Shown here piece after piece: positions 1 to 64,000 of a stretch of DNA of 64,000 bases. The DNA lies in IMG/VR virus record IMGVR_UViG_3300003322_000327, positions 38,121-102,120 of that record; one strand, 5' to 3'. Made by a program: the position numbers and the translations under genes. The notes under the pieces were generated by a model. It was not told where the DNA came from. It was given only the letters and a program-made list of their open reading frames with translations, and searched no databases. The first letter of the stretch is position 1. The number at the start of each line of letters is the position of its first letter. This DNA is from a virus.

Positions 1-64
1 TGAAGAGCAGGGCGGCGACAAGGCCGGAGAGCGGGCCGATCTTCGATTCGAGCTTGGTCATCAT
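1..64 (-). CDS. 5' part of a hypothetical protein running off the left edge (MMTKLESKIGPLSGLVAALLF...)
   Basis: ATG overlaps the stop of 61..555; frame stays open to the window edge. Confidence 0.4.
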   Translation of the reverse strand, partial: MMTKLESKIGPLSGLVAALLF

Positions 65-555
65 GCCACCTTCGGAATCGTGATGAAGAACCGATTCACC
101 ATGGGCGTCCGCAGCGGCTCGCCGTGGATGCCAATCGCGGCAGTCTTGCCGGTCGGTGACTTGACCTCGGCCAGCATGCCGCTCGTGCTTCGGCTGAACC
201 AGCCGGTGAGGCTGTAGACCTCGTCCCGGAACTCGTACTCGCGCTTGAAGATCGAGTCGTCGATCCTGATCTTGTCGACGCCGAACAGACGCAGTTCGGT
301 CGCACGACTGGCCTCGTCTTTCACGAGCTCGATGACCGCAACTCGATCCGAGTCCACGACGTCGGACCACCACACGGGTGTCCTGTCCTCGAACTCTGCC
401 TCGTACTCGGCTTTGCAGCGCTTCAGCGCGTCGGCCTGCATCTCCTTAATGTGGATGCCGCACATGCCGTGCTGGATGACCACGGTCTTCATGATCTTGA
501 GACCACGGATCGCGTGATGCATGAGGACAACGATGACAGTCGGTTTCTGGTTCAT
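61..555 (-). CDS. hypothetical phage protein
   Basis: ORF track 61..561; ATG at 555 preferred to TTG at 561; tiles with neighbours. Confidence 0.65.
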   Translation of the reverse strand: MNQKPTVIVVLMHHAIRGLKIMKTVVIQHGMCGIHIKEMQADALKRCKAEYEAEFEDRTPVWWSDVVDSDRVAVIELVKDEASRATELRLFGVDKIRIDDSIFKREYEFRDEVYSLTGWFSRSTSGMLAEVKSPTGKTAAIGIHGEPLRTPMVNRFFITIPKVA

Positions 556-634
556 GTTCAACTTTCAGACAACAGAGAAACGAACAAAGGGCGACACGAA
601 GTCGCCCCGCTTGGAACTGATGTGGCTCAGCCAC

Positions 635-1033
635 TCAAGGCCAGAGCTCGAACGCCGCCGGGTCGAACACGGTGGGCAGCATCGACAGCGGGCCTTCGGC
701 CACGTAGATGTCGCCGAGCTTGACGCGGAAGCCGGCCTTGCGCGTCATGGACCAGAGGACATCGAGGTCCTCGGTGTGCGCCTGCTTCGCCAGGCTGGCG
801 ATCATGCGGTCGAAGGCTTCCTTGCGGATCAGGGTGGCGATGCGCTCGACTTCGGCCTTGTAGTCGGCCGGGCGCGTGTCGGGGCCTTCGTGGCCGGCGG
901 GCTTCTGGAGGAAGGACTCGCGCAGGTTCTTGAACTCGCGCCAGCCCCAGGTGTGGGCCAGCTCTTCGAGATGACGGTTGAACAACGACTTCACGATCTT
1001 CGGTTCGACAGGACGGACGGCGACGGTGTTCAT
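635..1033 (-). CDS. hypothetical phage protein
   Basis: 132-aa ORF tiling the minus-strand gene run. Confidence 0.7.
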   Translation of the reverse strand: MNTVAVRPVEPKIVKSLFNRHLEELAHTWGWREFKNLRESFLQKPAGHEGPDTRPADYKAEVERIATLIRKEAFDRMIASLAKQAHTEDLDVLWSMTRKAGFRVKLGDIYVAEGPLSMLPTVFDPAAFELWP

Positions 1034-1087
1034 TTCAGATTCCTCTTTGGGTTTGGGGACAACAACGACGAGGACCCGACTGGGACC

Positions 1088-1432
1088 TCAACGATATTTA
1101 CGGTCTAGCAAATCGCGCACCGGCTTCGGCTTCGCCGGTGCGATGAGCTTGGAGGCGAGGACGAACCCGAAGGCAGGTCCATCTTCCTCTGCTCGGTCTT
1201 CATAGACGACAAGGGCTTTCAGACCTTGGCTCGTCATCATGTAGCCGACGACCAGGGCGGGCTCCCACATGCCCGCCAGGTGGCCACGAACTCGACATGG
1301 GCTGTTGTCTCGGGGCAGCTTCTTCAACTGCTCCGCAACATCCTTGTCACCCACGACTCTGCGGTCGATCTTATGCGCATCGAAACCCGTCCTGTTCGAT
1401 GCGTAGGCAATCATGTCGGTTCTGGCGCTCAT
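1088..1432 (-). CDS. hypothetical phage protein
   Basis: 114-aa ORF; start overlaps the upstream stop. Confidence 0.7.
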   Translation of the reverse strand: MSARTDMIAYASNRTGFDAHKIDRRVVGDKDVAEQLKKLPRDNSPCRVRGHLAGMWEPALVVGYMMTSQGLKALVVYEDRAEEDGPAFGFVLASKLIAPAKPKPVRDLLDRKYR

Positions 1433-1755
1433 TGGATTTTCTTTACCTTCAAGCTCTCGACCACGGTGTTCGTGTACGGCGCCTTGCGGCCCTGCTTCGC
1501 GTAGTCCTTGAGGACCTTCTCCTGGTCGAGGTGCGGCATGTCGTACTGGCTGCGGGTGACGCGCAGAACCGTGCCGTCCTGGTACTCGACGTCACAGACT
1601 TCGTCGATGTCGAAGTACTCGATGGCGAAGCCCTTGAGTCCGCGCTCCTCGGCTTCGAGGTCGCGCACCTGCGCCCGGGCCTTGGCGAGCTTGCGCTGCA
1701 CGACCTCCAGGCTGCGCGTCGCATCGGACGCGCGGTATGTGAACTTCTTAGTCAC
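1429..1755 (-). CDS. hypothetical phage protein
   Basis: 108-aa ORF, GTG start with GGAG upstream. Confidence 0.7.
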   Translation of the reverse strand: MTKKFTYRASDATRSLEVVQRKLAKARAQVRDLEAEERGLKGFAIEYFDIDEVCDVEYQDGTVLRVTRSQYDMPHLDQEKVLKDYAKQGRKAPYTNTVVESLKVKKIQ

Positions 1756-1787
1756 GTTGTCTCCTTCTCAGGGTTGAGAGTTGTGGA

Positions 1788-2105
1788 TCAGAAGCCGTGC
1801 ATCTTGACCGGATCGATGCCGGGCCGAAGCTTGAGGATCTGGACGCTCGCCTTGTCGAGCAGGGCGTCTGCCCACCACTCGTCGGGCTTGTCGGCCAGCG
1901 TGAGGAGCAGCTCACTGAGGTCGGCCTCTTCGATCAAGGATTTCTTCTGGTCGAGACAGGAGGTCTGGATCGTGATCCCATCACGGCGACCTTGCGGTCC
2001 GATGTTGATCGAGAGCCAGATCGGCTCATGTTTGCTGCCGGTCGGCCGCTGGGTCTTGGCAACAACGATGTACCAAGCAGGGACGGCATTTGCGATCGTT
2101 TGCAT
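1788..2105 (-). CDS. hypothetical phage protein
   Basis: 105-aa ORF with SD-like AAGGA upstream. Confidence 0.7.
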   Translation of the reverse strand: MQTIANAVPAWYIVVAKTQRPTGSKHEPIWLSINIGPQGRRDGITIQTSCLDQKKSLIEEADLSELLLTLADKPDEWWADALLDKASVQILKLRPGIDPVKMHGF

Positions 2106-2134
2106 TCGTTTTCCTTCGGGTTGAGGATTGCGGG

Positions 2135-2554
2135 TCAGGCCGGATCGTCGAAGTTGTAGTCGTCTTCGTCGCCGTCACCTTCGAGGACGAGATCCTTCAT
2201 CGCCTTGACGGCGTCCGGGTGACGCTTGAGCTCGATCACCGGTTCGGGCTCGGGGATGACGTCAGGCTCTTCGGCGCCCTCGTCTTCATCTTCGTCATCG
2301 TCCTGGTTGGCGCAGAGCTGGATCGCGTAGGCGACGGACTGCTCCGTCGGCTCGGCAATGAACTTGAGGTCGCGCGGATCGAACCAGGAGCAGCCGTTGA
2401 CGCTGTACTGGATGCAGCCGCCGCTGATGTCAGCGGCCGTGATCACCAGCGCGTCGTCATCCTTGGTCCAGTGTTGCCAGGTCGGCGATGCGTACTTGGT
2501 CAGCGTGACCTCGGTGCCGATCGCCAGGCTGATGGGATTCTTGCTATGGCTCAT
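2135..2554 (-). CDS. hypothetical protein with acidic C-terminal half
   Basis: 139-aa ORF, AAGGAG SD; DDDEDEDE tract. Confidence 0.75.
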   Translation of the reverse strand: MSHSKNPISLAIGTEVTLTKYASPTWQHWTKDDDALVITAADISGGCIQYSVNGCSWFDPRDLKFIAEPTEQSVAYAIQLCANQDDDEDEDEGAEEPDVIPEPEPVIELKRHPDAVKAMKDLVLEGDGDEDDYNFDDPA

Positions 2555-2605
2555 GTGAGCTCCTTAGGGTTGGGTTGAAGAACAGTGATGCCGACAACGG
2601 CATCA

Positions 2606-3121
2606 TTACCTCCGGGCGTTGAACTTGGAAGCCAGCGCCTGCATCTTCGACTGCAGGCGTTCCTGGTCACGGCGCTGCTCGGGCGTCGGCGCCCACACCG
2701 GCTGGCCCTTCGTCGCCAGCTGATGGTCGGTGTTCACCTGGCGCACCTGCTGCGCACGCTTGCGCACGATGTTGAACTTGTGCGGGTTCGCGTTCTCGGC
2801 CCGCAGGTGATCGAGATTCCACGTCTTGAGCCACACCTTCAAGCCATCGACGTTGGTGCCGAACTCTTCATTCCACTTCGAGAGATCGGCGCCCGTGATC
2901 TCGTACCAGCCGCCGCCCATCTCGAAGACGTCGGCGAACGTGGACACGGCCTTGCCCTCCGCCGTCGCCTGGAAGCGACGCATGTTCGCCCGGCTGGTCT
3001 GGAGCTTGAGGACGGCGTGCTTGTCGCCGCGGGCAGGCGTCAGAGCGTAGCGGTACGCATTCGACGCCGGCTGGAACAGGATCTTCGTGCCGTTGCAGGT
3101 TTCGATGAGTGCGCGGTTCAT
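2606..3121 (-). CDS. hypothetical phage protein
   Basis: 171-aa ORF, AAGGAG SD. Confidence 0.75.
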   Translation of the reverse strand: MNRALIETCNGTKILFQPASNAYRYALTPARGDKHAVLKLQTSRANMRRFQATAEGKAVSTFADVFEMGGGWYEITGADLSKWNEEFGTNVDGLKVWLKTWNLDHLRAENANPHKFNIVRKRAQQVRQVNTDHQLATKGQPVWAPTPEQRRDQERLQSKMQALASKFNARR

Positions 3122-3181
3122 GTTGTGTACTCCTTCTTTCGTTCAACGTTCGTTCGGTTTTGGATCAGGGGAAGCTGGCTC

Positions 3182-3430
3182 TCACCAGCGCCCGTAGGCG
3201 TTCTCTTCGGCGTCGCGGCAGAGCTCGCGCCGGTAGTGGTTGACGAGCTCACGTTGGCGACGGCCATTGAACCGATGCGTCAACATGTCCGGCCGCGCCT
3301 CCACCTTCTTCTGGACGCGGTGCGGCGTGTTCAGCGCGTTGTTGCTGGCGCCGTTCGCCTTGCACATGAGGCGCCACGTGCGTGTGCCGCGCTTCGGGCC
3401 GAAGTTCCACGGCTTGGGTTCGAGCTTCAT
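3182..3430 (-). CDS. hypothetical basic protein
   Basis: 82-aa ORF, AAGGAG SD. Confidence 0.7.
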   Translation of the reverse strand: MKLEPKPWNFGPKRGTRTWRLMCKANGASNNALNTPHRVQKKVEARPDMLTHRFNGRRQRELVNHYRRELCRDAEENAYGRW

Positions 3431-3439
3431 GCTTGCTCC

Positions 3440-3679
3440 TTACTTCAAGAACCCGTTCCGCTGAAGCGCGCGAACGAATTGTTGTTGGTTCGTGATCCAG
3501 CCGCTGCCGACACCGAGGCCACAGTCGTGCTGACGCATGATGTTGCAGCCACGCTCGGTGACCGCGATGAAGACATTGCCCGGAAGGCGAATGGTCTTCA
3601 TGTGGAAATTCCAGTCGATGTACTTGACGCCCCACTGCTTGAGACAATCGAGAACACCGTAGACGGGGTGATTCGCCAT
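3440..3679 (-). CDS. hypothetical phage protein
   Basis: 79-aa ORF abutting its neighbours. Confidence 0.65.
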   Translation of the reverse strand: MANHPVYGVLDCLKQWGVKYIDWNFHMKTIRLPGNVFIAVTERGCNIMRQHDCGLGVGSGWITNQQQFVRALQRNGFLK

Positions 3680-4003
3680 TCAATGAGTCCTTCCATCGTT
3701 GGGGTAGGCAGCATAGGCTGCGGACCAGGCTTGGCACACTTGCTTCGTGCTCAGCCAGGAGAAAGCGAGACGCTCGGCGACCGCATCGGTGATCGCCTGA
3801 TGACCCGGCGTCGTGCGTGAGTGCAGCATCGCGTCGTTGAGATCGTGGGTCGATGCGGGCCGCATGAAGATCCACTTCCGAGCCGTCGCGTCCCACATGT
3901 AGACATCGGAGCTGTGGCGTCGCTGTTCGTTGACGCGGTCGAGGATGATGAACTCTCCATCCCGCAGCAGGAACTGCGGGAACTCTTGTTGGACGAAACG
4001 CAT
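3680..4003 (-). CDS. hypothetical phage protein
   Basis: 107-aa ORF, AGGAG SD. Confidence 0.7.
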   Translation of the reverse strand: MRFVQQEFPQFLLRDGEFIILDRVNEQRRHSSDVYMWDATARKWIFMRPASTHDLNDAMLHSRTTPGHQAITDAVAERLAFSWLSTKQVCQAWSAAYAAYPNDGRTH

Positions 4004-4012
4004 GACAGGCTC

Positions 4013-4312
4013 CTACCGGTTGATGGGTCGCTCGTAGACGCTGCGACACACCTTATGGACGCCGTCAAAGCGAAACTCGATCTGCGTGAAGTTCGGGCCC
4101 GGTCGATCGAGTTCCGCGCTGGTGGTCGCGTCGCTGACCATGGATCGGATGCGCTTCACCTCCTTGTCCCAGCGTCGGCGCTCTTCGCGCTCGGCCACCT
4201 GCCGCGAGAACGCGGACGAGTAGTGGACAAAGAACTGCGAGTAGGGGCGGCCCAGCATCTCGGCTTCGTCGAGCGCATTGTTGACCGCGATCTTGATGAG
4301 AGACGTATTCAT
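4013..4312 (-). CDS. hypothetical phage protein (MNTSLIKIAVNN...)
   Basis: internal ATG of ORF 4013..4543, immediately after the stop of 4314..4817. Confidence 0.65.
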   Translation of the reverse strand: MNTSLIKIAVNNALDEAEMLGRPYSQFFVHYSSAFSRQVAEREERRRWDKEVKRIRSMVSDATTSAELDRPGPNFTQIEFRFDGVHKVCRSVYERPINR

Positions 4313-4313
4313 C

Positions 4314-4817
4314 TCAGTTGCTCCACGCGACCTTGGCCGCACGTTTGAAGGCCTGACGCTCGTTCGCGCCGTAGAACGCCTGGGTGCCGCCAGCACCGAA
4401 GTCGACGAGGGCCTTGTAGCTCTTCGACTCGTCACAGGTGCCGGCAGGACGCTGGGCGACGATGATGGAGGCGCGGCCGCGGGTCTTGACGACGACACCC
4501 ACCTTCTGACGACGGAACGAGAGGACGCCGGTCGTGCCATCATCGAAACGGACGCGGCGGTTGACCATCGTCTGGCGAACGTGCTTGCGCTTCGCCGGCT
4601 CGGCCTTCTTGGCCTTGGCCTTGGGTTCGACGACGGGCGTCGGAGCCACGACCGACAGCTTCGGCGCTTGACCCTTGACCTGCACCAGCTTGATCTGCGG
4701 GGCTTGCTTGCTCTTGATAGGCTTCGGGGTCGGAGCCTTCGGCTCTGCCTTGGGCTTGCCCTGCTTGGGTGCGTCGAAGTCGAAGAACTCGTTGAGTGCG
4801 TCGAAGCTGTTGGACAT
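4314..4817 (-). CDS. hypothetical Lys/Pro/Ala-rich basic protein
   Basis: 167-aa ORF, AGGAG SD; low-complexity PKAEPKAP N-terminal half. Confidence 0.7.
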   Translation of the reverse strand: MSNSFDALNEFFDFDAPKQGKPKAEPKAPTPKPIKSKQAPQIKLVQVKGQAPKLSVVAPTPVVEPKAKAKKAEPAKRKHVRQTMVNRRVRFDDGTTGVLSFRRQKVGVVVKTRGRASIIVAQRPAGTCDESKSYKALVDFGAGGTQAFYGANERQAFKRAAKVAWSN

Positions 4818-4860
4818 GTTGGAACTCCTAGTACGTTGTCGAGAGTGGATCGGGAACCGG

Positions 4861-4986
4861 TTACGCCGTCGCGTACAGGCGCTTGTAGAAAGCGTCCTTG
4901 AACTCGTTGGGCAGCGCTTGAAACGCTTCGTGCAGTTCGTGGAAGAGGTCGATCAGGACCAGATACTGCTTGTCGGTGAGCACCAT
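4861..4986 (-). CDS. small hypothetical protein (41 aa, MVLTDKQY...)
   Basis: ATG with GAGGGG SD, inside the longer ORF 4861..5193. Confidence 0.55.
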   Translation of the reverse strand: MVLTDKQYLVLIDLFHELHEAFQALPNEFKDAFYKRLYATA

Positions 4987-4996
4987 GTCGTTCCCC

Positions 4997-5275
4997 TCAG
5001 TAGGCCGAGCGCGAGCTGTGCGAGCGACGGGAGCTGTTCCTGACGTCGTGCAGGAACGTCGCGAGGTCGCGCGTGCAGTTCGTGACGTAGATGCTGCCCG
5101 GGCGCTCGTTGCGAACGCAGACGCCGTGACGATGCAGTTCGATCGTCTGGTCGACGCCCTTGCGCTCGACGCGGAGGACGTGCTCCGTGCCATCAGCGCT
5201 GATGCCGCGAGTCGCGCTGATGCCGTGCGCGGCGAGAACGTTCTTGATCGCGTTGAGCTTTTGAAGACGAGTCAT
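4997..5275 (-). CDS. hypothetical phage protein (MTRLQKLNAIK...)
   Basis: ATG at 5275 with AGGAG SD; first gene after the intergenic region. Confidence 0.65.
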   Translation of the reverse strand: MTRLQKLNAIKNVLAAHGISATRGISADGTEHVLRVERKGVDQTIELHRHGVCVRNERPGSIYVTNCTRDLATFLHDVRNSSRRSHSSRSAY

Positions 5276-5360
5276 GTTCGGAACTCCTGTGAATGTGTGA
5301 TGCGGGAATCGGGAAACTGCGCGGTGCCCAGTCCCTCCCCACGACCCCATTTTACACCGG

Positions 5361-5437
5361 AAACCGTCGAAAAACCGCGCTTCATAGGGGAAAACGGGCG
5401 AAAAACGCTCAAAAATGCTCAAAAATTGGGCATTTTT
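5361..5437. promoter_or_regulatory. phased A-tract array (intrinsically curved DNA) in an intergenic region, probably upstream of a leftward promoter
   Basis: A3-A5 runs start at 5361, 5370, 5391, 5401, 5411 and 5421 (10-bp register), followed by a T5 run at 5433. Confidence 0.6.
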
Positions 5438-5452
5438 GTTACAAATTGGACG

Positions 5453-5488
5453 AAAAAAGGCCCCTGCAACCCGGAGGCTGGAGGGGCC
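5453..5488 (-). terminator. Rho-independent terminator (minus strand)
   Basis: GGCCCCT...AGGGGCC stem followed on the minus strand by T6 (A6 at 5453-5458); downstream of gene 5565..6239. Confidence 0.7.
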
Positions 5489-5564
5489 GAAAGCACAGGG
5501 GTTCGGGGCCGTGAGGACCCCGCTCGGTCGTGCTAGGAGGAGACAGGGAGGACGTGCTGCGCGG

Positions 5565-6239
5565 TCAGCCGTTCAGCTCGCCGAGCTTGCTCTTGAGGAA
5601 GGTGCAGGTGCGATCCTTCGAGCGCAGTTCCTTGAGCATGTGCTCGACCTCGCGCTTCGTGAACCGCGCACGCGAACGGATGCGGTTGAGCGCTTCGACG
5701 TCGGTCTCTTGCTTGATGGCTTCCACGAACATGAGGAAGCCGGAGTCGAGGGCGTTCGGGTCTTCCTTCTCGGCCTCGACCATGGTCTTGTTGTTCTCCG
5801 AGAGCTCTTGCACCGAGACGATCTCGGCTCCGGAGTTCTGGATGCCACGCGCCGCTTGCGCTTCGTCGATCTGGCGTTGGCGGGCTTCGAGGCGCTCGCG
5901 CTCCTCGTCGGCGCCGTCTTCGGCCAGGATCTTGGCGGCACGCTCGGCCGAGATGAGTTCCATGACGCGGCTGTTGACCGCGTTGCGGAACTCGGAGCTC
6001 TCGAGCAGCTGCGAGCGCGGGATCTGGTCGGTGATGCGGATCGGCAGCCACGTCATCGGCAGGAACAGGTCATCGACCTTGGTGCCGTTGCGCTTCGGGA
6101 TGCCGATGTGGACCTCACCGGCTTGCTTGGCGCGGCTCTGCGCACTGGAGTTCAGCACCCAGATCGGCGCGCGATCGTTGCTGTCCTGCTCCAGATCGTC
6201 GATGGTGACTTCGTCTTTCGTGTTGACCAATGGGATCAT
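5565..6239 (-). CDS. hypothetical phage protein with a coiled-coil segment
   Basis: 224-aa ORF, GAGGT SD. Confidence 0.75.
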   Translation of the reverse strand: MIPLVNTKDEVTIDDLEQDSNDRAPIWVLNSSAQSRAKQAGEVHIGIPKRNGTKVDDLFLPMTWLPIRITDQIPRSQLLESSEFRNAVNSRVMELISAERAAKILAEDGADEERERLEARQRQIDEAQAARGIQNSGAEIVSVQELSENNKTMVEAEKEDPNALDSGFLMFVEAIKQETDVEALNRIRSRARFTKREVEHMLKELRSKDRTCTFLKSKLGELNG

Positions 6240-6324
6240 GATGTACCTCTATGAAATTGAGAATGCAGTTGCCTACGGTAGTGGTGCTATTGTTGGAAGG
6301 CGCGATCAGTGTCGCCCAATTCTT

Positions 6325-6621
6325 TTAGGTCTTGACCGTCACGAGTGTGTGTACCTCGTAGACATGTACGTTGGAACGCGCGAGGTAGCGATCGGGCGTC
6401 AGGATCGTGGCTACGAACTTGTAGCTCTCATCGAGCTGGTAGGAGTCCTCGACGACAGTGAAGACACGGTTCTCGGCGAACACTGCCTTGTCACTGGTCT
6501 CGAACCAGAGTACGTAGCCTTCGGAAAGGATGTAGCCAGAGCTCAGAAACTGAGCTCCGACCGGGAGCATGGCCGAGGTTTGACCGTGGTCCTTGAGCTT
6601 GACCTTGATGACGTTCTTCAT
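6325..6621 (-). CDS. small beta-rich hypothetical protein
   Basis: 98-aa ORF; MLPVGAQFL...LWFE...HVYEV pattern resembles a recurrent phage family (from recall, not verified). Confidence 0.6.
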   Translation of the reverse strand: MKNVIKVKLKDHGQTSAMLPVGAQFLSSGYILSEGYVLWFETSDKAVFAENRVFTVVEDSYQLDESYKFVATILTPDRYLARSNVHVYEVHTLVTVKT

Positions 6622-6974
6622 GGGGCTTGGGTTCCAGTAATCCCTCTCTCCCGACGATCATTCGTTCTGGCCTCGAAGGCCTGGAGTGCGGCCTGCATCG
6701 ATGCGATCGCACTCTTGTTGTACTCGGACGGGCACTTGGCATCCTGTCGCTTGACGCGGTCGATCAGGATCGCCAGCATGTGCTCGTTGGTGAAGCCGTT
6801 GATGCCGACCGATGCCGGGTTCCCGTTCTGGAACTCGATGGTGGTAATGAAACCACCCGACTCCGAGCGATGCTCGATGTAGTACTGGATGCCCAGGGCA
6901 TCGGTCGTCTGACTCGTGCTGATCTCGACCCCGTTGTGATCCGCGTAGATGACGCTGTTGGTGCCGGCAATCAT
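6618..6974 (-). CDS. tad1: Tad1-family anti-defence sponge (predicted cyclic-nucleotide/gcADPR binding)
   Basis: IEFQNG..NG...LAILIDRV...S..N..A...AL...RTNDRRERGITGT parallels the Tad1 pattern IKFQKG...HG...LLEIVRDRL...S.EN..A...EAL...R.EDRIERNVLGT; ATG at 6974 overlaps the upstream stop. Confidence 0.7.
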   Translation of the reverse strand: MIAGTNSVIYADHNGVEISTSQTTDALGIQYYIEHRSESGGFITTIEFQNGNPASVGINGFTNEHMLAILIDRVKRQDAKCPSEYNKSAIASMQAALQAFEARTNDRRERGITGTQAP

Positions 6975-7588
6975 TGCTGCTCCCGCTGACCCGGGTCTTG
7001 CGCAGCCCACTGGCGATCGGAGACCTCACGCTGCTCGGGCGGATCTTCGCGGTGCTCCTTCGCCATCCAGCCACCGGCCGGATCTTCGGACGGTACCTGC
7101 GGCTTGAGGTCAGGCACCTGCTCCACGTCGGTGCGACCTTCCGGTGGTTCGTTGCCGCGCGCCGGCTGTTCCTTCTCGGCCTTGTGCGCAGCGAGCGCAG
7201 CTTCGAGGTCGATCACGGCTTCACGCACCTGGTTCGGCACCTCGGTAGACGTCGGCTCGTCGGCCGACGCCGTCTGGTCTGGGTTGTTGGCTGCCGCTTG
7301 CGCAGCGACGTCACGCATCGCTTGCTGGTAGCCGAGTTGGTGACCCTTTTCCAGAGCGATGCGGGCTTGGCACTCGTGCGCCAGCGCCAGGATCGACTGC
7401 AGGTCGCTGATCACGTACTGCATGTTGCGGTACGTGTTCTTGGCGATCACGGCGGTGTGATCGTGGCCACGTGGCACGATGCCGACCGACAGGCCGACAC
7501 CGGGCTCGAAGTAGCCGATGAGTTGCATGAGCGGGATCTGCGGGTCCGGCGCACGCACTTGTTCACTTTGGGTTTGGTCGGTCATCAC
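6971..7588 (-). CDS. hypothetical protein with a disordered acidic C-terminus
   Basis: 205-aa ORF, AGGAG SD. Confidence 0.7.
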   Translation of the reverse strand: MMTDQTQSEQVRAPDPQIPLMQLIGYFEPGVGLSVGIVPRGHDHTAVIAKNTYRNMQYVISDLQSILALAHECQARIALEKGHQLGYQQAMRDVAAQAAANNPDQTASADEPTSTEVPNQVREAVIDLEAALAAHKAEKEQPARGNEPPEGRTDVEQVPDLKPQVPSEDPAGGWMAKEHREDPPEQREVSDRQWAAQDPGQREQQ

Positions 7589-7611
7589 TATCTCCTGGAT
7601 GTATGGTCTCT

Positions 7612-8052
7612 TTACAGTTTCAACTTTAGGCGAAGTCGGGCCCTGACTTGCATGAGGATCGTACCGAGGTGATTCAGGCCCTGACCGTCGACTGTACCCC
7701 AGAAAGTATCACCGTGGTTGTTGCCTTCGATCAGCTCTGCGTTGCGAGTGCTGAGAAGCAGCTGCCCGATCTCAGGACCAGAAGTGAACTTCGAAAGCAC
7801 GATGTTGTGCATGAAGTGCAACTTCACGGTCTCCCAATCGGGTCGTCTCTCGATTGAGCGACCGACTCGCTTTGCCAAGTATGGAGTCACTTGCGCTCGA
7901 ACGAGTTCGCGGTCGTGCGCTGTCTTGGCCTTCATGGCCTGAAAGGCGTGCTCGCTCGTCTTCCACGTCTGGTGCCGGTACGTGAATTCGTGCGCGTAGA
8001 AGTTGGACAAGAACTCGTACTCGCCTTCGAACCTGTCGATGACGGAGGGCAT
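7612..8052 (-). CDS. NADAR (YbiA-like) family hydrolase
   Basis: FLSNFY, SEHAFQAMKA, LIEGNNHGDTFWG and NHLGTILMQVR motifs. Confidence 0.9.
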   Translation of the reverse strand: MPSVIDRFEGEYEFLSNFYAHEFTYRHQTWKTSEHAFQAMKAKTAHDRELVRAQVTPYLAKRVGRSIERRPDWETVKLHFMHNIVLSKFTSGPEIGQLLLSTRNAELIEGNNHGDTFWGTVDGQGLNHLGTILMQVRARLRLKLKL

Positions 8053-8062
8053 GATCAGTCCT

Positions 8063-9580
8063 TCAGTAGGTGGTGAGCTTGAAGCGTGGTCGAGTCGCTG
8101 CCACGTACAGAGACCGGAACGACTCGCGCTTGTTCGGGTTCGCCAGGATGTCGGCTTGGTCGACGTACACTTCGTCGAGGGTCGAGCCCTGGAGTCGGTG
8201 CGTCGTCATTGCGTAGCCGTGTCGGATGTCGGTGAACTTGTTCTTCAGCGACCAGAAGTCGGCCCACAGTTCCTTGCGTTTGCGGCTGTCCTTTTCACGC
8301 TGTGCCTTCGAAGCGCGCTTGTTCAGCATCGAACTCAGCTCACCCGGGTCTTCTGCCTTGAAGAGCGTGAGGTGCGAGTTGTGGAGGCTGTACGCCGTGG
8401 CTTCGAGCTTGCCTTCCGGGTACTCGAAGACACGCTCGTGCACTTCCTTGATCTGGAACTCTTCGTCGGTGAAGGCCAGGATCTGACCCATCGAGTCGAC
8501 CAATGGTTCAGCCAGCAGAATCATGTCGTCAGGCTCGAACCCATCCTTGATCTTGAAGCCAAGCGCCTCGCGGATGATTCGGTTGTAGACGTTGACGGTC
8601 TTGTTTCGCCAGCACGCGACCTTGGTCGTTCGCCAGTCTTCGAGACCACGGCCCCGGATCGAGTCCAGCATCTGGTCCTTGCTGACTACGAAGATGCCTT
8701 CGCGTCCGTCGTTGTCGTCAACAATCGGCGACTTGTAGACCTTGCCTTTCAAGCAGTTGCGGATCGCAACCGAGAGACCGAGCAGCTGATTGTCGAAGCG
8801 CTTGACTTCGGTCAGCAGCGCCTTGAACTCCGGCTTCGCCATGCCCCAGACCAGAGACCTGGACTCACCGACTGGGTTGAGCTGCGCTGGATCACCGACG
8901 AAGATCGCACGCCACCCGAGCTCTTCGCACAGGTTGCGCAGAATCTCCGCCAGGAACTCCGGGATCATGCCGGCTTCATCGATGACGAGCACCGGCCTGG
9001 CTCCGAGTTCGGGAGTGCGACCCGTCTGCTTCAGCACCTTCTCGCCGTCCTCGGCTACCATGCGGAGTCCGAGCAGCGAGTACGTGGTCTTGCACGTCTC
9101 ACCGACGAAATCGGACAGCACCTTGGTCGCCTTGTTGGTAGGTGCCGAGAAGTAGAAGTTGTGGCCCTTGATCTGTCGCACCTTGTCCATGAGGAACGAC
9201 TTGCCGGTGCCTGCGTAGCCCTTGATCACGCAGTACGGCTCATCGCTGGCAAGCCAACGGTTGATCATCGCCCACGCCTTGGCTTGACCCTGCGTCATCT
9301 CCTTGCCGCCAGCGAGTTCTGAACTCACAGGGACTGAGACGAACGGCAGGTCGGTGCGCCCAGGAATGGCAATAGGCGAGGCGACCGGTGTGATGCGCCT
9401 CGCCATCATGGCGTCGAGGGTCTTCGTGTTCGCGTTCGGTGGTGCGGGCTTGAACCCTTGCCTCGCATCACGCTCGTACATCAGCGCACTAAGGATAAGC
9501 TCGATGCGGCCGGTCGCGCCTTCGCGGTGTGAGTCGACCAACAAGTCGACAAGAGCCTTGGGATCTCGGAGGTCAGACAT
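8063..9580 (-). CDS. dda: Dda/RecD-like SF1B DNA helicase
   Basis: Walker A GYAGTGKS, SAPTNKA, Walker B LVIDEAGM, VGDPAQLNPV, GYAMTTHRLQGST, LYVAATRP. Confidence 0.9.
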   Translation of the reverse strand: MSDLRDPKALVDLLVDSHREGATGRIELILSALMYERDARQGFKPAPPNANTKTLDAMMARRITPVASPIAIPGRTDLPFVSVPVSSELAGGKEMTQGQAKAWAMINRWLASDEPYCVIKGYAGTGKSFLMDKVRQIKGHNFYFSAPTNKATKVLSDFVGETCKTTYSLLGLRMVAEDGEKVLKQTGRTPELGARPVLVIDEAGMIPEFLAEILRNLCEELGWRAIFVGDPAQLNPVGESRSLVWGMAKPEFKALLTEVKRFDNQLLGLSVAIRNCLKGKVYKSPIVDDNDGREGIFVVSKDQMLDSIRGRGLEDWRTTKVACWRNKTVNVYNRIIREALGFKIKDGFEPDDMILLAEPLVDSMGQILAFTDEEFQIKEVHERVFEYPEGKLEATAYSLHNSHLTLFKAEDPGELSSMLNKRASKAQREKDSRKRKELWADFWSLKNKFTDIRHGYAMTTHRLQGSTLDEVYVDQADILANPNKRESFRSLYVAATRPRFKLTTY

Positions 9581-10139
9581 TCACGTCCTCACGATACGGG
9601 TTGATGTGTACTGCTCGATGGGCCGGCACCATGAGGTAGTGCGCGAACTGGATCGGGTCGATGTCGCGACCGTGGCCGGTGAAGATGACGGGCACCTGCG
9701 GCCAACGTGCGACTACGTCTCTGGCTTTCTCGACTTGGACGTTCGTTGACTTCTGATCCAGGCCCGAGATGACGAGAAGCGTCGGCTCGGACTCTCGCTG
9801 CTTCTGATCCAGCGCGTCACGAAAGTGACCGGTGTGCTCGGCAAGCGTTGAGTCGTAGATCGGAGTCCACAGGACTTGCGCATGTCGGTCAGCTTTCAGG
9901 TGGATCTCGACCAGTCGGGCTGCGAAGTAGTTCGCCTTCAACTCCGAGTACGAGGTGACGATGAAGTGCTGACTTGCTCGACTGTTCTTGATCCAGTCGT
10001 GGATGCTCTGCGTCTGCTGATCAGCGGTCAGGCCGTTGACGTCGCGCGGCTGCCAGCTGAACTCTGCTTGGCGCCAGACGTGGCCCGGCACTTGATGCCG
10101 GACGAACTTCTGATCGACAGAGACACGGATGGTGCTCAT
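9573..10139 (-). CDS. hypothetical protein, possibly a degenerate DnaC/IstB-like loader fold
   Basis: 188-aa ORF between two helicases; PTLLVISGL...PVIFTG strand pattern, but no Walker A. Confidence 0.5.
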   Translation of the reverse strand: MSTIRVSVDQKFVRHQVPGHVWRQAEFSWQPRDVNGLTADQQTQSIHDWIKNSRASQHFIVTSYSELKANYFAARLVEIHLKADRHAQVLWTPIYDSTLAEHTGHFRDALDQKQRESEPTLLVISGLDQKSTNVQVEKARDVVARWPQVPVIFTGHGRDIDPIQFAHYLMVPAHRAVHINPYREDVNV

Positions 10140-12349
10140 TTCTTGTCCTTCTTCAATGCGGCTCGCGCCTGAAGCTCCTTCAGTTCCTTCTCCCAGCGCG
10201 CCACGTTCTCTCGACGCTTCTGACTGTCTGGTGCCTTCTTGAACGCAGACCGGGCGGCGGAGAGACGACGCCGAGCAGCTGTGAGATCAGCATCGAACGT
10301 CCTACTGTATTTACGATTTACCTCCTGTGTCCGCTGGCGCTGCTTGACCTTCGACGCTTCGGACATGACCTTGAAGTGATGCAGCACAGTCAGCGGTGGC
10401 TCGTTGACGAGCTTGAAGCCTTCGACTCCGATCTTGCGCGCCAACAAAATCGCGGACGCAACGTAGGGCACGATCATCAGCACCGGACCCTTGGCGCCTG
10501 GGTCGCGTAGATTCGTCCGGTACAAGGTCTGCACCAAGTTCTCGATCGAATGATCCTGATCGATGTCGTAGTCCGGAATCAGCAACTTGTAGAAGCGTGT
10601 CTGAGTCGGGTTCGGATTCAACGCTGCCAGATGAGTGAAGGCAATCATCGACGAATAGAGGTTGATGCCGTGCAGCGTCGGGGTGTCTGGCACCGTGAAG
10701 GTAGATGAGTCGAGTCGGTCATAGAGAACGGTCCTCAGTCGCTTGTCCCAGTGAGGTGGAACCAGGATTGCGTCGCGCCTGTGCTTGCGGTCGTAGACCG
10801 TTGACCCGGACCTTCCTGGCTTGCGAGTCAGTGAGCCGTGAGCGATCGTGAACTTGACGGTGCGCAGATAGCGCGTGCCGTTCGGATACCAGACCCGCTT
10901 GTCATTCGCGTTCAAGGCCAGTAGCGATCGATTCCCAGAGTTCGGGTAGTGGGTCTGCACCCAGGTCTCGAAGATCCGAGCGGCCGCAGAGAGCAGAGGC
11001 CAGAGCGGAGGCACCGCAAATCGCTTCAGCTGCGCTTCGAGCTCCGTGCTCTTGCACACGCTCTTGCCTTCGGGATTTGCCAGCTCGGAAATGAGCTCGT
11101 CGTGACTACGATCGAGGTCAAGCTCACCTGCTACCTCGGTAGCCAGCTTGACAGGCACAACCATACCCTTGGTCAGCAGATACGAGCTGAGGTTCTCCCA
11201 GAAGACTTGCTTCGAGCCGAAGTACTCCGACCTGAGCAGTGTCGCCACGTGAAGGCGTCGGGTTGCTGCCCTGCGCAGGCGCTCGGACCGGGCCTTAATG
11301 TTCTTCAAGGCAGGGCTCAGCTGCTGACCTTCGAGCAGCGGCACCAGGGTGTGGCCATCGCGCTTCAGAAAGTGGTACATCTGGCTGTCGGTGAAGAAGG
11401 CGCTGGTCAGGATCACGTGCTTGTAGTTGTTGAACAGCGCGGTCGGCCGCATCACAACCTGAACGCTGATCTTTTCCCCGCCCGGGTTCGCATCGTAGAG
11501 CTCGGAGATTTCCAGGTTCGACAGAATGAAAATCGAGCCGCGACCGGAACCTGAGTACTCCTTGTACATAGAGAGCAGGTCGCGCACGTCTTCGGGCAGC
11601 AGGCTTCGAGTCGAGACGCCGAACTGCTCCTTGATCTTCTCAAGCGGAGCAACCGAGCGAATGACGTACAGGTTCTGAGGTCGGTCGCCCTTCTCAAGTG
11701 GAATCGGATCGAGCTTGAAGCGCTTGCGCCATGCGGGCGACTCGGACTCTACCGCGTCGACCGTGATCGAGCGCCAAAGCTTCATCCACTGGTCGCGCGG
11801 AATCTTGAAATCGCGCGGTTGCATCACGCACTTGCGTGCCTCATCGAAGATGACGACCATGCGCTTCAGGAGCTGGTAGTCACGCTCGGTTGTGTCGAAT
11901 CGATTGACACGAACGAACGACTCGTGGGTCGTCATGATGATCTGGCCCAACTGTGCTTCAGACTCGAGATCGTGCTTGCGCCCTGCACGGTACTTCGTGT
12001 CCAGGTAGCGCTCACGGGTGATGAGCCCGAACAGGTAGTTGAGTGCAGTCGTCGGCTGATCACCGATCACCTTGTACTTGGTGCCGAGAAAAGCCTCAGC
12101 GACCCGGTTCGGTTCAGCCACGACCTGCACTCGACTCATCACTGATTTGTCGTCGAGTTTCGCGCGCACGCGCTGGTATGTCTCGTGCAACAGGTCAGCG
12201 GTGGGTGCTACGTAGACCAGAATGTAGTTCGCGTCCTGGCGCTGCAGCAACGTCACTGCCTGATTCACGAAATACTCGGTCTTGCCCGCACCCGGCATCG
12301 CATCGATGTAGCGGAACTCTCGAGTCTCGAAGTCTTTGTCGTCGTTCAT
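10136..12349 (-). CDS. SF2 helicase-related protein, candidate replication or origin-binding protein
   Basis: DAMPGAGKT (Walker A-like), VIFDEARK (Walker B-like), ILTSA, VQTLYRTNLRD (motif VI-like); start moved to ATG 12349, which has a GGAG SD. Confidence 0.65.
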   Translation of the reverse strand: MNDDKDFETREFRYIDAMPGAGKTEYFVNQAVTLLQRQDANYILVYVAPTADLLHETYQRVRAKLDDKSVMSRVQVVAEPNRVAEAFLGTKYKVIGDQPTTALNYLFGLITRERYLDTKYRAGRKHDLESEAQLGQIIMTTHESFVRVNRFDTTERDYQLLKRMVVIFDEARKCVMQPRDFKIPRDQWMKLWRSITVDAVESESPAWRKRFKLDPIPLEKGDRPQNLYVIRSVAPLEKIKEQFGVSTRSLLPEDVRDLLSMYKEYSGSGRGSIFILSNLEISELYDANPGGEKISVQVVMRPTALFNNYKHVILTSAFFTDSQMYHFLKRDGHTLVPLLEGQQLSPALKNIKARSERLRRAATRRLHVATLLRSEYFGSKQVFWENLSSYLLTKGMVVPVKLATEVAGELDLDRSHDELISELANPEGKSVCKSTELEAQLKRFAVPPLWPLLSAAARIFETWVQTHYPNSGNRSLLALNANDKRVWYPNGTRYLRTVKFTIAHGSLTRKPGRSGSTVYDRKHRRDAILVPPHWDKRLRTVLYDRLDSSTFTVPDTPTLHGINLYSSMIAFTHLAALNPNPTQTRFYKLLIPDYDIDQDHSIENLVQTLYRTNLRDPGAKGPVLMIVPYVASAILLARKIGVEGFKLVNEPPLTVLHHFKVMSEASKVKQRQRTQEVNRKYSRTFDADLTAARRRLSAARSAFKKAPDSQKRRENVARWEKELKELQARAALKKDKK

Positions 12350-12730
12350 CGTCTTCTCCGTTTCTGACCCATCTTTACAGTCTGGGAAGAAGTCTATGCC
12401 CTTCGGGCAGCTTAGACCTCTGCACGAATAGTTTGTATCTCCTTCATATCCCTTAAAGAACGAAGTAAGCACAAACTTTTGCTCCGCAATACGTGTGCGA
12501 ATGTGCTTCTGAGTGCGCGTAGCGCAATGGTTCCCGAGACCGTAGGTCGAAGGGAACTTACGAACCGGACCACGAGTTCCAGACCTCTGGTCTACGGAAG
12601 AGTGAAGTTGGAGTGGTCTGGTGCGAGCAGCTTTGATTGCCGGAAGTCTAGGTACTACTTCGATCTAGAGACGAATTCCGAAACCGTAAAGAATGGGCAT
12701 CCCCCATCCACGACCCCGAGGTCCAGTTCC
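12350..12730. promoter_or_regulatory. divergent intergenic control region (strand switch) with several short inverted repeats
   Basis: genes point away on both sides; lower GC; hairpins such as TTCCAGACC-TCT-GGTCTACGGAA and GAAGT...ACTTC. Confidence 0.5.
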
Positions 12731-13459
12731 ATGTCCGCATCTGAAGCCACTCTCATCGACGCCCTGCAAGCACACAACACCCCGGTCGACGCCAACGACT
12801 TCGACATCGAGATCAACGTCCTCGACGAGGACGGCAACGCGGTTCGACAGCTCATCGAGTTCTCGAAGACGGTCGTGAACTGGAGCTACGAACTCGCACC
12901 CGACGACGGTCCCGACTCCGACGACGAGGACGACATCTACTTCGACGACCTGACGGAAGCCGAGCCGGTGGCATCCAAGGGCAAGGTCGAAGCCCAGCCT
13001 GAGATCGTCGGCGGCCGTGTCGTCCGTCCCGGTCTGCTCCGAACCGATGACGACGAAGACGATGACCAGGACGACGATGACGAAGAGCAGGTCAGCTACG
13101 ACCCCGAGCGTCGCGAACTCGTGCTCATGCACCAGGTGACAGGTGCTGCCTTCCGCGAACTCAACAAGTACGTGTTCGAGCCGAAGGACAGGCCGGAGGT
13201 CTCGGTCGAGATCACGTACTACGCGACGGTCGAGCAAGGCGGAAAGCTGCTCAAGGCGCCGATCTTCGTCCACACCTTCTACGGCATCTTCTACGTCACC
13301 GATGACCTGTCGGGCAATCGGCTGATCGGCGGTCAACGCCAAGGCCCGCTGCTGCTGACGATGCGACTCGAGACCCTGGCTGCCAAGACCTTCGGCGATC
13401 CGGCCGACCAGCACCGCCTGGCGTCGCTGATCCAGGAAACCAGCATCGAGGAGCACTGA
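12731..13459 (+). CDS. highly acidic hypothetical protein
   Basis: ATG 12731 within ORF 12479..13459; phage-like codon usage begins here; D/E tracts. Confidence 0.7.
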   Translation: MSASEATLIDALQAHNTPVDANDFDIEINVLDEDGNAVRQLIEFSKTVVNWSYELAPDDGPDSDDEDDIYFDDLTEAEPVASKGKVEAQPEIVGGRVVRPGLLRTDDDEDDDQDDDDEEQVSYDPERRELVLMHQVTGAAFRELNKYVFEPKDRPEVSVEITYYATVEQGGKLLKAPIFVHTFYGIFYVTDDLSGNRLIGGQRQGPLLLTMRLETLAAKTFGDPADQHRLASLIQETSIEEH

Positions 13460-13460
13460 C

Positions 13461-14477
13461 ATGTTCGTCTTCGTCGGCGACCTCCACCTCACCGACTCGG
13501 TCGGCCGTGGTGGACTCTCGAAGCTGATCGAGAACGCAGACAAGTTTGTGGCTGACCTCGTCATCGATCAACCCATGCGCTACGCAGTCAAGCACGGCAT
13601 CAAGCACATGGTGTTCGGTGGCGATATCTGCGAGGGGACTCGACTCTCGTACTCTGGTCAGCTCGCACTGGCCCGAATCTTCCGGGCCGCAAAGAAGAAG
13701 GGCATCAAGTGCTGGCTCTACCTAGGCAACCACGATGTGTTCGACACGGACCCAACGGTCGGCCACAGCCTGGAGGTCGTGCAGCTCTGGGGCTTCGACA
13801 ACGTGGAGATCATCACCGAGATGCGTGACGTTACCATCGGTGACATCGAGTGTCGAGTCCTGCCCTGGCCACATCAGACATTCTCGAAGTCGAGGCTCAA
13901 CCTCGCTCACATCGACGTCCAGGGTTCGCGAACGGACTCGGGTCGACTCAACGACAAGGACGAACTGAACAAGAGCGAAGCCTGGGCGCTGATCGGCCAC
14001 ATCCACACGAGTCAGCGCGTGCGCAACTCCGTGTATCCGGGTACCCTGTACCAGACCAACTTCGGTGAGAAGCCGGAGAAGTTCTTCGCTGTCGTCAGAT
14101 ACGACGAGGGCTTCGACATCGAGCTCATTCCGGTCAAGAACGTGTACACCCTGCATTCGGTGAAGGTCGAGACCAAGGCCGATCTCAAGGGCCTTGAAGC
14201 TGGCGACCAGCACCTGTACAAGCTGGTGGTCGAAGGTCAGAAGGTCGGAGCCGCCGACTGGGCACACCTCAAGGTCGTCAAGGTCGTGACTGGCAAGGAC
14301 GAAGCACAGGAGCTGGCTGTCGCCAAGCACTGGGAGAAGCTGACGAAGGGCGCCTCGATCCAGATCAGCTCTGAGGAATTTTTCGAGGCATGGCTCGACA
14401 GCCAGCCGAGGCCTGACGCATTCAAGGAGCAAGTGCGTCAGGTCCGCAAGCGTGTGCTCGCAGGAGTTTCCAAGTGA
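13461..14477 (+). CDS. Mre11/SbcD (T4 gp47-like) metallophosphoesterase nuclease
   Basis: GDLH, GGDI, LGNHD and GHIH motifs, then YPGTLYQTNFGE. Confidence 0.85.
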   Translation: MFVFVGDLHLTDSVGRGGLSKLIENADKFVADLVIDQPMRYAVKHGIKHMVFGGDICEGTRLSYSGQLALARIFRAAKKKGIKCWLYLGNHDVFDTDPTVGHSLEVVQLWGFDNVEIITEMRDVTIGDIECRVLPWPHQTFSKSRLNLAHIDVQGSRTDSGRLNDKDELNKSEAWALIGHIHTSQRVRNSVYPGTLYQTNFGEKPEKFFAVVRYDEGFDIELIPVKNVYTLHSVKVETKADLKGLEAGDQHLYKLVVEGQKVGAADWAHLKVVKVVTGKDEAQELAVAKHWEKLTKGASIQISSEEFFEAWLDSQPRPDAFKEQVRQVRKRVLAGVSK

Positions 14478-14929
14478 CTGTCATGAATTTCATCAGCCCC
14501 GTGATCGTCGATGGTCGCGGATACTCGATCGGTCAGCGTGGTACTCTGATCTGCCTCGTCTACGACCTGTGGTCGAACAAGCTGCTGACCCACGATGCCG
14601 AGTATCGCATAAGCTGCGGATCTGGCACGGACCCGAGCCACGTGGTGTGGAAGCCGGCAGGTCACGAGACCAAGGCGATGAGTATCAAGGCCCTCGGTCA
14701 GTACATCCTCAAGCAGGTGCGGACTTCGCGACCCGTTCGCCAAGGGCAGGACCCCGAGTACAGGTTCTACGCCATCATGTACACGACGGCCGAACTTTAC
14801 CCGGCGCACCTTGCACGCTTCTGGAAGCAGATCGCGCGTCACAACCTTAGGGTGCTGGAGCAAGAGCGCCGTCAGGGTCAGAGCGTCCGGCGTCGGCCCT
14901 ACCCGCCGGCACAACCACTCATCGTCTAG
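14474..14929 (+). CDS. hypothetical phage protein
   Basis: 151-aa ORF, GTGA overlap with the upstream stop. Confidence 0.65.
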   Translation: MTVMNFISPVIVDGRGYSIGQRGTLICLVYDLWSNKLLTHDAEYRISCGSGTDPSHVVWKPAGHETKAMSIKALGQYILKQVRTSRPVRQGQDPEYRFYAIMYTTAELYPAHLARFWKQIARHNLRVLEQERRQGQSVRRRPYPPAQPLIV

Positions 14930-14938
14930 GAGACAAGC

Positions 14939-15319
14939 ATGGCAACGTATGATGAAGCGACAAGGACCACGATCTTCACGGCCGAAGAGAAAGCGGCGTT
15001 CGCCAAGAGCGCAGCAGAAAGCCTGAAAGCCAAGATGGACAAGAACAGGGCCGAGTGCCCGAGGCCCGATGACGACAAGTGGATGTGGGAGCGAGGTATG
15101 CACTACGTCTGCACTGTCCTCGAGTTCAGGTCCAAGTACGCCTACGTTGACGACGCGATCGCCAACGCCCTGAAGTGGGACACCGAGCGTGAAGCCTACG
15201 AGTGGCTGGTGCCGCAGCTCGACAGGGCAGTGACTGCGGCGATCGACCACGCGCACAACATCAGCTTGCGCCACATCAGGGCCGAGCTCCGACTCAAGCA
15301 ACTTCGGGAGCCCGTATGA
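14939..15319 (+). CDS. hypothetical phage protein
   Basis: 126-aa ORF, AGGAG SD. Confidence 0.7.
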   Translation: MATYDEATRTTIFTAEEKAAFAKSAAESLKAKMDKNRAECPRPDDDKWMWERGMHYVCTVLEFRSKYAYVDDAIANALKWDTEREAYEWLVPQLDRAVTAAIDHAHNISLRHIRAELRLKQLREPV

Positions 15320-15738
15320 GCCTCATCAGCCCACCCTTCGATCCAGACCTACCCCGTGCCTGGACCACGATCACGGGCGAACTCTGCACCTGTCAATGCC
15401 ACCGCACCCATGGTGTCTTTCACTGCATTCCGTGCTGCGGTCCGACCCGTGAGAGCGATCTGGCAATCATCGACATGCTCACCGACAAGGACAAGGTGAG
15501 GTTCACAGTCGATGATCCCTCGAACGGCAATGCTGCTGCCTCGATCACCAACATCGAGTTCAAGGAGAATGGTGCCGTTACGTGCATGGTGCGCATCGAA
15601 TCGACAGGCGGCACCAAGGTCTCGATCAGTGACCTGGAGCCCGGCACCACCTACGGCTACAAGGCTGAGGCCACCAAGAAGTCCGATGGCACGATCGAGA
15701 ACGTGCAGCTCATCTCTGTCTCCAAGGTGAGTCCATGA
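15316..15738 (+). CDS. hypothetical protein with a Cys/His cluster (CTCQCHRTHGVFHCIPCC)
   Basis: ATGA overlap at 15316. Confidence 0.65.
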   Translation: MSLISPPFDPDLPRAWTTITGELCTCQCHRTHGVFHCIPCCGPTRESDLAIIDMLTDKDKVRFTVDDPSNGNAAASITNIEFKENGAVTCMVRIESTGGTKVSISDLEPGTTYGYKAEATKKSDGTIENVQLISVSKVSP

Positions 15739-16181
15739 GCAAGTGGAAGATCAGCAAGGGTACCGGCCTCAAGTTCGATCCCAAGTTCGAGCGCGACCAG
15801 CACTTGGCGTACGTGTATGGGCTCAAGGCCGACTTCGCGTTCTATCAGCCACACTCGGCGCTCTTGCACTACAACTCGAGCCCGAACATGTTCAGGGCAG
15901 ACGGCAACATGTACTACCGTCTACCGACCGACAGGCCGGGCCCGATCACGCTTCTGTCTCCGGAGCAGCGACAGAAGCAGCTCATGGAGCAAGAGCTCAT
16001 GAACTTCGTGGCCCAGAAGTGGGGCTCGGAGTCGAGTGCGATCCGTACTCTGAACGGTACGGTGATGCTCAAGTACGGTGATCGAGTCATCGAGATGAGC
16101 GCCAACGTCTACGACAATCTTGTCCTTCACACCAGTGCCAAGGACGTCAAGACCAAACTCCAGTCAGGAGAGAAGCCATGA
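15735..16181 (+). CDS. hypothetical phage protein
   Basis: 148-aa ORF, ATGA overlaps on both ends. Confidence 0.7.
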   Translation: MSKWKISKGTGLKFDPKFERDQHLAYVYGLKADFAFYQPHSALLHYNSSPNMFRADGNMYYRLPTDRPGPITLLSPEQRQKQLMEQELMNFVAQKWGSESSAIRTLNGTVMLKYGDRVIEMSANVYDNLVLHTSAKDVKTKLQSGEKP

Positions 16182-16465
16182 TCGAGATCAAGAAAGGCGG
16201 CAAGTACTACCTGCACGGCGCTTACCCTGCCGAAGAGGTCATCGTCATTCAAGCACCTGACGCGCCAGGCGCCGATGTGCTGGTCAAGCATCCGACAGGT
16301 CCCACGTATCAGAGTCCGGCCCGCATGCACCTGACTCGCCGACAGGCCGACGAGGCGACGCTGAGCGAGAAGATGACGCAGCTCGCGAACTTCAGAGCCA
16401 AGGTGACCGAACTTGGACTCGAGGTCGAGAGCATCGAGGTTCGCATGAAGGAGGACCAGACATGA
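16178..16465 (+). CDS. hypothetical phage protein
   Basis: 95-aa ORF, AGGAG SD. Confidence 0.7.
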   Translation: MIEIKKGGKYYLHGAYPAEEVIVIQAPDAPGADVLVKHPTGPTYQSPARMHLTRRQADEATLSEKMTQLANFRAKVTELGLEVESIEVRMKEDQT

Positions 16466-16677
16466 CTGTCTGCATTGCCGTCGGCAAGGAACTCACGGTC
16501 GCCAAGTGTCCTCTGAACAAGGGCAGCTGCTACTGGCAGCATCGGGAGACGCACGAATGCAAGGCTACGACTCAAGAACTGACAGTGCAGGAGTTCTGCG
16601 CTCACGTCGGTCTGAGGGGGAGCCCGAGCGAGGAACAGATCGGTCGATTCCAGATCAAGCTCCGACAGATGCTGTAA
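16462..16677 (+). CDS. small Cys-rich hypothetical protein
   Basis: 71-aa ORF, GGAGG SD. Confidence 0.65.
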   Translation: MTVCIAVGKELTVAKCPLNKGSCYWQHRETHECKATTQELTVQEFCAHVGLRGSPSEEQIGRFQIKLRQML

Positions 16678-16707
16678 ATAAGAGGCATCCCCTGCACAGG
16701 AAGAACG

Positions 16708-19700
16708 ATGCTCGAGAAGACCATCACCTATAAGGACGGGTCGAACAGTCACGACTGGAATCTGACCCTTCCGATCGATCCCAACTACGCGAACCAGAAG
16801 AAGCGACTGCTGGTCATCCTTCAAACGATCGACAGTCGCGACCTCAAGGCCGAAGGTGTGCTCGCCGACAAGCGAGTCAGGACTGCCTTCGTCGAAGCCA
16901 TCAAGCTCGGGCGCAAGTTCGCCCGCCAACGCAAGCCCGATCTCGGTGAGTTCGGGCTTGCTGTCGTTAACTACAACGCTCGGCGCCATCTCCACCTGAA
17001 AGAGCAGGCACGGATCGAAGCCGAAGCCGAGTTCAAGGCTCGAGTTCAGAAGATCATCAAGAAGCTGAACCCTACGCACATCCTGTTCTCCGGCGACCTG
17101 TCTGTCCTGTATCCGGTGAAGGACGCCCCGTTGAAGAACGGCTGGGTGCACGAGTTCGAAGGTCGCAAGGTCACGTCCACCGTCGACTTCGCCAAGCTGC
17201 TGGACAAGGAAGGCCTGTATGCCAACCTGCTCGGCTTCTGGTGTCGTCACCTGGCCAACCTGCTTGTAGGCTCGCTACCTTACAGCCTCGCAGGTCTGGA
17301 ACCGAAGCCGATGCTCGTCGACACCGTGGCCAAGTTTGACCACATGATGGCCGAGTGGGACAAGGTCGAAGCCAAGGGTGGGTTCACTGGTCTCGACACC
17401 GAGACGAAAAACCTCACGGTCAACAACAATCGCATCTTCACGATGCAGATGACGTTCGACCACGACCCACTGGTCGGCTACGTGCTGCCTATCGACCACC
17501 CGCACAAGGACAACCCGTTCACGGTCGACGAACGCAAGTACATCAAGCGTCAACTCAAGGCTCGGTTCGGTGCACCTGACCGCAAGTCCAAGGTCATCAC
17601 CTTCAACGGCATCTTCGACATCCGAGTCATCCGCAAGGCGCTGCACCTCGACATCATCTACATGGGCATCTGGGAGTGCATGGCCGGTGAGCACTTGCTG
17701 GACGAGAACGCATCGAGCTTGCGCTACGTTGGTGTCAGCTCCGACGACGGCCAGATCAGTGCCAACGGCTTGGCCGGTGTCCTCTGCTCCTACGGCAACG
17801 ACTTTTATCTCCGGGACATGTCCTTCGGTAAGAAGGATCGTGCCACGGTCGCGAACGTGAGTCCGAGAGACAAGGGCTTCCTCAAGTACGCGGCGATGGA
17901 CACAGTCTCGATGATAGGGATTCGCAAGTCGCAGATCGAGCGAGCTGATGCTCACTTCCCCGTCGCGGGTAAGGGCTACAAGTCTCCGTTCATCCGCCAC
18001 ATGATGCACCAGATGTCGGACACGGTGCATCAACTGTCCCACCTCAAGGAGGCAGGGTCGCTGGTGAACAAGAAGTACCTGCGATCGCTGATGCAGCCCG
18101 ACTCCGTCCTCGCCAAGGCGATCAAGGAACTGGGCGAAGAATTCAAGACCTTCCCTGAGGTCATCAAGGCCAACAAGGCACTGCTCGCCGACTCCGGCTT
18201 CAAGGCCGGAGGTCTCTTCGGATCGAAGAAGGGTGGCGGCGCCTGGACCTTCAGCTTCACCAAGGCGGCTCACAAGGCGAAGCTGTTTCTAGAAGTCATG
18301 GGCATGGAGGCAGTCAACAAGACGAAGCAGGGCGCGCCTTCGATTGACAAGGACTTCATCGAGACTTACAAGGACCGGAACTTCCTGGTTGCCAAGTTCG
18401 GCGAGTGGACAGCAGCGAACAAGATGCTGGGCACCAACGTCAAGGGCTGGCTCAAGATCCTGACCCGGACGTTCGACGGCACGTTCGACGATCACCTCCG
18501 GTCCGAGATCATCTTCTTCGACGTTGATACGGGTCGCCTCGCAAGCCGCAACCCGAACCTCCAGAACATCCCGAACCGCGGGAAGCTGGCGAAGATCATC
18601 AAGGAGATGTTCATCACGGTCGACGGCCACCTCATGGTCCGGTACGACTACTCAGCGCACGAAGTCCGTGGCTGGTCGATCGTTGCCCTCGACAAGATCC
18701 TGGCGTCGGCCTTCAAGGTCGGTCAGTCTCTGCGGCAGAAGTGGATCAAGGTCCACCCGCCGATGGTGCTCGTCAACTCCGAAGGTCAGCCGATCAAGCT
18801 GCCGATGGCGAAGGACATCCGCGCCACCTACGAGGCTGAACTCAAGACCTCGAAGGACAAGGAACGCATCTCGTTGCTCAAGCGCGTCATCGAGACCGAC
18901 GATCTGGCTGCGCGCTTGAAGAAGGAAGGCGACATTCACATCCAGAACGTGTTCCGGTTCTTCAACAAGTGGGTTGAGAAGTCTGATCCGTTGCGTGACG
19001 CCATCAAGGCCGTGGTCTTCGGTACCATCTACGGCAAGTCGGCGGCCACTCTAGGCAACGATACGAAGAAGGCGGAGTTCGACGCGATCAAGGAGAAGAT
19101 GAGCGTCGCCCACAAGGCCGGTGACCAGAAGACTCTGGACGAACTGATCGAGAAGTACAACGCACTACAGGAAGACGATCGCGAAGACTACGCACAGAAC
19201 ATCATCGACAAGATGTTCTCTCAGTTCAAGGCCGGCCACAAGTGGCTGCTGACCATGAGCGAGAAGGCAGAGCAAGAGCAGCACGTGTACAGCCCGATCT
19301 TCCGCGTCCGTCACCTGTGGGCGACGATCACGAAGGATCGAGCGATCATCAGCCGCCAGGTTCGCCGTGGCATGAACGCGCCGATCCAGGGTTTCGCGTC
19401 CGAGGTCGCGGTCAAGGCTAGTCGTCTGGTCATGCTCGACTACTACAAGAACCAGGACAAGCTCAAGACCAAGATCGGTCTCGACCCCAAGGCCAAGTTC
19501 CCGATCCGATTCAACCGCATGGTGCACGACGCATCGTACTTCACGGTGCCGTACTCGATGGTGTTGCCCTTCATGCACATCCTTCAGTACGATGCGACCT
19601 ACGGCGTGACCAAGGCCTACAAGGACGAGTTCGATCTCGAGTTCACGGTCGAGCCTGAGATCGAAATGGAAGTCGGCGTCCAGGATACGAAGAGCAACAA

Positions 19701-19968
19701 GTGGGGCTGGGCGATCCCGGAACTGCTGCAGCATCTCTCGACCTCTGTCGACGACGGCATCAAGGCCGGCTTCCTCACCGAGTCGAAGGCTGACATCATG
19801 GCGCAGCTCCTGGCGCCGTGGAAGTCGGAACAGAGCCTCAAGTTCCTGAACGAGAAGTTCCCGATGCTCGGCGTCGACCTGACCGAAGAGATCAAGATCG
19901 CGGTCAAGCACTTCGAGGCCCAACAACGCAAGGCTGCGAAAGCGGCGAAGGAAAAGGTGGCAGCGTGA
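16708..19968 (+). CDS. polA: family A DNA polymerase with 3'-5' exonuclease and an N-terminal UDG-like domain
   Basis: ExoI GLDTET, ExoII FNGIFD, ExoIII YAAMD; TGRLASRNPNLQNIP; motif A YDYSAHEVR; motif B RDAIKAVVFGTIYG; NAPIQG; motif C VHDA. Confidence 0.95.
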   Translation: MLEKTITYKDGSNSHDWNLTLPIDPNYANQKKRLLVILQTIDSRDLKAEGVLADKRVRTAFVEAIKLGRKFARQRKPDLGEFGLAVVNYNARRHLHLKEQARIEAEAEFKARVQKIIKKLNPTHILFSGDLSVLYPVKDAPLKNGWVHEFEGRKVTSTVDFAKLLDKEGLYANLLGFWCRHLANLLVGSLPYSLAGLEPKPMLVDTVAKFDHMMAEWDKVEAKGGFTGLDTETKNLTVNNNRIFTMQMTFDHDPLVGYVLPIDHPHKDNPFTVDERKYIKRQLKARFGAPDRKSKVITFNGIFDIRVIRKALHLDIIYMGIWECMAGEHLLDENASSLRYVGVSSDDGQISANGLAGVLCSYGNDFYLRDMSFGKKDRATVANVSPRDKGFLKYAAMDTVSMIGIRKSQIERADAHFPVAGKGYKSPFIRHMMHQMSDTVHQLSHLKEAGSLVNKKYLRSLMQPDSVLAKAIKELGEEFKTFPEVIKANKALLADSGFKAGGLFGSKKGGGAWTFSFTKAAHKAKLFLEVMGMEAVNKTKQGAPSIDKDFIETYKDRNFLVAKFGEWTAANKMLGTNVKGWLKILTRTFDGTFDDHLRSEIIFFDVDTGRLASRNPNLQNIPNRGKLAKIIKEMFITVDGHLMVRYDYSAHEVRGWSIVALDKILASAFKVGQSLRQKWIKVHPPMVLVNSEGQPIKLPMAKDIRATYEAELKTSKDKERISLLKRVIETDDLAARLKKEGDIHIQNVFRFFNKWVEKSDPLRDAIKAVVFGTIYGKSAATLGNDTKKAEFDAIKEKMSVAHKAGDQKTLDELIEKYNALQEDDREDYAQNIIDKMFSQFKAGHKWLLTMSEKAEQEQHVYSPIFRVRHLWATITKDRAIISRQVRRGMNAPIQGFASEVAVKASRLVMLDYYKNQDKLKTKIGLDPKAKFPIRFNRMVHDASYFTVPYSMVLPFMHILQYDATYGVTKAYKDEFDLEFTVEPEIEMEVGVQDTKSNKWGWAIPELLQHLSTSVDDGIKAGFLTESKADIMAQLLAPWKSEQSLKFLNEKFPMLGVDLTEEIKIAVKHFEAQQRKAAKAAKEKVAA

Positions 19969-20123
19969 AACTCCGTCGCATCAAGTGCAGGCTCGATGCC
20001 TGTAATCGCTTCACCCATCGGCGCGCCATTCGAAAGTGGCGTGTCAGTCGAGGAAAGGTTTTCAGTCAGTTCGGAATCGGAGTGGCCACGGAGATCGGTC
20101 GTACATTAGGGGCGACAGCATGA
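19965..20123 (+). CDS. small basic hypothetical protein
   Basis: GTGA overlap with the pol stop; its stop overlaps the next start. Confidence 0.4.
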   Translation: MKLRRIKCRLDACNRFTHRRAIRKWRVSRGKVFSQFGIGVATEIGRTLGATA

Positions 20124-20440
20124 AGTTCGAACACAACGCTCTCAGACTTGAGACCAGCAACGTCGACTCGACGCTGCCCATGATGTGGGCCGTCCATGAT
20201 CGACCGGCCATGGGTCTGAGCTTCAACCCTCCGACGAACCCATACGAGGTCATGTACCTGGGTGAGAATCCGAGTCACTGGCTACTTGTCGTCAGGCGCG
20301 AAGGTCAGCTCGGACCCAATGCCGTACTCGTCCACGCACCGAAGAGCGAGTACAAGCTGTACGGGTCGAGGGAACTGGCTCTGTCTCGGAAGATGGAGTA
20401 CCTGGGTTCGATCGCAGGCATCAAGGTCACGGCATCATGA
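20120..20440 (+). CDS. hypothetical phage protein
   Basis: ATG 20120 with AGGGG SD. Confidence 0.65.
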   Translation: MKFEHNALRLETSNVDSTLPMMWAVHDRPAMGLSFNPPTNPYEVMYLGENPSHWLLVVRREGQLGPNAVLVHAPKSEYKLYGSRELALSRKMEYLGSIAGIKVTAS

Positions 20441-21066
20441 ACATCAGCGGCTACATGGCTCTCGGTGGAGGGCCGGAGTTCGTGTTCACCGGCTTCGATC
20501 AGTACGAGGGCGAAGGGATCGGCCCTCAGCGCGGTCGATGGCGAATGAACGCCGACTTGAAGACGACGGTCCTGTCGATCCCGTCCAGGGACAAGCAGGT
20601 CCAACTCTTCTACTCGTCGAGCATCGAGTCGTTCGCTGGATCGATGGCCAGCATCGATTCGGAGCAAGGCAAGAACTACCGCGAGAAGCTCCGGTCTGTT
20701 CTCGAGTGTCTCGATTCCGGCTTCGTCGGTGCTGTAAATAATATCAGCCTGGCAGCGCATCGGTCGTTGGCGATCCTTACCAACCAATGTCCGGTGCACT
20801 TCTACGGGCTCTACGATGTGCAGCAGCGCGGAGCCTACCTTTTCTGGACGACCGAGCCCTTGGTCGTTCAACGAGTGATGGATCAGAACCCTCTCCGGTT
20901 CCTGCTCTATCGCTTTCCTGTCCTCTTCGAGGACGTCGTGTTCCTGCCCCAAGAGCGCATCTGTGCTCTCTGGTGGACGTGGATTAAGCGGTCCGAGTTT
21001 TCGGCCCTTCAACCTTTCAACGCGTTGGAGCGTCGACTCTTCGGTCAGCCGTTGCTAACGGAGTGA
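20437..21066 (+). CDS. hypothetical protein, possibly a degenerate class II glutamine amidotransferase (Ntn) fold
   Basis: IDSE...SLAILTNQCPV...YLFWTTE resembles the Ntn TDSE...L.R..PL...FASE pattern; no N-terminal Cys. Confidence 0.5.
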   Translation: MNISGYMALGGGPEFVFTGFDQYEGEGIGPQRGRWRMNADLKTTVLSIPSRDKQVQLFYSSSIESFAGSMASIDSEQGKNYREKLRSVLECLDSGFVGAVNNISLAAHRSLAILTNQCPVHFYGLYDVQQRGAYLFWTTEPLVVQRVMDQNPLRFLLYRFPVLFEDVVFLPQERICALWWTWIKRSEFSALQPFNALERRLFGQPLLTE

Positions 21067-21069
21067 TCT

Positions 21070-22047
21070 ATGGATCAACGCAAGCTCGATCATGTGATGC
21101 GCGAGCTGAGTCACTACTCAGGCAAGAAGAAGCCGGGCCCTGGCTCGACCTTCGTGACCTGTCCTTACCACTCGGAGAACACACCTAGTGGTCGCATCTT
21201 CCACTCTCCCGACACCCGTAGTCCTGGCTTCTTCCGATGCTACGGCTGCGGCAAGAAGGCGCAGTGGGATGAACTCGCACCCAAGCTCGGCCTCAAGCCC
21301 TACCAGTGGACACCGCCTGTCGATCAGTACGCCTACGCGCTGCGGCAGCGGGACGACGAGCAGAAGGCGCGCAAGCTCGTCTTCTATCCGTTGCCAGGTG
21401 GCAAGGTCTGGCGGCAGATCCGAACTGACTTCCTGCTCACCATCGGCGCTCGCATGTGCCGCGTCATCTACCCCGATGGTGTCAGGTCGCAGAAGATGCT
21501 CTACTTTCCAGTCATGGTCAAGGGAGAGCTCAGAGGCTACATCCGGGCCCGGACACGCAAGGTCGCGGACAAGCCATCGTACCTAAATGCGCCGGGTGAC
21601 TGGTCGCACGACTATGGTCTGTTCCTCTACGATCAAGCCGTGGCCTTGATGCACAAGCTGGGACTCAAGACCGTGGTGCTGTGTGAAGGCCCTCGTGATG
21701 CTCTCCGGCTTCAGACCTTGAACATCCCAGCGATCGCGATCCTGGGCACGCAGTCGTGGTCGAAGCGCAAGAGTCAGATGATCGAGCTGACTGGTGCGAC
21801 TCGTGTTGTCCTCGCCATGGACGGCGACGACGCGGGGCTGGCTGCGATCGAACTCATCAAGCCCTTGCTCCATCAAATGGTGCAGCAGGTGCGAGTGCTG
21901 AACCTGACCGGACGAGACAGCCCATACTGGCGCTTCCGATCCGAAGAAGAACCGTCAAAGGCCGCTAAGGCCGCGGGTGTTGACCTGTGGGACCCGGGTA
22001 ACATGCCGATCGAGAAAGTGGAAGAGCTGAGGTCCCTATGCAACTGA
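21070..22047 (+). CDS. DNA primase (Zn finger plus TOPRIM)
   Basis: CPYH..CYGC zinc finger; VLCEGPRDAL and LAMDGDDAG TOPRIM motifs. Confidence 0.9.
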   Translation: MDQRKLDHVMRELSHYSGKKKPGPGSTFVTCPYHSENTPSGRIFHSPDTRSPGFFRCYGCGKKAQWDELAPKLGLKPYQWTPPVDQYAYALRQRDDEQKARKLVFYPLPGGKVWRQIRTDFLLTIGARMCRVIYPDGVRSQKMLYFPVMVKGELRGYIRARTRKVADKPSYLNAPGDWSHDYGLFLYDQAVALMHKLGLKTVVLCEGPRDALRLQTLNIPAIAILGTQSWSKRKSQMIELTGATRVVLAMDGDDAGLAAIELIKPLLHQMVQQVRVLNLTGRDSPYWRFRSEEEPSKAAKAAGVDLWDPGNMPIEKVEELRSLCN

Positions 22048-22376
22048 TCAAGATTCCGTGCCCGACCTGCGGTCAGACCCTGAACACGAAGCACACACGT
22101 GGCCGTGCGCGCAAGCGGGAGTGTCCGGAAGGTCACGTGCACTACACGTTCGACAACACGCTGGTCGAGAAGCGGGTCTACCACATGGCTGAGTATCATG
22201 CGAAGGTCAAGCGTCAGACCCTGAACCTCGAAGACTTTCAGCTCAAGGCCATCGTTCCTCCCACTGAGGAAGAACTCGAAGCCGAGGCTGAGAAGACCGA
22301 GACACGACCGAAGACCAAGACCGGTCACTACATTACCGAGACACCAACTGGGACACGGTATGAGATGAGGTGGTGA
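22038..22376 (+). CDS. zinc-ribbon protein
   Basis: CPTC...CPEGH. Confidence 0.65.
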   Translation: MQLIKIPCPTCGQTLNTKHTRGRARKRECPEGHVHYTFDNTLVEKRVYHMAEYHAKVKRQTLNLEDFQLKAIVPPTEEELEAEAEKTETRPKTKTGHYITETPTGTRYEMRW

Positions 22377-22377
22377 G

Positions 22378-22779
22378 ATGAGTCTCGAAGTTGAACCTAT
22401 GGCTCCAGGGCAGAAGACGGCTCTGGTAGTCAGAACTGGAGTTGATCGTCGCACTCAGCTGGCGAAGCTCAGGACCTTCTATCTGCTTTGGATCAGTAGT
22501 TCACTGACGATCGAAGAGCTGACTCGAGTGCAGGAGACGATCGACAGTTTTATCGATGCCCAAGTCACTCCGAGTTGGACACTGATCCGCTTCGACCGCG
22601 AGACCTTCGTCTCTCAGGTCAGACGGGCCCTCGACCCGAAGCACAAGTACATCCTGCAACTGGACCCGAGCGCCAAGGTCCTGAGCTGTAACTTCAACCT
22701 CGAACCTGAGCAAGCGCAGATGATGCGCGAGTTCCTGCACGGCGCATTCGAGAAGCCGAAGCTCGACAACAACATTTGA
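22378..22779 (+). CDS. hypothetical phage protein
   Basis: 133-aa ORF. Confidence 0.65.
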   Translation: MSLEVEPMAPGQKTALVVRTGVDRRTQLAKLRTFYLLWISSSLTIEELTRVQETIDSFIDAQVTPSWTLIRFDRETFVSQVRRALDPKHKYILQLDPSAKVLSCNFNLEPEQAQMMREFLHGAFEKPKLDNNI

Positions 22780-22788
22780 AGGTCACCG

Positions 22789-24114
22789 ATGAGAGAACTA
22801 CCAGCCCCAGGCTACTACTGGGCACCAGCTGCAATGGAGCAACTCTACAACCAGTCGCTGGTGAAGAAACCCTTCGACGGTCCCTACGAGCCCCACATGT
22901 ACCGCAAGGAGTTCGAGGGCAAGGCCGCAGGCGTCCGCATCATGGAAGGCTTCGGATCGAAGATGGCGCACTCGGCGCGCATCAAGCTCAAGGATGCCTG
23001 GCATCCCGGTCGCGAACTCCTGAAGCGCACGCACTTTGGCCTCTACAACGCCCAGGACAAGGTGATGAAGCCTTCGCACCTGGAGCAGGCCGAGGCGCTG
23101 GGCAAGCTGTGCTATCGCATTCAAGACTCGGGTGGCTTCCAGCTCTTCTCTGGCGTCCAGGACTTCATCGACCCAGTCGAGCTGGCGAAGATCCACAACG
23201 TCTTCGCAGACTCCGGAGTTGGCCTCGACTTGCCGATGAGTCTGGTCGAGGACAAGCAACTCGTGATCGCTGGCGCACGCATGATGGCTGCGAACTCCGT
23301 GGTGCTGCAGCGTGAACGCACGACCAAGTGGGCGCTGATGAACGTGAGCCACGGGCTGACCCCTCAACTCCGCGCCACGTGGCAGAAGGTGGCCCTGGCC
23401 GATCCTCTCGACAGCCTGTGCATCGCCGGCCTTCGCGGATCGATCCTCGACACCGCAGTCGGTGCCAACCCGGTTGCGATCGCAGCGCACCTGCTGGTCG
23501 GCATGCTGTACCCTGCCAAGTACAAGCACTACCACCTGTTGGGACTCAGCTCCGTCATCGGCATGAGTCTCGCGGCCCTGATTGCCAACCTGCACCAGAA
23601 GGTCGTGACCTCCGACTCGACAACGTACCTGAACGGGCAGCAGTTCAAGAACTTCATCAACGGCACGATCCCACCGAAGGAAGGCAACTACGGACGGATC
23701 AAGTGCAGCTGTCCAATCTGCAACTTCATCGAGTTCGAGTACTGGATGGATGGCTTCCCGACGCTGATGCTGCTCCACAACGCCGAGCAGATCAACAAGG
23801 GTTGCGAGACGCTGAACGGCCTCGCCAAGGTCGTGATTGCTAAGAAGCTCAAGGGCTTCGAGGCTGCCCGCTTCTTCTTCAAGGCCGGGGTCGGAATCGA
23901 CAAGCGTATGATCCAGCCACTGGGTCGTGCCTTCGACATGATCCTGAACACGAAGAAGTACAGCGAGGCATGCGCCATCGACTACTCGGTGAAGAAGGTG
24001 CAGATGGGATCACTCTTCGGCACCAAGCCCGTCACCAAGGCAGACAACTCGAGGTTCGAGGGCATCATCAAGCGGTACGAGAAGTACCACAAGCAGAAGT
24101 TCCTCAAACCGTAA
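22789..24114 (+). CDS. dpdA: TGT-fold guanine transglycosylase (DpdA-like, predicted 7-deazaguanine insertion into DNA)
   Basis: DSGGFQ signature, LDLP, HLLG, SDSTT, CSCPIC...HN zinc site; adjacent to queC/queE/folE/queD. Confidence 0.8.
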   Translation: MRELPAPGYYWAPAAMEQLYNQSLVKKPFDGPYEPHMYRKEFEGKAAGVRIMEGFGSKMAHSARIKLKDAWHPGRELLKRTHFGLYNAQDKVMKPSHLEQAEALGKLCYRIQDSGGFQLFSGVQDFIDPVELAKIHNVFADSGVGLDLPMSLVEDKQLVIAGARMMAANSVVLQRERTTKWALMNVSHGLTPQLRATWQKVALADPLDSLCIAGLRGSILDTAVGANPVAIAAHLLVGMLYPAKYKHYHLLGLSSVIGMSLAALIANLHQKVVTSDSTTYLNGQQFKNFINGTIPPKEGNYGRIKCSCPICNFIEFEYWMDGFPTLMLLHNAEQINKGCETLNGLAKVVIAKKLKGFEAARFFFKAGVGIDKRMIQPLGRAFDMILNTKKYSEACAIDYSVKKVQMGSLFGTKPVTKADNSRFEGIIKRYEKYHKQKFLKP

Positions 24115-24145
24115 ATAGAAGCATCGCACCTAAGAAGGACCAATC

Positions 24146-25090
24146 ATGAATCCCAACGTCGTACCGTTCTACAGCCATCGCAGCCGCAGGTTCGAAGACC
24201 TGTTCGTCGAGACCCAAGAGCGTCTGCTTGACCTCGCCGGTCTCGATTCCAAGAAGGACATGGCGCTACTCGTCACCGGCTCGGGCACCCTGGCCAACGA
24301 GATCGTCATGAGCTCGATGTCGCGCCGTCCCCACATCGCGACCCACGGAGAGTTCAGCACGCGGCTGCAAGAGACCGCCGACTGCTACTGGGGTGGCGAG
24401 TCGGCGGATCGTGACTACAAGTTCGGCGTCCAGTTCGAGACCGCCGAGGCGACTCTGAACTACACCGACTCGTACTTCGCAGTCGACTGCGTGTCGGCCT
24501 TTCCGTTCTATCCGCTGCCGGAGAAGGCACGGATCATGACCACGGTCAGCTCGAAGCAGCTGGGCGCCGATACGGGCCTCAGCATCATCTTCATTCGCGA
24601 CTACCGCGAACTGCTGACCCAGGGCATCATCGACGGCTCCAAGCGCTCGTACCTGAGCCTGAATCGCTACATCCAGTACGCGCTCAAGAACCAGACGCCG
24701 AACACACCGGGCATCGGACTGATCGAGAGCTTGAACGAGCGCCTGAAGGTCTTCGACCCCGAAGCCGAGCGCGAGCGCATCACCGGCTACTGGCAGCGCA
24801 TCACCGATGCCATCAAGGCCAAGAAGCTGTTTGCGACCTTCACCGGCGTCAAGCCGACTCCGGTCATCACCTTCAAGGGCATCGGCGAGCAGCTCTCCGA
24901 CCTCGGCCTGTACTCGAACTCGGGCAACCCGCAGCTCTTCCTCTGGTCGGCGACCGACGATCAAGTCGATCTCGTGGTCCAGCGCATCATGGACTACGAG
25001 ATGCCAGAAGTCAAGTCGGTGCTGGGCACCGTGGGCACCGCTGTTCCCTTCGCAGCAGGGGTCGGCCTCTCCATCGGAGAATCGAAGTGA
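24146..25090 (+). CDS. PLP-dependent class V aminotransferase-like enzyme (PhnW/serine-pyruvate transaminase fold)
   Basis: VTGSGTLANE, HGEFS, VDCVSAF, SSKQLG (PLP lysine), TPNTP. Confidence 0.8.
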   Translation: MNPNVVPFYSHRSRRFEDLFVETQERLLDLAGLDSKKDMALLVTGSGTLANEIVMSSMSRRPHIATHGEFSTRLQETADCYWGGESADRDYKFGVQFETAEATLNYTDSYFAVDCVSAFPFYPLPEKARIMTTVSSKQLGADTGLSIIFIRDYRELLTQGIIDGSKRSYLSLNRYIQYALKNQTPNTPGIGLIESLNERLKVFDPEAERERITGYWQRITDAIKAKKLFATFTGVKPTPVITFKGIGEQLSDLGLYSNSGNPQLFLWSATDDQVDLVVQRIMDYEMPEVKSVLGTVGTAVPFAAGVGLSIGESK

Positions 25091-25752
25091 GCATCCTCGC
25101 ACATCTCAGCGGCGGCTTCGACTCCGCTGCCTCGACCCTCAAGGTCGCGAACACGGGCGTCACGTTCAGGACCCTGCTCATCAATCTGGGTCAGCCATAT
25201 CTGCTGCAAGAGCGCAAGGCGGCTGAAACCTTCGCCGGCTGGCTGTCGGAGAAGTATCCGAACTACCTCGGTCATCATGAACTGAAGGTCGACATGGCGC
25301 TCTCACAACAGGGCCAGGTCAGCGCCTATATTCCGGTGCGCAACCTCGTGATCGGTGCCATGAGCGCCAACTTCGCACTCGCCACCGGATGCGACACCAT
25401 CGCGGTCGGCAACAAGACGCTCGAACTCAGGCCCGAGGACCCGTACTGCTTCAACGACTGCAGCCTCGAGTTCTACACGGAGCTGGGCAAGCTCGCGACT
25501 TTCGCGTCGCAAGGGCAGAGCGTCCAGTTCATCATGCCACTGCTCGATCTCGTTCACGACAAGTGGGTCGAGGGTGTCGAGATCAAGAAGCGAGTGCCGA
25601 TGTCGAAGCGCGAGGTCGTGCTCTATGTCCAGGAGCAAGGGTACGACGTGCGCCGGCTGTGGAGCTGCTACGAATCGTCGATCCGTCCGTGCGGCAAGTG
25701 CCATCACTGCGCCGAACTCATCAACGCTGGCGTCTGGGACCTCGTATCATGA
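25087..25752 (+). CDS. queC: 7-cyano-7-deazaguanine synthase
   Basis: SGGFDS PP-loop, IPVRN, NDCSLEF, SCY...CGKCHHC. Confidence 0.9.
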   Translation: MSILAHLSGGFDSAASTLKVANTGVTFRTLLINLGQPYLLQERKAAETFAGWLSEKYPNYLGHHELKVDMALSQQGQVSAYIPVRNLVIGAMSANFALATGCDTIAVGNKTLELRPEDPYCFNDCSLEFYTELGKLATFASQGQSVQFIMPLLDLVHDKWVEGVEIKKRVPMSKREVVLYVQEQGYDVRRLWSCYESSIRPCGKCHHCAELINAGVWDLVS

Positions 25753-26606
25753 CCATCATCCCCATCAAGCCGGATCGTGTGATCCAGAACGTCGATCGCG
25801 TCGTCACTGCGCGCGAGTTCGAAGGTCAGGACGACCTGTTCGTCACCGGCCATCCATTCCTCACGATCCAAGGTGAAGGCCCCCGTGCGGGTCAGGTCGC
25901 CTGGTTCGTTCGTCTCGCGGGCTGCAACTTCGGCGACAAGACCACATCGGACAAGAGCCCCGGCATGTGCGCCTTCTGCGACACGAGCTTCCAACTCGAC
26001 CAGGCCAACCAGATCAGTCCCGAGCGACTGCTCGACAACATCATCAAGGACCCGAGGTGGAAGCCGAACCATCTCCTGGTCGTCACTGGTGGTGAGCCGA
26101 CGCTGCAAGCACGAGCCCTGGCTCGCTTCCTAACCCTGGCGGCTGTGCCTTTCGACGACGTGCAGATCGAGACCAACGGCTCGCAGGCCGCGTTCTTCAA
26201 GCTCATCGATCATCCCGACACCAGGGACATGGTCGACAAGCTGATCGTGGTCGTGAGTCCGAAGGCAACGGAGATCACGGGCAAGTACACCCAGACTTCC
26301 AGGTCTGTGCTCTACGGCCCGCAGTCACTGACGGCACTCAAGTTCCTGCTCAGCGCCGACGATCCGTGCTACAAGGAAGTGCCGCTCTGGGGTCGTGAGC
26401 ACATGTCGAACGACAACGGTCCGGTCTACGTGTCTCCGATCGCGGTCTACAAGAAGCCGTACCAGGGCGAGATCAGCAGCGCCTGGGATCACGAACTGAT
26501 CGACGCCGAGGCCACGAGTCGCAACTACAGCTACGCAGCTGCCTACGCAATCGAGCACGGTCTCAACCTCTCGATCCAGCAGCATCTCTTCTGCACCATC
26601 CCATGA
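25749..26606 (+). CDS. queE: 7-carboxy-7-deazaguanine synthase (radical SAM)
   Basis: FLTIQGEG, FVRLAGC, CX14CX2C cluster motif, TGGEP, IETNG, VSPK; ATG at 25749. Confidence 0.9.
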   Translation: MTIIPIKPDRVIQNVDRVVTAREFEGQDDLFVTGHPFLTIQGEGPRAGQVAWFVRLAGCNFGDKTTSDKSPGMCAFCDTSFQLDQANQISPERLLDNIIKDPRWKPNHLLVVTGGEPTLQARALARFLTLAAVPFDDVQIETNGSQAAFFKLIDHPDTRDMVDKLIVVVSPKATEITGKYTQTSRSVLYGPQSLTALKFLLSADDPCYKEVPLWGREHMSNDNGPVYVSPIAVYKKPYQGEISSAWDHELIDAEATSRNYSYAAAYAIEHGLNLSIQQHLFCTIP

Positions 26607-26615
26607 AGGATCACG

Positions 26616-27290
26616 ATGAGCAAGACTGACCACCAACTCGGACTGCAGGTTCGAGATCACCTGATCGCTGCGGGCGTCGAAACTCCGATGATCCCGCTGA
26701 GTCACGCGCGTCCGCTCTACACTCCAGTCGGGCAGAAGGAGAAGATCGCGGAACACTTCGCGGCGATCATGCAGATTCTCGGCCTCGACCTCAACGACGA
26801 CAGCCTGGTCGAAACTCCGAAGCGTGTCGCCAAGATGTACGTGGACGAAATCTTCTACGGCCTCGACTACTCGAAGTTCCCGAAGTGCACGACGGTCGAG
26901 AACAAGATGCGCTACAGCGACATGGTCATGGAACGCAACGTCAGCGTCCAGTCCAACTGTGAGCATCACTTCGTCGTCATCGCCGGCAAGGCCCAGGTCG
27001 CCTACATCCCGAAGGACAAGGTACTCGGTCTCTCGAAGATCAACCGTGTCGTCGAGTTCTTCTCGAAACGGCCGCAGATCCAGGAGCGTCTGAGCGCGCA
27101 GATCTACCACGCGCTGCAGTACATCCTCGGCACCGACGACGTAGCAGTCGTCATCGAGGCCGAGCACTACTGCGTCAAGAGTCGCGGCGTCCGTGACGAA
27201 GGCTCATCGACCGTGAGCTCTCACATGGGTGGCAAGTTCATGGACCCGGCACTCAGGGCCGAGTTCATGTCATTCGTCGAACGAGCCTGA
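26616..27290 (+). CDS. folE: GTP cyclohydrolase I
   Basis: ETPKRVAKMY, NCEHH, GLSKINR, RPQIQERL, HYCVKSRGV. Confidence 0.95.
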   Translation: MSKTDHQLGLQVRDHLIAAGVETPMIPLSHARPLYTPVGQKEKIAEHFAAIMQILGLDLNDDSLVETPKRVAKMYVDEIFYGLDYSKFPKCTTVENKMRYSDMVMERNVSVQSNCEHHFVVIAGKAQVAYIPKDKVLGLSKINRVVEFFSKRPQIQERLSAQIYHALQYILGTDDVAVVIEAEHYCVKSRGVRDEGSSTVSSHMGGKFMDPALRAEFMSFVERA

Positions 27291-27324
27291 TCCAACAACC
27301 TCACCACACCACATAGGAAGCAAC

Positions 27325-28203
27325 ATGAGCACCGAACAAGTCAACGAACAGAGCCAGAACGAGCCCGTCGAAGCCGACCAAGGACTGGCGCCGCCGAAGT
27401 CGTACCCGCTTCTCAGCGCAGCCGAGCTGCAGCGCGTGCTGAGCCGCACCAGCGAGCACAGCTTCGCCTTCAACATCCAGCGCATGAACCAGATGTACAA
27501 GCTGCCGATCCTGACGGCGCCGACTCTGGAAGGTCTGACCAAGCCGAACGGCACGTCCGAGTCGGCCTCGAACCGCATCAAGGGCTTCCTCCGCACCCTG
27601 CACGACGAGGTGCTGGAAGGCAACGAGATCCTGGTCAAGCTGTGCCTCATCGAGTCGAGCCGTCTCGACACCGTGCCGGTGACGCTGGTCGAATGGGTGA
27701 AGACCATCGAAGAACGCCTCGGCATCATCCTCAGCTCCGAGTCGGCCACGAAGTGCCTCGAGTTCGCCGATCTGGTGCAGCGCGACTACGACGAAGCCGT
27801 CAAGGACGTGTTGGTCGACATCGCCGACTGGACGGGCGACATCATGGTCTACTGCCGGTCCGAGGCCATGAAGTTCGGCCTGCCCTCCGAGAACGTGCTC
27901 GAAGCCATCATGGGCTCCAACTTCACGAAGCTGCCCTCCGACGGCATCCCGGTCCACGACGCGAACGGCAAGTTCCTGAAAGACATGACCAACTTCGTGC
28001 CGCCCGAGCCGGCGATCAAGACCATGCTGTTCGGCCTCAAGCCCGAACCCACGGTCGACGCCGACGGCAACGTCAAGGCCACGGTCAGCCCGGCCACCCA
28101 GTCCTGGTTCGGCATCCCCGACTCGGACCCGACGGTCAAGATGAGCAACAACGTGTACTCTCCGGCCGAAGCCGGAACCAAGGACACGGGCTTCGTCGAC
28201 TGA
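27325..28203 (+). CDS. MazG-like all-alpha NTP pyrophosphohydrolase (PRA-PH/DR2231-like)
   Basis: DEVLE...DIADWTGDIMVY...IMGSNFTKL...NGKFLK...PP; ATG at 27325 with AGGAAG SD. Confidence 0.7.
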   Translation: MSTEQVNEQSQNEPVEADQGLAPPKSYPLLSAAELQRVLSRTSEHSFAFNIQRMNQMYKLPILTAPTLEGLTKPNGTSESASNRIKGFLRTLHDEVLEGNEILVKLCLIESSRLDTVPVTLVEWVKTIEERLGIILSSESATKCLEFADLVQRDYDEAVKDVLVDIADWTGDIMVYCRSEAMKFGLPSENVLEAIMGSNFTKLPSDGIPVHDANGKFLKDMTNFVPPEPAIKTMLFGLKPEPTVDADGNVKATVSPATQSWFGIPDSDPTVKMSNNVYSPAEAGTKDTGFVD

Positions 28204-28213
28204 GGACTGACCA

Positions 28214-28537
28214 ATGACTGCAGACCTGAAGCCCTTGGGTTGGGGCATCATCGCCAACAACGCGAAGGACAAGAAGTTGAGGTCCGGGGCCAAGGTCTGG
28301 ATCATCGGTGTCAACGGAGGTGGAGAACGCTGCCAAGTCAGAGGCCTGAATGTCCAAGGCCGCATGATCGAGAAGTACGTGGCGTTCTCCAATCTCAGCA
28401 ACTATCGACCAAGCGCGATCATGCCGACCCACACGAAGCACGAGGTGTGGCCGTTCGGTGGTCCGGATGATCGCGCTGTGGTGCAGGGCTACTGCGATTC
28501 GCTGAACAAGCGGACAGACAGTAAAGAAGAGTCGTAA
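28214..28537 (+). CDS. hypothetical protein (SH3/KOW-like beta pattern)
   Basis: 107-aa ORF, GAGGA SD. Confidence 0.65.
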   Translation: MTADLKPLGWGIIANNAKDKKLRSGAKVWIIGVNGGGERCQVRGLNVQGRMIEKYVAFSNLSNYRPSAIMPTHTKHEVWPFGGPDDRAVVQGYCDSLNKRTDSKEES

Positions 28538-28548
28538 AGGAGCAGAGC

Positions 28549-29181
28549 ATGGAATTCAAGTACAAGTCAACGAAGACCTTTCACCAGGCCTTTCCGGTCG
28601 CGTACAGGCAGTGGCGTGCGGACTCGCATTGCAACGTCGTGCATGGCTACGCGCTGTCGATCCACCTCGAGTTCGGCGCCTTCGACCTCGACGCTCGTAA
28701 CTGGGTCGTCGACTTCGGATCGCTGAAGCCCCTCAAGGCGCAGCTCGAAGACTGGTTCGATCACACGATGCTGGTCGCCGAAGACGATCCGCATCGGGAA
28801 GCGCTGCTCGCTCTCCACAAGCTGGGTGTCGCCAAGGTCACCGAAGTCGAGCGCACGGGCTGCGAAGGTCTGGCCGACTTCGTCTTCGAGCACCTCAACG
28901 ATCGTGACGCCGGCTGGCTCAAACTCTACGGCTACGGCGGTCGCGTCATCTGCACCAAGGTCGAAGTCCGTGAGACGGATGCCAACATGGCGATGCGGAC
29001 CCTGACCGTCAGCGACTGGGTCCGGTTCACGATGCCGACCGAGCAGAAGCACGTCCACCAAGGTGCTGTCGCGGCAGGCAGCACCAAACCAGTCGGCACC
29101 ATCGAAGACTTCGAGGTCGTCTGTGACAAGAACGGACTGACGGCCGATGAACGACTGGCTCAACAAGCGGAGCGAGCATGA
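28549..29181 (+). CDS. queD: 6-carboxytetrahydropterin synthase
   Basis: YRQWRADSHCNVVHGY, WVVDFG, FDHTML, CEGLA, VEVRET. Confidence 0.85.
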   Translation: MEFKYKSTKTFHQAFPVAYRQWRADSHCNVVHGYALSIHLEFGAFDLDARNWVVDFGSLKPLKAQLEDWFDHTMLVAEDDPHREALLALHKLGVAKVTEVERTGCEGLADFVFEHLNDRDAGWLKLYGYGGRVICTKVEVRETDANMAMRTLTVSDWVRFTMPTEQKHVHQGAVAAGSTKPVGTIEDFEVVCDKNGLTADERLAQQAERA

Positions 29182-29630
29182 GACCAGTACATATCCACAC
29201 CCACGTCGAGGCACCACGGACTCCGAGCCGTATCGACGTCCACGAGCATCGGGCTCCGACCGTCGAGTCGGCGAAGTTTCTGTCCGAGCTCGAAGCCGAG
29301 GCCATGAAGAAGATCGAGGCATCGATCAAGCTCGACCACTCTCTGTTCGACTGCCGTGTATTCGTCATGCGAGAGTCCGGCATCAACAACGACATCAAGT
29401 TCGTGATGTTCTATCGGCTGGGTCCGAATCCGACGCCCGGTCGTGAACTGGACTACGCGAAGATGACTCGTGTTGAACACGAGGTACAGCTCTGGAGCAA
29501 TCCGCCACTCGACCAGATCGTGGCCGGCATCATCAAGGCTCTGTCCGAGTCGATCGCCAGAACCATGCTGAGCTCGTGCGGCGAGAGCCTGCTGCGCTCG
29601 ATGCGTGAGATGGGCATGGGCTGGTCATGA
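29178..29630 (+). CDS. hypothetical phage protein
   Basis: 150-aa ORF, ATGA overlaps. Confidence 0.65.
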   Translation: MRPVHIHTHVEAPRTPSRIDVHEHRAPTVESAKFLSELEAEAMKKIEASIKLDHSLFDCRVFVMRESGINNDIKFVMFYRLGPNPTPGRELDYAKMTRVEHEVQLWSNPPLDQIVAGIIKALSESIARTMLSSCGESLLRSMREMGMGWS

Positions 29631-29926
29631 CTACCAGAGAAGAACGCGAAGCTCATCACGCATTCGTGCTCGGAGTTAAGACCGAGATGGAAGGCAAGTT
29701 CGACTCGTTGTCGCCAGCCGATCGCGAACTCGTGCTCGGCATGAGTGCCAACTTCCATTACAGGGACGGAACGAAGAACCCTGAGCCACCGATGGGTACG
29801 ATCAGCATCCGTCCAGGTCAGCTGAATAATCTGCTGGCCCTGGCTCTGCTTCTCGGACGTCAGTCCGAAGCCACCGTCGGCATCTACATCAAGTCGCCGA
29901 TCCCTCCGGCACCACCACGCACGTAA
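29627..29926 (+). CDS. hypothetical phage protein
   Basis: 99-aa ORF. Confidence 0.65.
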   Translation: MTTREEREAHHAFVLGVKTEMEGKFDSLSPADRELVLGMSANFHYRDGTKNPEPPMGTISIRPGQLNNLLALALLLGRQSEATVGIYIKSPIPPAPPRT

Positions 29927-29935
29927 GGAATCAAC

Positions 29936-30994
29936 ATGAACGAAACTCAAGTCCGCCCCGTCCAGACCCAGTACGAAGACATGATGCGCTTCATCCGTGA
30001 CCACGGCCGCTACAAGGGCGACCGGACGGGCACCGGTACCAAGTCGATCTTCGGCTACCAGCTGCGCTACAACCTGCAGCACGGCTTCCCGCTCATCACC
30101 ACCAAGAAGGTGGCGACCAAGCCGATGGTGACCGAACTGCTGTGGTTCTTGAAGGGCGACACCAACATCGGCTACCTGCACGAGCACGGCTGCCACATCT
30201 GGGACGAGTGGGCAGACAAGGACGGCAATCTCGGCCCCGTCTACGGTGCGCAGTGGCGTGCGTGGCCGGGCAAGTTCGCCGTCATGCAGACGGCCTCGAT
30301 GGCGAGTCCGGAACGTCAACTCCCGGACGGCGCCCGTGACGTCGTCAACATCGTAGGCCAGACCGGCGACCTCCACACCATCTATCAGGAGCCGATCGAC
30401 CAGATCGAGTGGGTCGTGAATCGGCTGAAGACGAACCCGGACTGCCGGCGCATCATCGTCAGCGCCTGGAACGTGGCCGAGCTGCCGAAGATGGCGCTCA
30501 TGCCCTGCCACGCGCTCTTCCAGTTCTACACGCACGAGCTGACCCTGAAAGAGCGGCAGGACCTGTACCTGACCGACGAGCCGCAGCCCGACTACGCAGC
30601 CGAGACCGACGAGGCGGTGATGCAGCACCTGCACAAGTTCCTGGACGAGCAGGGCGTGCCGCGTCGAGCCCTCAGCTGCCAGCTGTACCAGCGCAGCTGC
30701 GACACCTTCCTCGGCGTCCCGTTCAACATCGCGAGTTACGCGCTGCTGACCCACATGATCGCCCAGCAGGTCGGTATGGCCGTCGGCGACTTCATCTGGA
30801 CGGGAGGCGATGTCCACCTCTACTCCAACCACGGGGAGCAAGTGGACCTGCAGCTGAGTCGAGTGTCCGAAGCCTATCCGTTCCCGACTCTGAAGCTTCG
30901 GAAAGCGAACTCGATCTTCGAGTACACCCACGACGACATCGAGTTCGTGAACTACCAGCACCATCCGGCCATCAAGGCCCCGGTCGCGGTCTGA
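29936..30994 (+). CDS. thyA: thymidylate synthase
   Basis: [61 protein letters not shown]. Confidence 0.97.
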
Positions 30995-31005
30995 CGGAGA
31001 AGGCG

Positions 31006-31941
31006 ATGCTCACCATCGGTAAGCCCATCATCCGACAGACGTGGCACAAGTACGGCGGCATCGGCGGACAGGCGAGGCTGGCCGGCATCAACGACCTGAA
31101 TCCGATGAGGGTCGACCCCAACTCGGCTCTCTTCGTCTTCACGATCGGTTGGGACGTCGGTAAGCTGAACTTGCCCACTTGCAGCGGTGGTGACGTCGTG
31201 CCCATCAAGCTTCACGACACGAACGTTGCAGCGATCAATCATCGAGCTCTGACGATGCACATGTGTCAGTGTCTGCACGATGGTGGCCTAGTCACAATCC
31301 AGATGCCGTTCATCGATGGTTCGGTGGACTCGGAACTCTGTGCCTACGTGCTCGAAGTTCCGGGTCTGAGTGGCTTCAAGGTCGCTGACATCAGCATTCA
31401 AGATCGACTGGGTGCGGTTGACAAGGCATGGTCGATCCAGTCAGGGCACAGTGTAGAAGCTGATGACCTGATGTTCGTGATGTCGGCTCACACAGCGTCT
31501 CTGCCTTCCAAGGTCACGGAACTGAATCTCGATTCGGACTGGAAGCTGCTTGCTCGACACGAGGACGGCGCGCAGCTGATGCCGAATCAGGTCGGCTATC
31601 GCTTCGCCAATCACGGCGGTCGAAACATGGCAGTCTTCGCTACCAGCGACACGAGCAAGAACGGAGACTTCACGATCATGACCACGATGCGCAAGGAACT
31701 CGAGTCCGATGATGTAGTTCATGACGAGGCCGCTGACGACGGAATCGATCAAGAAATGCCAGTGGATCCGGTGAAGACCAGGACCTTCTTGCACGTCAAG
31801 GTCGGCACCGACGACTGGCATCCGACCGATGCTTACATCGATGCGGTCAAGAAGAAGTTCGAGGACGCCAAGGTCGTTGACGTGGTGATCGCGACCGACA
31901 GCCGAGTTTCGATCGAGGTCCACACCATCTACAAGGATTGA
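31006..31941 (+). CDS. hypothetical phage protein
   Basis: ATG 31006 with GGAG SD, within ORF 30409..31941. Confidence 0.65.
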   Translation: MLTIGKPIIRQTWHKYGGIGGQARLAGINDLNPMRVDPNSALFVFTIGWDVGKLNLPTCSGGDVVPIKLHDTNVAAINHRALTMHMCQCLHDGGLVTIQMPFIDGSVDSELCAYVLEVPGLSGFKVADISIQDRLGAVDKAWSIQSGHSVEADDLMFVMSAHTASLPSKVTELNLDSDWKLLARHEDGAQLMPNQVGYRFANHGGRNMAVFATSDTSKNGDFTIMTTMRKELESDDVVHDEAADDGIDQEMPVDPVKTRTFLHVKVGTDDWHPTDAYIDAVKKKFEDAKVVDVVIATDSRVSIEVHTIYKD

Positions 31942-32153
31942 CCATGGCCCAGGCCCCAAAAATTCCGGTGCAGGTCAGCTTCGTTGAAGTCGGCCACAAG
32001 TCAGAAGTCGTCATACTGACTCGGGTTCCATCACTCGGTGAACACGTGTGCGTCGGTGAGCGGGTCTACCTCGTTCTTTCAGTCATCCACAATCCTCTGA
32101 CTCACGCCACCAGCGGCGAGGCCGCTGCTCTGATCCGAGTCAATGGAACCTGA
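31938..32153 (+). CDS. small hypothetical protein
   Basis: 71-aa ORF overlapping the upstream stop. Confidence 0.5.
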   Translation: MTMAQAPKIPVQVSFVEVGHKSEVVILTRVPSLGEHVCVGERVYLVLSVIHNPLTHATSGEAAALIRVNGT

Positions 32154-32161
32154 GGTCGAAC

Positions 32162-32392
32162 ATGAGTCAACTTCGTCACGTAGTTGCCATTCCGGCATTC
32201 GACACCAACGTCGCGGCCAATGGCACGTATCCGGGCTGGCAGTCAGGCAACCTCTGCGTCTTCGACGCCAAGGACTTGACAGGCCGATCCCAGTCCTACC
32301 AGTTCGATACCAAGGTCGGTGTTCGCGATCTCAGATGCAAGGTCAGCGTCACTGTCTACAACGGTGTCGCGACCTCCAGTTCTGATACTTGA
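32162..32392 (+). CDS. small hypothetical protein
   Basis: 76-aa ORF, GAGGT SD. Confidence 0.6.
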   Translation: MSQLRHVVAIPAFDTNVAANGTYPGWQSGNLCVFDAKDLTGRSQSYQFDTKVGVRDLRCKVSVTVYNGVATSSSDT

Positions 32393-32649
32393 AGGTGATC
32401 ATGAACACGAAAGCAACGAAGCTTGCACCCGACATTGTCCGCAGTCGGGAAGTCAGCACCAAGGCCGGTCACAGCATCGAGGTCGTGGTGCACCTGAAGC
32501 CCGGACAACACCTGCTCGTCGTCGAGGCCGACAAGATGTACCAGTTCAACGGCGACCCGTTGGATGACGTGCTATCGGGTGACGCACTGCTCGGACTCGG
32601 GCGCGTGACCTGGGACAACCTCGAGCAAGAGTGGTTGAGTGTCGACTGA
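32389..32649 (+). CDS. small hypothetical protein
   Basis: 86-aa ORF (ATG at 32401 is an alternative start). Confidence 0.6.
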   Translation: MKVIMNTKATKLAPDIVRSREVSTKAGHSIEVVVHLKPGQHLLVVEADKMYQFNGDPLDDVLSGDALLGLGRVTWDNLEQEWLSVD

Positions 32650-32653
32650 GTAA

Positions 32654-32693
32654 AGGGCGCATGGGCACCAAGTCCATGCGCCCTCTTTCGTTT
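32654..32693 (+). terminator. Rho-independent terminator closing the replication/metabolism operon
   Basis: 11-bp stem AGGGCGCATGG/CCATGCGCCCT followed by CTTTCGTTT. Confidence 0.75.
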
Positions 32694-32757
32694 CTGGACC
32701 CTAATTTTATGCCTACATGATCTAGACATCCCACCAATCCACAAGAGGAACCCGGGC

Positions 32758-34377
32758 ATGGAAGTCTTCAAGCTCACCGCCTCGCAGCTGACGAACCTGC
32801 TGCAAATTCTCGGCGCCCTGGTTGCCGACTACATCTCCAATCCGAAGGGTCCGATGGCTCAGAACCTTCGGCCCTACGTCAAGTCGAAGCTCGAGTGGCG
32901 CGACCTGCCATCGTTGCCTCAAGCGATTCAGACCGCGATCAAGGGTGGCGACAAGCTCAGCGCCCTGTTCGAGGTCGGCACCGAACTCCGGCATGCGCTG
33001 CCTGACTTCAAGCAGAACCGCGAGTACACGACGCCCGAACTCAAGATGCTGAACGCGCTTCGCGCTTACCTCAGCTCGGACTCGGAGTCGGCGCTCAACT
33101 ACATCCGCACCAATGCGTCGGTGTTCGGCAGTCCTGAACTCGCCTCCATCTTCGTGCCTCCGATTCCCAAGGCCGACAACGTGGCGCTCAAGCGCGTCGT
33201 CAAGTCGCTGGTCGGTCGCGACGGCACGCACCTGACGCGGCAAGAAGCCGAGATGCTGAAGGAGACGAACCCGAAGGACTACGCGCTGTATGTCGAGCAC
33301 CGGAAGGCGCACAACGCGGAGTTCAAGGCCACGTTGTCGAACTTCGTTCGCAAGCAAGGCGCGAAGGCCGACTATGCGAAGGCCTACAAGTACATCGTGG
33401 GTCAAGGCTTCACGCACTCGATGGTGCCGGGCTTCGATGGCCTGATCGACGACAAGGGTGCCTGGTACACGAAGGAAGGCGAACTCATCAACGGCGTGCC
33501 GAACCTCAGCACCTACACGCACGTGGTGATGAACGATGGCCGAGACCCGGAAGCCAGCTGGATCTTCAAGGCCTACAAACTGGACGGCGAAGTCGCCTAC
33601 GGCTACACGGCCAACTTCCGTCGTTCGCAGTCGAGCGCCAAGTACGAGCACGTGGCCGACCTGATGCGTAACATCGGTGAGATCCAGGCCAAGTGGCAGC
33701 AGAAGATCAAGAAGTTCAATCCGGCTGACAAGCTCAGCGTCTGCGCCGTCGTGCTCGAGATCCTCTACTCGTACGCTGCGCGCATTGGTTCGGCTCCGGG
33801 CCGCGGTGCCGGCACGCTGCTGGTCAAGAACGCGTCGATCACCCAAAACGGCGTCAACCTCGCCTACATCGGCAAGGACTCGATCCCGACCAAGCACATC
33901 ATCCGCTCGGCTGACAGTCCGGCGCACGCCTATCTGGTCAAGGCGCTGAAGATCCTGATGGAAGGCAAGAAGCCTTCGATGTGGCTCTACACCGCAGAGA
34001 TCAACGGACGCCTGGTCCGAGTCAGCCCTGCCGACGTCAATAAGGCGTTCCATCTCTTCGGTGCTCCCGAGTCGGTGACGGTTCACAAGCTGCGGACGTG
34101 CCGTGGTACCACGCTTTTCAAGCACCTGATGGACAAGGATGCAGAGCGCAAGCCGCCGATGACACCGAAGGATGCGCTCGAGCGCTACAAGGACATGACG
34201 ACCAAGGTCGGTCTGCTGCTGAATCACAAGCGTGGTGTCGGTACCGAGAAGGAGTCGGTGACGGGCACGACCGCGGCTCTGTCCTACATCGACGGCGATC
34301 TCCAGGCCGAACTGTGGAGCCGCTGGGGCTTCCGCCCGCCTTCTTTCCTGGAGAAGCTTCTCCGCGACGACTCGTGA
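32758..34377 (+). CDS. type IB DNA topoisomerase-like protein with a long N-terminal extension
   Basis: catalytic pentad pattern ARIG (R), YIGK (K), KLRT (R), LNH (H) and SYID (Y). Confidence 0.75.
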   Translation: MEVFKLTASQLTNLLQILGALVADYISNPKGPMAQNLRPYVKSKLEWRDLPSLPQAIQTAIKGGDKLSALFEVGTELRHALPDFKQNREYTTPELKMLNALRAYLSSDSESALNYIRTNASVFGSPELASIFVPPIPKADNVALKRVVKSLVGRDGTHLTRQEAEMLKETNPKDYALYVEHRKAHNAEFKATLSNFVRKQGAKADYAKAYKYIVGQGFTHSMVPGFDGLIDDKGAWYTKEGELINGVPNLSTYTHVVMNDGRDPEASWIFKAYKLDGEVAYGYTANFRRSQSSAKYEHVADLMRNIGEIQAKWQQKIKKFNPADKLSVCAVVLEILYSYAARIGSAPGRGAGTLLVKNASITQNGVNLAYIGKDSIPTKHIIRSADSPAHAYLVKALKILMEGKKPSMWLYTAEINGRLVRVSPADVNKAFHLFGAPESVTVHKLRTCRGTTLFKHLMDKDAERKPPMTPKDALERYKDMTTKVGLLLNHKRGVGTEKESVTGTTAALSYIDGDLQAELWSRWGFRPPSFLEKLLRDDS

Positions 34378-34381
34378 GGTC

Positions 34382-34684
34382 ATGATGCAACTGCAGGCAA
34401 AAGCACGACTCCAGGCTAGCGCGAACCAAGAGGACGTACTCGAGGTCGCGCTTCAACGCCAGGGTCTTTCATACACCAAGGTCGATGACAGGACCTTCAA
34501 GATCAAGCGTGTGGATCAAGCCAGTGCACTCGCCTCACTTTTGAGGCGCATCGTCGAGCACTTCGACAAGGATGAAGGTGCGTACCTGGACCATGGGCCC
34601 GAAGGCTATCGGATCTTCAATCCCAAGTCGGACTGGCGCCTGACGACCGACAACGGTGAGCTTCTTGTCAAGCGGGTGAAGTGA
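34382..34684 (+). CDS. hypothetical protein with N-terminal QLQAKARLQAS tag
   Basis: 100-aa ORF; repeated peptide motif. Confidence 0.7.
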   Translation: MMQLQAKARLQASANQEDVLEVALQRQGLSYTKVDDRTFKIKRVDQASALASLLRRIVEHFDKDEGAYLDHGPEGYRIFNPKSDWRLTTDNGELLVKRVK

Positions 34685-35112
34685 TGCCAACACCGTACAT
34701 CAAGAAGCTCTCGAAAGAGGGCAAGGGTTCGGTCCCAAGTCTCGAAAAGAAATGGGATCGAGCCAAGGACGCTGCGGCAAAGCAAGGTCACAGCAAGGAC
34801 TACGGGTACGTCACCAACATCTTCAAGAGCATGTCACACGCAAGTCTCAAACTCCAGGCCAAGTCGAGGCTGCAAGCGACCGAGTACATCCCCGACACGA
34901 AGAAGCTCGCGGAGTGTCACATCGAACGCTGGTACGATCGTTCGATCCGCAGCTGGACGGTTGTCCTCAAGGACAAGGACGACAACCAGGTCGGTGACAG
35001 CATCGTCGTCGGCACACAGGGCGAAGCCAAGAAGATCACGAAGGACAACCCGGCGTTCAACGTCCGGGACTTCGATGCCGAAAACGCACTCCGCTACAGG
35101 AAGAAGTCATGA
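34684..35112 (+). CDS. hypothetical protein with an internal KLQAKSRLQAT tag
   Basis: about 50-aa basic helical N-module, then the tag, then a second module. Confidence 0.7.
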   Translation: MPTPYIKKLSKEGKGSVPSLEKKWDRAKDAAAKQGHSKDYGYVTNIFKSMSHASLKLQAKSRLQATEYIPDTKKLAECHIERWYDRSIRSWTVVLKDKDDNQVGDSIVVGTQGEAKKITKDNPAFNVRDFDAENALRYRKKS

Positions 35113-36077
35113 AACTCCAAGCCAAGAGCCGCCTGTTGGCGATGACGCTGACCGGCCCGCAACGCGACCGCATCATCCAGTCACTGATCGACAGCGAAGA
35201 GCTGTCGCCGAACGACGATCCGCACTCGATGTCGGACGACGAGCTGGTTCGCGAGTACAAGCGCATCCACCACGTCCCGGACAACTGGGAGCCGTCCATG
35301 CTACTCGCATCCGCAGGTCGTGACAGCTTCAATGTCAAGGTCAGCTATGACGATCCGACCGGCAAAGGCATCGCCTCGACCTCGGTTCTGATCAGAGACT
35401 GCACCGATGCTGAACAAGCGCGTCGACTCTTCAACGAGCGCTACAAGCATCACTACAAGAACCCCAAGATCACGAGCGTGATCAAGGTCAAAAACCTTCA
35501 GGCCGATGCCGGTCTCGAGCGCTGGCTCCACGAGATGGCCGATATGCACGGCGCTCAAGGCAATGACGAGGACGGCCGTGCCACGGTCATGGATGCGCTG
35601 CGCAAGAGTCGCGATCGCAATCCGGTGATCATCGTCGTCGGCGATGGGACCCCGAAGCACGTGTTCACGCTCGGCCCGTCGAACCAGATCGCGACCGACA
35701 GCCTGCACGGCCTGTACGACGACGCGCGCACCTACAAGTGCGAGTACGGCGGCAAGCGCTGCGAGTTCAGGACCCTGGCGGTCATCGATGTAGATGACTT
35801 CATGGACCACTACTCATCGGTGCATGCGTCGAAGACGCAGCCGGGTCACAAGCCCATGGAAGCCGCATCAGCCATCGGCGCCGACTTGAAGAATGCGATC
35901 ACGAGCGTGGTCGTCCGAACTCTGAAGGTCCCAACCCCGAAGGACAAGGTGATCACCAAGGTGCTGGCCGACCCGACGGTCAAGAACTACATGAAGGCAA
36001 CCGGCGCTGGCGAAGAGCTCGTCAAGACCTACGCTGCGCGCGTCTGGGACGAGTTCGAAGCTGCCGTCGACCACTGA
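35109..36077 (+). CDS. multi-module hypothetical protein with N-terminal KLQAKSRLLAM tag
   Basis: 322-aa ORF. Confidence 0.75.
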   Translation: MKLQAKSRLLAMTLTGPQRDRIIQSLIDSEELSPNDDPHSMSDDELVREYKRIHHVPDNWEPSMLLASAGRDSFNVKVSYDDPTGKGIASTSVLIRDCTDAEQARRLFNERYKHHYKNPKITSVIKVKNLQADAGLERWLHEMADMHGAQGNDEDGRATVMDALRKSRDRNPVIIVVGDGTPKHVFTLGPSNQIATDSLHGLYDDARTYKCEYGGKRCEFRTLAVIDVDDFMDHYSSVHASKTQPGHKPMEAASAIGADLKNAITSVVVRTLKVPTPKDKVITKVLADPTVKNYMKATGAGEELVKTYAARVWDEFEAAVDH

Positions 36078-36088
36078 AGGAGAATCAC

Positions 36089-37345
36089 GTGCCCATCATC
36101 GATAAGCGCTCCACTCTGACGCCAGCAAACGCGCGCGCGTCCGACGTCGCCAAGGCGATGACGGAGCACGTGGCACCGATGCAGCAGCAGCGTATGCTCG
36201 CTGCGTTCCGCGTCCAAGGCTTCGAGTGCATTCACTACTCGCGTCTCCAGTCCGGCATCAAGTGCAGCTGCAAGTCAGGAACCAAGGTCGTCCAGGCCAA
36301 GCTGGGCGACGACGGTCAAGTCGATGTCGGCACCATCAACAAGGTGCTGACCGGCGAAGCCCGATTCGGCATCGGTGCCTACAATCCGATGTCGCCTGAT
36401 GCAGAGTTCGACGACGTGGACAACTTCCACGACGCGGAGACGAGTCCTCACAACGCAATGAACCAATGGCTGGGTGACCTGCGCAAGGCCGGCCCGGACA
36501 ATGGTGAGAACAACCTGATCACCGACCAGCCGTTGTCGACCGAGACGGGTGAGTTCAGTCCCGACATGGACGAGCTCTTCCGCTCCATCGACTTCGACGC
36601 CATCGGTCTGACTGACGTGAGCTGCCCATTGTGCTTCGGATCGGGGTACATCGGCGGCTTTTCGCCTTTCCGTGGCTGGCGGCAAGTGGTCGGTGCTCAG
36701 GATTTCTCGACCTCATCGACTCTCGACCTGACGACGAATCCGATCTCGATGCGGCCGGGTACGCACCAGTTCATGATGACGCTGCCGAGTGGTGCCATCG
36801 TCCTCGATGTCTTTCGAGCCATGAACGCCGACGAGGTGATCCCGGCGCAGATCACGATCGATGGCACGTCTATCAACGGTCAGCGAATGCTCAGCTTCTT
36901 CGATGGTCAACCGCATCTGATCCAGGTGCAGACCGATCATCCGATGACGCACTTCGAAGCGCAAGCAGGCCTCAGCACCGAGCCGGTCTACTTCGAGTTT
37001 CCGAAGCGCGGCAAGACTCAGGACATCTCGTTGCTCGAACGATCGGAACCATTCCAGATCATGATGAGCCCGGACTGCCCGCAAGTCGAGACCCTGGACA
37101 TCATCGCCGAGACGCAGTCAGGCAAGTTCCTGGTCGTCGGTGCAGTCGATCCCTGGCAGACGCGCAACCGTCAGTTCCTCGGTCAGAACGTGCAAGTCCG
37201 CGTCGCGCAGCCGCAAGAGCTGTGGCGCATCCTGCCACAGCGTGTCCAGACCTGGAGCAAGAACCAGACGGCGAATCTGCCGGCACCTTCCAAGTCGCAA
37301 ACCCTGTCTGGTCTCGGGCCTGGCATGGGTGGCTTCAGCTTCTGA
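36089..37345 (+). CDS. putative virion structural (neck/head-completion-like) protein
   Basis: 418 aa, GTG start with AAGGAG SD; CSC and CPLCFGSG motifs; location in the late region. Confidence 0.5.
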   Translation: MPIIDKRSTLTPANARASDVAKAMTEHVAPMQQQRMLAAFRVQGFECIHYSRLQSGIKCSCKSGTKVVQAKLGDDGQVDVGTINKVLTGEARFGIGAYNPMSPDAEFDDVDNFHDAETSPHNAMNQWLGDLRKAGPDNGENNLITDQPLSTETGEFSPDMDELFRSIDFDAIGLTDVSCPLCFGSGYIGGFSPFRGWRQVVGAQDFSTSSTLDLTTNPISMRPGTHQFMMTLPSGAIVLDVFRAMNADEVIPAQITIDGTSINGQRMLSFFDGQPHLIQVQTDHPMTHFEAQAGLSTEPVYFEFPKRGKTQDISLLERSEPFQIMMSPDCPQVETLDIIAETQSGKFLVVGAVDPWQTRNRQFLGQNVQVRVAQPQELWRILPQRVQTWSKNQTANLPAPSKSQTLSGLGPGMGGFSF

Positions 37346-37353
37346 GGTCTCTT

Positions 37354-37806
37354 ATGGAGCTACAAGCAAAACAAAGGTTGATGGCAACGAAGCTACCGTC
37401 GTGGGCTGAAAGGAAAGCTCAGTCCACGATTTGGTCTCTAGTTCAAGGCGGCAAGTTGACCGGTCGGCACACAGTCAGTCTCACTTCAGATCGTGAGCCG
37501 ACCTGGAAGGTTGAACCCGACGGTGTCATCGATGTCCGCATTCCTCGCCAGTACTTCGATGCGTGCAAGCGTCTTAACGCTGGTTGGGCTCTTCTGCATT
37601 CTGTGCAGCATGAGCTATGGGAAGCGAAGGTCGCGATCAACCTGGCGCGCAAGCAGTATCCGTCGATGAGTCCTTACGTTGCAGCTGAGAACAAGCAGCA
37701 CCTCGGTGGTGAAGCTCATGCTCTGACTTGTGAAGAACTCGACGGCTTGACCTCAGACGAATACGACAAGCAACTCCAGCTCGAGTATTCATACCTTGGA
37801 CTCTGA
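37354..37806 (+). CDS. hypothetical protein with N-terminal ELQAKQRLMAT tag; atypical (more AT-rich) codon usage
   Basis: ATG 37354 within ORF 36631..37806. Confidence 0.65.
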   Translation: MELQAKQRLMATKLPSWAERKAQSTIWSLVQGGKLTGRHTVSLTSDREPTWKVEPDGVIDVRIPRQYFDACKRLNAGWALLHSVQHELWEAKVAINLARKQYPSMSPYVAAENKQHLGGEAHALTCEELDGLTSDEYDKQLQLEYSYLGL

Positions 37807-37807
37807 C

Positions 37808-38407
37808 ATGGAACTCAAAGCTGCACAGAGGCTTCAAGCCTCGACATTCATGCCCGATCGACTGGTCATGATCGACTGCGAGATGACCGGCCTCGATCCG
37901 AAGGCCGATGACCTGATCCAGATCGCGGCCATCAAGCTGGAGCTGCAGGGCGATCAGTACATCGAGACCGGACCGGATCTCAACTTCTTCATCCACACCG
38001 ACAAGCAGCCTGCGTCCGAGTTCGCGCGCAAGTACATGAGCGACGTCTACAAGCAAGCAAACGAGTCGACCGTCGACTACGTGCAAGCGAAGGCAATCCT
38101 CGACTCGTGGCTCGGAGACTGGAAGGGCGAGGTCAGCCCATGCGGCGACTGCGTGCCCACCGACGTGCTCTTCATGTACATGAAGGGCGTCATCGGTCTC
38201 TCCAGGTACGAGGGCGATACTCCAGTCAAGGGCACCTTCCACTACGAGTACTTCGATATGAACGCCATCAAGGCGCTGGCCCGTCAGAAGAAGGGCTACA
38301 AGTTCGACAAGGAACTCGAGCGCCTACCTGGTGATCACGATGCGCTGGTCGACTGCCGCAACCAGCTCGTGGAAATGAACGCCATCATCAAGGTCCTGCT
38401 CTCATGA
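37808..38407 (+). CDS. DEDDh 3'-5' exonuclease (oligoribonuclease/DnaQ-like) with N-terminal ELKAAQRLQAS tag
   Basis: MIDCEMTGLDP..DDLIQIAA, VPTD, HDALVDC. Confidence 0.85.
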   Translation: MELKAAQRLQASTFMPDRLVMIDCEMTGLDPKADDLIQIAAIKLELQGDQYIETGPDLNFFIHTDKQPASEFARKYMSDVYKQANESTVDYVQAKAILDSWLGDWKGEVSPCGDCVPTDVLFMYMKGVIGLSRYEGDTPVKGTFHYEYFDMNAIKALARQKKGYKFDKELERLPGDHDALVDCRNQLVEMNAIIKVLLS

Positions 38408-38441
38408 GCGACCATCCATCCAGATTCCAAGTGAGGACCCA

Positions 38442-39644
38442 ATGACCGATCCCGTCAAGAAGTTTCGCAGTCTCGAAGAAGTCAAGCGCTTCCTGCTCGA
38501 TGAAACCAAGGAGTTCGAACTCGATCGACAGCTGGTCGAGCGCGGGCTCTCTCAACTCGCTCGCGTCATCAAGGCCGGCCAGCGCAAACTCGAAGCCGCC
38601 GGACCCGAGGGCATGCAGATCCTCGACATCAGCGGCAAGGGCGAGAACGGCAAGCGCCGTCGTACCCTCAACATCGACTTCCCAGTCGTGCACGTTCCCA
38701 ACGCGGAGCAGCTCAAGGAGCACTACGCAATGGCGGAGAAGCTGAGCGAGCAGTACAAGTACATCGTGAACGTCGAGAACGAGTTCAAGATGAACATGAA
38801 GGGCGAGGGCGGCAAGCAGTACCAGGACACCCTCGGCCAGTTCCAGAAGCTCAAGTCGCATATCGAAGAGACGCTGCGCCAGCTGTTCCAAGCCCTGGCC
38901 GAAGTCGCCGAAGGTCACGCACCGCGCCAGTACAAGAACTTCATCAAGGCCCTGGCCGAAGAGATCGAGAACAACAAGCACATCGAGTGCGACTCGCTAA
39001 AGACCATGAGCTACGTGGCTCTGGGCAAGGCTGGCGAGCTCATCTTCTGCGGCTACATCATCCTCCAGAACGCGGTGAACGACGAGGGCAAGATCATCGA
39101 TCACCTCTACATCGCGATCAAGTGGACGGTGGGCGCCGACGTCGAACTCTTCATCGATCACGATTTCGTGGCTCCGACGTTGCTCGACAACGGCACGGTG
39201 ATCACGAGCTTGCGCACCGCCGCGCAGGCCATCGCCCAGCAGATGAGCCTCGAAGGCTTCAGCTCGCAGATTGGCAACCTCCCGATCTCGATGCAGATTC
39301 GCGAGCCGGCCGGTGGCCTGAGCCGCGAAGCCTTCTCGGCGGCTGACGTCATCGAGAAGATCGACGCCAAGCGCGACGAGCTGATCTTCGTCCTCAACAC
39401 CTCGGACCCGGCCAAGCGCGACGAGGCGCAAAAGCAGATCTTCCTCGAACTCCGGGCCATCGTCAGGAATAAGAAGGGTACCCAGATTCGTGTCCGACCG
39501 CAGGGCAACGTCCTGACGTTCACGTTCACGAACATGGACCACACGAGTGGCATCCACCCGATCGACCTCGAGTTCCTCGAAGAGAAGTACAAGCTGAACC
39601 CGACGCAGCTTCGGAAAATCTGCAACACCATCAACGGGAACTAG
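38442..39644 (+). CDS. hypothetical protein, probably virion-associated
   Basis: 400-aa ORF, GAGGA SD. Confidence 0.7.
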   Translation: MTDPVKKFRSLEEVKRFLLDETKEFELDRQLVERGLSQLARVIKAGQRKLEAAGPEGMQILDISGKGENGKRRRTLNIDFPVVHVPNAEQLKEHYAMAEKLSEQYKYIVNVENEFKMNMKGEGGKQYQDTLGQFQKLKSHIEETLRQLFQALAEVAEGHAPRQYKNFIKALAEEIENNKHIECDSLKTMSYVALGKAGELIFCGYIILQNAVNDEGKIIDHLYIAIKWTVGADVELFIDHDFVAPTLLDNGTVITSLRTAAQAIAQQMSLEGFSSQIGNLPISMQIREPAGGLSREAFSAADVIEKIDAKRDELIFVLNTSDPAKRDEAQKQIFLELRAIVRNKKGTQIRVRPQGNVLTFTFTNMDHTSGIHPIDLEFLEEKYKLNPTQLRKICNTINGN

Positions 39645-39645
39645 C

Positions 39646-40188
39646 ATGCTGCTCGTCGCCGAAACTCTGACTCAGTATCTGACGCGCCTCAGCCAGGACT
39701 TGAAGATCAAGATGGCTGGCCGTGGAGCGTACTCTGTGGTCTTCGACTACCCGCCTGATCGGGACATCGTGGTCAAGGTCAGCGCCGGCGATCGATCGTA
39801 TCTGCAGTTCATCCAGTTCTGTAGGCTCAACGAAGGCAACCGTTGGCTCCCTCAGGTCCTCGATGTCCACAAGCTGGAAGTCGAGGATCAGGACGAGGTG
39901 TGGGCGGTCTTCCTCCAGCGCCTGACGCCTGCGTCTGCGATCCAGGTCAACAACGCATTCAAGACCGAGATCGCACCATGGGTCACGGACTTCACGGTCT
40001 ACTCAGACAGGGCTCGACTCTCGTTCCCCGAGTGGAAGAATGTGATGCGCATGGCCTCGGACCCGCAGACCCGCAAACTCGCGCTCTTCCTCATCACCCA
40101 CTTCAATCGGTTGGACCTGCTGACGCAGAATTTCATGATGCGTGGCTCCCAGCTCGTGTTCAACGACCCTCTGAGTCCGATCACATGA
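39646..40188 (+). CDS. minimal protein-kinase-like fold protein
   Basis: GRGAYSVV Gly loop, VVKV lysine, DLLTQNFM catalytic loop, FNDP in place of DFG. Confidence 0.65.
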   Translation: MLLVAETLTQYLTRLSQDLKIKMAGRGAYSVVFDYPPDRDIVVKVSAGDRSYLQFIQFCRLNEGNRWLPQVLDVHKLEVEDQDEVWAVFLQRLTPASAIQVNNAFKTEIAPWVTDFTVYSDRARLSFPEWKNVMRMASDPQTRKLALFLITHFNRLDLLTQNFMMRGSQLVFNDPLSPIT

Positions 40189-40685
40189 AACTCCAAGCCA
40201 AGCAGCGACTGATCGCGAGGCAGGATGCGACCTCGGCCTTCGATCCTGGTCTCATAGAGCGCATGACGCCGGTTGACTACAAGTCGAGGTACAAGCTCGT
40301 GAACATGAGCATCCGCGACTTCCTCAAGATGGCGCGTCCTGGTCACGACAAGGTCAAGGAGCGCGACGTCAAGGATCTGGTGAAGAAAGGCGTCAAGTTC
40401 AACTCGGTGCCTTTCCTCACCTTCGATGCCAACGGTGACGATGATGCACGAGTCACTGGCCACGAAGGTCGCCATCGTGCGCGCGAACTCCAGGCTCAAG
40501 GCTACACGCACATGCCGGTCGAACTCCGTGGTCCGATTCGCTGGTCGGAGCAGGCTGATCCGAAGCGCTTCGACTACCGTGAGTCGTGGCCTGAAGTCCT
40601 AGTCTCGGAAGACGGTACCGACTACATCCCATTCCCTGTTCCACGGGAAGAGGCCACCCATCCATACAAGCCGGTGACATCATGA
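40185..40685 (+). CDS. ParB/Srx-like domain protein with N-terminal KLQAKQRLIAR tag
   Basis: VPFL...VTGHEGRHRARELQAQGYTHMPV, a ParB-N GxHR pattern. Confidence 0.7.
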   Translation: MKLQAKQRLIARQDATSAFDPGLIERMTPVDYKSRYKLVNMSIRDFLKMARPGHDKVKERDVKDLVKKGVKFNSVPFLTFDANGDDDARVTGHEGRHRARELQAQGYTHMPVELRGPIRWSEQADPKRFDYRESWPEVLVSEDGTDYIPFPVPREEATHPYKPVTS

Positions 40686-40882
40686 CGAGCGAAGAAGCAT
40701 TGACCAAGATTCAGGATGACTTGCAGATCCTGCTGTGTTCGGCGATCCCTCTGGTGCGTGGTGAAGATGAGATCGTTGGCTACCAGATCAAGACCGGCGC
40801 TCTGCATCGAATCATCGGCACCATGCAGGAAGCCGGCCACTCGGTGACGGTTCCACTCCACAGTCAACAGATCAAGGTCTGA
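40682..40882 (+). CDS. small hypothetical protein
   Basis: 66-aa ORF, ATGA overlap. Confidence 0.55.
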   Translation: MTSEEALTKIQDDLQILLCSAIPLVRGEDEIVGYQIKTGALHRIIGTMQEAGHSVTVPLHSQQIKV

Positions 40883-40884
40883 CC

Positions 40885-41625
40885 ATGACGCACAAAGAAC
40901 TCAGGGCCGCGATGCGCCTCACTCTCTTCGCTGAATTCAATGCGGTCGATCCGAACCGTGTGGTTCCGAATCACGACGGCTCTGACCATCAGTTGCGCGT
41001 CGCTCTCGACAAGCTCGATCGGATGAACGATCGCAGGGCCAACTTCCCGGAAGAAGGTGCCGACGTCGGCTCCATGACCAGGCCTGAAGGCGAGCTCTTT
41101 CCGTACTCGGTGAACGTGGCTGCAGGCATGAACCCGGACGGCACGATCAAGGTCAAGACCATGGAAGTCAAAGCTGCATCGATCGAAGACGCAATGCGCA
41201 TCGCGACCCAGATGAATGCGGGCCGTGAGACAGGCTACGGCGCTGGTGTCCTGCTCTTCAGTCGCAAGACCGGCCGGTTCCTGTTCGTCAAGCGCGGTCC
41301 GAACGGCGACGAGCCTGGCACCTGGTGTACGGGTGGCGGTGGCGTCGAACCTGACGAGACCATCGAGCAGGCCGTGCGGCGTGAGAACCAGGAAGAGCTG
41401 GGATTCGACGGCGAATACGAGCTGATCCACATGGATCGTCAGGCGAGCCCAGGCTTCGTCTTTCACAACCACATGGCTGTCATCGATGACGAGTTCGAGC
41501 CCGTGCTCAACGACGAGCACACCGAGTACAGGTGGTGTGAGCCGGACCAGATTCCGGAGCCACTCCATCCCGGCCTCAGGCTTGCTCTCTCCAACTGGAT
41601 GAAGCGGCAAGGAGTAAGCGAATGA
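40885..41625 (+). CDS. NUDIX hydrolase with an N-terminal extension carrying a degenerate tag (KELRAAMRL)
   Basis: Nudix box GGGVEPDETIEQAVRRENQEELG; LNDEHTEYRW. Confidence 0.9.
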   Translation: MTHKELRAAMRLTLFAEFNAVDPNRVVPNHDGSDHQLRVALDKLDRMNDRRANFPEEGADVGSMTRPEGELFPYSVNVAAGMNPDGTIKVKTMEVKAASIEDAMRIATQMNAGRETGYGAGVLLFSRKTGRFLFVKRGPNGDEPGTWCTGGGGVEPDETIEQAVRRENQEELGFDGEYELIHMDRQASPGFVFHNHMAVIDDEFEPVLNDEHTEYRWCEPDQIPEPLHPGLRLALSNWMKRQGVSE

Positions 41626-42638
41626 CGCTGACTGAAGTCAAGGGTCTGCTGACCCGTCTCGGCTTCACCGAGCTGAGCCTCGTCAAGTCCGACGAAGCAG
41701 CCCGCACCTACACCTTCCAGTTCAAGCAGTTCAATCCCAAGCTCATGAAGTCGAAGCCGACGATGGCTGCGAAGGGCTCGGTCGCTATCTGGGAACTGGA
41801 AGACGTCGGCAAGATCGGCGTCAGCCCATCGAACCAGGTGGTCCGGTTCATCGATGCAGGCAAGCGCACGCAGGTCCCGAAGGCCGATGACTCGCACCTG
41901 TCACGAGCAACAGCTGTGCCGGAAGAGCTGGAGCAGCAGTTCCAGAAGGCGGTCATCAACCCAGGCAAGCGCGTCCAGTTCATGAAGAACCTGTGGACGT
42001 TCTACAACCGCGAGAAGTTCGGCGGTCGCATGGAGATGCCGGCCCTGAAAACTTCGAACACGGGCGCTCCGAAAGGCACTCGCATGTTCCATCGTGGAGG
42101 TCCGCACTTCACGACTGGTATGATCTGGGTCGCCGAGTACATGTGGAATGCACGGCTGCCGTTCTTTCTCGAACTCTTTCTTCACGAGATGTGCCACCAA
42201 GCGGTGTGGGACCTGGACCGGATTCTCGATCGAACGGAGCAAGGGCACGGCAAGGACTGGCAGCGCCGGATGACCCACGTCGGCCTCGATCCCCGCCGCT
42301 TCGATCCGACCGACAACCAGGAGTACACGACTGGCCTGTCCAAGGCTCAGGAAGAAGAGAAGCGAACCGACCTGTACGGTCCATCCGCTGACCCAGCAAG
42401 CCTGAAGCACCTGCGACGCATGACCCAGTTCGAGCCCGGTGACTGCTTCATGCTCATCTACGGTCGTCTGGTCAAGGGCTATCTGCGGACCAGCGGTCGC
42501 AGCTTCACCTTCACGTTCCGACGCCACGACTCAGGCAACCTGACGGGTCTCGCGTACCCGAGCCTCAAGTCGTTCGAAGAGGAAGCGTTGCCGAACCTCT
42601 ACCACTACCCAAAGGGACGCACAGTCCCGAAGGACTGA
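41622..42638 (+). CDS. SprT-like zinc metalloprotease domain protein
   Basis: LFLHEMCHQ (HExxH) followed by GHGKDWQ. Confidence 0.8.
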   Translation: MTLTEVKGLLTRLGFTELSLVKSDEAARTYTFQFKQFNPKLMKSKPTMAAKGSVAIWELEDVGKIGVSPSNQVVRFIDAGKRTQVPKADDSHLSRATAVPEELEQQFQKAVINPGKRVQFMKNLWTFYNREKFGGRMEMPALKTSNTGAPKGTRMFHRGGPHFTTGMIWVAEYMWNARLPFFLELFLHEMCHQAVWDLDRILDRTEQGHGKDWQRRMTHVGLDPRRFDPTDNQEYTTGLSKAQEEEKRTDLYGPSADPASLKHLRRMTQFEPGDCFMLIYGRLVKGYLRTSGRSFTFTFRRHDSGNLTGLAYPSLKSFEEEALPNLYHYPKGRTVPKD

Positions 42639-42639
42639 G

Positions 42640-44121
42640 ATGAAAAAGCTCTACGTCTTCACCAAGACCGGCGCCGACATCACGAACCAGTTCAGTCCTG
42701 AGCTGAACACGGGCGAGACCGTCACGTCGATCACCGTCGGCGCCGTGACTCCGGCTTCGGCCTCCGCACCGAGCCTCACGATCTCGAGTGGCAACAGCGT
42801 GCCGGTCCTGTTCACCATCACCGGTGGAGCCACGGGCTTCACTTTCGGCTGGCCCCTGACCTTCGTGACGAACCAGCGCACGTTCGTCCTCACCGTCGCT
42901 TGCAACGTCCTGTCCGACTCGTTCGACCCGTATCCGAATGCAGACCCGGGCTCGTACCAGGACATGGTCGGCCCCATCGAGGCCGGCAAGACTGCGGTCT
43001 CCACTGCCTTCTTCCCTCTCCCGACCTCGATCAACCCGCAAGGCGGCTACGTGATCTGGGAGCTGCTGGACACGCAAGGCACCGTCTGGTCGGCGGGTAA
43101 CGCCTTCGAACTCAAGATCATCGCCAACGGTGTGTCGAACACTGTGATGGCAAAGTCGCTGGTCAACGTTCCGGCTCAGATTCCTCCCAGCCCTGACGCC
43201 CCGTACCAGCTGCGGACGACCCTGATCCTGCCTTCGGGTCAGCGCGTGCCGCAGTTCGAAGCCATCACGGTCACGGGCTTCCCTACCATCCAGCTTGGCG
43301 CCCAGGACTCGATCGAGATGCAGGGCGATCCTGCGACCGTCAGCCTCGTCACCGAGAAGCTGTACCAGAACTACGTGATCGAGATCCGTCAAGGCGGTCA
43401 AGTGTTGGCGACCATGCCAGTCTCGGGCGCCGAGAAGATCGCCAACGGCTACTTCGTGGCTGCGACGATCGACACGACGAACATGCCAGCCACGTTCATC
43501 CCATACCAGATCAACTGGAAGTTCTGGGACGTGCCAGCGCAGACGTTCCGCATCACAGCCGACCTGTGGATCGCCACCGACTCGATGCTCCAGGCCTGTG
43601 AAGATGTCAAGTCGAAGGTCAACAAGGCGCGCACCACCCTGTACGGTACGGAGGACTCGCAGTTCCCGTCGACCGAGATCATGAAGTGGCTGCGTCGCGG
43701 CATGGACTACTTCAACGGCTTTCAGGGTCAGTTCTCGTCTTTCACGATGACAAACGCCCTGGGTCCGGTCCGTGAGTACTGGCTGCTGTGCGCCGAGAAG
43801 GCCGCACTCGAGGCCCAGTACCTGATGGAAGGTGAAAAGGCCTTCAACTTCGCGGGTGCCGGCATCAGTCTCGACGTCGATCGCACTTCCTACCTCGACA
43901 ACATGGCATCGAAGATCCAGTCCGTCCTGGACTCGGACCTCAAGCCCTTGAAGGTGAATTTGATCATCAAGGGCAACACCAACGGAGACGGGTCGGGTCC
44001 GAACAAGGATGGTAACTTCGGTGCCCTCCAGCGTGGAGCAATGGGTGCAGTCGGTATCACCATCAGTCCCGCCTCCCTCTACGGCGGTGTCATCGGTGGT
44101 TACGGTCTGCCATACATCTAA
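42640..44121 (+). CDS. putative virion structural protein (beta-rich N-terminus; possible head-tail adaptor)
   Basis: 493 aa, Thr/Ser/Gly-rich beta segments; late-region context; role is inference. Confidence 0.45.
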   Translation: MKKLYVFTKTGADITNQFSPELNTGETVTSITVGAVTPASASAPSLTISSGNSVPVLFTITGGATGFTFGWPLTFVTNQRTFVLTVACNVLSDSFDPYPNADPGSYQDMVGPIEAGKTAVSTAFFPLPTSINPQGGYVIWELLDTQGTVWSAGNAFELKIIANGVSNTVMAKSLVNVPAQIPPSPDAPYQLRTTLILPSGQRVPQFEAITVTGFPTIQLGAQDSIEMQGDPATVSLVTEKLYQNYVIEIRQGGQVLATMPVSGAEKIANGYFVAATIDTTNMPATFIPYQINWKFWDVPAQTFRITADLWIATDSMLQACEDVKSKVNKARTTLYGTEDSQFPSTEIMKWLRRGMDYFNGFQGQFSSFTMTNALGPVREYWLLCAEKAALEAQYLMEGEKAFNFAGAGISLDVDRTSYLDNMASKIQSVLDSDLKPLKVNLIIKGNTNGDGSGPNKDGNFGALQRGAMGAVGITISPASLYGGVIGGYGLPYI

Positions 44122-44201
44122 CCAAAACGATAAATAGATGTCCAATAAGGTCCCTCGCGGACCTTTTGGCGCCTCTTCAACCCTTTCGTCTAGGAACCAA
44201 A

Positions 44202-45320
44202 GTGACCAATCACCACAAGCGGAAGCCCCGCGTCCTCTTTGTCCTCAAGACCCGACCGTCGGGTCCCTACGGCTCCTGGGGTTACAGCGCCAACGGCGGC
44301 CTGCTCGACTCCGGCATGAGCGTCTCGGTCCGTCAGATGGTCATCGCCCTCGAACGTCTCGGCTTCGAAGCCAAGCTGGTCCAGGTGCAGGACAACAACT
44401 TCATACACCAGGAGGTCGTCAGCTACGAACCGACTCACGTCATCATCGAAGGCTTCTGGGTCGTCCCTGCCAAGTTCAAGATCCTGGCGGCGATGAACCC
44501 CGAGATCGAGTGGATGGTTCGTTGCCATTCCAACACCGAGTTCCTGGCCCACGAAGGCACGGTCTTCGGCTGGGCGCTCGACTACCTGGAAGGCGGCATC
44601 ACCGTCGGCTTTAACAGCCCCGAAGCCGAACGTGAAGTGCGCGAGCTCGTGCGCGATGCAGAGGTCGAGCGTCCGGGCCGCATCGTCTACGTGCCCAACT
44701 ACTACGACTTCGAGGCCAACCTCTGCTGGCACATGGAGCTCATGCGCAAGCTCCGCATCAAGCACTCGAAGCCGAAGAAGATGGGCGAGTTTCACGTCGG
44801 CTGCTTCGGCGCCGTCCGTCCGCTGAAGAATCACATGAACCAGGCTCTGGCTGCCCTCAAGGTCGCGGCCCGGATGGGTCTCCAGCTCCGGTTCTACATC
44901 AACGCCAACCGCGTCGAGAATCAGGGCGATGCGCTGCTCCGCAGCCTCCGATCCCTGTTCGAGCGCATGAAACCGCACGAGCTGGTGGAGGTCCCGTGGC
45001 AAGAGCACGCCGACTTCATGAAGACCCTGAACTCTATGGACATGGTCAGCCAGGTCTCGATGTCCGAGACCTTCAACATCGTGCTGGCCGACTCCGTTGC
45101 GTCCGGCATCCCTGTCGTCGGCGCCAACATCCCCTGGCTCGATCGTGAGTACCTGGTGAAGGACCCGACTGACGTGACTGAGATCGCGCGCGTCATGCAT
45201 CACACCTGGCTCAAGTCGGGCAACAACTCGGTGCAGGATCGTCAGCGTCGCACGCTCTCGAACTACGTGACGAAGAGCCTGGTCCTCTGGGCGAACTATC
45301 TCGAAGGCCGCCCGGCCTGA
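44202..45320 (+). CDS. GT-B (GT4-like) glycosyltransferase
   Basis: FGAVRPLKNHMNQALAA and SETFNIVLADSVASGIPVV; GTG start at 44202 with AGGA SD. Confidence 0.75.
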   Translation: MTNHHKRKPRVLFVLKTRPSGPYGSWGYSANGGLLDSGMSVSVRQMVIALERLGFEAKLVQVQDNNFIHQEVVSYEPTHVIIEGFWVVPAKFKILAAMNPEIEWMVRCHSNTEFLAHEGTVFGWALDYLEGGITVGFNSPEAEREVRELVRDAEVERPGRIVYVPNYYDFEANLCWHMELMRKLRIKHSKPKKMGEFHVGCFGAVRPLKNHMNQALAALKVAARMGLQLRFYINANRVENQGDALLRSLRSLFERMKPHELVEVPWQEHADFMKTLNSMDMVSQVSMSETFNIVLADSVASGIPVVGANIPWLDREYLVKDPTDVTEIARVMHHTWLKSGNNSVQDRQRRTLSNYVTKSLVLWANYLEGRPA

Positions 45321-45340
45321 CCCGATCATCTCCAACTGAC

Positions 45341-47713
45341 ATGGAAAACCCACACATGGACAAGACCGAAAACTCCGCTGCAGCCGTGATCGCTGACGCC
45401 GCCTCGAGTGCGGCCTCGGCGCCCAAGCCTGTGAGTAAGGATCGCGTGACCAAGCGCGACGGAAGCTTGCAAGAGAGGGACATCAACAAGATCCACGCGG
45501 TGATCGAGTGGGCAGTCAACGGCGACGAGAACATGCCCCCGATCAAGGGCGTGTCGGTCGCCGATATCGAGGCCAACGCAGAGCTGCAGTTCTTCGACAA
45601 GATGAAGACCAGCCAGATCCACGATGCGCTCATCGCATCGGCGCGCGACCTCATCTCCGAGGACAACCCGAACTACGACCACGTGGCAGCCCGCCTCGTC
45701 TGGTTCAAGGTCCGCAAGGAAGCGTTCGGACAGAACCATCCGCCGCACCTGAGCTACGTGATCGCCAAGAACATCCAGAAGAAGTTCTACGATCCGGCCA
45801 TCCTGGAGCTCTACAGCGAAGACGAGATCGACCAGCTGAACCGCATGATCGATCACCGGCGTGACGACCTGTTCCGCTACGCCGGCGCGGAGCAGATGCG
45901 ACTCAAGTACCTGTGCCAGAACCGCAAGACTCGCAAGCCGACCGAGAGCTTCCAGTTCCCCTATCTCATGGTCGCTGCCACGCTGTGCGCTCTGGAGCCG
46001 CGCGAGACTCGCATGAAGGCGGTCAAGGACTACTACGACGCGATCTCGACGCACAGCCTGTCAGAGCCGACTCCGGTCATGGCCGGTGTTCGTACCCTGA
46101 TCAAGCAGTTCAGCTCGTGCGTCGTCATCTCGGCCGGCGACAGCCTCGACTCAATCGAACGCGCGGGCACTGCGATCCTGAAGTATGCGAGCCGCAAGGC
46201 CGGCATCGGCATCGACGGTGGGCGCATCCGTGGCGTCGGCCAACCGATCCGTGGTGGCGAGGCCATCAGCACCGGCCAGATCCCGTTCATCAAGAAGTTC
46301 AACGGTGACCTGAAGTCCAGTGCCCAAGGCGGCGTCCGCGGCGCCAGTGCCACCTACAACTACATGTTCTGGCACATCGAGTGGGAATCCCTCATCGAGC
46401 TCAAGAACGAGAAGGGCACCGACGAGACCCGTGTCCGCACTCTGGACTACGTGCCGGCCTTCAACAAGCTGTTCTTCGATCGCTGGATCGCCGACCAGGA
46501 CATCACGCTCTTCAGTCCCGAGGAAGTGCCCGACCTCTACACCGCCTTCTACAGCCCGGACATCGACAAGTTTATCCGGCTGTACGAGAAGTACGAGGCC
46601 GACCCGAAGATCACGAAGCGCCGCATCGCCGCATCCGAGATGGCGCAGAAGTTCATCCTCGAGCGCTTCGAGACCGGTCGCGTCTACTGCATGTTCGCCG
46701 ACACGGTCAACACGCAGACGCCGTTCCTGGAGGCGGTGACCAGCACCAATCTGTGCGTCGAGATCTGCCTCGCAACCGTCCCGGTCAGCGCCGAAGATCA
46801 CAGCATCGGCCGCATCGCCCTCTGCACACTGGGCGCCATCAACCTGGGCAAGGTCGATCTCTCGACCCAGGAAGGCAAGGACGAACTGCGTCGTGTCTGC
46901 CGCATCGCAGTCAGGACCAAGGACAACCTCCTGTCGTACCAGGACTATCCGCTCGAAGAAGCCAGGCTCGCGGTCGAGGAGTACCGGCCGCTCGGCATCG
47001 GCGTCATCGGCTTCGCGCACTGGCTGGTCAAGAACAACCTACGCTGGGGCGAGGCCAATACGATCGCCAAGGTCAACGAGCTGTACGAGCACATCAGCTA
47101 CTACCTGATCGAAGCCTCGGTCGAGCTGGCCGAAGAGCGTGGTCCGTGCAAGAAGCGCACGAAGTACAGCGACGGCTGGTTCCCGTGGGAAGACTCGAAG
47201 ATCGTTCTTCCGAAGACCCTCGACTGGGAAGCGCTGCGCAAGCGCATGAAAGCTGCGGGTGGTACGCGCAATGCGACCCTCATGGCCGGCATGCCTTCGG
47301 AGACGAGCTCGCAGCTGGCGAACGAGACCAACGGGGCCGAGCCGCCGAAGAGCTTGGTGACGACGAAGGACTCGAAGGACGGATCTCTGCCACAAGTGGT
47401 CCCGGACTTCGCGAAGTACAACCACCTGTACGAGACGCAGTGGCAAGTCGATCCGATCGCGTACTTGAAGACACTGGCGCCGCAACAGCACTATTACGAT
47501 CAAGCGATCTCGATCAACAACAGCTTCGATCCGCAGCTGATGAAGCGGGACGAGAAGAGTGACAAGGTGCTGCTGTCGAACTTCGCACACATCTTCAATC
47601 TCATGTACAACCTGGGCTTCAAGACCGCGTACTACTCGAACGTGCGCAAGCCCGAGTCGATGGACGCCGAGACCGAGGACGACGGCTGCGAATCCGGCGC
47701 CTGCAAGATTTGA
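45341..47713 (+). CDS. nrdA: class Ia ribonucleotide reductase alpha subunit with ATP cone
   Basis: VTKRDG ATP cone, PTPVMAG, SSCVV, TNLCVEI, ALCTLG, MPSETSSQ, AYY, C-terminal CESGACKI. Confidence 0.97.
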   Translation: MENPHMDKTENSAAAVIADAASSAASAPKPVSKDRVTKRDGSLQERDINKIHAVIEWAVNGDENMPPIKGVSVADIEANAELQFFDKMKTSQIHDALIASARDLISEDNPNYDHVAARLVWFKVRKEAFGQNHPPHLSYVIAKNIQKKFYDPAILELYSEDEIDQLNRMIDHRRDDLFRYAGAEQMRLKYLCQNRKTRKPTESFQFPYLMVAATLCALEPRETRMKAVKDYYDAISTHSLSEPTPVMAGVRTLIKQFSSCVVISAGDSLDSIERAGTAILKYASRKAGIGIDGGRIRGVGQPIRGGEAISTGQIPFIKKFNGDLKSSAQGGVRGASATYNYMFWHIEWESLIELKNEKGTDETRVRTLDYVPAFNKLFFDRWIADQDITLFSPEEVPDLYTAFYSPDIDKFIRLYEKYEADPKITKRRIAASEMAQKFILERFETGRVYCMFADTVNTQTPFLEAVTSTNLCVEICLATVPVSAEDHSIGRIALCTLGAINLGKVDLSTQEGKDELRRVCRIAVRTKDNLLSYQDYPLEEARLAVEEYRPLGIGVIGFAHWLVKNNLRWGEANTIAKVNELYEHISYYLIEASVELAEERGPCKKRTKYSDGWFPWEDSKIVLPKTLDWEALRKRMKAAGGTRNATLMAGMPSETSSQLANETNGAEPPKSLVTTKDSKDGSLPQVVPDFAKYNHLYETQWQVDPIAYLKTLAPQQHYYDQAISINNSFDPQLMKRDEKSDKVLLSNFAHIFNLMYNLGFKTAYYSNVRKPESMDAETEDDGCESGACKI

Positions 47714-47723
47714 AGGAACAACG

Positions 47724-48791
47724 ATGCAACCTCTTCACACTACCCCAACGCGACTCTTCTTCGACCCGGCCGGCAAGTCGATCGCGCGCTATGACAAGCC
47801 GCTGTTCCCGATCTTCGACAAGCTGAACAAGCGTATGCGGAGCTTCAACTGGGAGCCCGAAGTCGTGCCCATGGCCGGCGAGCGTCGATCGTTCAACGCC
47901 ATGACCGATGCAGAGCAGTTCATCTTCACGTCTGGCCTTCAGCGTGCGATCATGCTGGACACGAAGCAGGGCGAGGAGCCGGTGCAGGTCTTCGGCGCCC
48001 ATTGCACGGACCCGAGCCTGAGCAACTGCATCACGACCTGGCAGCTGTTCGAGGGCATCCACAGCGAGTCCTACACGCACATCCTGCAGAACGTGTACCC
48101 GGACGGCGGCCAGGCCGTGGTCGATCAGATCCCGAGCATCCGTGCCATCACGGAATGCGCGGAAGCGATCTCCGACGCCTACGATCGCATGAAGGCGAAC
48201 CCGACGAAGGAGAACCTGTACCTGGCGCTGATCGAAGCCAACGCGCTGGAGGCCCTGCGTTTCTTCAACTTCTTCGCCACGGTCTTCAACTTCAAGAAGC
48301 GCATGCTGGTGCCGGGCTCGGGTGACGTCGTGAAGCTGATCGCTCGTGACGAGAACATCCACCTGAGCCTGGTGATGCACATCCTCAGGTGCCTGCCTCG
48401 CAACGATCCGGAGTTCGTCGAGATCATCGGCGACAACCGCGAGCGCGCGCTGCAGATCTACCGCAAAGCCAGCGAGCAAGAGAAGCAGTGGGCTGCCTAC
48501 CTGTTCTCGCAAGGTCCGATCATGGGCCTGAACGAAGGCATCCTCTGCGAGCACATCGACTACCGCGAGATCAAGGCCACGAATGGCGCCGGTCTGACGA
48601 CCAAGAAGCTGCCGAAGCTGAACATCAGCTACATGGCCGAGTACGTGGACAACAGCGACAAGGTGCAGGGTGCTCCGCAGGAAGACGGCGCGCTCGAGTA
48701 CCTGAGCGCGGCTTCTCTGTTCAACGACATGAGCACGTGGAAGCCGAAGCTGACCGGCAAGCTGTCGCTCGAAGACCTGGTGGCAGCATGA
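47724..48791 (+). CDS. nrdB: class Ia ribonucleotide reductase beta subunit
   Basis: MLDTKQG, EGIHSESY (radical Tyr), LEALRFF, RDENIH. Confidence 0.95.
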   Translation: MQPLHTTPTRLFFDPAGKSIARYDKPLFPIFDKLNKRMRSFNWEPEVVPMAGERRSFNAMTDAEQFIFTSGLQRAIMLDTKQGEEPVQVFGAHCTDPSLSNCITTWQLFEGIHSESYTHILQNVYPDGGQAVVDQIPSIRAITECAEAISDAYDRMKANPTKENLYLALIEANALEALRFFNFFATVFNFKKRMLVPGSGDVVKLIARDENIHLSLVMHILRCLPRNDPEFVEIIGDNRERALQIYRKASEQEKQWAAYLFSQGPIMGLNEGILCEHIDYREIKATNGAGLTTKKLPKLNISYMAEYVDNSDKVQGAPQEDGALEYLSAASLFNDMSTWKPKLTGKLSLEDLVAA

Positions 48792-49081
48792 ACGCGCCAT
48801 GGATGCCCGATGATTCGAAGCGGCGCATCGTCTGTGCCGCTGTGAAGTTCAAGGACGGCCTGATCGTGGGCCCCAGGCACTACGACGATGTCATGCGCGC
48901 TCAGTACCACGCGTTCGGCTTCACCGCAACCGAGGACGATGGAGTACAGGGTTTCATCGATCAGTTCGGTACCTTTCACGATCGCAAGGCCGCGTTCGTG
49001 ATCGCTCAGCGCCAGGATCAGATCCGTCATAAAAGCGGACACCCTGACTCGAAGGAACTTTTCTCAGAGGACCTCTACTAG
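48788..49081 (+). CDS. conserved-type small phage protein
   Basis: RIVCAA...GPRH...QGFIDQFG.F.DR..A...ELFSEDLY pattern. Confidence 0.65.
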   Translation: MNAPWMPDDSKRRIVCAAVKFKDGLIVGPRHYDDVMRAQYHAFGFTATEDDGVQGFIDQFGTFHDRKAAFVIAQRQDQIRHKSGHPDSKELFSEDLY

Positions 49082-49098
49082 AGGCGAAGGAGTTCAAG

Positions 49099-49446
49099 AT
49101 GACCGACGATACCCAACCCGAAGCTTCGTCCGTGACGACGCGCACGGTGTCGAAGACCGAGACCGTGGTCGAGCCACCCCACCACGTGAGTCTCGCCCTG
49201 GCAACCATGACCGCGCTGTGGGACTGGTTCGACAAGCGCGATGTCGAGAAGCACCTGGTGGCATTCCTGACACTGGTCGTCAGCTACCAGGTGATCTGCT
49301 GGTCGATGGGCTACGCCGATCGCAACCACGAGCGCACGGGCACCGACATCAGTCTGGTGCTGGCTGCCATCAACGTTCCGATCACTGCCTTCCAGGCCGC
49401 GATCGTCAAGTGGTACTTCTCGGCACGGACCGGCACCTCGGAGTGA
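49099..49446 (+). CDS. two-TM membrane protein (holin-like candidate)
   Basis: hydrophobic segments LVAFLTLVVSYQVICW and ISLVLAAINVPITAFQAAIV. Confidence 0.55.
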   Translation: MTDDTQPEASSVTTRTVSKTETVVEPPHHVSLALATMTALWDWFDKRDVEKHLVAFLTLVVSYQVICWSMGYADRNHERTGTDISLVLAAINVPITAFQAAIVKWYFSARTGTSE

Positions 49447-49450
49447 GATC

Positions 49451-49789
49451 ATGAAGTTCAGAATTGCAGAAAGTCGTGAAGAGCTCGTGGCTGCAGTCGG
49501 AGGTGCTGACGTGCTGAACAGCATCAAGACCAGCAATCGGTACAGCGCCGAGCGCGGTCATTCGATCACAGTCAAGGGCAAGCAGGTGCTGTTCGATCCG
49601 AAGCCCGAGATTCCGGATCGGCAGCCGCTGCTGGTGTGGAATGCAGATCGCGGGCCAGTCTTGCTATGTGCCGACGAGTACGACACGCTGACTCGCATCA
49701 CGCCGCTCGAAGCCCTGCTTTACCGAGCTGGTCATCTCTCCCTGGACCAGTTGAACAAGCAGTACAACTGCAGCGACTGTCAGGGTTGA
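49451..49789 (+). CDS. hypothetical phage protein
   Basis: 112-aa ORF. Confidence 0.65.
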   Translation: MKFRIAESREELVAAVGGADVLNSIKTSNRYSAERGHSITVKGKQVLFDPKPEIPDRQPLLVWNADRGPVLLCADEYDTLTRITPLEALLYRAGHLSLDQLNKQYNCSDCQG

Positions 49790-49802
49790 ACAGGTCAATT
49801 TT

Positions 49803-50102
49803 ATGGCTACGCGACGCCCCACCTTCACTCGCCGCCGTGCCAACGGCACTGCCCGCATCAAGCGCGACTCATACTCGAACTCGACGACAAGCTGGTGGGA
49901 CATTCGCAAGGAAGTCTTCGAGCGTGACGACAAGAAGTGTCAGTCTCGAATCGGTGGTCGTCCTTGCCTCAAGCCCGGAGTCGATGTGCATCACATCATT
50001 CCGTTGTCGAGAGGCGGTACGACCACCAAAGGTAACCTCATCACGGTGTGCGAAGCCTGCCATCAAGCACGGCATCGTCACCAGCTGAAAGGACGACCAT
50101 GA
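49803..50102 (+). CDS. HNH endonuclease
   Basis: C..C...DVHHIIPLSRGG....NLITVCEACHQARH. Confidence 0.9.
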   Translation: MATRRPTFTRRRANGTARIKRDSYSNSTTSWWDIRKEVFERDDKKCQSRIGGRPCLKPGVDVHHIIPLSRGGTTTKGNLITVCEACHQARHRHQLKGRP

Positions 50103-50206
50103 AACTCCAAGCCAAGACCAGGCTCCAGGCCACCATCGGGCACATCGACAAGATGGCCAACTTCGCCGAGCAAGCCAAGGGCTGGAATCACAAGGGCACG
50201 AAATGA
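50099..50206 (+). CDS. 35-aa micro-ORF MKLQAKTRLQATIGHIDKMANFAEQAKGWNHKGTK (absent from the ORF track)
   Basis: ATGA overlaps at both ends; begins with the repeated tag. Confidence 0.65.
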   Translation: MKLQAKTRLQATIGHIDKMANFAEQAKGWNHKGTK

Positions 50207-50817
50207 ATCTCCAAGCGAAGCAACGCCTGCTGGCGTCCTCAACCATCGACCCGGATGCGCAACCGCGTCAGGCCGACAACGCACTGCCGGTTTCCGTCGG
50301 CGCCGGAGTCGATGACGATTCGAAGACCGTGATCGAAACCGAACTCGGTGACGCGCGTCGAGGTCTCGAACGTGCCAAGGCTCAGGGCCACACCGACTCG
50401 GTGACCGCCTACGAGAACCTGATCACCGAACTCGAGAAGGCGAACAGTCCGGTCATCGCCAATGACACGTCAGACATGGGCTCGCTGCCGATGTCGAATC
50501 CCGCGGATTCGCCGCTCGGTGATCCCGACACGGATGCCGAGCGTGTGGACAACATGATCGTTGGCGAAGAGCAGCCGTGTCTGATCCAGCCGGAGCCGGG
50601 ACCCGAAGATGTGCTCAAGCTCGACACGACGGCCAGCACCGAAGACCCGATCTCCGATGGCGCCGCCTACGACATGCTGATCGACGGCGAGTCGGAAGAG
50701 GAAGCCGGTGAGCCCGTGGTGCAGGAGGTGACGAACAACGACGGTTCGATCGAACCCGATCCGACGCAGCCACTGCTGATCGACGACGTTTCCGCCGGCC
50801 CACCCGTCATCAAGTAG
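50203..50817 (+). CDS. acidic hypothetical protein with N-terminal NLQAKQRLLAS tag (internal head protein-like)
   Basis: 204 aa, D/E/P-rich. Confidence 0.75.
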   Translation: MNLQAKQRLLASSTIDPDAQPRQADNALPVSVGAGVDDDSKTVIETELGDARRGLERAKAQGHTDSVTAYENLITELEKANSPVIANDTSDMGSLPMSNPADSPLGDPDTDAERVDNMIVGEEQPCLIQPEPGPEDVLKLDTTASTEDPISDGAAYDMLIDGESEEEAGEPVVQEVTNNDGSIEPDPTQPLLIDDVSAGPPVIK

Positions 50818-50844
50818 AACAGTAAAGAACGGTTGGAGGTAGCG

Positions 50845-51531
50845 ATGGGTCCGTATCCAAAGGCACTCCAGCACCCACCGGGTCCGCTGGACTTCCCACA
50901 CAACTTCAATCCGCACGCGGTCGGCATCTGGTTCCAGTCAGTTCGGAACCTGCCGGCCGATCCGAGGTCCGCATGGGTTGCAGCTCTCAGGCTCTACAAG
51001 GCCGGCTGCAAGTCGGCGGGCCTTTCGCCGTTTGCGGAGTCGAAGCAGGATACGAACATCGCGATTCGCAACTACCTCTGGCACCAGAGGCGGCACCTGG
51101 TCCGATTCATGAACGTGACCCGTTTCATGGTAGGAATCAAGCCGATCCGAAACCTGGTGCGTGAGGCTCGACTCGAGACCTACGGCTTCAGCATCGTCAT
51201 CAAGGCGCCGGTTGAGATTCCGGACCCGACCTGGGTGCAGACGCTGTTCAGGCTCGGAGCCGGCTACAGATTCAATCACCAGCGCGATCAGTTGCGCAGG
51301 TACGTGCTGGAGCTCGACCCTGGGCTCATCGTCTTCGTCTACAACCAGGGTACGGTGCAAGCCAGGCGCTGGTTCATCGGCTACGAGGTTAAGGTCCCGC
51401 TGCTTCCGCTCTACCCAGCGGACTCGAACATGGACCTCAGAGCCAAAGAACAGTTCATCCTCGATCAGCTGTGGCGTCCATTGCAGAACAGCTATCGAGC
51501 CCTGAATCAAGACCGAGGACGACACCTATGA
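50845..51531 (+). CDS. hypothetical phage protein
   Basis: ATG 50845 with GGAGGT SD. Confidence 0.7.
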   Translation: MGPYPKALQHPPGPLDFPHNFNPHAVGIWFQSVRNLPADPRSAWVAALRLYKAGCKSAGLSPFAESKQDTNIAIRNYLWHQRRHLVRFMNVTRFMVGIKPIRNLVREARLETYGFSIVIKAPVEIPDPTWVQTLFRLGAGYRFNHQRDQLRRYVLELDPGLIVFVYNQGTVQARRWFIGYEVKVPLLPLYPADSNMDLRAKEQFILDQLWRPLQNSYRALNQDRGRHL

Positions 51532-51860
51532 GTACCGAAGTCGGTTTCGAGTACAGCTATAACGGACGTCAGGGCTTCGTCCGAGCCACGAGTTTCAGGC
51601 AAGCCCTCGACCACGCCAAGGTCAACTACCTGGTGCAGATTGGCTATGGCCCTCGGCACCCCAAGTTCAGGCTCAAGAAGTCGGAGTTGAGTGACGCACC
51701 GTTCAAACTCAAGTTCTCCGATCTCTCGTTCCAGCGCTACAAGGAACTCTACCTAGGGTTCCGCGAAGATCAACTGAGCGAAAGCGGCAAGGCAACGCTG
51801 TCGGACTTTCAGACCATCATCAAAGACAAGGAAAAGTTCAATGAGCTCCATCACCTCTGA
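51528..51860 (+). CDS. hypothetical phage protein
   Basis: ATG 51528 with GAGGA SD. Confidence 0.6.
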   Translation: MSTEVGFEYSYNGRQGFVRATSFRQALDHAKVNYLVQIGYGPRHPKFRLKKSELSDAPFKLKFSDLSFQRYKELYLGFREDQLSESGKATLSDFQTIIKDKEKFNELHHL

Positions 51861-54800
51861 AGCCGCGGCACCGCTGATGAAGCTGCCGCCCAACCCACTG
51901 CGCGCAGCAGTCCTCAAGCGTCCTCGCACGAACCTGGTGCCGAATCAGGACTACGCGCTGACCAAGGACCAGATGCAGTCGGGCTTCATGGCCGTCTTCA
52001 ACTGGGCCTACTCCGGCGACCCGCGCAAGACCATGCTGAAGCTGGCGTTCAGCCCGCTGATGAACATGGCTTCGCTCTCGACTGGCAAGATGCCGGCCGC
52101 GAAGACGCCGGAGCAACGCAAGGAGCGCAAGAACCTCAACCAGTCGATCGCCGAGTGGGAGAAGAAGCGCCAGGACTTCAACCTCGCGCAGTACACGACC
52201 CTCAAGAAGGTCAACGCTGGCAACGAGAGCCACTTCTTGCTCGGTCTTCCGATCGTCAAGGTGTCGAGCCCTGACTCGGCCAACGCCGTGCTGATGATGT
52301 TCGGCGCCGAACCGCTGACCGACGAAGCGCGTGAGACCTTCAACGCGCCTCGTGACAAGCAGGTCACCGAAGACGGCACGCAAGCCGGTCCTCAAGTCGT
52401 GGCTTACGCGGCCTCTAAGTGCCTGGCCAAGGCTGGCCTCAACGGTGACACGACGGTCATGTTCGCCAAGTGCCTGCAAGCCGTTCGGTACTACTACACC
52501 GAGCACGATGTCGTCATCTTCCTCGAGTTCAAGATCCTGCCGCACGAAGCGCAGTATCTGGTCTCGGAAGACTGGGCGCAGATTCGTCCGGTCGACCTGT
52601 ACCCGCTGTTCACGATGTGGGTCGAGGCCGAGTACGTGTCGAAGAAGTACGGCAAGAGCGCGACCTCGATGTCGAAGATCGCGCAGACGCTGCCGAAGCA
52701 CCTGCCCGGCGACGAGCGTGTTGATCAGTTCAACATCTCGATCAACATGAAGGGTGAGCCACTCTGGATTCCGAAGGAGTGCGACAACACCGTCAAGTAC
52801 GAGACCATGTTCTCTGACGCAGGTCAGCAGGGCTCGGGCGAGTTCGCCCTTCGAAAGCCCGGCGCCTACAAGCAGCTGCAGCTGCCGGTCAACATTCCGA
52901 TCCTGACCGACTGGGTGAACAACAAGTTCACGTACTCGAATGCGACGGGCAAGCCGCAGGTGATTGACCTCGCTCACTTCCGCAAGTGCAACGCCGCGAT
53001 GGCGATGAACTTGATGAAGAAGTCGATGAAGAACAAGTACTTCACGACACTGCAGTACTACGGCGAAGCGGCTGGCCTGTCCGTCGTCGCCAAGGACTAC
53101 GGTGCCGACACGAGTCACTGGCCGAACGCCAGCGACGACATGTCGATCGAGGACTATGCCAACTTCGCCCTCGCGCAGTTCTTCCAGCTCACCAACTCGG
53201 GCGCTCTCACGTTCTACGAACTGATGGACTCGCTGGCTCAGGCCAACCTGGATCGCGGCGACAAGGGTGCGCTCGATCCCAACGATCCGGCAATGCTGCT
53301 GGCCCCGCTGGCGCGCTTCGTCGTCGCTCTCGGCCCGGCCATGATCCGCAACATCGACTCCATGTACAGCAAGTATGCGGTGATTACGATGACGGAAGCG
53401 CTAGGCATGATCCAGCTGCTGGCCAGCTACGGGTCCGATCTCACTGGCACGCAGATCGCGGCTGACACGATCAACAAGCCGGCCATCAACCAGGGCATCG
53501 ACAAGAACTGGCAACCGGGCGCCATGCCGCTCGTCACCAAGAAGTTCAGCGAGCCTGACCAAGGTCTGCTGCCCCACCAGTACAAGGTGCGGAACATGCT
53601 GCGTCATCGTCCCGACCTGGCGGCTCTGCCGGTTGATGCTGGCGGTGGCAAGTCGATGCTGGCCATCACGGACGTGCTCGAAGAGATCAAGCATGGCGAG
53701 TCGGAGCCGTACCTCATCATGTGCCCGTCGCACCTGGTGGCGAACTACGTGTCCGAGATCGTCGAGTTCACTGACGGCAAGGTCAACGTGATCCCGGTTA
53801 CGAGCTACAACATCCGTACCACGGGTATCGCTCGCTTCACCGAGATCCTGGAGGCGGCGCCGATCAACACCATCCTGATCGTCGACTACGACGCTCTCAA
53901 GTTCCGGTCTCGCGCCACGGTTTATGGCACGACGACCATCACCGTGTACCCTGTCATCGAGCTGATCCGTCAGTTCCAGCCAGGCTACGTGTTCATGGAC
54001 GAGTCGCACTTCCTGCGCAACGTCAACTCGGCGCGCATGAAGTCGGTGATGACCCTGGTCGCCGACATCAAGAAGAAGCGCCTGGCTTCCGGCACCATGA
54101 ACCCCGACTCTCCGTCCGACCTGCCCGGTCAGATGGCGATCCTGGACCCGACGGTGTTCGGCACCCGTTCCGAGTTCAACGAGCAGTACGGTGAAGTCGT
54201 CAAGGGTCAGCGCGTCATCAGCTGGAAGCGCCACGGGCCGAACGCCGTCTCCACGGTGCTGACGAAGCTGCGTGGTTCCGTCGTCTGGGCCGGCGCCAAG
54301 CGCAAGGAATGGGCTTGCGCCCTGCCCGAGCGTCATGACCACTTCATCAAGGTCAACCTGACTCCACGTCAGAAGGAGATGTACGACGCGATCTTCGACG
54401 ACATGGTGGCGTCGATCCGCAAGGCTGCCGAGTCGGACAAGAATGCCAAGGCTCTGTTGGAGAAGCTGACGGGCAAGAAGGCAAGTGCCGAAGACGAAGA
54501 GAAGTTCGGCGACCTCGGTGACGTTCAGCCCGAGGACGAGGAAGACGATTCGGAAGATGACGTCGATGACGTGGGACCGGCTCTCCAGCCGTACCTGGCC
54601 GATATCGAGCGTTTCGTCACCAACCCAGGCTTCCACCCGTACGCTCGCAACGGCTTCATCAACGCTGAAGGCCAGAAGATCCCGCCGCTGACCGGCGACG
54701 ACCTGAAGAGCCCGAAGGCGATCGCCCTCGAGTATCGACTGCGTGAGTACCTGAACACGCATGAGTCGAAGGCCATCATCTTCACGAACTACAACGAGTC

Positions 54801-56718
54801 GACGGACAGCCTCTTCAACGCGATGCCGGACGACCTCAAGGCTTGCGGTCTGCTCTACAAGACCAGCAGCAAGACCGAGATGGTCAACGCGTTCAAGAAG
54901 AACCCGAAGATCCGCTGGATGATCGGTATCCGCAAGAGCCTGGAAGTCGGCCTGAACCTGCAGCAAGCCGGCTACCTGTGCCGCATGGAAGGTGTGTGGA
55001 CGCCGGGCGAACAGGAGCAAGGTGACGCCCGTATCGAGCGCCCGAACTTCGGGCCCAACGGCGACAAGCGCACGGCTCTCCAGTTCGACACCATCGTGGC
55101 GAACCGGACGATCGACGTGACGAAGGCTGCCCGCCTCCGCGCCAAGATCGTGGCTCTGGCGAAGTTCGACAACAACCTCGACCCTGCGTATCAAGCGATC
55201 CCGGACATTCCTGTCATTCCGATGACGCTGGAAACGATCCAGACCATGAATGACTTCGACGACAACCTGGCGGCATACCAGGAGTCGATGAACATGCTGT
55301 CTGAGCACATCAAGTCCGAGTACGCCGAGTACAAGAAGCAGATCCTGGCTGCGGGCGGCTTCAAGTTCACGCAGGTGGCACAGGCTCCGACGCCTCCGGG
55401 TGCAGCGCTGTTGGCACGCGTGCCCTATGCCCAGGGTACCGAGCTCTACAACGCCTCCGAGATGGGCCTCGTCCGGGTCGACAACTACCTGGGCATGGAA
55501 CTGACCGGTGAAGACGATGACGACGACGCGCCGCCGATCGAGGATGATGACGAGTCGAAGGACAGCGCGGTCATCAAGGCTCAACGAGCCAAGGTGATGG
55601 GCATGCGCTGCCACTGCGAGTTCGGCGATGGTGTCATCTTCGGCGCCGCCGCTCTCGGCAAGGGCAACTTCATCTCGCGCGTTCACGTCGCACTCGACGA
55701 CGGCACGAAGGCACGTGGTCTCAAGGCCACGAACGTCTTCGTCATGACCAGGACCGAGACCAACTCGATCGACATGCGAAACAAGATCGCCCAGGCCGCA
55801 GGTCTGGACATCACCGCACCGATCACGGTTCCGGGTCTCGTCGTCAAGCAGTCGAAGGTGACGCAGAAGCAGCAGCGTGAACAAGAGAAGCAGCGCCAGC
55901 TCGAGATCCGTAAGGAGCAACTCGAGAAGCACAGCCTGGACAAGAAGGCGAAGCTCGCCATCGGCCTCCAGCTCTCGTTCATGAACGGCTACATGCGTCT
56001 GCACTACGACATTGGCACCAACCAGGCCGCTGTAAAGGCGCTGCAGGCTGTCGGCTTCCAGCACGACCTGCCGTACTATCAGACGCGAATCAAGAGCTAC
56101 AAGCAGCTGATCACTCAGGTCGAGAACTGGCTCGGGTCCGGCAAGTTCGAACTCAGCTCCAAGGTCGACCAGGATGCGTTCGAGGCCCTGGCACAAGAAC
56201 TGGCGAACGGTACCATCGCGACTCGTGCGCGCTACATGCGCATGATGAGCGGCGGCAACTTCCGCAACTACCTGCGTCAAGCCTTCAAGCCGAGTCCGGA
56301 TCGGACTCGCCTGTGTCTGTTCTCCATCGTCACTGACGGTGGCGATCGTGATCCGGGCGCTCTCAAGGAAGCGGAACGCAAGGGCGTGAACCCGAACTTC
56401 GGGGTCGCATACTTGTGTCTGCCTTCGGGTGGTGGCTTCCCTGGATCGAAGCTCGCGGTTGCTGACAAGTACAAGGCGCCCGGTACGCGCTGGACCCTGT
56501 CCGACTCGTCGATGAGCCTGTTCGTCAACAACCTGCGGGGCGCGGCTGCCGTGCTCAACGAGTTGGGTCGTGCAGGCGTCAAGATCGAGAATGGCGATGA
56601 GATCCGTCACCAAGCTGCGAACATGAAGAAGCTGACGCCGAAGGACGACGACACGATCGACCGTCGTGTCGCCGATGACGAAGCCGCGGGTGCTGCACCC
56701 GATCGCGGAGCCAAGTAA
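51841..56718 (+). CDS. large SNF2-family (SF2) helicase/translocase with long N- and C-terminal extensions
   Basis: LLPHQ (Q motif), DAGGGKS, CPSHLVANY, FMDESH, ASGT, IIFTNY, GLNLQ, QGDARIER. Confidence 0.9.
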   Translation: MSSITSEAAAPLMKLPPNPLRAAVLKRPRTNLVPNQDYALTKDQMQSGFMAVFNWAYSGDPRKTMLKLAFSPLMNMASLSTGKMPAAKTPEQRKERKNLNQSIAEWEKKRQDFNLAQYTTLKKVNAGNESHFLLGLPIVKVSSPDSANAVLMMFGAEPLTDEARETFNAPRDKQVTEDGTQAGPQVVAYAASKCLAKAGLNGDTTVMFAKCLQAVRYYYTEHDVVIFLEFKILPHEAQYLVSEDWAQIRPVDLYPLFTMWVEAEYVSKKYGKSATSMSKIAQTLPKHLPGDERVDQFNISINMKGEPLWIPKECDNTVKYETMFSDAGQQGSGEFALRKPGAYKQLQLPVNIPILTDWVNNKFTYSNATGKPQVIDLAHFRKCNAAMAMNLMKKSMKNKYFTTLQYYGEAAGLSVVAKDYGADTSHWPNASDDMSIEDYANFALAQFFQLTNSGALTFYELMDSLAQANLDRGDKGALDPNDPAMLLAPLARFVVALGPAMIRNIDSMYSKYAVITMTEALGMIQLLASYGSDLTGTQIAADTINKPAINQGIDKNWQPGAMPLVTKKFSEPDQGLLPHQYKVRNMLRHRPDLAALPVDAGGGKSMLAITDVLEEIKHGESEPYLIMCPSHLVANYVSEIVEFTDGKVNVIPVTSYNIRTTGIARFTEILEAAPINTILIVDYDALKFRSRATVYGTTTITVYPVIELIRQFQPGYVFMDESHFLRNVNSARMKSVMTLVADIKKKRLASGTMNPDSPSDLPGQMAILDPTVFGTRSEFNEQYGEVVKGQRVISWKRHGPNAVSTVLTKLRGSVVWAGAKRKEWACALPERHDHFIKVNLTPRQKEMYDAIFDDMVASIRKAAESDKNAKALLEKLTGKKASAEDEEKFGDLGDVQPEDEEDDSEDDVDDVGPALQPYLADIERFVTNPGFHPYARNGFINAEGQKIPPLTGDDLKSPKAIALEYRLREYLNTHESKAIIFTNYNESTDSLFNAMPDDLKACGLLYKTSSKTEMVNAFKKNPKIRWMIGIRKSLEVGLNLQQAGYLCRMEGVWTPGEQEQGDARIERPNFGPNGDKRTALQFDTIVANRTIDVTKAARLRAKIVALAKFDNNLDPAYQAIPDIPVIPMTLETIQTMNDFDDNLAAYQESMNMLSEHIKSEYAEYKKQILAAGGFKFTQVAQAPTPPGAALLARVPYAQGTELYNASEMGLVRVDNYLGMELTGEDDDDDAPPIEDDDESKDSAVIKAQRAKVMGMRCHCEFGDGVIFGAAALGKGNFISRVHVALDDGTKARGLKATNVFVMTRTETNSIDMRNKIAQAAGLDITAPITVPGLVVKQSKVTQKQQREQEKQRQLEIRKEQLEKHSLDKKAKLAIGLQLSFMNGYMRLHYDIGTNQAAVKALQAVGFQHDLPYYQTRIKSYKQLITQVENWLGSGKFELSSKVDQDAFEALAQELANGTIATRARYMRMMSGGNFRNYLRQAFKPSPDRTRLCLFSIVTDGGDRDPGALKEAERKGVNPNFGVAYLCLPSGGGFPGSKLAVADKYKAPGTRWTLSDSSMSLFVNNLRGAAAVLNELGRAGVKIENGDEIRHQAANMKKLTPKDDDTIDRRVADDEAAGAAPDRGAK

Positions 56719-56786
56719 GCTCCAATTTCATCAACATGGACGGTCCTTCAAAGGCCGTCCCCTTTCCACCACCTGAAGGAATCATC

Positions 56787-57335
56787 ATGACGTTTTCCAT
56801 GAACCCGCTGAAGAAGGCGATGCAAGCCGCCGGTCACGTGCTGTCCGAAGGCGAAGGCTTCCTGGTGCACGAACTCCAGACCGCGCGCGACTGGCTGCAC
56901 TCGATCGGCATGGGCCACATCGGCGACGACTTCCACATGTTCGAGACCGAGATCGCCAAGCCGGCGTTCCACGGCATCGCCAAGGCCATCGGCTGGGTCA
57001 AGGACGAAGTCGTGGCCGAAGCCGAGAAGCTGAAGGCGGAGCAGGAGGCCAAGGAAGCTGCAGAAGCGGCCGCGAAGGCCCAAGCGGAAGCCGACGCCAA
57101 GGCTCAGGCCGAAGCTGCAGCTGCCGCGCAAGCCGCTGCTGAAGCCAAAGCCAAGGCCGATGCGGAGGCCGCCGCAGCTGCACAAGCAGCCGCCGATGCG
57201 AAGGCTGCGCAAGATGCGGTCGACGCAGCCAAGGCTGCCACGCAACAATCGGAAGCGGCTGACGCCGACGCCGGTTCGAGCGAGCAATCCGAGCAAGCCG
57301 CTGCTCCGGCCCCGGCTCCCGCCACCAAGGAGTAA
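56787..57335 (+). CDS. Ala-rich coiled-coil protein
   Basis: ATG 56787 with AAGGA SD; AEAKAKADAEAAAAAQAAA-type repeats. Confidence 0.7.
   Translation: MTFSMNPLKKAMQAAGHVLSEGEGFLVHELQTARDWLHSIGMGHIGDDFHMFETEIAKPAFHGIAKAIGWVKDEVVAEAEKLKAEQEAKEAAEAAAKAQAEADAKAQAEAAAAAQAAAEAKAKADAEAAAAAQAAADAKAAQDAVDAAKAATQQSEAADADAGSSEQSEQAAAPAPAPATKE
57040..57245 (+). repeat. imperfect tandem coding repeat (Ala/Glu/Lys/Gln)
   Basis: AAAKAQAEADAKAQAEAAAAAQAAAEAKAKADAEAAAAAQAAADAKAAQ. Confidence 0.6.
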
Positions 57336-57341
57336 TCGCAC

Positions 57342-57761
57342 ATGGCCCGTATCATTGGCAACACCGGTCCTGGGATGGAACCAACCGGAACGGGCTCCGG
57401 AGTTGGCAAGTTCCGGGCCCCGTTCGGTCGTGTCACCATCATAGCTGACGCGGATGGTGACGTCTTCCGACTCCCAGTCTCAGCGCTGTTCGGCAAAGCC
57501 GGTCAGGTCTACCAGGGCATCTTCGCTCAGACCACGGCCGTGGCTACCGGTACCGTGCAGATCGACACGACGTTGATCGAGCCCGACCTGGCATGCAACC
57601 CTGCGCAAGACGCAGTGGCTTCGGGTCAGCAGTCGCACTGGCACCCGGACACGACCGTGGCCGTCGGCACCGGCATCTCGAAGCTCAGCATCCCGTGCCC
57701 GACCGCGCTGCGCATCACCTTCGCAAAGAAGGGCACGATCCTCTACCTCACAGGAGTCTGA
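57342..57761 (+). CDS. putative virion structural protein
   Basis: 139 aa, Gly/Thr-rich beta; AAGGAG SD; upstream of the protease. Confidence 0.55.
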   Translation: MARIIGNTGPGMEPTGTGSGVGKFRAPFGRVTIIADADGDVFRLPVSALFGKAGQVYQGIFAQTTAVATGTVQIDTTLIEPDLACNPAQDAVASGQQSHWHPDTTVAVGTGISKLSIPCPTALRITFAKKGTILYLTGV

Positions 57762-57762
57762 C

Positions 57763-58563
57763 ATGACTGGTCCGCGCTTTCCGCGTCAATACTTCTCGCA
57801 GGTGGAGCGCAAGGTCCAAGCTGAAGCCGAGCCTCAAGCCGAGGCTCCGGCTCAGCCGCTGATCCAAGGTCTCGGCCGTTCGGACGAGCGTGCTGTCGAT
57901 GGCGAGAAGGAACCCTCAGTCATCGAGCGCGTCGACTTCGAGTCGTGGCTGCCCTTCGCTGCGAAGACGTACCACATCAGTCCCCGTATCGAGGACTATG
58001 TTTTCAAGAACATGCCGATCTGTCCTTCGGACTTCCCGAATCGGAACGGCATCGCATTCCCGCTGCAGGAGCTCGTGCAGTTCCTGCCGCCTCCGATGAA
58101 TCGCCAGGTCTTCAAGGCCTGGCAAGGCTGCCCAGTTCACCTCGAGCACGACAACGAAGACTGCACCAAGGCGTACGGTGTTGTCTTCGACACGAGCCTA
58201 AGCAAGATCCATGGCTACGGTCAAGGCAAGCACTGGAAGGTCATGGGCCTCATCGGAGTCGACAAGACCAAGTACCCGGAGATCGCGCAGGAAGTCCTGG
58301 ACGGCAAGATCATCACGGGCTCGATGGGCGCCTTGGCAGACAGGTTCACGTGCTCGGTCTGCGGCCGCGAAGCCACCGAGAACAAGTTCATGAACTGCAA
58401 CCACGTTGGCTCCACGAAGGAAGTCAATTGGAAACTCGTGGACTACATGGGCCAGCAACACATCGCGTACCTGAATGCGCACGGCCTCAGCCCGATCGAG
58501 TACAGCCTGGTGCGCGACCCTGCCTGGGTTGCTGCTCTCTCCGATCACATCATGGCATGGTGA
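57763..58563 (+). CDS. putative prohead (capsid maturation) protease
   Basis: DFPNRNG..FP, HLEHD, GSMG, CSVC, IEYSLVRDPA; upstream of scaffold and capsid genes. Confidence 0.7.
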   Translation: MTGPRFPRQYFSQVERKVQAEAEPQAEAPAQPLIQGLGRSDERAVDGEKEPSVIERVDFESWLPFAAKTYHISPRIEDYVFKNMPICPSDFPNRNGIAFPLQELVQFLPPPMNRQVFKAWQGCPVHLEHDNEDCTKAYGVVFDTSLSKIHGYGQGKHWKVMGLIGVDKTKYPEIAQEVLDGKIITGSMGALADRFTCSVCGREATENKFMNCNHVGSTKEVNWKLVDYMGQQHIAYLNAHGLSPIEYSLVRDPAWVAALSDHIMAW

Positions 58564-58568
58564 ACATC

Positions 58569-58919
58569 ATGAACAAGTTGCAAGCGAAGGCCCGTCTGCT
58601 GGCCGACAAGGTCGTTCAAGCTTCCAAAGTGGTGTGGGACTCCACGTTCCACAAGCTTTGGACGGATACCAATGGTGTTTACAACATCAAGACCAAGGAA
58701 GCTGGGCAAGCTCAAGTCCGCATCATGGGCAACCAAGGCGACGAAGACGAAGAGCTGCTCAATCAACTGAGCAAGAAGTACAAGACCGGCAATCTCCAGT
58801 CCGGTGTTCCCAACATCGAGATGGAGATCGGCGGCGAAAACGTGCTTCTGACTTGGGACGAAGCGTACAACCTCGGCTATGCGCTGATGCGTAGCGCAGA
58901 GATAGCCTACTACGGCTAG
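58569..58919 (+). CDS. hypothetical protein with N-terminal KLQAKARLLAD tag
   Basis: ATG 58569 within ORF 57945..58919. Confidence 0.7.
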   Translation: MNKLQAKARLLADKVVQASKVVWDSTFHKLWTDTNGVYNIKTKEAGQAQVRIMGNQGDEDEELLNQLSKKYKTGNLQSGVPNIEMEIGGENVLLTWDEAYNLGYALMRSAEIAYYG

Positions 58920-58934
58920 ACTGACTCCGCGAAA

Positions 58935-59405
58935 ATGACATCGTTGGGACGAGCCGGTGACGGAGGGTCAACGGTTCGCAGAGGAGTCCGAATGAAAGCG
59001 CATATTGAGGCTCTAGATCAGTCTCAACGTGCGTACCTCGGAGCTCTGCTCGCAGCAACGCGACCAGGTTCCGAACCGCACTTGACTGCGGGTGATAGCC
59101 GGCTACCGACCGCGCGTTACCTTGCTGCCAATCGCGACCGGTTGATGGATGCTGACCTCGTTCTGGTCGGCTACAGCTACAGCGATCCATTACCCGTTCA
59201 CTGCTTTGTACAGGCTAAGACAGGCCAGCGCCTCTTTGACTCGAACCGTGTGTGCAAGCTCACTGATCGTAGTTACGAGTGGCCAACCTGGCTCGGCATG
59301 ACCATCAAAGGCGTAGTACTGGCGCGCATCAGCGTCAGGCACCTGCTCGGGGATTTCGTTCTACTCACGGCGCTCGAGGAAAGAAAGAGGCGTCGAACCG
59401 ATTAG
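58935..59405 (+). CDS. hypothetical protein (start uncertain, possibly ATG 58992); atypical codon usage
   Basis: 156-aa ORF; GGAG SD before 58992. Confidence 0.55.
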   Translation: MTSLGRAGDGGSTVRRGVRMKAHIEALDQSQRAYLGALLAATRPGSEPHLTAGDSRLPTARYLAANRDRLMDADLVLVGYSYSDPLPVHCFVQAKTGQRLFDSNRVCKLTDRSYEWPTWLGMTIKGVVLARISVRHLLGDFVLLTALEERKRRRTD

Positions 59406-59414
59406 TGGAGTGGT

Positions 59415-59891
59415 ATGTTCAAGTCAGTCATCAACTTCGGCCTTGCATTCGGTGTGCCGCTCATGGCGGCAGTCTTCACCGCAGTGATCTGTCAGTTCAT
59501 CCCAGAACTTCCGTTGCCACCCGGCTCGAAGTTCTACGCGGATGTCGGCCTAGAGTGGATCACGGCCATACGAGTCCTCGGGTTCATATGGCTCAGCCTG
59601 TGCCTACTTGTCGTCACCGCCGTGCATCAGCGCGACGTGGCGAACCGCAGGTCATTGGCGCTGAAGCGCAGGTGCACAGCACTCGCAAACTTCTTCGCCA
59701 CGTTCGCTTCGTGGTCGCTGACTTTTCCAGGCATCATTCTTTTCGGTGGCGACTGGAACATTGCTTCCTGGGTCTTCGGTTTCTTCACATCGGCAAGTGC
59801 GGTATACACCTGCTACGTGATGATCACCACGGAGTCATTGGTCAAGTCGCTGATTGGCGACATCAGAGAAACAAGTCAGACCCCGATCTGA
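59415..59891 (+). CDS. multi-TM membrane protein
   Basis: four hydrophobic segments; GGAG SD. Confidence 0.7.
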   Translation: MFKSVINFGLAFGVPLMAAVFTAVICQFIPELPLPPGSKFYADVGLEWITAIRVLGFIWLSLCLLVVTAVHQRDVANRRSLALKRRCTALANFFATFASWSLTFPGIILFGGDWNIASWVFGFFTSASAVYTCYVMITTESLVKSLIGDIRETSQTPI

Positions 59892-59895
59892 GCAC

Positions 59896-59931
59896 AAGGG
59901 CCGGTCACGCAAGTGGCGCGGCCCTTTACTT
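59896..59931 (+). terminator. probable terminator hairpin with a GCAA tetraloop
   Basis: AAGGGCCG-GTCAC-GCAA-GTGGC-G-CGGCCCTT followed by TACTT. Confidence 0.6.
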
Positions 59932-60089
59932 CGCCCTCACGATCCGGTGACCACCCCGTTTTGGACTAAAAGTTGCACCCACCATTTTTATTTTGCGGGC
60001 CGAAAGGTCCGGAAACGCCGAGTAGGTTAGACTTTGTGGACTAGTACACAGTGTCTAGCCAACTCATTACCTTAACGAAGGAGTGCTCA

Positions 60090-61577
60090 ATGACCAAGCA
60101 ACTGCGAGCCGCTGCTTCGACCACGATGACTCACGACGGCAACGATCTGAATCTCAAGGTCGAACAGGGTGACGCCGGTCTCGAAAACTCGCAGGAACCG
60201 ATGGGCCTCATCGATCCCGCGAGCCTCGATTCCGGTTTCACGCACTCGGACGAAAAGCCGACGATGCCCGGCATGAAGGCCAAGGCGCCGACGACCGCGG
60301 GCACCAAGGCCGACAAGCCGAAGGTGGAAGCCAACGGCGCGATGTCGGAACCGCTCAAGGATGAAGAGATTCCTCCGGGCGGCAAGATCGCCGAGATGGA
60401 CAACGAACAAGACCCGGCCGTGGGCTACCTGAACAAGGAAGCCGACATGCCCGTCATCAACAACGCCAGCGTGGAAGACGACGCGCCGCCTCCGGGTTCG
60501 GAGATGGACGACGACGCCGAACCGGAAGCCGACCTCGAAGCCACGACCGACGACAACGGCGCCGGCGAGTTCGACGACCTGCCCGGCATCGAAGCGTCGG
60601 ACGAAGGCGATGACGACTCGGAGTTCGAGGACCTGGAACCGGAAGCGCCGATGCCCGAAGCGTCGTCCGCCATGGAACCCAACGCGAGCCCGACCGAGGA
60701 AGTCGCCGAGTTCGAAGCAGCTCCGCCGTCCGACGAAGAGCAGCCTCTCGTCGACGTCGACGAAGTGCCCGACAACGAAGGCTCCGAAGACCTGGTCTTC
60801 GCCGCCCTGGGCAACAGCGTCCACGTGATCCGCAGCAACCGCATCATCGCCTCGATGGGTCCGGCCTCCGCGCGCAAGCTCGGCGTCCAGGACGTGTTCC
60901 AAGGCGAACAGTACGAAGCCGTGGTCGCGCACGCGATCGACACCAAGGGCCTGCGCAAGGGTCTGGTGCAGCAAGGTTTCGTCCTGGCCAAGGTCAAGAT
61001 GACGGCCTCCAAGGCCACGTCGAAGATCGTGAAGGCCAAGGTCGAAGCCGGCATGAAGGACAAGCTCGAAGCCATCGCCAAGCAGAACAAGGCGATGGAA
61101 CAGAGCCTGGCCATCGCAGCCGTCGGCATCAACAAGCAGTACTGGAAGGACGTCCCGAACGAGCTGAAGGCCAGCCTCATCACCGAGCTGGAACAAGCCG
61201 GCGTTCGCGGTGCCAAGCGCCTGGTGTCCTCCGTGTTCGCGTCGCATGGCGTGAGCTACGCGCGTCAGATCCTGGCCCTGGCTCAGCGCATCGCGGCCAT
61301 GCCCGAAGAAGTCCGTGACAACCACGCCGAGAGCCTCGACATGACCAGCGATGGTGATTTCGATGACGACGACATGGTCGAATCGGGCGCCGAGTGCATG
61401 GACGGCGAGCCGGTCAACGAGTTCGAGGAGTTCGAGACGGAAGTTCCCGCTTCCGTGACGGCCGCCCTCGCGAACCCGATGCACCGTCGCGTGAGCCAGA
61501 CCAAGATGATCGCCGGCGTGAAGGACATGCAAGGCGTCAACAGCTTCCTGTACGGCGGTCGGTCGCTCATCGGCTGA
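60090..61577 (+). CDS. prohead scaffold/core protein (acidic disordered N-half, helical C-half)
   Basis: ATG 60090 with AAGGAG SD; located between protease and capsid genes; strongly biased codon usage. Confidence 0.7.
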   Translation: MTKQLRAAASTTMTHDGNDLNLKVEQGDAGLENSQEPMGLIDPASLDSGFTHSDEKPTMPGMKAKAPTTAGTKADKPKVEANGAMSEPLKDEEIPPGGKIAEMDNEQDPAVGYLNKEADMPVINNASVEDDAPPPGSEMDDDAEPEADLEATTDDNGAGEFDDLPGIEASDEGDDDSEFEDLEPEAPMPEASSAMEPNASPTEEVAEFEAAPPSDEEQPLVDVDEVPDNEGSEDLVFAALGNSVHVIRSNRIIASMGPASARKLGVQDVFQGEQYEAVVAHAIDTKGLRKGLVQQGFVLAKVKMTASKATSKIVKAKVEAGMKDKLEAIAKQNKAMEQSLAIAAVGINKQYWKDVPNELKASLITELEQAGVRGAKRLVSSVFASHGVSYARQILALAQRIAAMPEEVRDNHAESLDMTSDGDFDDDDMVESGAECMDGEPVNEFEEFETEVPASVTAALANPMHRRVSQTKMIAGVKDMQGVNSFLYGGRSLIG

Positions 61578-61614
61578 TCAGTCCGGAATTTCCCAACCTC
61601 ATCACGGAGTCAAC

Positions 61615-62301
61615 ATGCTCTACCTGCCTCTCTCGAAGTTCCCGGACAGCGCCGAAACCATCGTCGCGACCGGCGCCTCCATCACCGCCGAAGGTGCCGC
61701 CCTGGTGCGCGCCGCCGGTGCCACCGCCTCGGGCGTGACCATGTCGCAAGGCACGAGCGGCGAAATCTTCGCCGGCTTCTCGATCGCCGCGACGTCGGCC
61801 GCCGCCTTCCAGGCCGCGTACCAGACCAAGGTCGAGAAGTTCGTCGTGCCCTCGTCGGGCTCGGTGCAACTGGCGCAGACCCCGGTCAGCGGCCAGGTCT
61901 TCATCTACGACCAGACCGCGGGCGCCGCGGTGGCGATCTCCGGTGGCGTCAGCGTCACCGGCAACGTGGTCGCGGGCCTCACCGCCGGCAACACGGTCCT
62001 GATCACCTACAAGTATGCCCTGTCGGTCCAGCAAGCCCGCACCATCCAAGGTGACGTGCAGCCCGGCGGCTACATCGGCGACTACATCGGCCAAGTCGGC
62101 CTGATCAAGCGCGGCCTCATCTTCACCGACATGTACGACGCGTCGAAGGACTGGTCGAACGTCGGTGCGAACGGCATCCTCCTGGGCGCCGGCGGCATCC
62201 TGACGACCAGCGGTTCGGGCTCGGCCCTGACCGGTGCCTACGTCGTGTCGCTGCCGAGCCAGGAAGTCCCCTTCCTCGGTCTCGAGTTCAGCGCCGCCTG
62301 A
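61615..62301 (+). CDS. putative capsid decoration/minor head protein
   Basis: 228 aa, Gly/Ala/Thr/Val-rich; directly upstream of the MCP. Confidence 0.6.
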   Translation: MLYLPLSKFPDSAETIVATGASITAEGAALVRAAGATASGVTMSQGTSGEIFAGFSIAATSAAAFQAAYQTKVEKFVVPSSGSVQLAQTPVSGQVFIYDQTAGAAVAISGGVSVTGNVVAGLTAGNTVLITYKYALSVQQARTIQGDVQPGGYIGDYIGQVGLIKRGLIFTDMYDASKDWSNVGANGILLGAGGILTTSGSGSALTGAYVVSLPSQEVPFLGLEFSAA

Positions 62302-62345
62302 TCGGTCGTCGACTGAAGCCAACCACCTTTCAGGAGAAACTCAAC

Positions 62346-63407
62346 ATGCAACGCATCACCGCCAACGTCCGCCCGGCCAAGTCGCCCGTGCTGGCCACCG
62401 AGCTGAAGCTCGCCGGTTCCAACGAGCTGGCCGTCGGCCGCAACGGCGAACTGAACGCCTCGTCCAAGCGCGACCTGCTCGAACAGCAGCGCAAGTTCCT
62501 GACCGCGGCCTCGCAAGGCAACATGCTGGCCATCAGCCGTCAGGAATCGCGTGACCTGGTCCAGGCCGCCTTCAACAGCCCGGAAGCGCACCGCGTCCTG
62601 GGCGAGAAGATCAGCGAGAGCCTGTACATCACGGCGAACCGTCAGGGCTTCATGCGCAAGTACCTGGCCCGGATCGACGTGGAGATCGGCAGCGTGCCGC
62701 GCTTCCCGCTGCGCAACAAGAACGTGACGGCCGTGTGGTCGACCAGCCCGACCAAGGTCGAGTCGCAGATCACGCGCGACAAGTGGTTCACGCCGCCGGA
62801 ACTGACGGTCGTGGCCCGCCCGTTCATCCCGCAGGTCGAACTGAACCAATCCAGCGGCGACGTGCTGCAGGAGAAGTACATCGAGGCCGTGGAAGCCACG
62901 ATGGTCGCCGAGGACCGCCTGTACTACAACCAGCTGCAGAAGCTGGTCGGCGTCGACAACAACCTGACCATCGTGTCGGGCCAGCTGACGCCGTACAGCC
63001 TCATGACCGTCGTGACCAACGTCACGCGCTGGGGCCTCAAGGGCGCCCACCTGCTGATGGCGACGGACCTGTGGCAAGACGTGGTCGGCAACTCCGACTT
63101 CTTCCAAGCCATCGATCCGGTCGCGCGTCACGAGCTGCTGCTCACCGGCGAGCTGGGCACGATGTACGGCATGACCGTGACGTCGGACGCGTTCCGTCAC
63201 CCGGAACACAAGGTCCTGGGCCAGGGCGAGTTCTACGTGATCTCGGACGCGCTGAACCACGGCGCGTACTCGGATCGCGGCGGCATCCAGTCGACCCCGA
63301 TCGACATCTCGATCGAGAAGATCCCCGGCCGCGGCTTCGTCCTGCACGAAGCCCTGGCGGTGTCGGTCGCGAACAGCCGTTCGTTCGCCAAGGGCTATCG
63401 CCTGTAA
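62346..63407 (+). CDS. major capsid protein (HK97-fold inferred)
   Basis: 353 aa, AGGAG SD, extreme codon bias; order protease-scaffold-decoration-MCP; segment pattern typical of jumbo-phage MCPs. Confidence 0.8.
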   Translation: MQRITANVRPAKSPVLATELKLAGSNELAVGRNGELNASSKRDLLEQQRKFLTAASQGNMLAISRQESRDLVQAAFNSPEAHRVLGEKISESLYITANRQGFMRKYLARIDVEIGSVPRFPLRNKNVTAVWSTSPTKVESQITRDKWFTPPELTVVARPFIPQVELNQSSGDVLQEKYIEAVEATMVAEDRLYYNQLQKLVGVDNNLTIVSGQLTPYSLMTVVTNVTRWGLKGAHLLMATDLWQDVVGNSDFFQAIDPVARHELLLTGELGTMYGMTVTSDAFRHPEHKVLGQGEFYVISDALNHGAYSDRGGIQSTPIDISIEKIPGRGFVLHEALAVSVANSRSFAKGYRL

Positions 63408-63415
63408 TCGGCTTC

Positions 63416-63463
63416 GGCTGGGGAGAGATGTCTAGCCGTCTAAACTAGCTCTCTCCCTAGTCG
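63416..63463 (+). promoter_or_regulatory. long imperfect hairpin after the MCP stop (no U-tract)
   Basis: GGCTGGGGAGAG...CTCTCCCTAGTC pairing with G-U wobbles. Confidence 0.5.
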
Positions 63464-63499
63464 GTCCCGTACCACAGGTCACAACCCAAGGAGTTCGAG

Positions 63500-63964
63500 A
63501 TGACCAAGCCGATGAAGTACAACCGCACGCTCGACTGTGTCGCGCTGGCCATTCAAGCGTTCACGCGTGACGGGGACGAAGTCCTGGCCGCGCGACTGTT
63601 CGCCAAGGCGATGGCCCAGCCCGACGTGCAGGCCGCGATGGACACCATCGAAGCCAGCAACCGCTACGCGTTCTCGCAGCTGCAAGCCTCACGGGCCGCG
63701 GCCACGAAGACCGAAGCGGGCGACAAGTCGACGCCCAAGGCCCGCGTCAAGGCTTCCGAAGAGGAAGCCGAGATGCCGACCGAGAAGCCCGCCGAAGAGA
63801 AGGAAGCCGAGATGCCGGTCGAGGCCGACGCATTCGACGGCGACCCGCTCGACGACGTGGTCGAGGAAGAGGAAGAAGTCGTGGAACCTGCCGAGCCCGT
63901 CGTGGCCGGCAAGCGCATGGCCGAAGTCCTGTCCTCGATGAAGAAGGCACGCGACGGCAAGTGA
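63500..63964 (+). CDS. acidic hypothetical head-associated protein
   Basis: 154 aa, AAGGAG SD; follows the MCP. Confidence 0.7.
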   Translation: MTKPMKYNRTLDCVALAIQAFTRDGDEVLAARLFAKAMAQPDVQAAMDTIEASNRYAFSQLQASRAAATKTEAGDKSTPKARVKASEEEAEMPTEKPAEEKEAEMPVEADAFDGDPLDDVVEEEEEVVEPAEPVVAGKRMAEVLSSMKKARDGK

Positions 63965-64000
63965 GCCATCGCGGTAGCACCCTACCGGTGCTTGAAAGGG

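Follow-up and report, generated by a model that had tools for sequence, protein, structure and literature searches.

FolE, QueD and QueE together produce 7-carboxy-7-deazaguanine (CDG), and DpdM and DpdN (methyl- and formyltransferase) act downstream of QueF. The phage studied here has the same FolE-QueD-QueE-QueC set and TGT-fold insertase as the phage DpdA modification systems (PMC6884629; 10.1101/2023.04.13.536721), with a MazG-like gene nearby, as in the DpdA system of phiST. It differs from the phage DpdA systems in that no QueF, ArcS, Gat or DpdL was found, and it has a PLP enzyme and a divergent QueC (QueC*) instead. None of the eight described DpdA-type derivatives is an N-substituted amide (Hutinet 2019, PMC6884629; Cui 2023, 10.1101/2023.04.13.536721). 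The PLP-QueC* pair most likely makes a small amine and joins it to the base to give an undescribed DNA base, a prediction made from genomes alone. We give an even chance to the full proposal, namely that a widespread two-gene phage module produces an undescribed N-substituted 7-carboxamido-7-deazaguanine (e.g., an ethanolamide, possibly phosphorylated), and that its PLP enzyme represents an unrecognised Gln-type class V decarboxylase subfamily, whose amines also go to ATP-grasp ligases within glycosylation clusters of phages and, in bacteria, to GNAT N-acyl-amide synthases.

Cap9 of type IV CBASS and QatC are QueC-family proteins that, like QueC*, depart from the canonical signature (10.1101/2025.04.06.647259; PMC13329287). 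Both have a protein N-terminus as their target, serve bacterial defence and have a CD-NTase or QatB as partner, whereas QueC* is encoded by phages, alongside all the genes for CDG synthesis, and its partner is a PLP enzyme. Cap9 takes AMP-activated CDG and an organic amine and ligates them; the conjugate is bound by a TGT fold (10.1101/2025.04.06.647259). Capsule amidation in C. jejuni follows the same logic, with a PLP enzyme forming an amino-alcohol phosphate, an ATP-dependent ligase forming the amide and a phosphatase trimming it; Cj1436/Cj1437 make, Cj1438 ligates and Cj1435 dephosphorylates ethanolamine- or serinol-phosphate (PMC12409886). There, however, the amine is attached to glucuronic acid by a ligase outside the QueC family, and the likeness of the PLP steps is drawn as an analogy, not as a claim of homology. 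The Cj1436/Cj1437 PLP enzymes are not known to be of class V.

The window, the whole 64,000-nucleotide stretch of a large-phage contig that was analysed, contains eight co-oriented open reading frames at 22789–29181, in the gene order given by the preliminary description (Table 1).

Table 1. Genes of the deazaguanine cluster, with positions in the window and the supporting evidence.
Feature	Position	Strand	Support
TGT/DpdA-like guanine transglycosylase, 441 aa	22789..24114	+	model matches TGT structures
Short class V (fold type I) PLP enzyme, Gln-type, 314 aa	24146..25090	+	class V PLP fold in model
Divergent QueC (QueC*), 221 aa, GTG start	25087..25752	+	PF06508; TIGR00364 48.6 bits
QueE, CDG synthase, radical SAM, Cx14CxxC type, 285 aa	25749..26606	+	PHROG 2076, E 4.5e-29
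FolE, GTP cyclohydrolase I	26616..27290	+	NF006824, 304 bits, over cut-off
MazG/PRA-PH-like nucleotide pyrophosphohydrolase	27325..28203	+	PHROG 671 (E 1e-11), Atlas
ORF with no assigned function, 107 aa	28214..28537	+	
QueD, 6-carboxytetrahydropterin synthase, CxxxHG motif	28549..29181	+	PF01242, PHROG 2389

The stop of the PLP gene and the start of queC share the GTGA at 25087–25090, as had been described, and the queC/queE junction is an ATGA overlap. The remaining junctions are gaps of 9–34 nt, so calling the genes mostly coupled was slightly generous. QueC, QueE, FolE and QueD matched their own Pfam/PHROG families; for QueE the top NCBIfam match was TIGR04508, under its cut-off, and QueD was distinguished from DpdL by its CxxxHG motif. 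The MazG-like label was backed by the PHROG and Atlas matches, and homologues of this gene occur in L119, L120, L122 and L124, relatives without the PLP gene. For the 107-aa frame there was no match in Pfam, PHROG, NCBIfam or PADLOC, and no homologue was reported in related loci; nothing found ties it to the pathway. Promoter-like matches were no commoner than in shuffled sequences; terminator-like matches numbered 13 compared to 6.8 in shuffles, none of them at an operon end.

The model of the PLP enzyme (pLDDT 88) has the class V PLP fold (Z 26.9, rmsd 3.1), a two-domain fold type I that matches PhnW, SerC and SPT at Z 24–27. The enzyme shares this fold and the PLP-binding Lys and Asp with PhnW/AEPT, SerC and serine-pyruvate aminotransferase, and it keeps the His-Arg motif of SerC, but it is ~60–80 residues shorter, 14–22% identical and without the carboxylate-binding Arg. 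Its match to TIGR03301 (PhnW/AepZ) is weak (39 bits; cut-off 360.8). It had no Pfam match at E 0.1 and fell short of the PF00266 gathering score, which longer relatives such as that in L140 do reach. Membership in PhnW or SerC was rejected; scores fell far below the family cut-offs. The initial label of a class V aminotransferase-like PLP enzyme is right about the fold, whereas the family cut-offs are not reached and the Arg is gone.

The PLP family is a short (270–310 aa), unannotated phage family. Scanning viral contigs with the single PLP sequence returned no matches, and an alignment was required to find the family, which has at least 150 relatives at one per 50%-identity cluster; residues were counted in 142 homologues. 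The Schiff-base Lys K137 is present in 141/142 and the pyridine Asp D114 in all 142, with the phosphate-binding residues S117 and T187 in 137 and 140, respectively. A reading as a pseudogene was rejected because the catalytic residues are intact. H11 and R12, each present in 141 of the 142, align with the SHR of 3ffr and correspond to the His44-Arg45 phosphate site of SerC; in the poorly aligned small domain, no invariant His-Arg matches SerC His335-Arg336. The class V alpha-carboxylate-binding Arg is Arg342 in human PSAT (PMC10031235). Where it would be expected, the family has Gln (Q263; 135/142), although this register is uncertain: MAFFT places the two in the same column, direct profile alignment is off by three residues, and the assignment rests on the multiple alignment and on bridging via L140 and the GNAT type. 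In either register, the small-domain strand expected to hold this residue has no Arg. This absence, with the His-Arg pair for phosphate binding retained, counts in favour of the amine-forming pathway proposed below.

These features bear on the earlier suggestion that the 7-substituent is the direct target of the PLP enzyme, by transamination of preQ1 to the 7-formyl form or by decarboxylation of CDG. We consider this very unlikely, even though the PLP gene sits inside the cluster, its closest named families are transaminases and preQ1 could come from a host QueF. Transamination needs preQ1, and QueF was found neither in the contig nor in 14 loci (single-query test); the carboxylate-binding Arg is also absent. 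PLP chemistry requires an amine or carbonyl substrate, and an aryl carboxylate without an amine is not a PLP substrate, so direct decarboxylation of CDG was rejected on established chemistry. Furthermore, about half of the PLP-family loci have no deazaguanine genes whatever, and the divergence of QueC would be left unexplained. The reported absence of QueF and ArcS was upheld beyond the window: QueF, the ArcS core (DUF5591), class II glutamine amidotransferase and NT5C had no match in the whole 109.6-kb contig, which is 46% complete, and the QueF, ArcS, Gat-QueC and DpdL tailoring genes had none there or in the sister loci.

The gene described as queC does belong to the QueC family, but it is not an ordinary QueC, as its TIGR00364 score stands against a cut-off of 150.3 and it falls in a separate, divergent clade of 45 sequences without YxQxH and YPDC. 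Compared with the canonical signature (PMC13329287), QueC* keeps the SGGxDS loop, VPxRN and the C-terminal Zn motif with its Tyr. In place of YxQxHxxE, Q-x-H is found in 0/45 and Q-x-Y in 43/45 (L-G-Q-P-Y in the phage at hand). Only four of ten comparison QueCs have Q-x-H; therefore, phage QueCs also vary at this motif. YPDC is likewise absent from all 45, and 40 have F-x-D/E-C/T behind an inserted G-N/S/T-K segment. An aromatic residue is thereby retained at the position of the YPDC Tyr, and the Y131F variant of QueC is partly active in E. coli (PMC13329287).

Against the PDB, the profile of the QueC* clade matched Cap9 best (E 2.6e-14), with B. subtilis QueC close (1.5e-13), and Cap9 and QueC* both lack the His of YxQxH. 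These two likenesses would fit a QueC* that, like Cap9 and QatC, has a protein N-terminus as its acceptor for CDG, with the module modifying a protein or decoying host defence rather than modifying DNA. Such a role is improbable in our estimate: neither a CD-NTase nor any other conserved target gene was seen nearby, the one gene always found next to QueC* encodes an enzyme of small-molecule chemistry, and several PLP-QueC* loci carry a DpdA1- or DpdA2-like TGT set among replication genes. The Cap9-type context of a CD-NTase with adjoining Cap10 was absent, the neighbours being pathway and replication genes, and PADLOC returned only a generic QueC model for the cluster.

The preliminary description placed the PLP gene in the deazaguanine pathway and proposed its co-occurrence with dpdA/queC as a check, which put that membership at risk. 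The outcome was strongly positive, with the PLP gene directly upstream of QueC* in 13 non-redundant loci of unrelated phages (PolA-, PolB/T4-like and small phages, with three kinds of TGT) and the PLP stop overlapping the QueC* start in 10 of 11 junctions checked. The reverse search from QueC again found the PLP gene beside QueC* in L132, L140, L149, L150 and L151, and all QueC* loci read carry it; the canonical phage QueC loci (9g, Knocker, Motura, L119, L141–L144 and L148) have no PLP gene. This supports the conclusion that the PLP gene is no stray and belongs to the pathway. The claim that such an enzyme lies outside the described pathways agrees with the literature searched, in which no pathway includes one and no paper links a PLP enzyme with QueC; the 2026 QueC-family survey mentions neither PLP nor aminotransferase neighbours (PMC13329287).

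An unrelated auxiliary metabolic gene of serine or phosphonate metabolism, in a cluster making dPreQ0 only, could be read from the weak PhnW and SerC similarity and from the occurrence of the PLP family in glycosyltransferase clusters as well. Linkage to a divergent QueC clade in both search directions, together with the overlapping start and stop codons, largely refutes this reading, and among control long class V genes QueC was nearby in only 3 of 74 loci; we give it hardly any credence. Distances between PLP enzymes and QueC* tracked each other no more closely than those of other pathway genes (Mantel r 0.24, n = 9, p 0.12), and the QueC*-linked PLP enzymes do not form one clade (4 changes). 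Four queries against 50,697 cultured-phage records did not find the module; they matched a phosphonate AEP transaminase of the ordinary kind and a SerC-like gene of a staphylococcal phage record, each of them Arg-type.

Sequence searches gave no family match for the 441-aa protein, whereas its model has the TGT fold (structure match E 2e-9). The TIM-barrel TGT fold, the catalytic Asp residues and the Zn site are all present; D113 (in DSGGFQ), D147, D276 and the Zn ligands C306/C308/C311/H330 are invariant across 19 homologues, of which those in Motura and GR7B carry a TGT annotation. The dpdA-like label is sound to that extent, but the hhalign scores against DpdA1 (9g), DpdA2 (nt-1-like) and DpdA3 (phiST) (E 0.14, 0.008 and 0.56, respectively) are too weak to assign it to any one of these subfamilies. 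An indirect link, via L001, leads to a DpdA2-like protein. Among the other loci, L003 has a DpdA1-type TGT; divergent DpdAs have failed in E. coli. In phages with a TGT 57–82% identical, other modules occupy the PLP-QueC* slot, either QueC with a Gat-asparagine synthase or a YdjM-like gene with a short QueC-like gene; phages with a more distant TGT have DpdL-like and glycosyltransferase genes.

The Gat-asparagine synthase in the equivalent slot of L119 and Motura suggests that the PLP enzyme might instead be an ammonia-releasing lyase replacing the amidotransferase of Gat-QueC, with QueC* then yielding, by a new route, one of the bases already described (ADG, preQ0 or archaeosine). The PLP gene lies 5′ of QueC, as Gat does in Gat-QueC fusions, the PLP-QueC* loci themselves yielded no Gat, and the missing Arg speaks only against ordinary transamination. 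However, canonical QueC takes free ammonia and needs no donor enzyme (PMC13329287), the PLP family adjoins ATP-grasp ligases, related Gln-type enzymes are fused to GNATs, which need organic amines, and the recurrent HAD gene is left without explanation. This alternative, the main rival, is possible though unlikely; even so, the way in which the known base is made would be new.

The evidence favours the second option of the preliminary description, substrate supply, with the divergent QueC as the partner; a new base is plausible, whereas a route in which the enzyme tailors the 7-substituent directly is unlikely. We lean towards a pathway in which the PLP enzyme makes a small amine, QueC* joins the amine to CDG and the TGT puts the product into DNA. 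The amine would most likely be O-phosphoethanolamine, from decarboxylation of O-phosphoserine, with aminopropanol-phosphate, serinol-phosphate and beta-alanine as candidate alternatives. The decarboxylase role is a proposed one; no Gln-type class V enzyme of citable function was found, and literature searches on class V phosphoserine decarboxylase and on echiguanine gave nothing usable. From the chemistry of Cap9, QueC* would adenylate CDG and take the amine instead of ammonia; the product would be an N-substituted 7-carboxamido-7-deazaguanine, which could not be dehydrated to preQ0. A HAD phosphatase, which several sister loci have but which was not found in the 46%-complete contig, would remove the phosphate. 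As known DpdA enzymes suggest, the TGT would exchange guanine in phage DNA for the modified base after replication, and the base would act as a shield from host nucleases; the TGT would have to accept an N-substituted amide despite its bulk. Alternatively, ligation may take place on DNA following insertion of CDG.

If right, this pathway would add a new branch, with amide-linked side chains, to the 7-deazaguanine DNA modifications, and phages would be using Cap9-type amine ligation on a small molecule. It would also give specific target masses for mass spectrometry (calculated [M+H]+ of 310.115 for dADG, 354.141 for the ethanolamide and 434.107 for its phosphate, 368.156 for the aminopropanol amide, 382.136 for the beta-alanine amide and 384.151 for the serinol amide) and make the Arg to Gln change a sequence marker for re-annotating many phage and bacterial "class V aminotransferases".

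Beyond the deazaguanine loci, Gln-type PLP enzymes likewise adjoin C-N bond formers, which counts in favour of the amine pathway. Their genes occur with a RimK-like ATP-grasp gene, usually together with a HAD-like gene, in 12 phage loci; this PLP-ATP-grasp-HAD context mirrors Cj1436/Cj1437-Cj1438-Cj1435 of C. jejuni. In L017, L132, L149 and L150, an NT5C-like HAD gene lies between the TGT and PLP genes; no HAD gene was found in the 109.6-kb contig (46% complete). The HAD genes of the two contexts have no significant mutual similarity and are therefore independent recruits at most. In bacteria, related Gln-type class V enzymes are fused to GNAT/FeeM acyltransferases. The Gemella N-acyl-serinol synthase, reportedly described by Cohen in 2017, is said to carry an additional domain of aminotransferase type and may belong to these GNAT-class V fusions; if true, serinol-phosphate would be favoured as the amine.

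All eight co-oriented open reading frames previously assigned to the cluster (22789-29181) were confirmed in place, as was the GTGA overlap between the PLP gene and queC (25087-25090). The queC/queE junction is an ATGA overlap, and the remaining gaps are 9-34 nt. Family matches were obtained for QueC, QueE, FolE and QueD, and bore out the MazG-like assignment. The 441-aa product of the first gene had no family match; it modeled as a TGT not assignable to the DpdA1, 2 or 3 subfamily, and its catalytic aspartates and Zn ligands were invariant in an alignment of homologues. The source is a 109.6-kb virus contig (estimated completeness of 46%) with syntenic relatives of up to 238 kb. The cluster is bordered by PolA, primase, thymidylate synthase and topoisomerase-IB-like genes, whose order is that of loci L119-L122. 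Across this 46% complete contig, neither a QueF nor an ArcS core was found, in agreement with the preliminary description, and no class II glutamine amidotransferase (Gat), NT5C or HAD gene was detected.

Coordinates of features in the window and in compared loci (L-numbers)
Feature	Locus	Position	Remark
PolA	window	16708-19968	family call via L119-L122
Primase	window	21070-22047	family call via L119-L122
Thymidylate synthase	window	29936-30994	family call via L119-L122
Topoisomerase-IB-like	window	32758-34377	family call via L119-L122
QueC* and PLP enzyme	L140	5916-7699	PLP enzyme full-length, 362 aa, Gln-type
YdjM-like and truncated QueC-like genes	L120	10341-11247	132-139 aa and ~160 aa
As above	L121	10380-11241	
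As above	L122	9351-10278	
Short QueC and Gat-asparagine synthase	L119	10620-15962	GGGIDS
As above	L128	4743-6629	Achromobacter phage Motura
polA split by a DUF7487 gene	L119	870-5202	DUF7487 gene on reverse strand
queE with large insertion	L119	12507-14429	insertion contains NUMOD3
GNAT-class V	L079	7380-9035	
GNAT-class V	L070	6009-7591	
GNAT-class V	L089	7923-9439	

A PLP gene upstream of queC was identified in 13 non-redundant loci (the window, L001, L002, L003, L007, L012, L021, L027, L132, L140, L149, L150 and L151), and in a further close relative known via gene calls. It lay directly upstream in 12 of the 13, with ~500 bp intervening in L021, and its stop overlapped the queC start at 10 of 11 junctions checked. 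The carriers are phages unrelated to one another. TGT-like genes of three kinds occurred in 11 of the 13 loci, the L151 case being weak and one profile having been partly trained on these loci. The adjacent QueCs grouped in a clade of 45 sequences, here QueC*, with a FastTree support of 0.84. SGGxDS and PxRN are retained in it along with the Zn site, and two motifs depart from the canonical signature (PMC13329287), with Q-x-Y for Q-x-H and, after an insertion, F-x-D-C for YPDC. A search begun from QueC* alone found a PLP gene upstream in every locus with nucleotide sequence; one extra case, without DNA, had an overlapping 285-aa gene. No PLP gene accompanied the canonical QueCs of 9g, Knocker, Motura, L119, L141-L144 or L148, and among 74 control loci containing long class V genes, just 3 had a QueC of any kind nearby. 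The distances of PLP and QueC* tracked each other no more closely than did those of other pathway genes. A PLP gene unrelated to the pathway is highly improbable.

The cluster works like the phage DpdA pathways (PMC6884629; 10.1101/2023.04.13.536721), yet no tailoring route described for those pathways fits it, and single-query searches detected no QueF, Gat or DpdL in PLP-QueC* loci. The enzyme had been placed outside described pathways, and a search of openly accessible literature likewise found no paper linking a PLP enzyme to such clusters; a 2026 QueC survey mentions none (PMC13329287). PLP-QueC* is a real, conserved and apparently undescribed two-gene module, which was not found in the cultured phages searched.

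The 314-aa PLP protein matched neither Pfam nor PHROG and reached only 39 bits against TIGR03301. Its predicted model (pLDDT 88) has a class V PLP fold, with Z of 24-27 to PhnW, SerC and serine-pyruvate aminotransferases, although family score tests against PhnW and SerC failed and their Arg is absent. The closest Atlas clusters are viral and unnamed. The protein belongs to a short-protein family (mostly 270-310 aa) for which clustering at 50% identity leaves at least 150 representatives. Across 142 members, the Schiff-base lysine, the pyridine aspartate and a His-Arg pair are almost invariant. Human PSAT holds the phosphate of its substrate with this His-Arg pair and the alpha-carboxylate with Arg342 (PMC10031235). 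The Arg342 equivalent sits in a FRIG-type strand of PhnW and AEPT, where the longer PLP enzyme partnering QueC* in L140 aligns Gln. This column of a joint alignment held Gln in 26/26 of the short enzymes from phages and in almost every GNAT-linked enzyme from bacteria (Gln-type), and Arg in ordinary aminotransferases. For the GNAT type, profile alignment confirmed the replacement with a probability of 98%. The direct profile alignment of the short family was offset by 3 residues, with no Arg in the strand whichever register is used. The residues suggest an enzyme that would bind PLP and a distal acid group without the usual transaminase carboxylate anchor, and which, lacking that anchor, would suit a decarboxylase or lyase. 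The L140 enzyme groups with the GNAT-linked type, possibly as a second recruitment or an ancestral form, its long branch making placement unsure. In proteins P0118 and P0142, motifs indicate fusion of the short family to methyltransferase-like and HAD-like C-terminal domains.

About half of the PLP-family phage loci lacked deazaguanine genes; there, a gene for a RimK-like ATP-grasp ligase came straight after the PLP gene, in most cases accompanied by a HAD-like gene (12 non-redundant loci), near glycosyltransferase, methyltransferase and PIG-L genes. Four deazaguanine loci had an NT5C-like HAD between TGT and PLP. QueC*-linked and ATP-grasp-linked enzymes interleave in the PLP tree (4 and 3 changes), so the enzyme moves between ligases, which suggests that its product is a generic amine and not a deazaguanine. 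Direct action on the 7-substituent is improbable. The conserved glycosyltransferase-/methyltransferase-like, Gln-type PLP, RimK-like, HAD-like and PIG-L deacetylase clusters (L009, L010, L014, L016, L030, L033, L036, L037, L055) adjoin tail genes in some phages and replication genes in others, and possibly amidate virion or DNA glycans. Bacterial Gln-type relatives fused to or beside GNAT (PF13444/FeeM) acyltransferases are widespread (L056-L118), and these combinations may act as N-acyl amino-alcohol synthases. L070 and L089 carry such a pair downstream of canonical queC-queE.

7-Carboxy-7-deazaguanine (CDG) is made by FolE, QueD and QueE. QueC adenylates CDG and uses ammonia (PMC13329287); a PLP enzyme serving as ammonia donor would yield a known base, which we regard as rather unlikely. 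Cap9 applies QueC chemistry to a protein amine, and the N-substituted amide is bound by TGT-fold Cap10 (10.1101/2025.04.06.647259). The gene context of QueC* is not that of Cap9, and protein conjugation by the module is a poor prospect. In C. jejuni, a PLP enzyme, amide ligase and phosphatase attach ethanolamine- or serinol-phosphate to a carboxylate (PMC12409886). We slightly favor a scheme in which the PLP enzyme would make a small amine, QueC* would ligate it to CDG and the TGT would place the N-substituted amide into DNA. The amine would most likely be phosphoethanolamine from phosphoserine, a detail much less certain than the scheme as a whole. The chances that the module makes a new base are about even.

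Phages with a TGT 57-82% identical to that of the window keep the flanking genes and differ in the slot that PLP-QueC* occupies: L119 has QueC and Gat-asparagine synthase, and L120-L122 a YdjM-like and a short QueC-like gene. More distant phages (L123-L126 and Burkholderia phage BCSR5, MW460245, L131) combine a window-type TGT with DpdL-like and ~400-aa GT-B glycosyltransferase genes, the latter match being weak in BCSR5; QueC was not detected in these five loci. These other modules most plausibly represent different fates of the CDG carboxylate, and PLP-QueC* would therefore act at the same step. A glycosylated or decarboxylated deazaguanine is a possible product of the DpdL-like loci, testable in BCSR5, which is cultured. 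Motura is also cultured. The truncated QueC-like proteins of L120-L122 carry SGGWD and GQ.Y, with no Zn motif detected. An R2K ATP-grasp gene follows folE in L119, and the L121 cluster, like L119, contains a DUF7487 gene. Related TGTs occur in the cultured jumbo phages Peetri, GR7B and PhiXhv-15 (L127, L129, L130), where no preQ0 cluster was found within 7 kb of the TGT; PhiXhv-15 has a lone queD, and GR7B an acyl carrier protein gene near the TGT.
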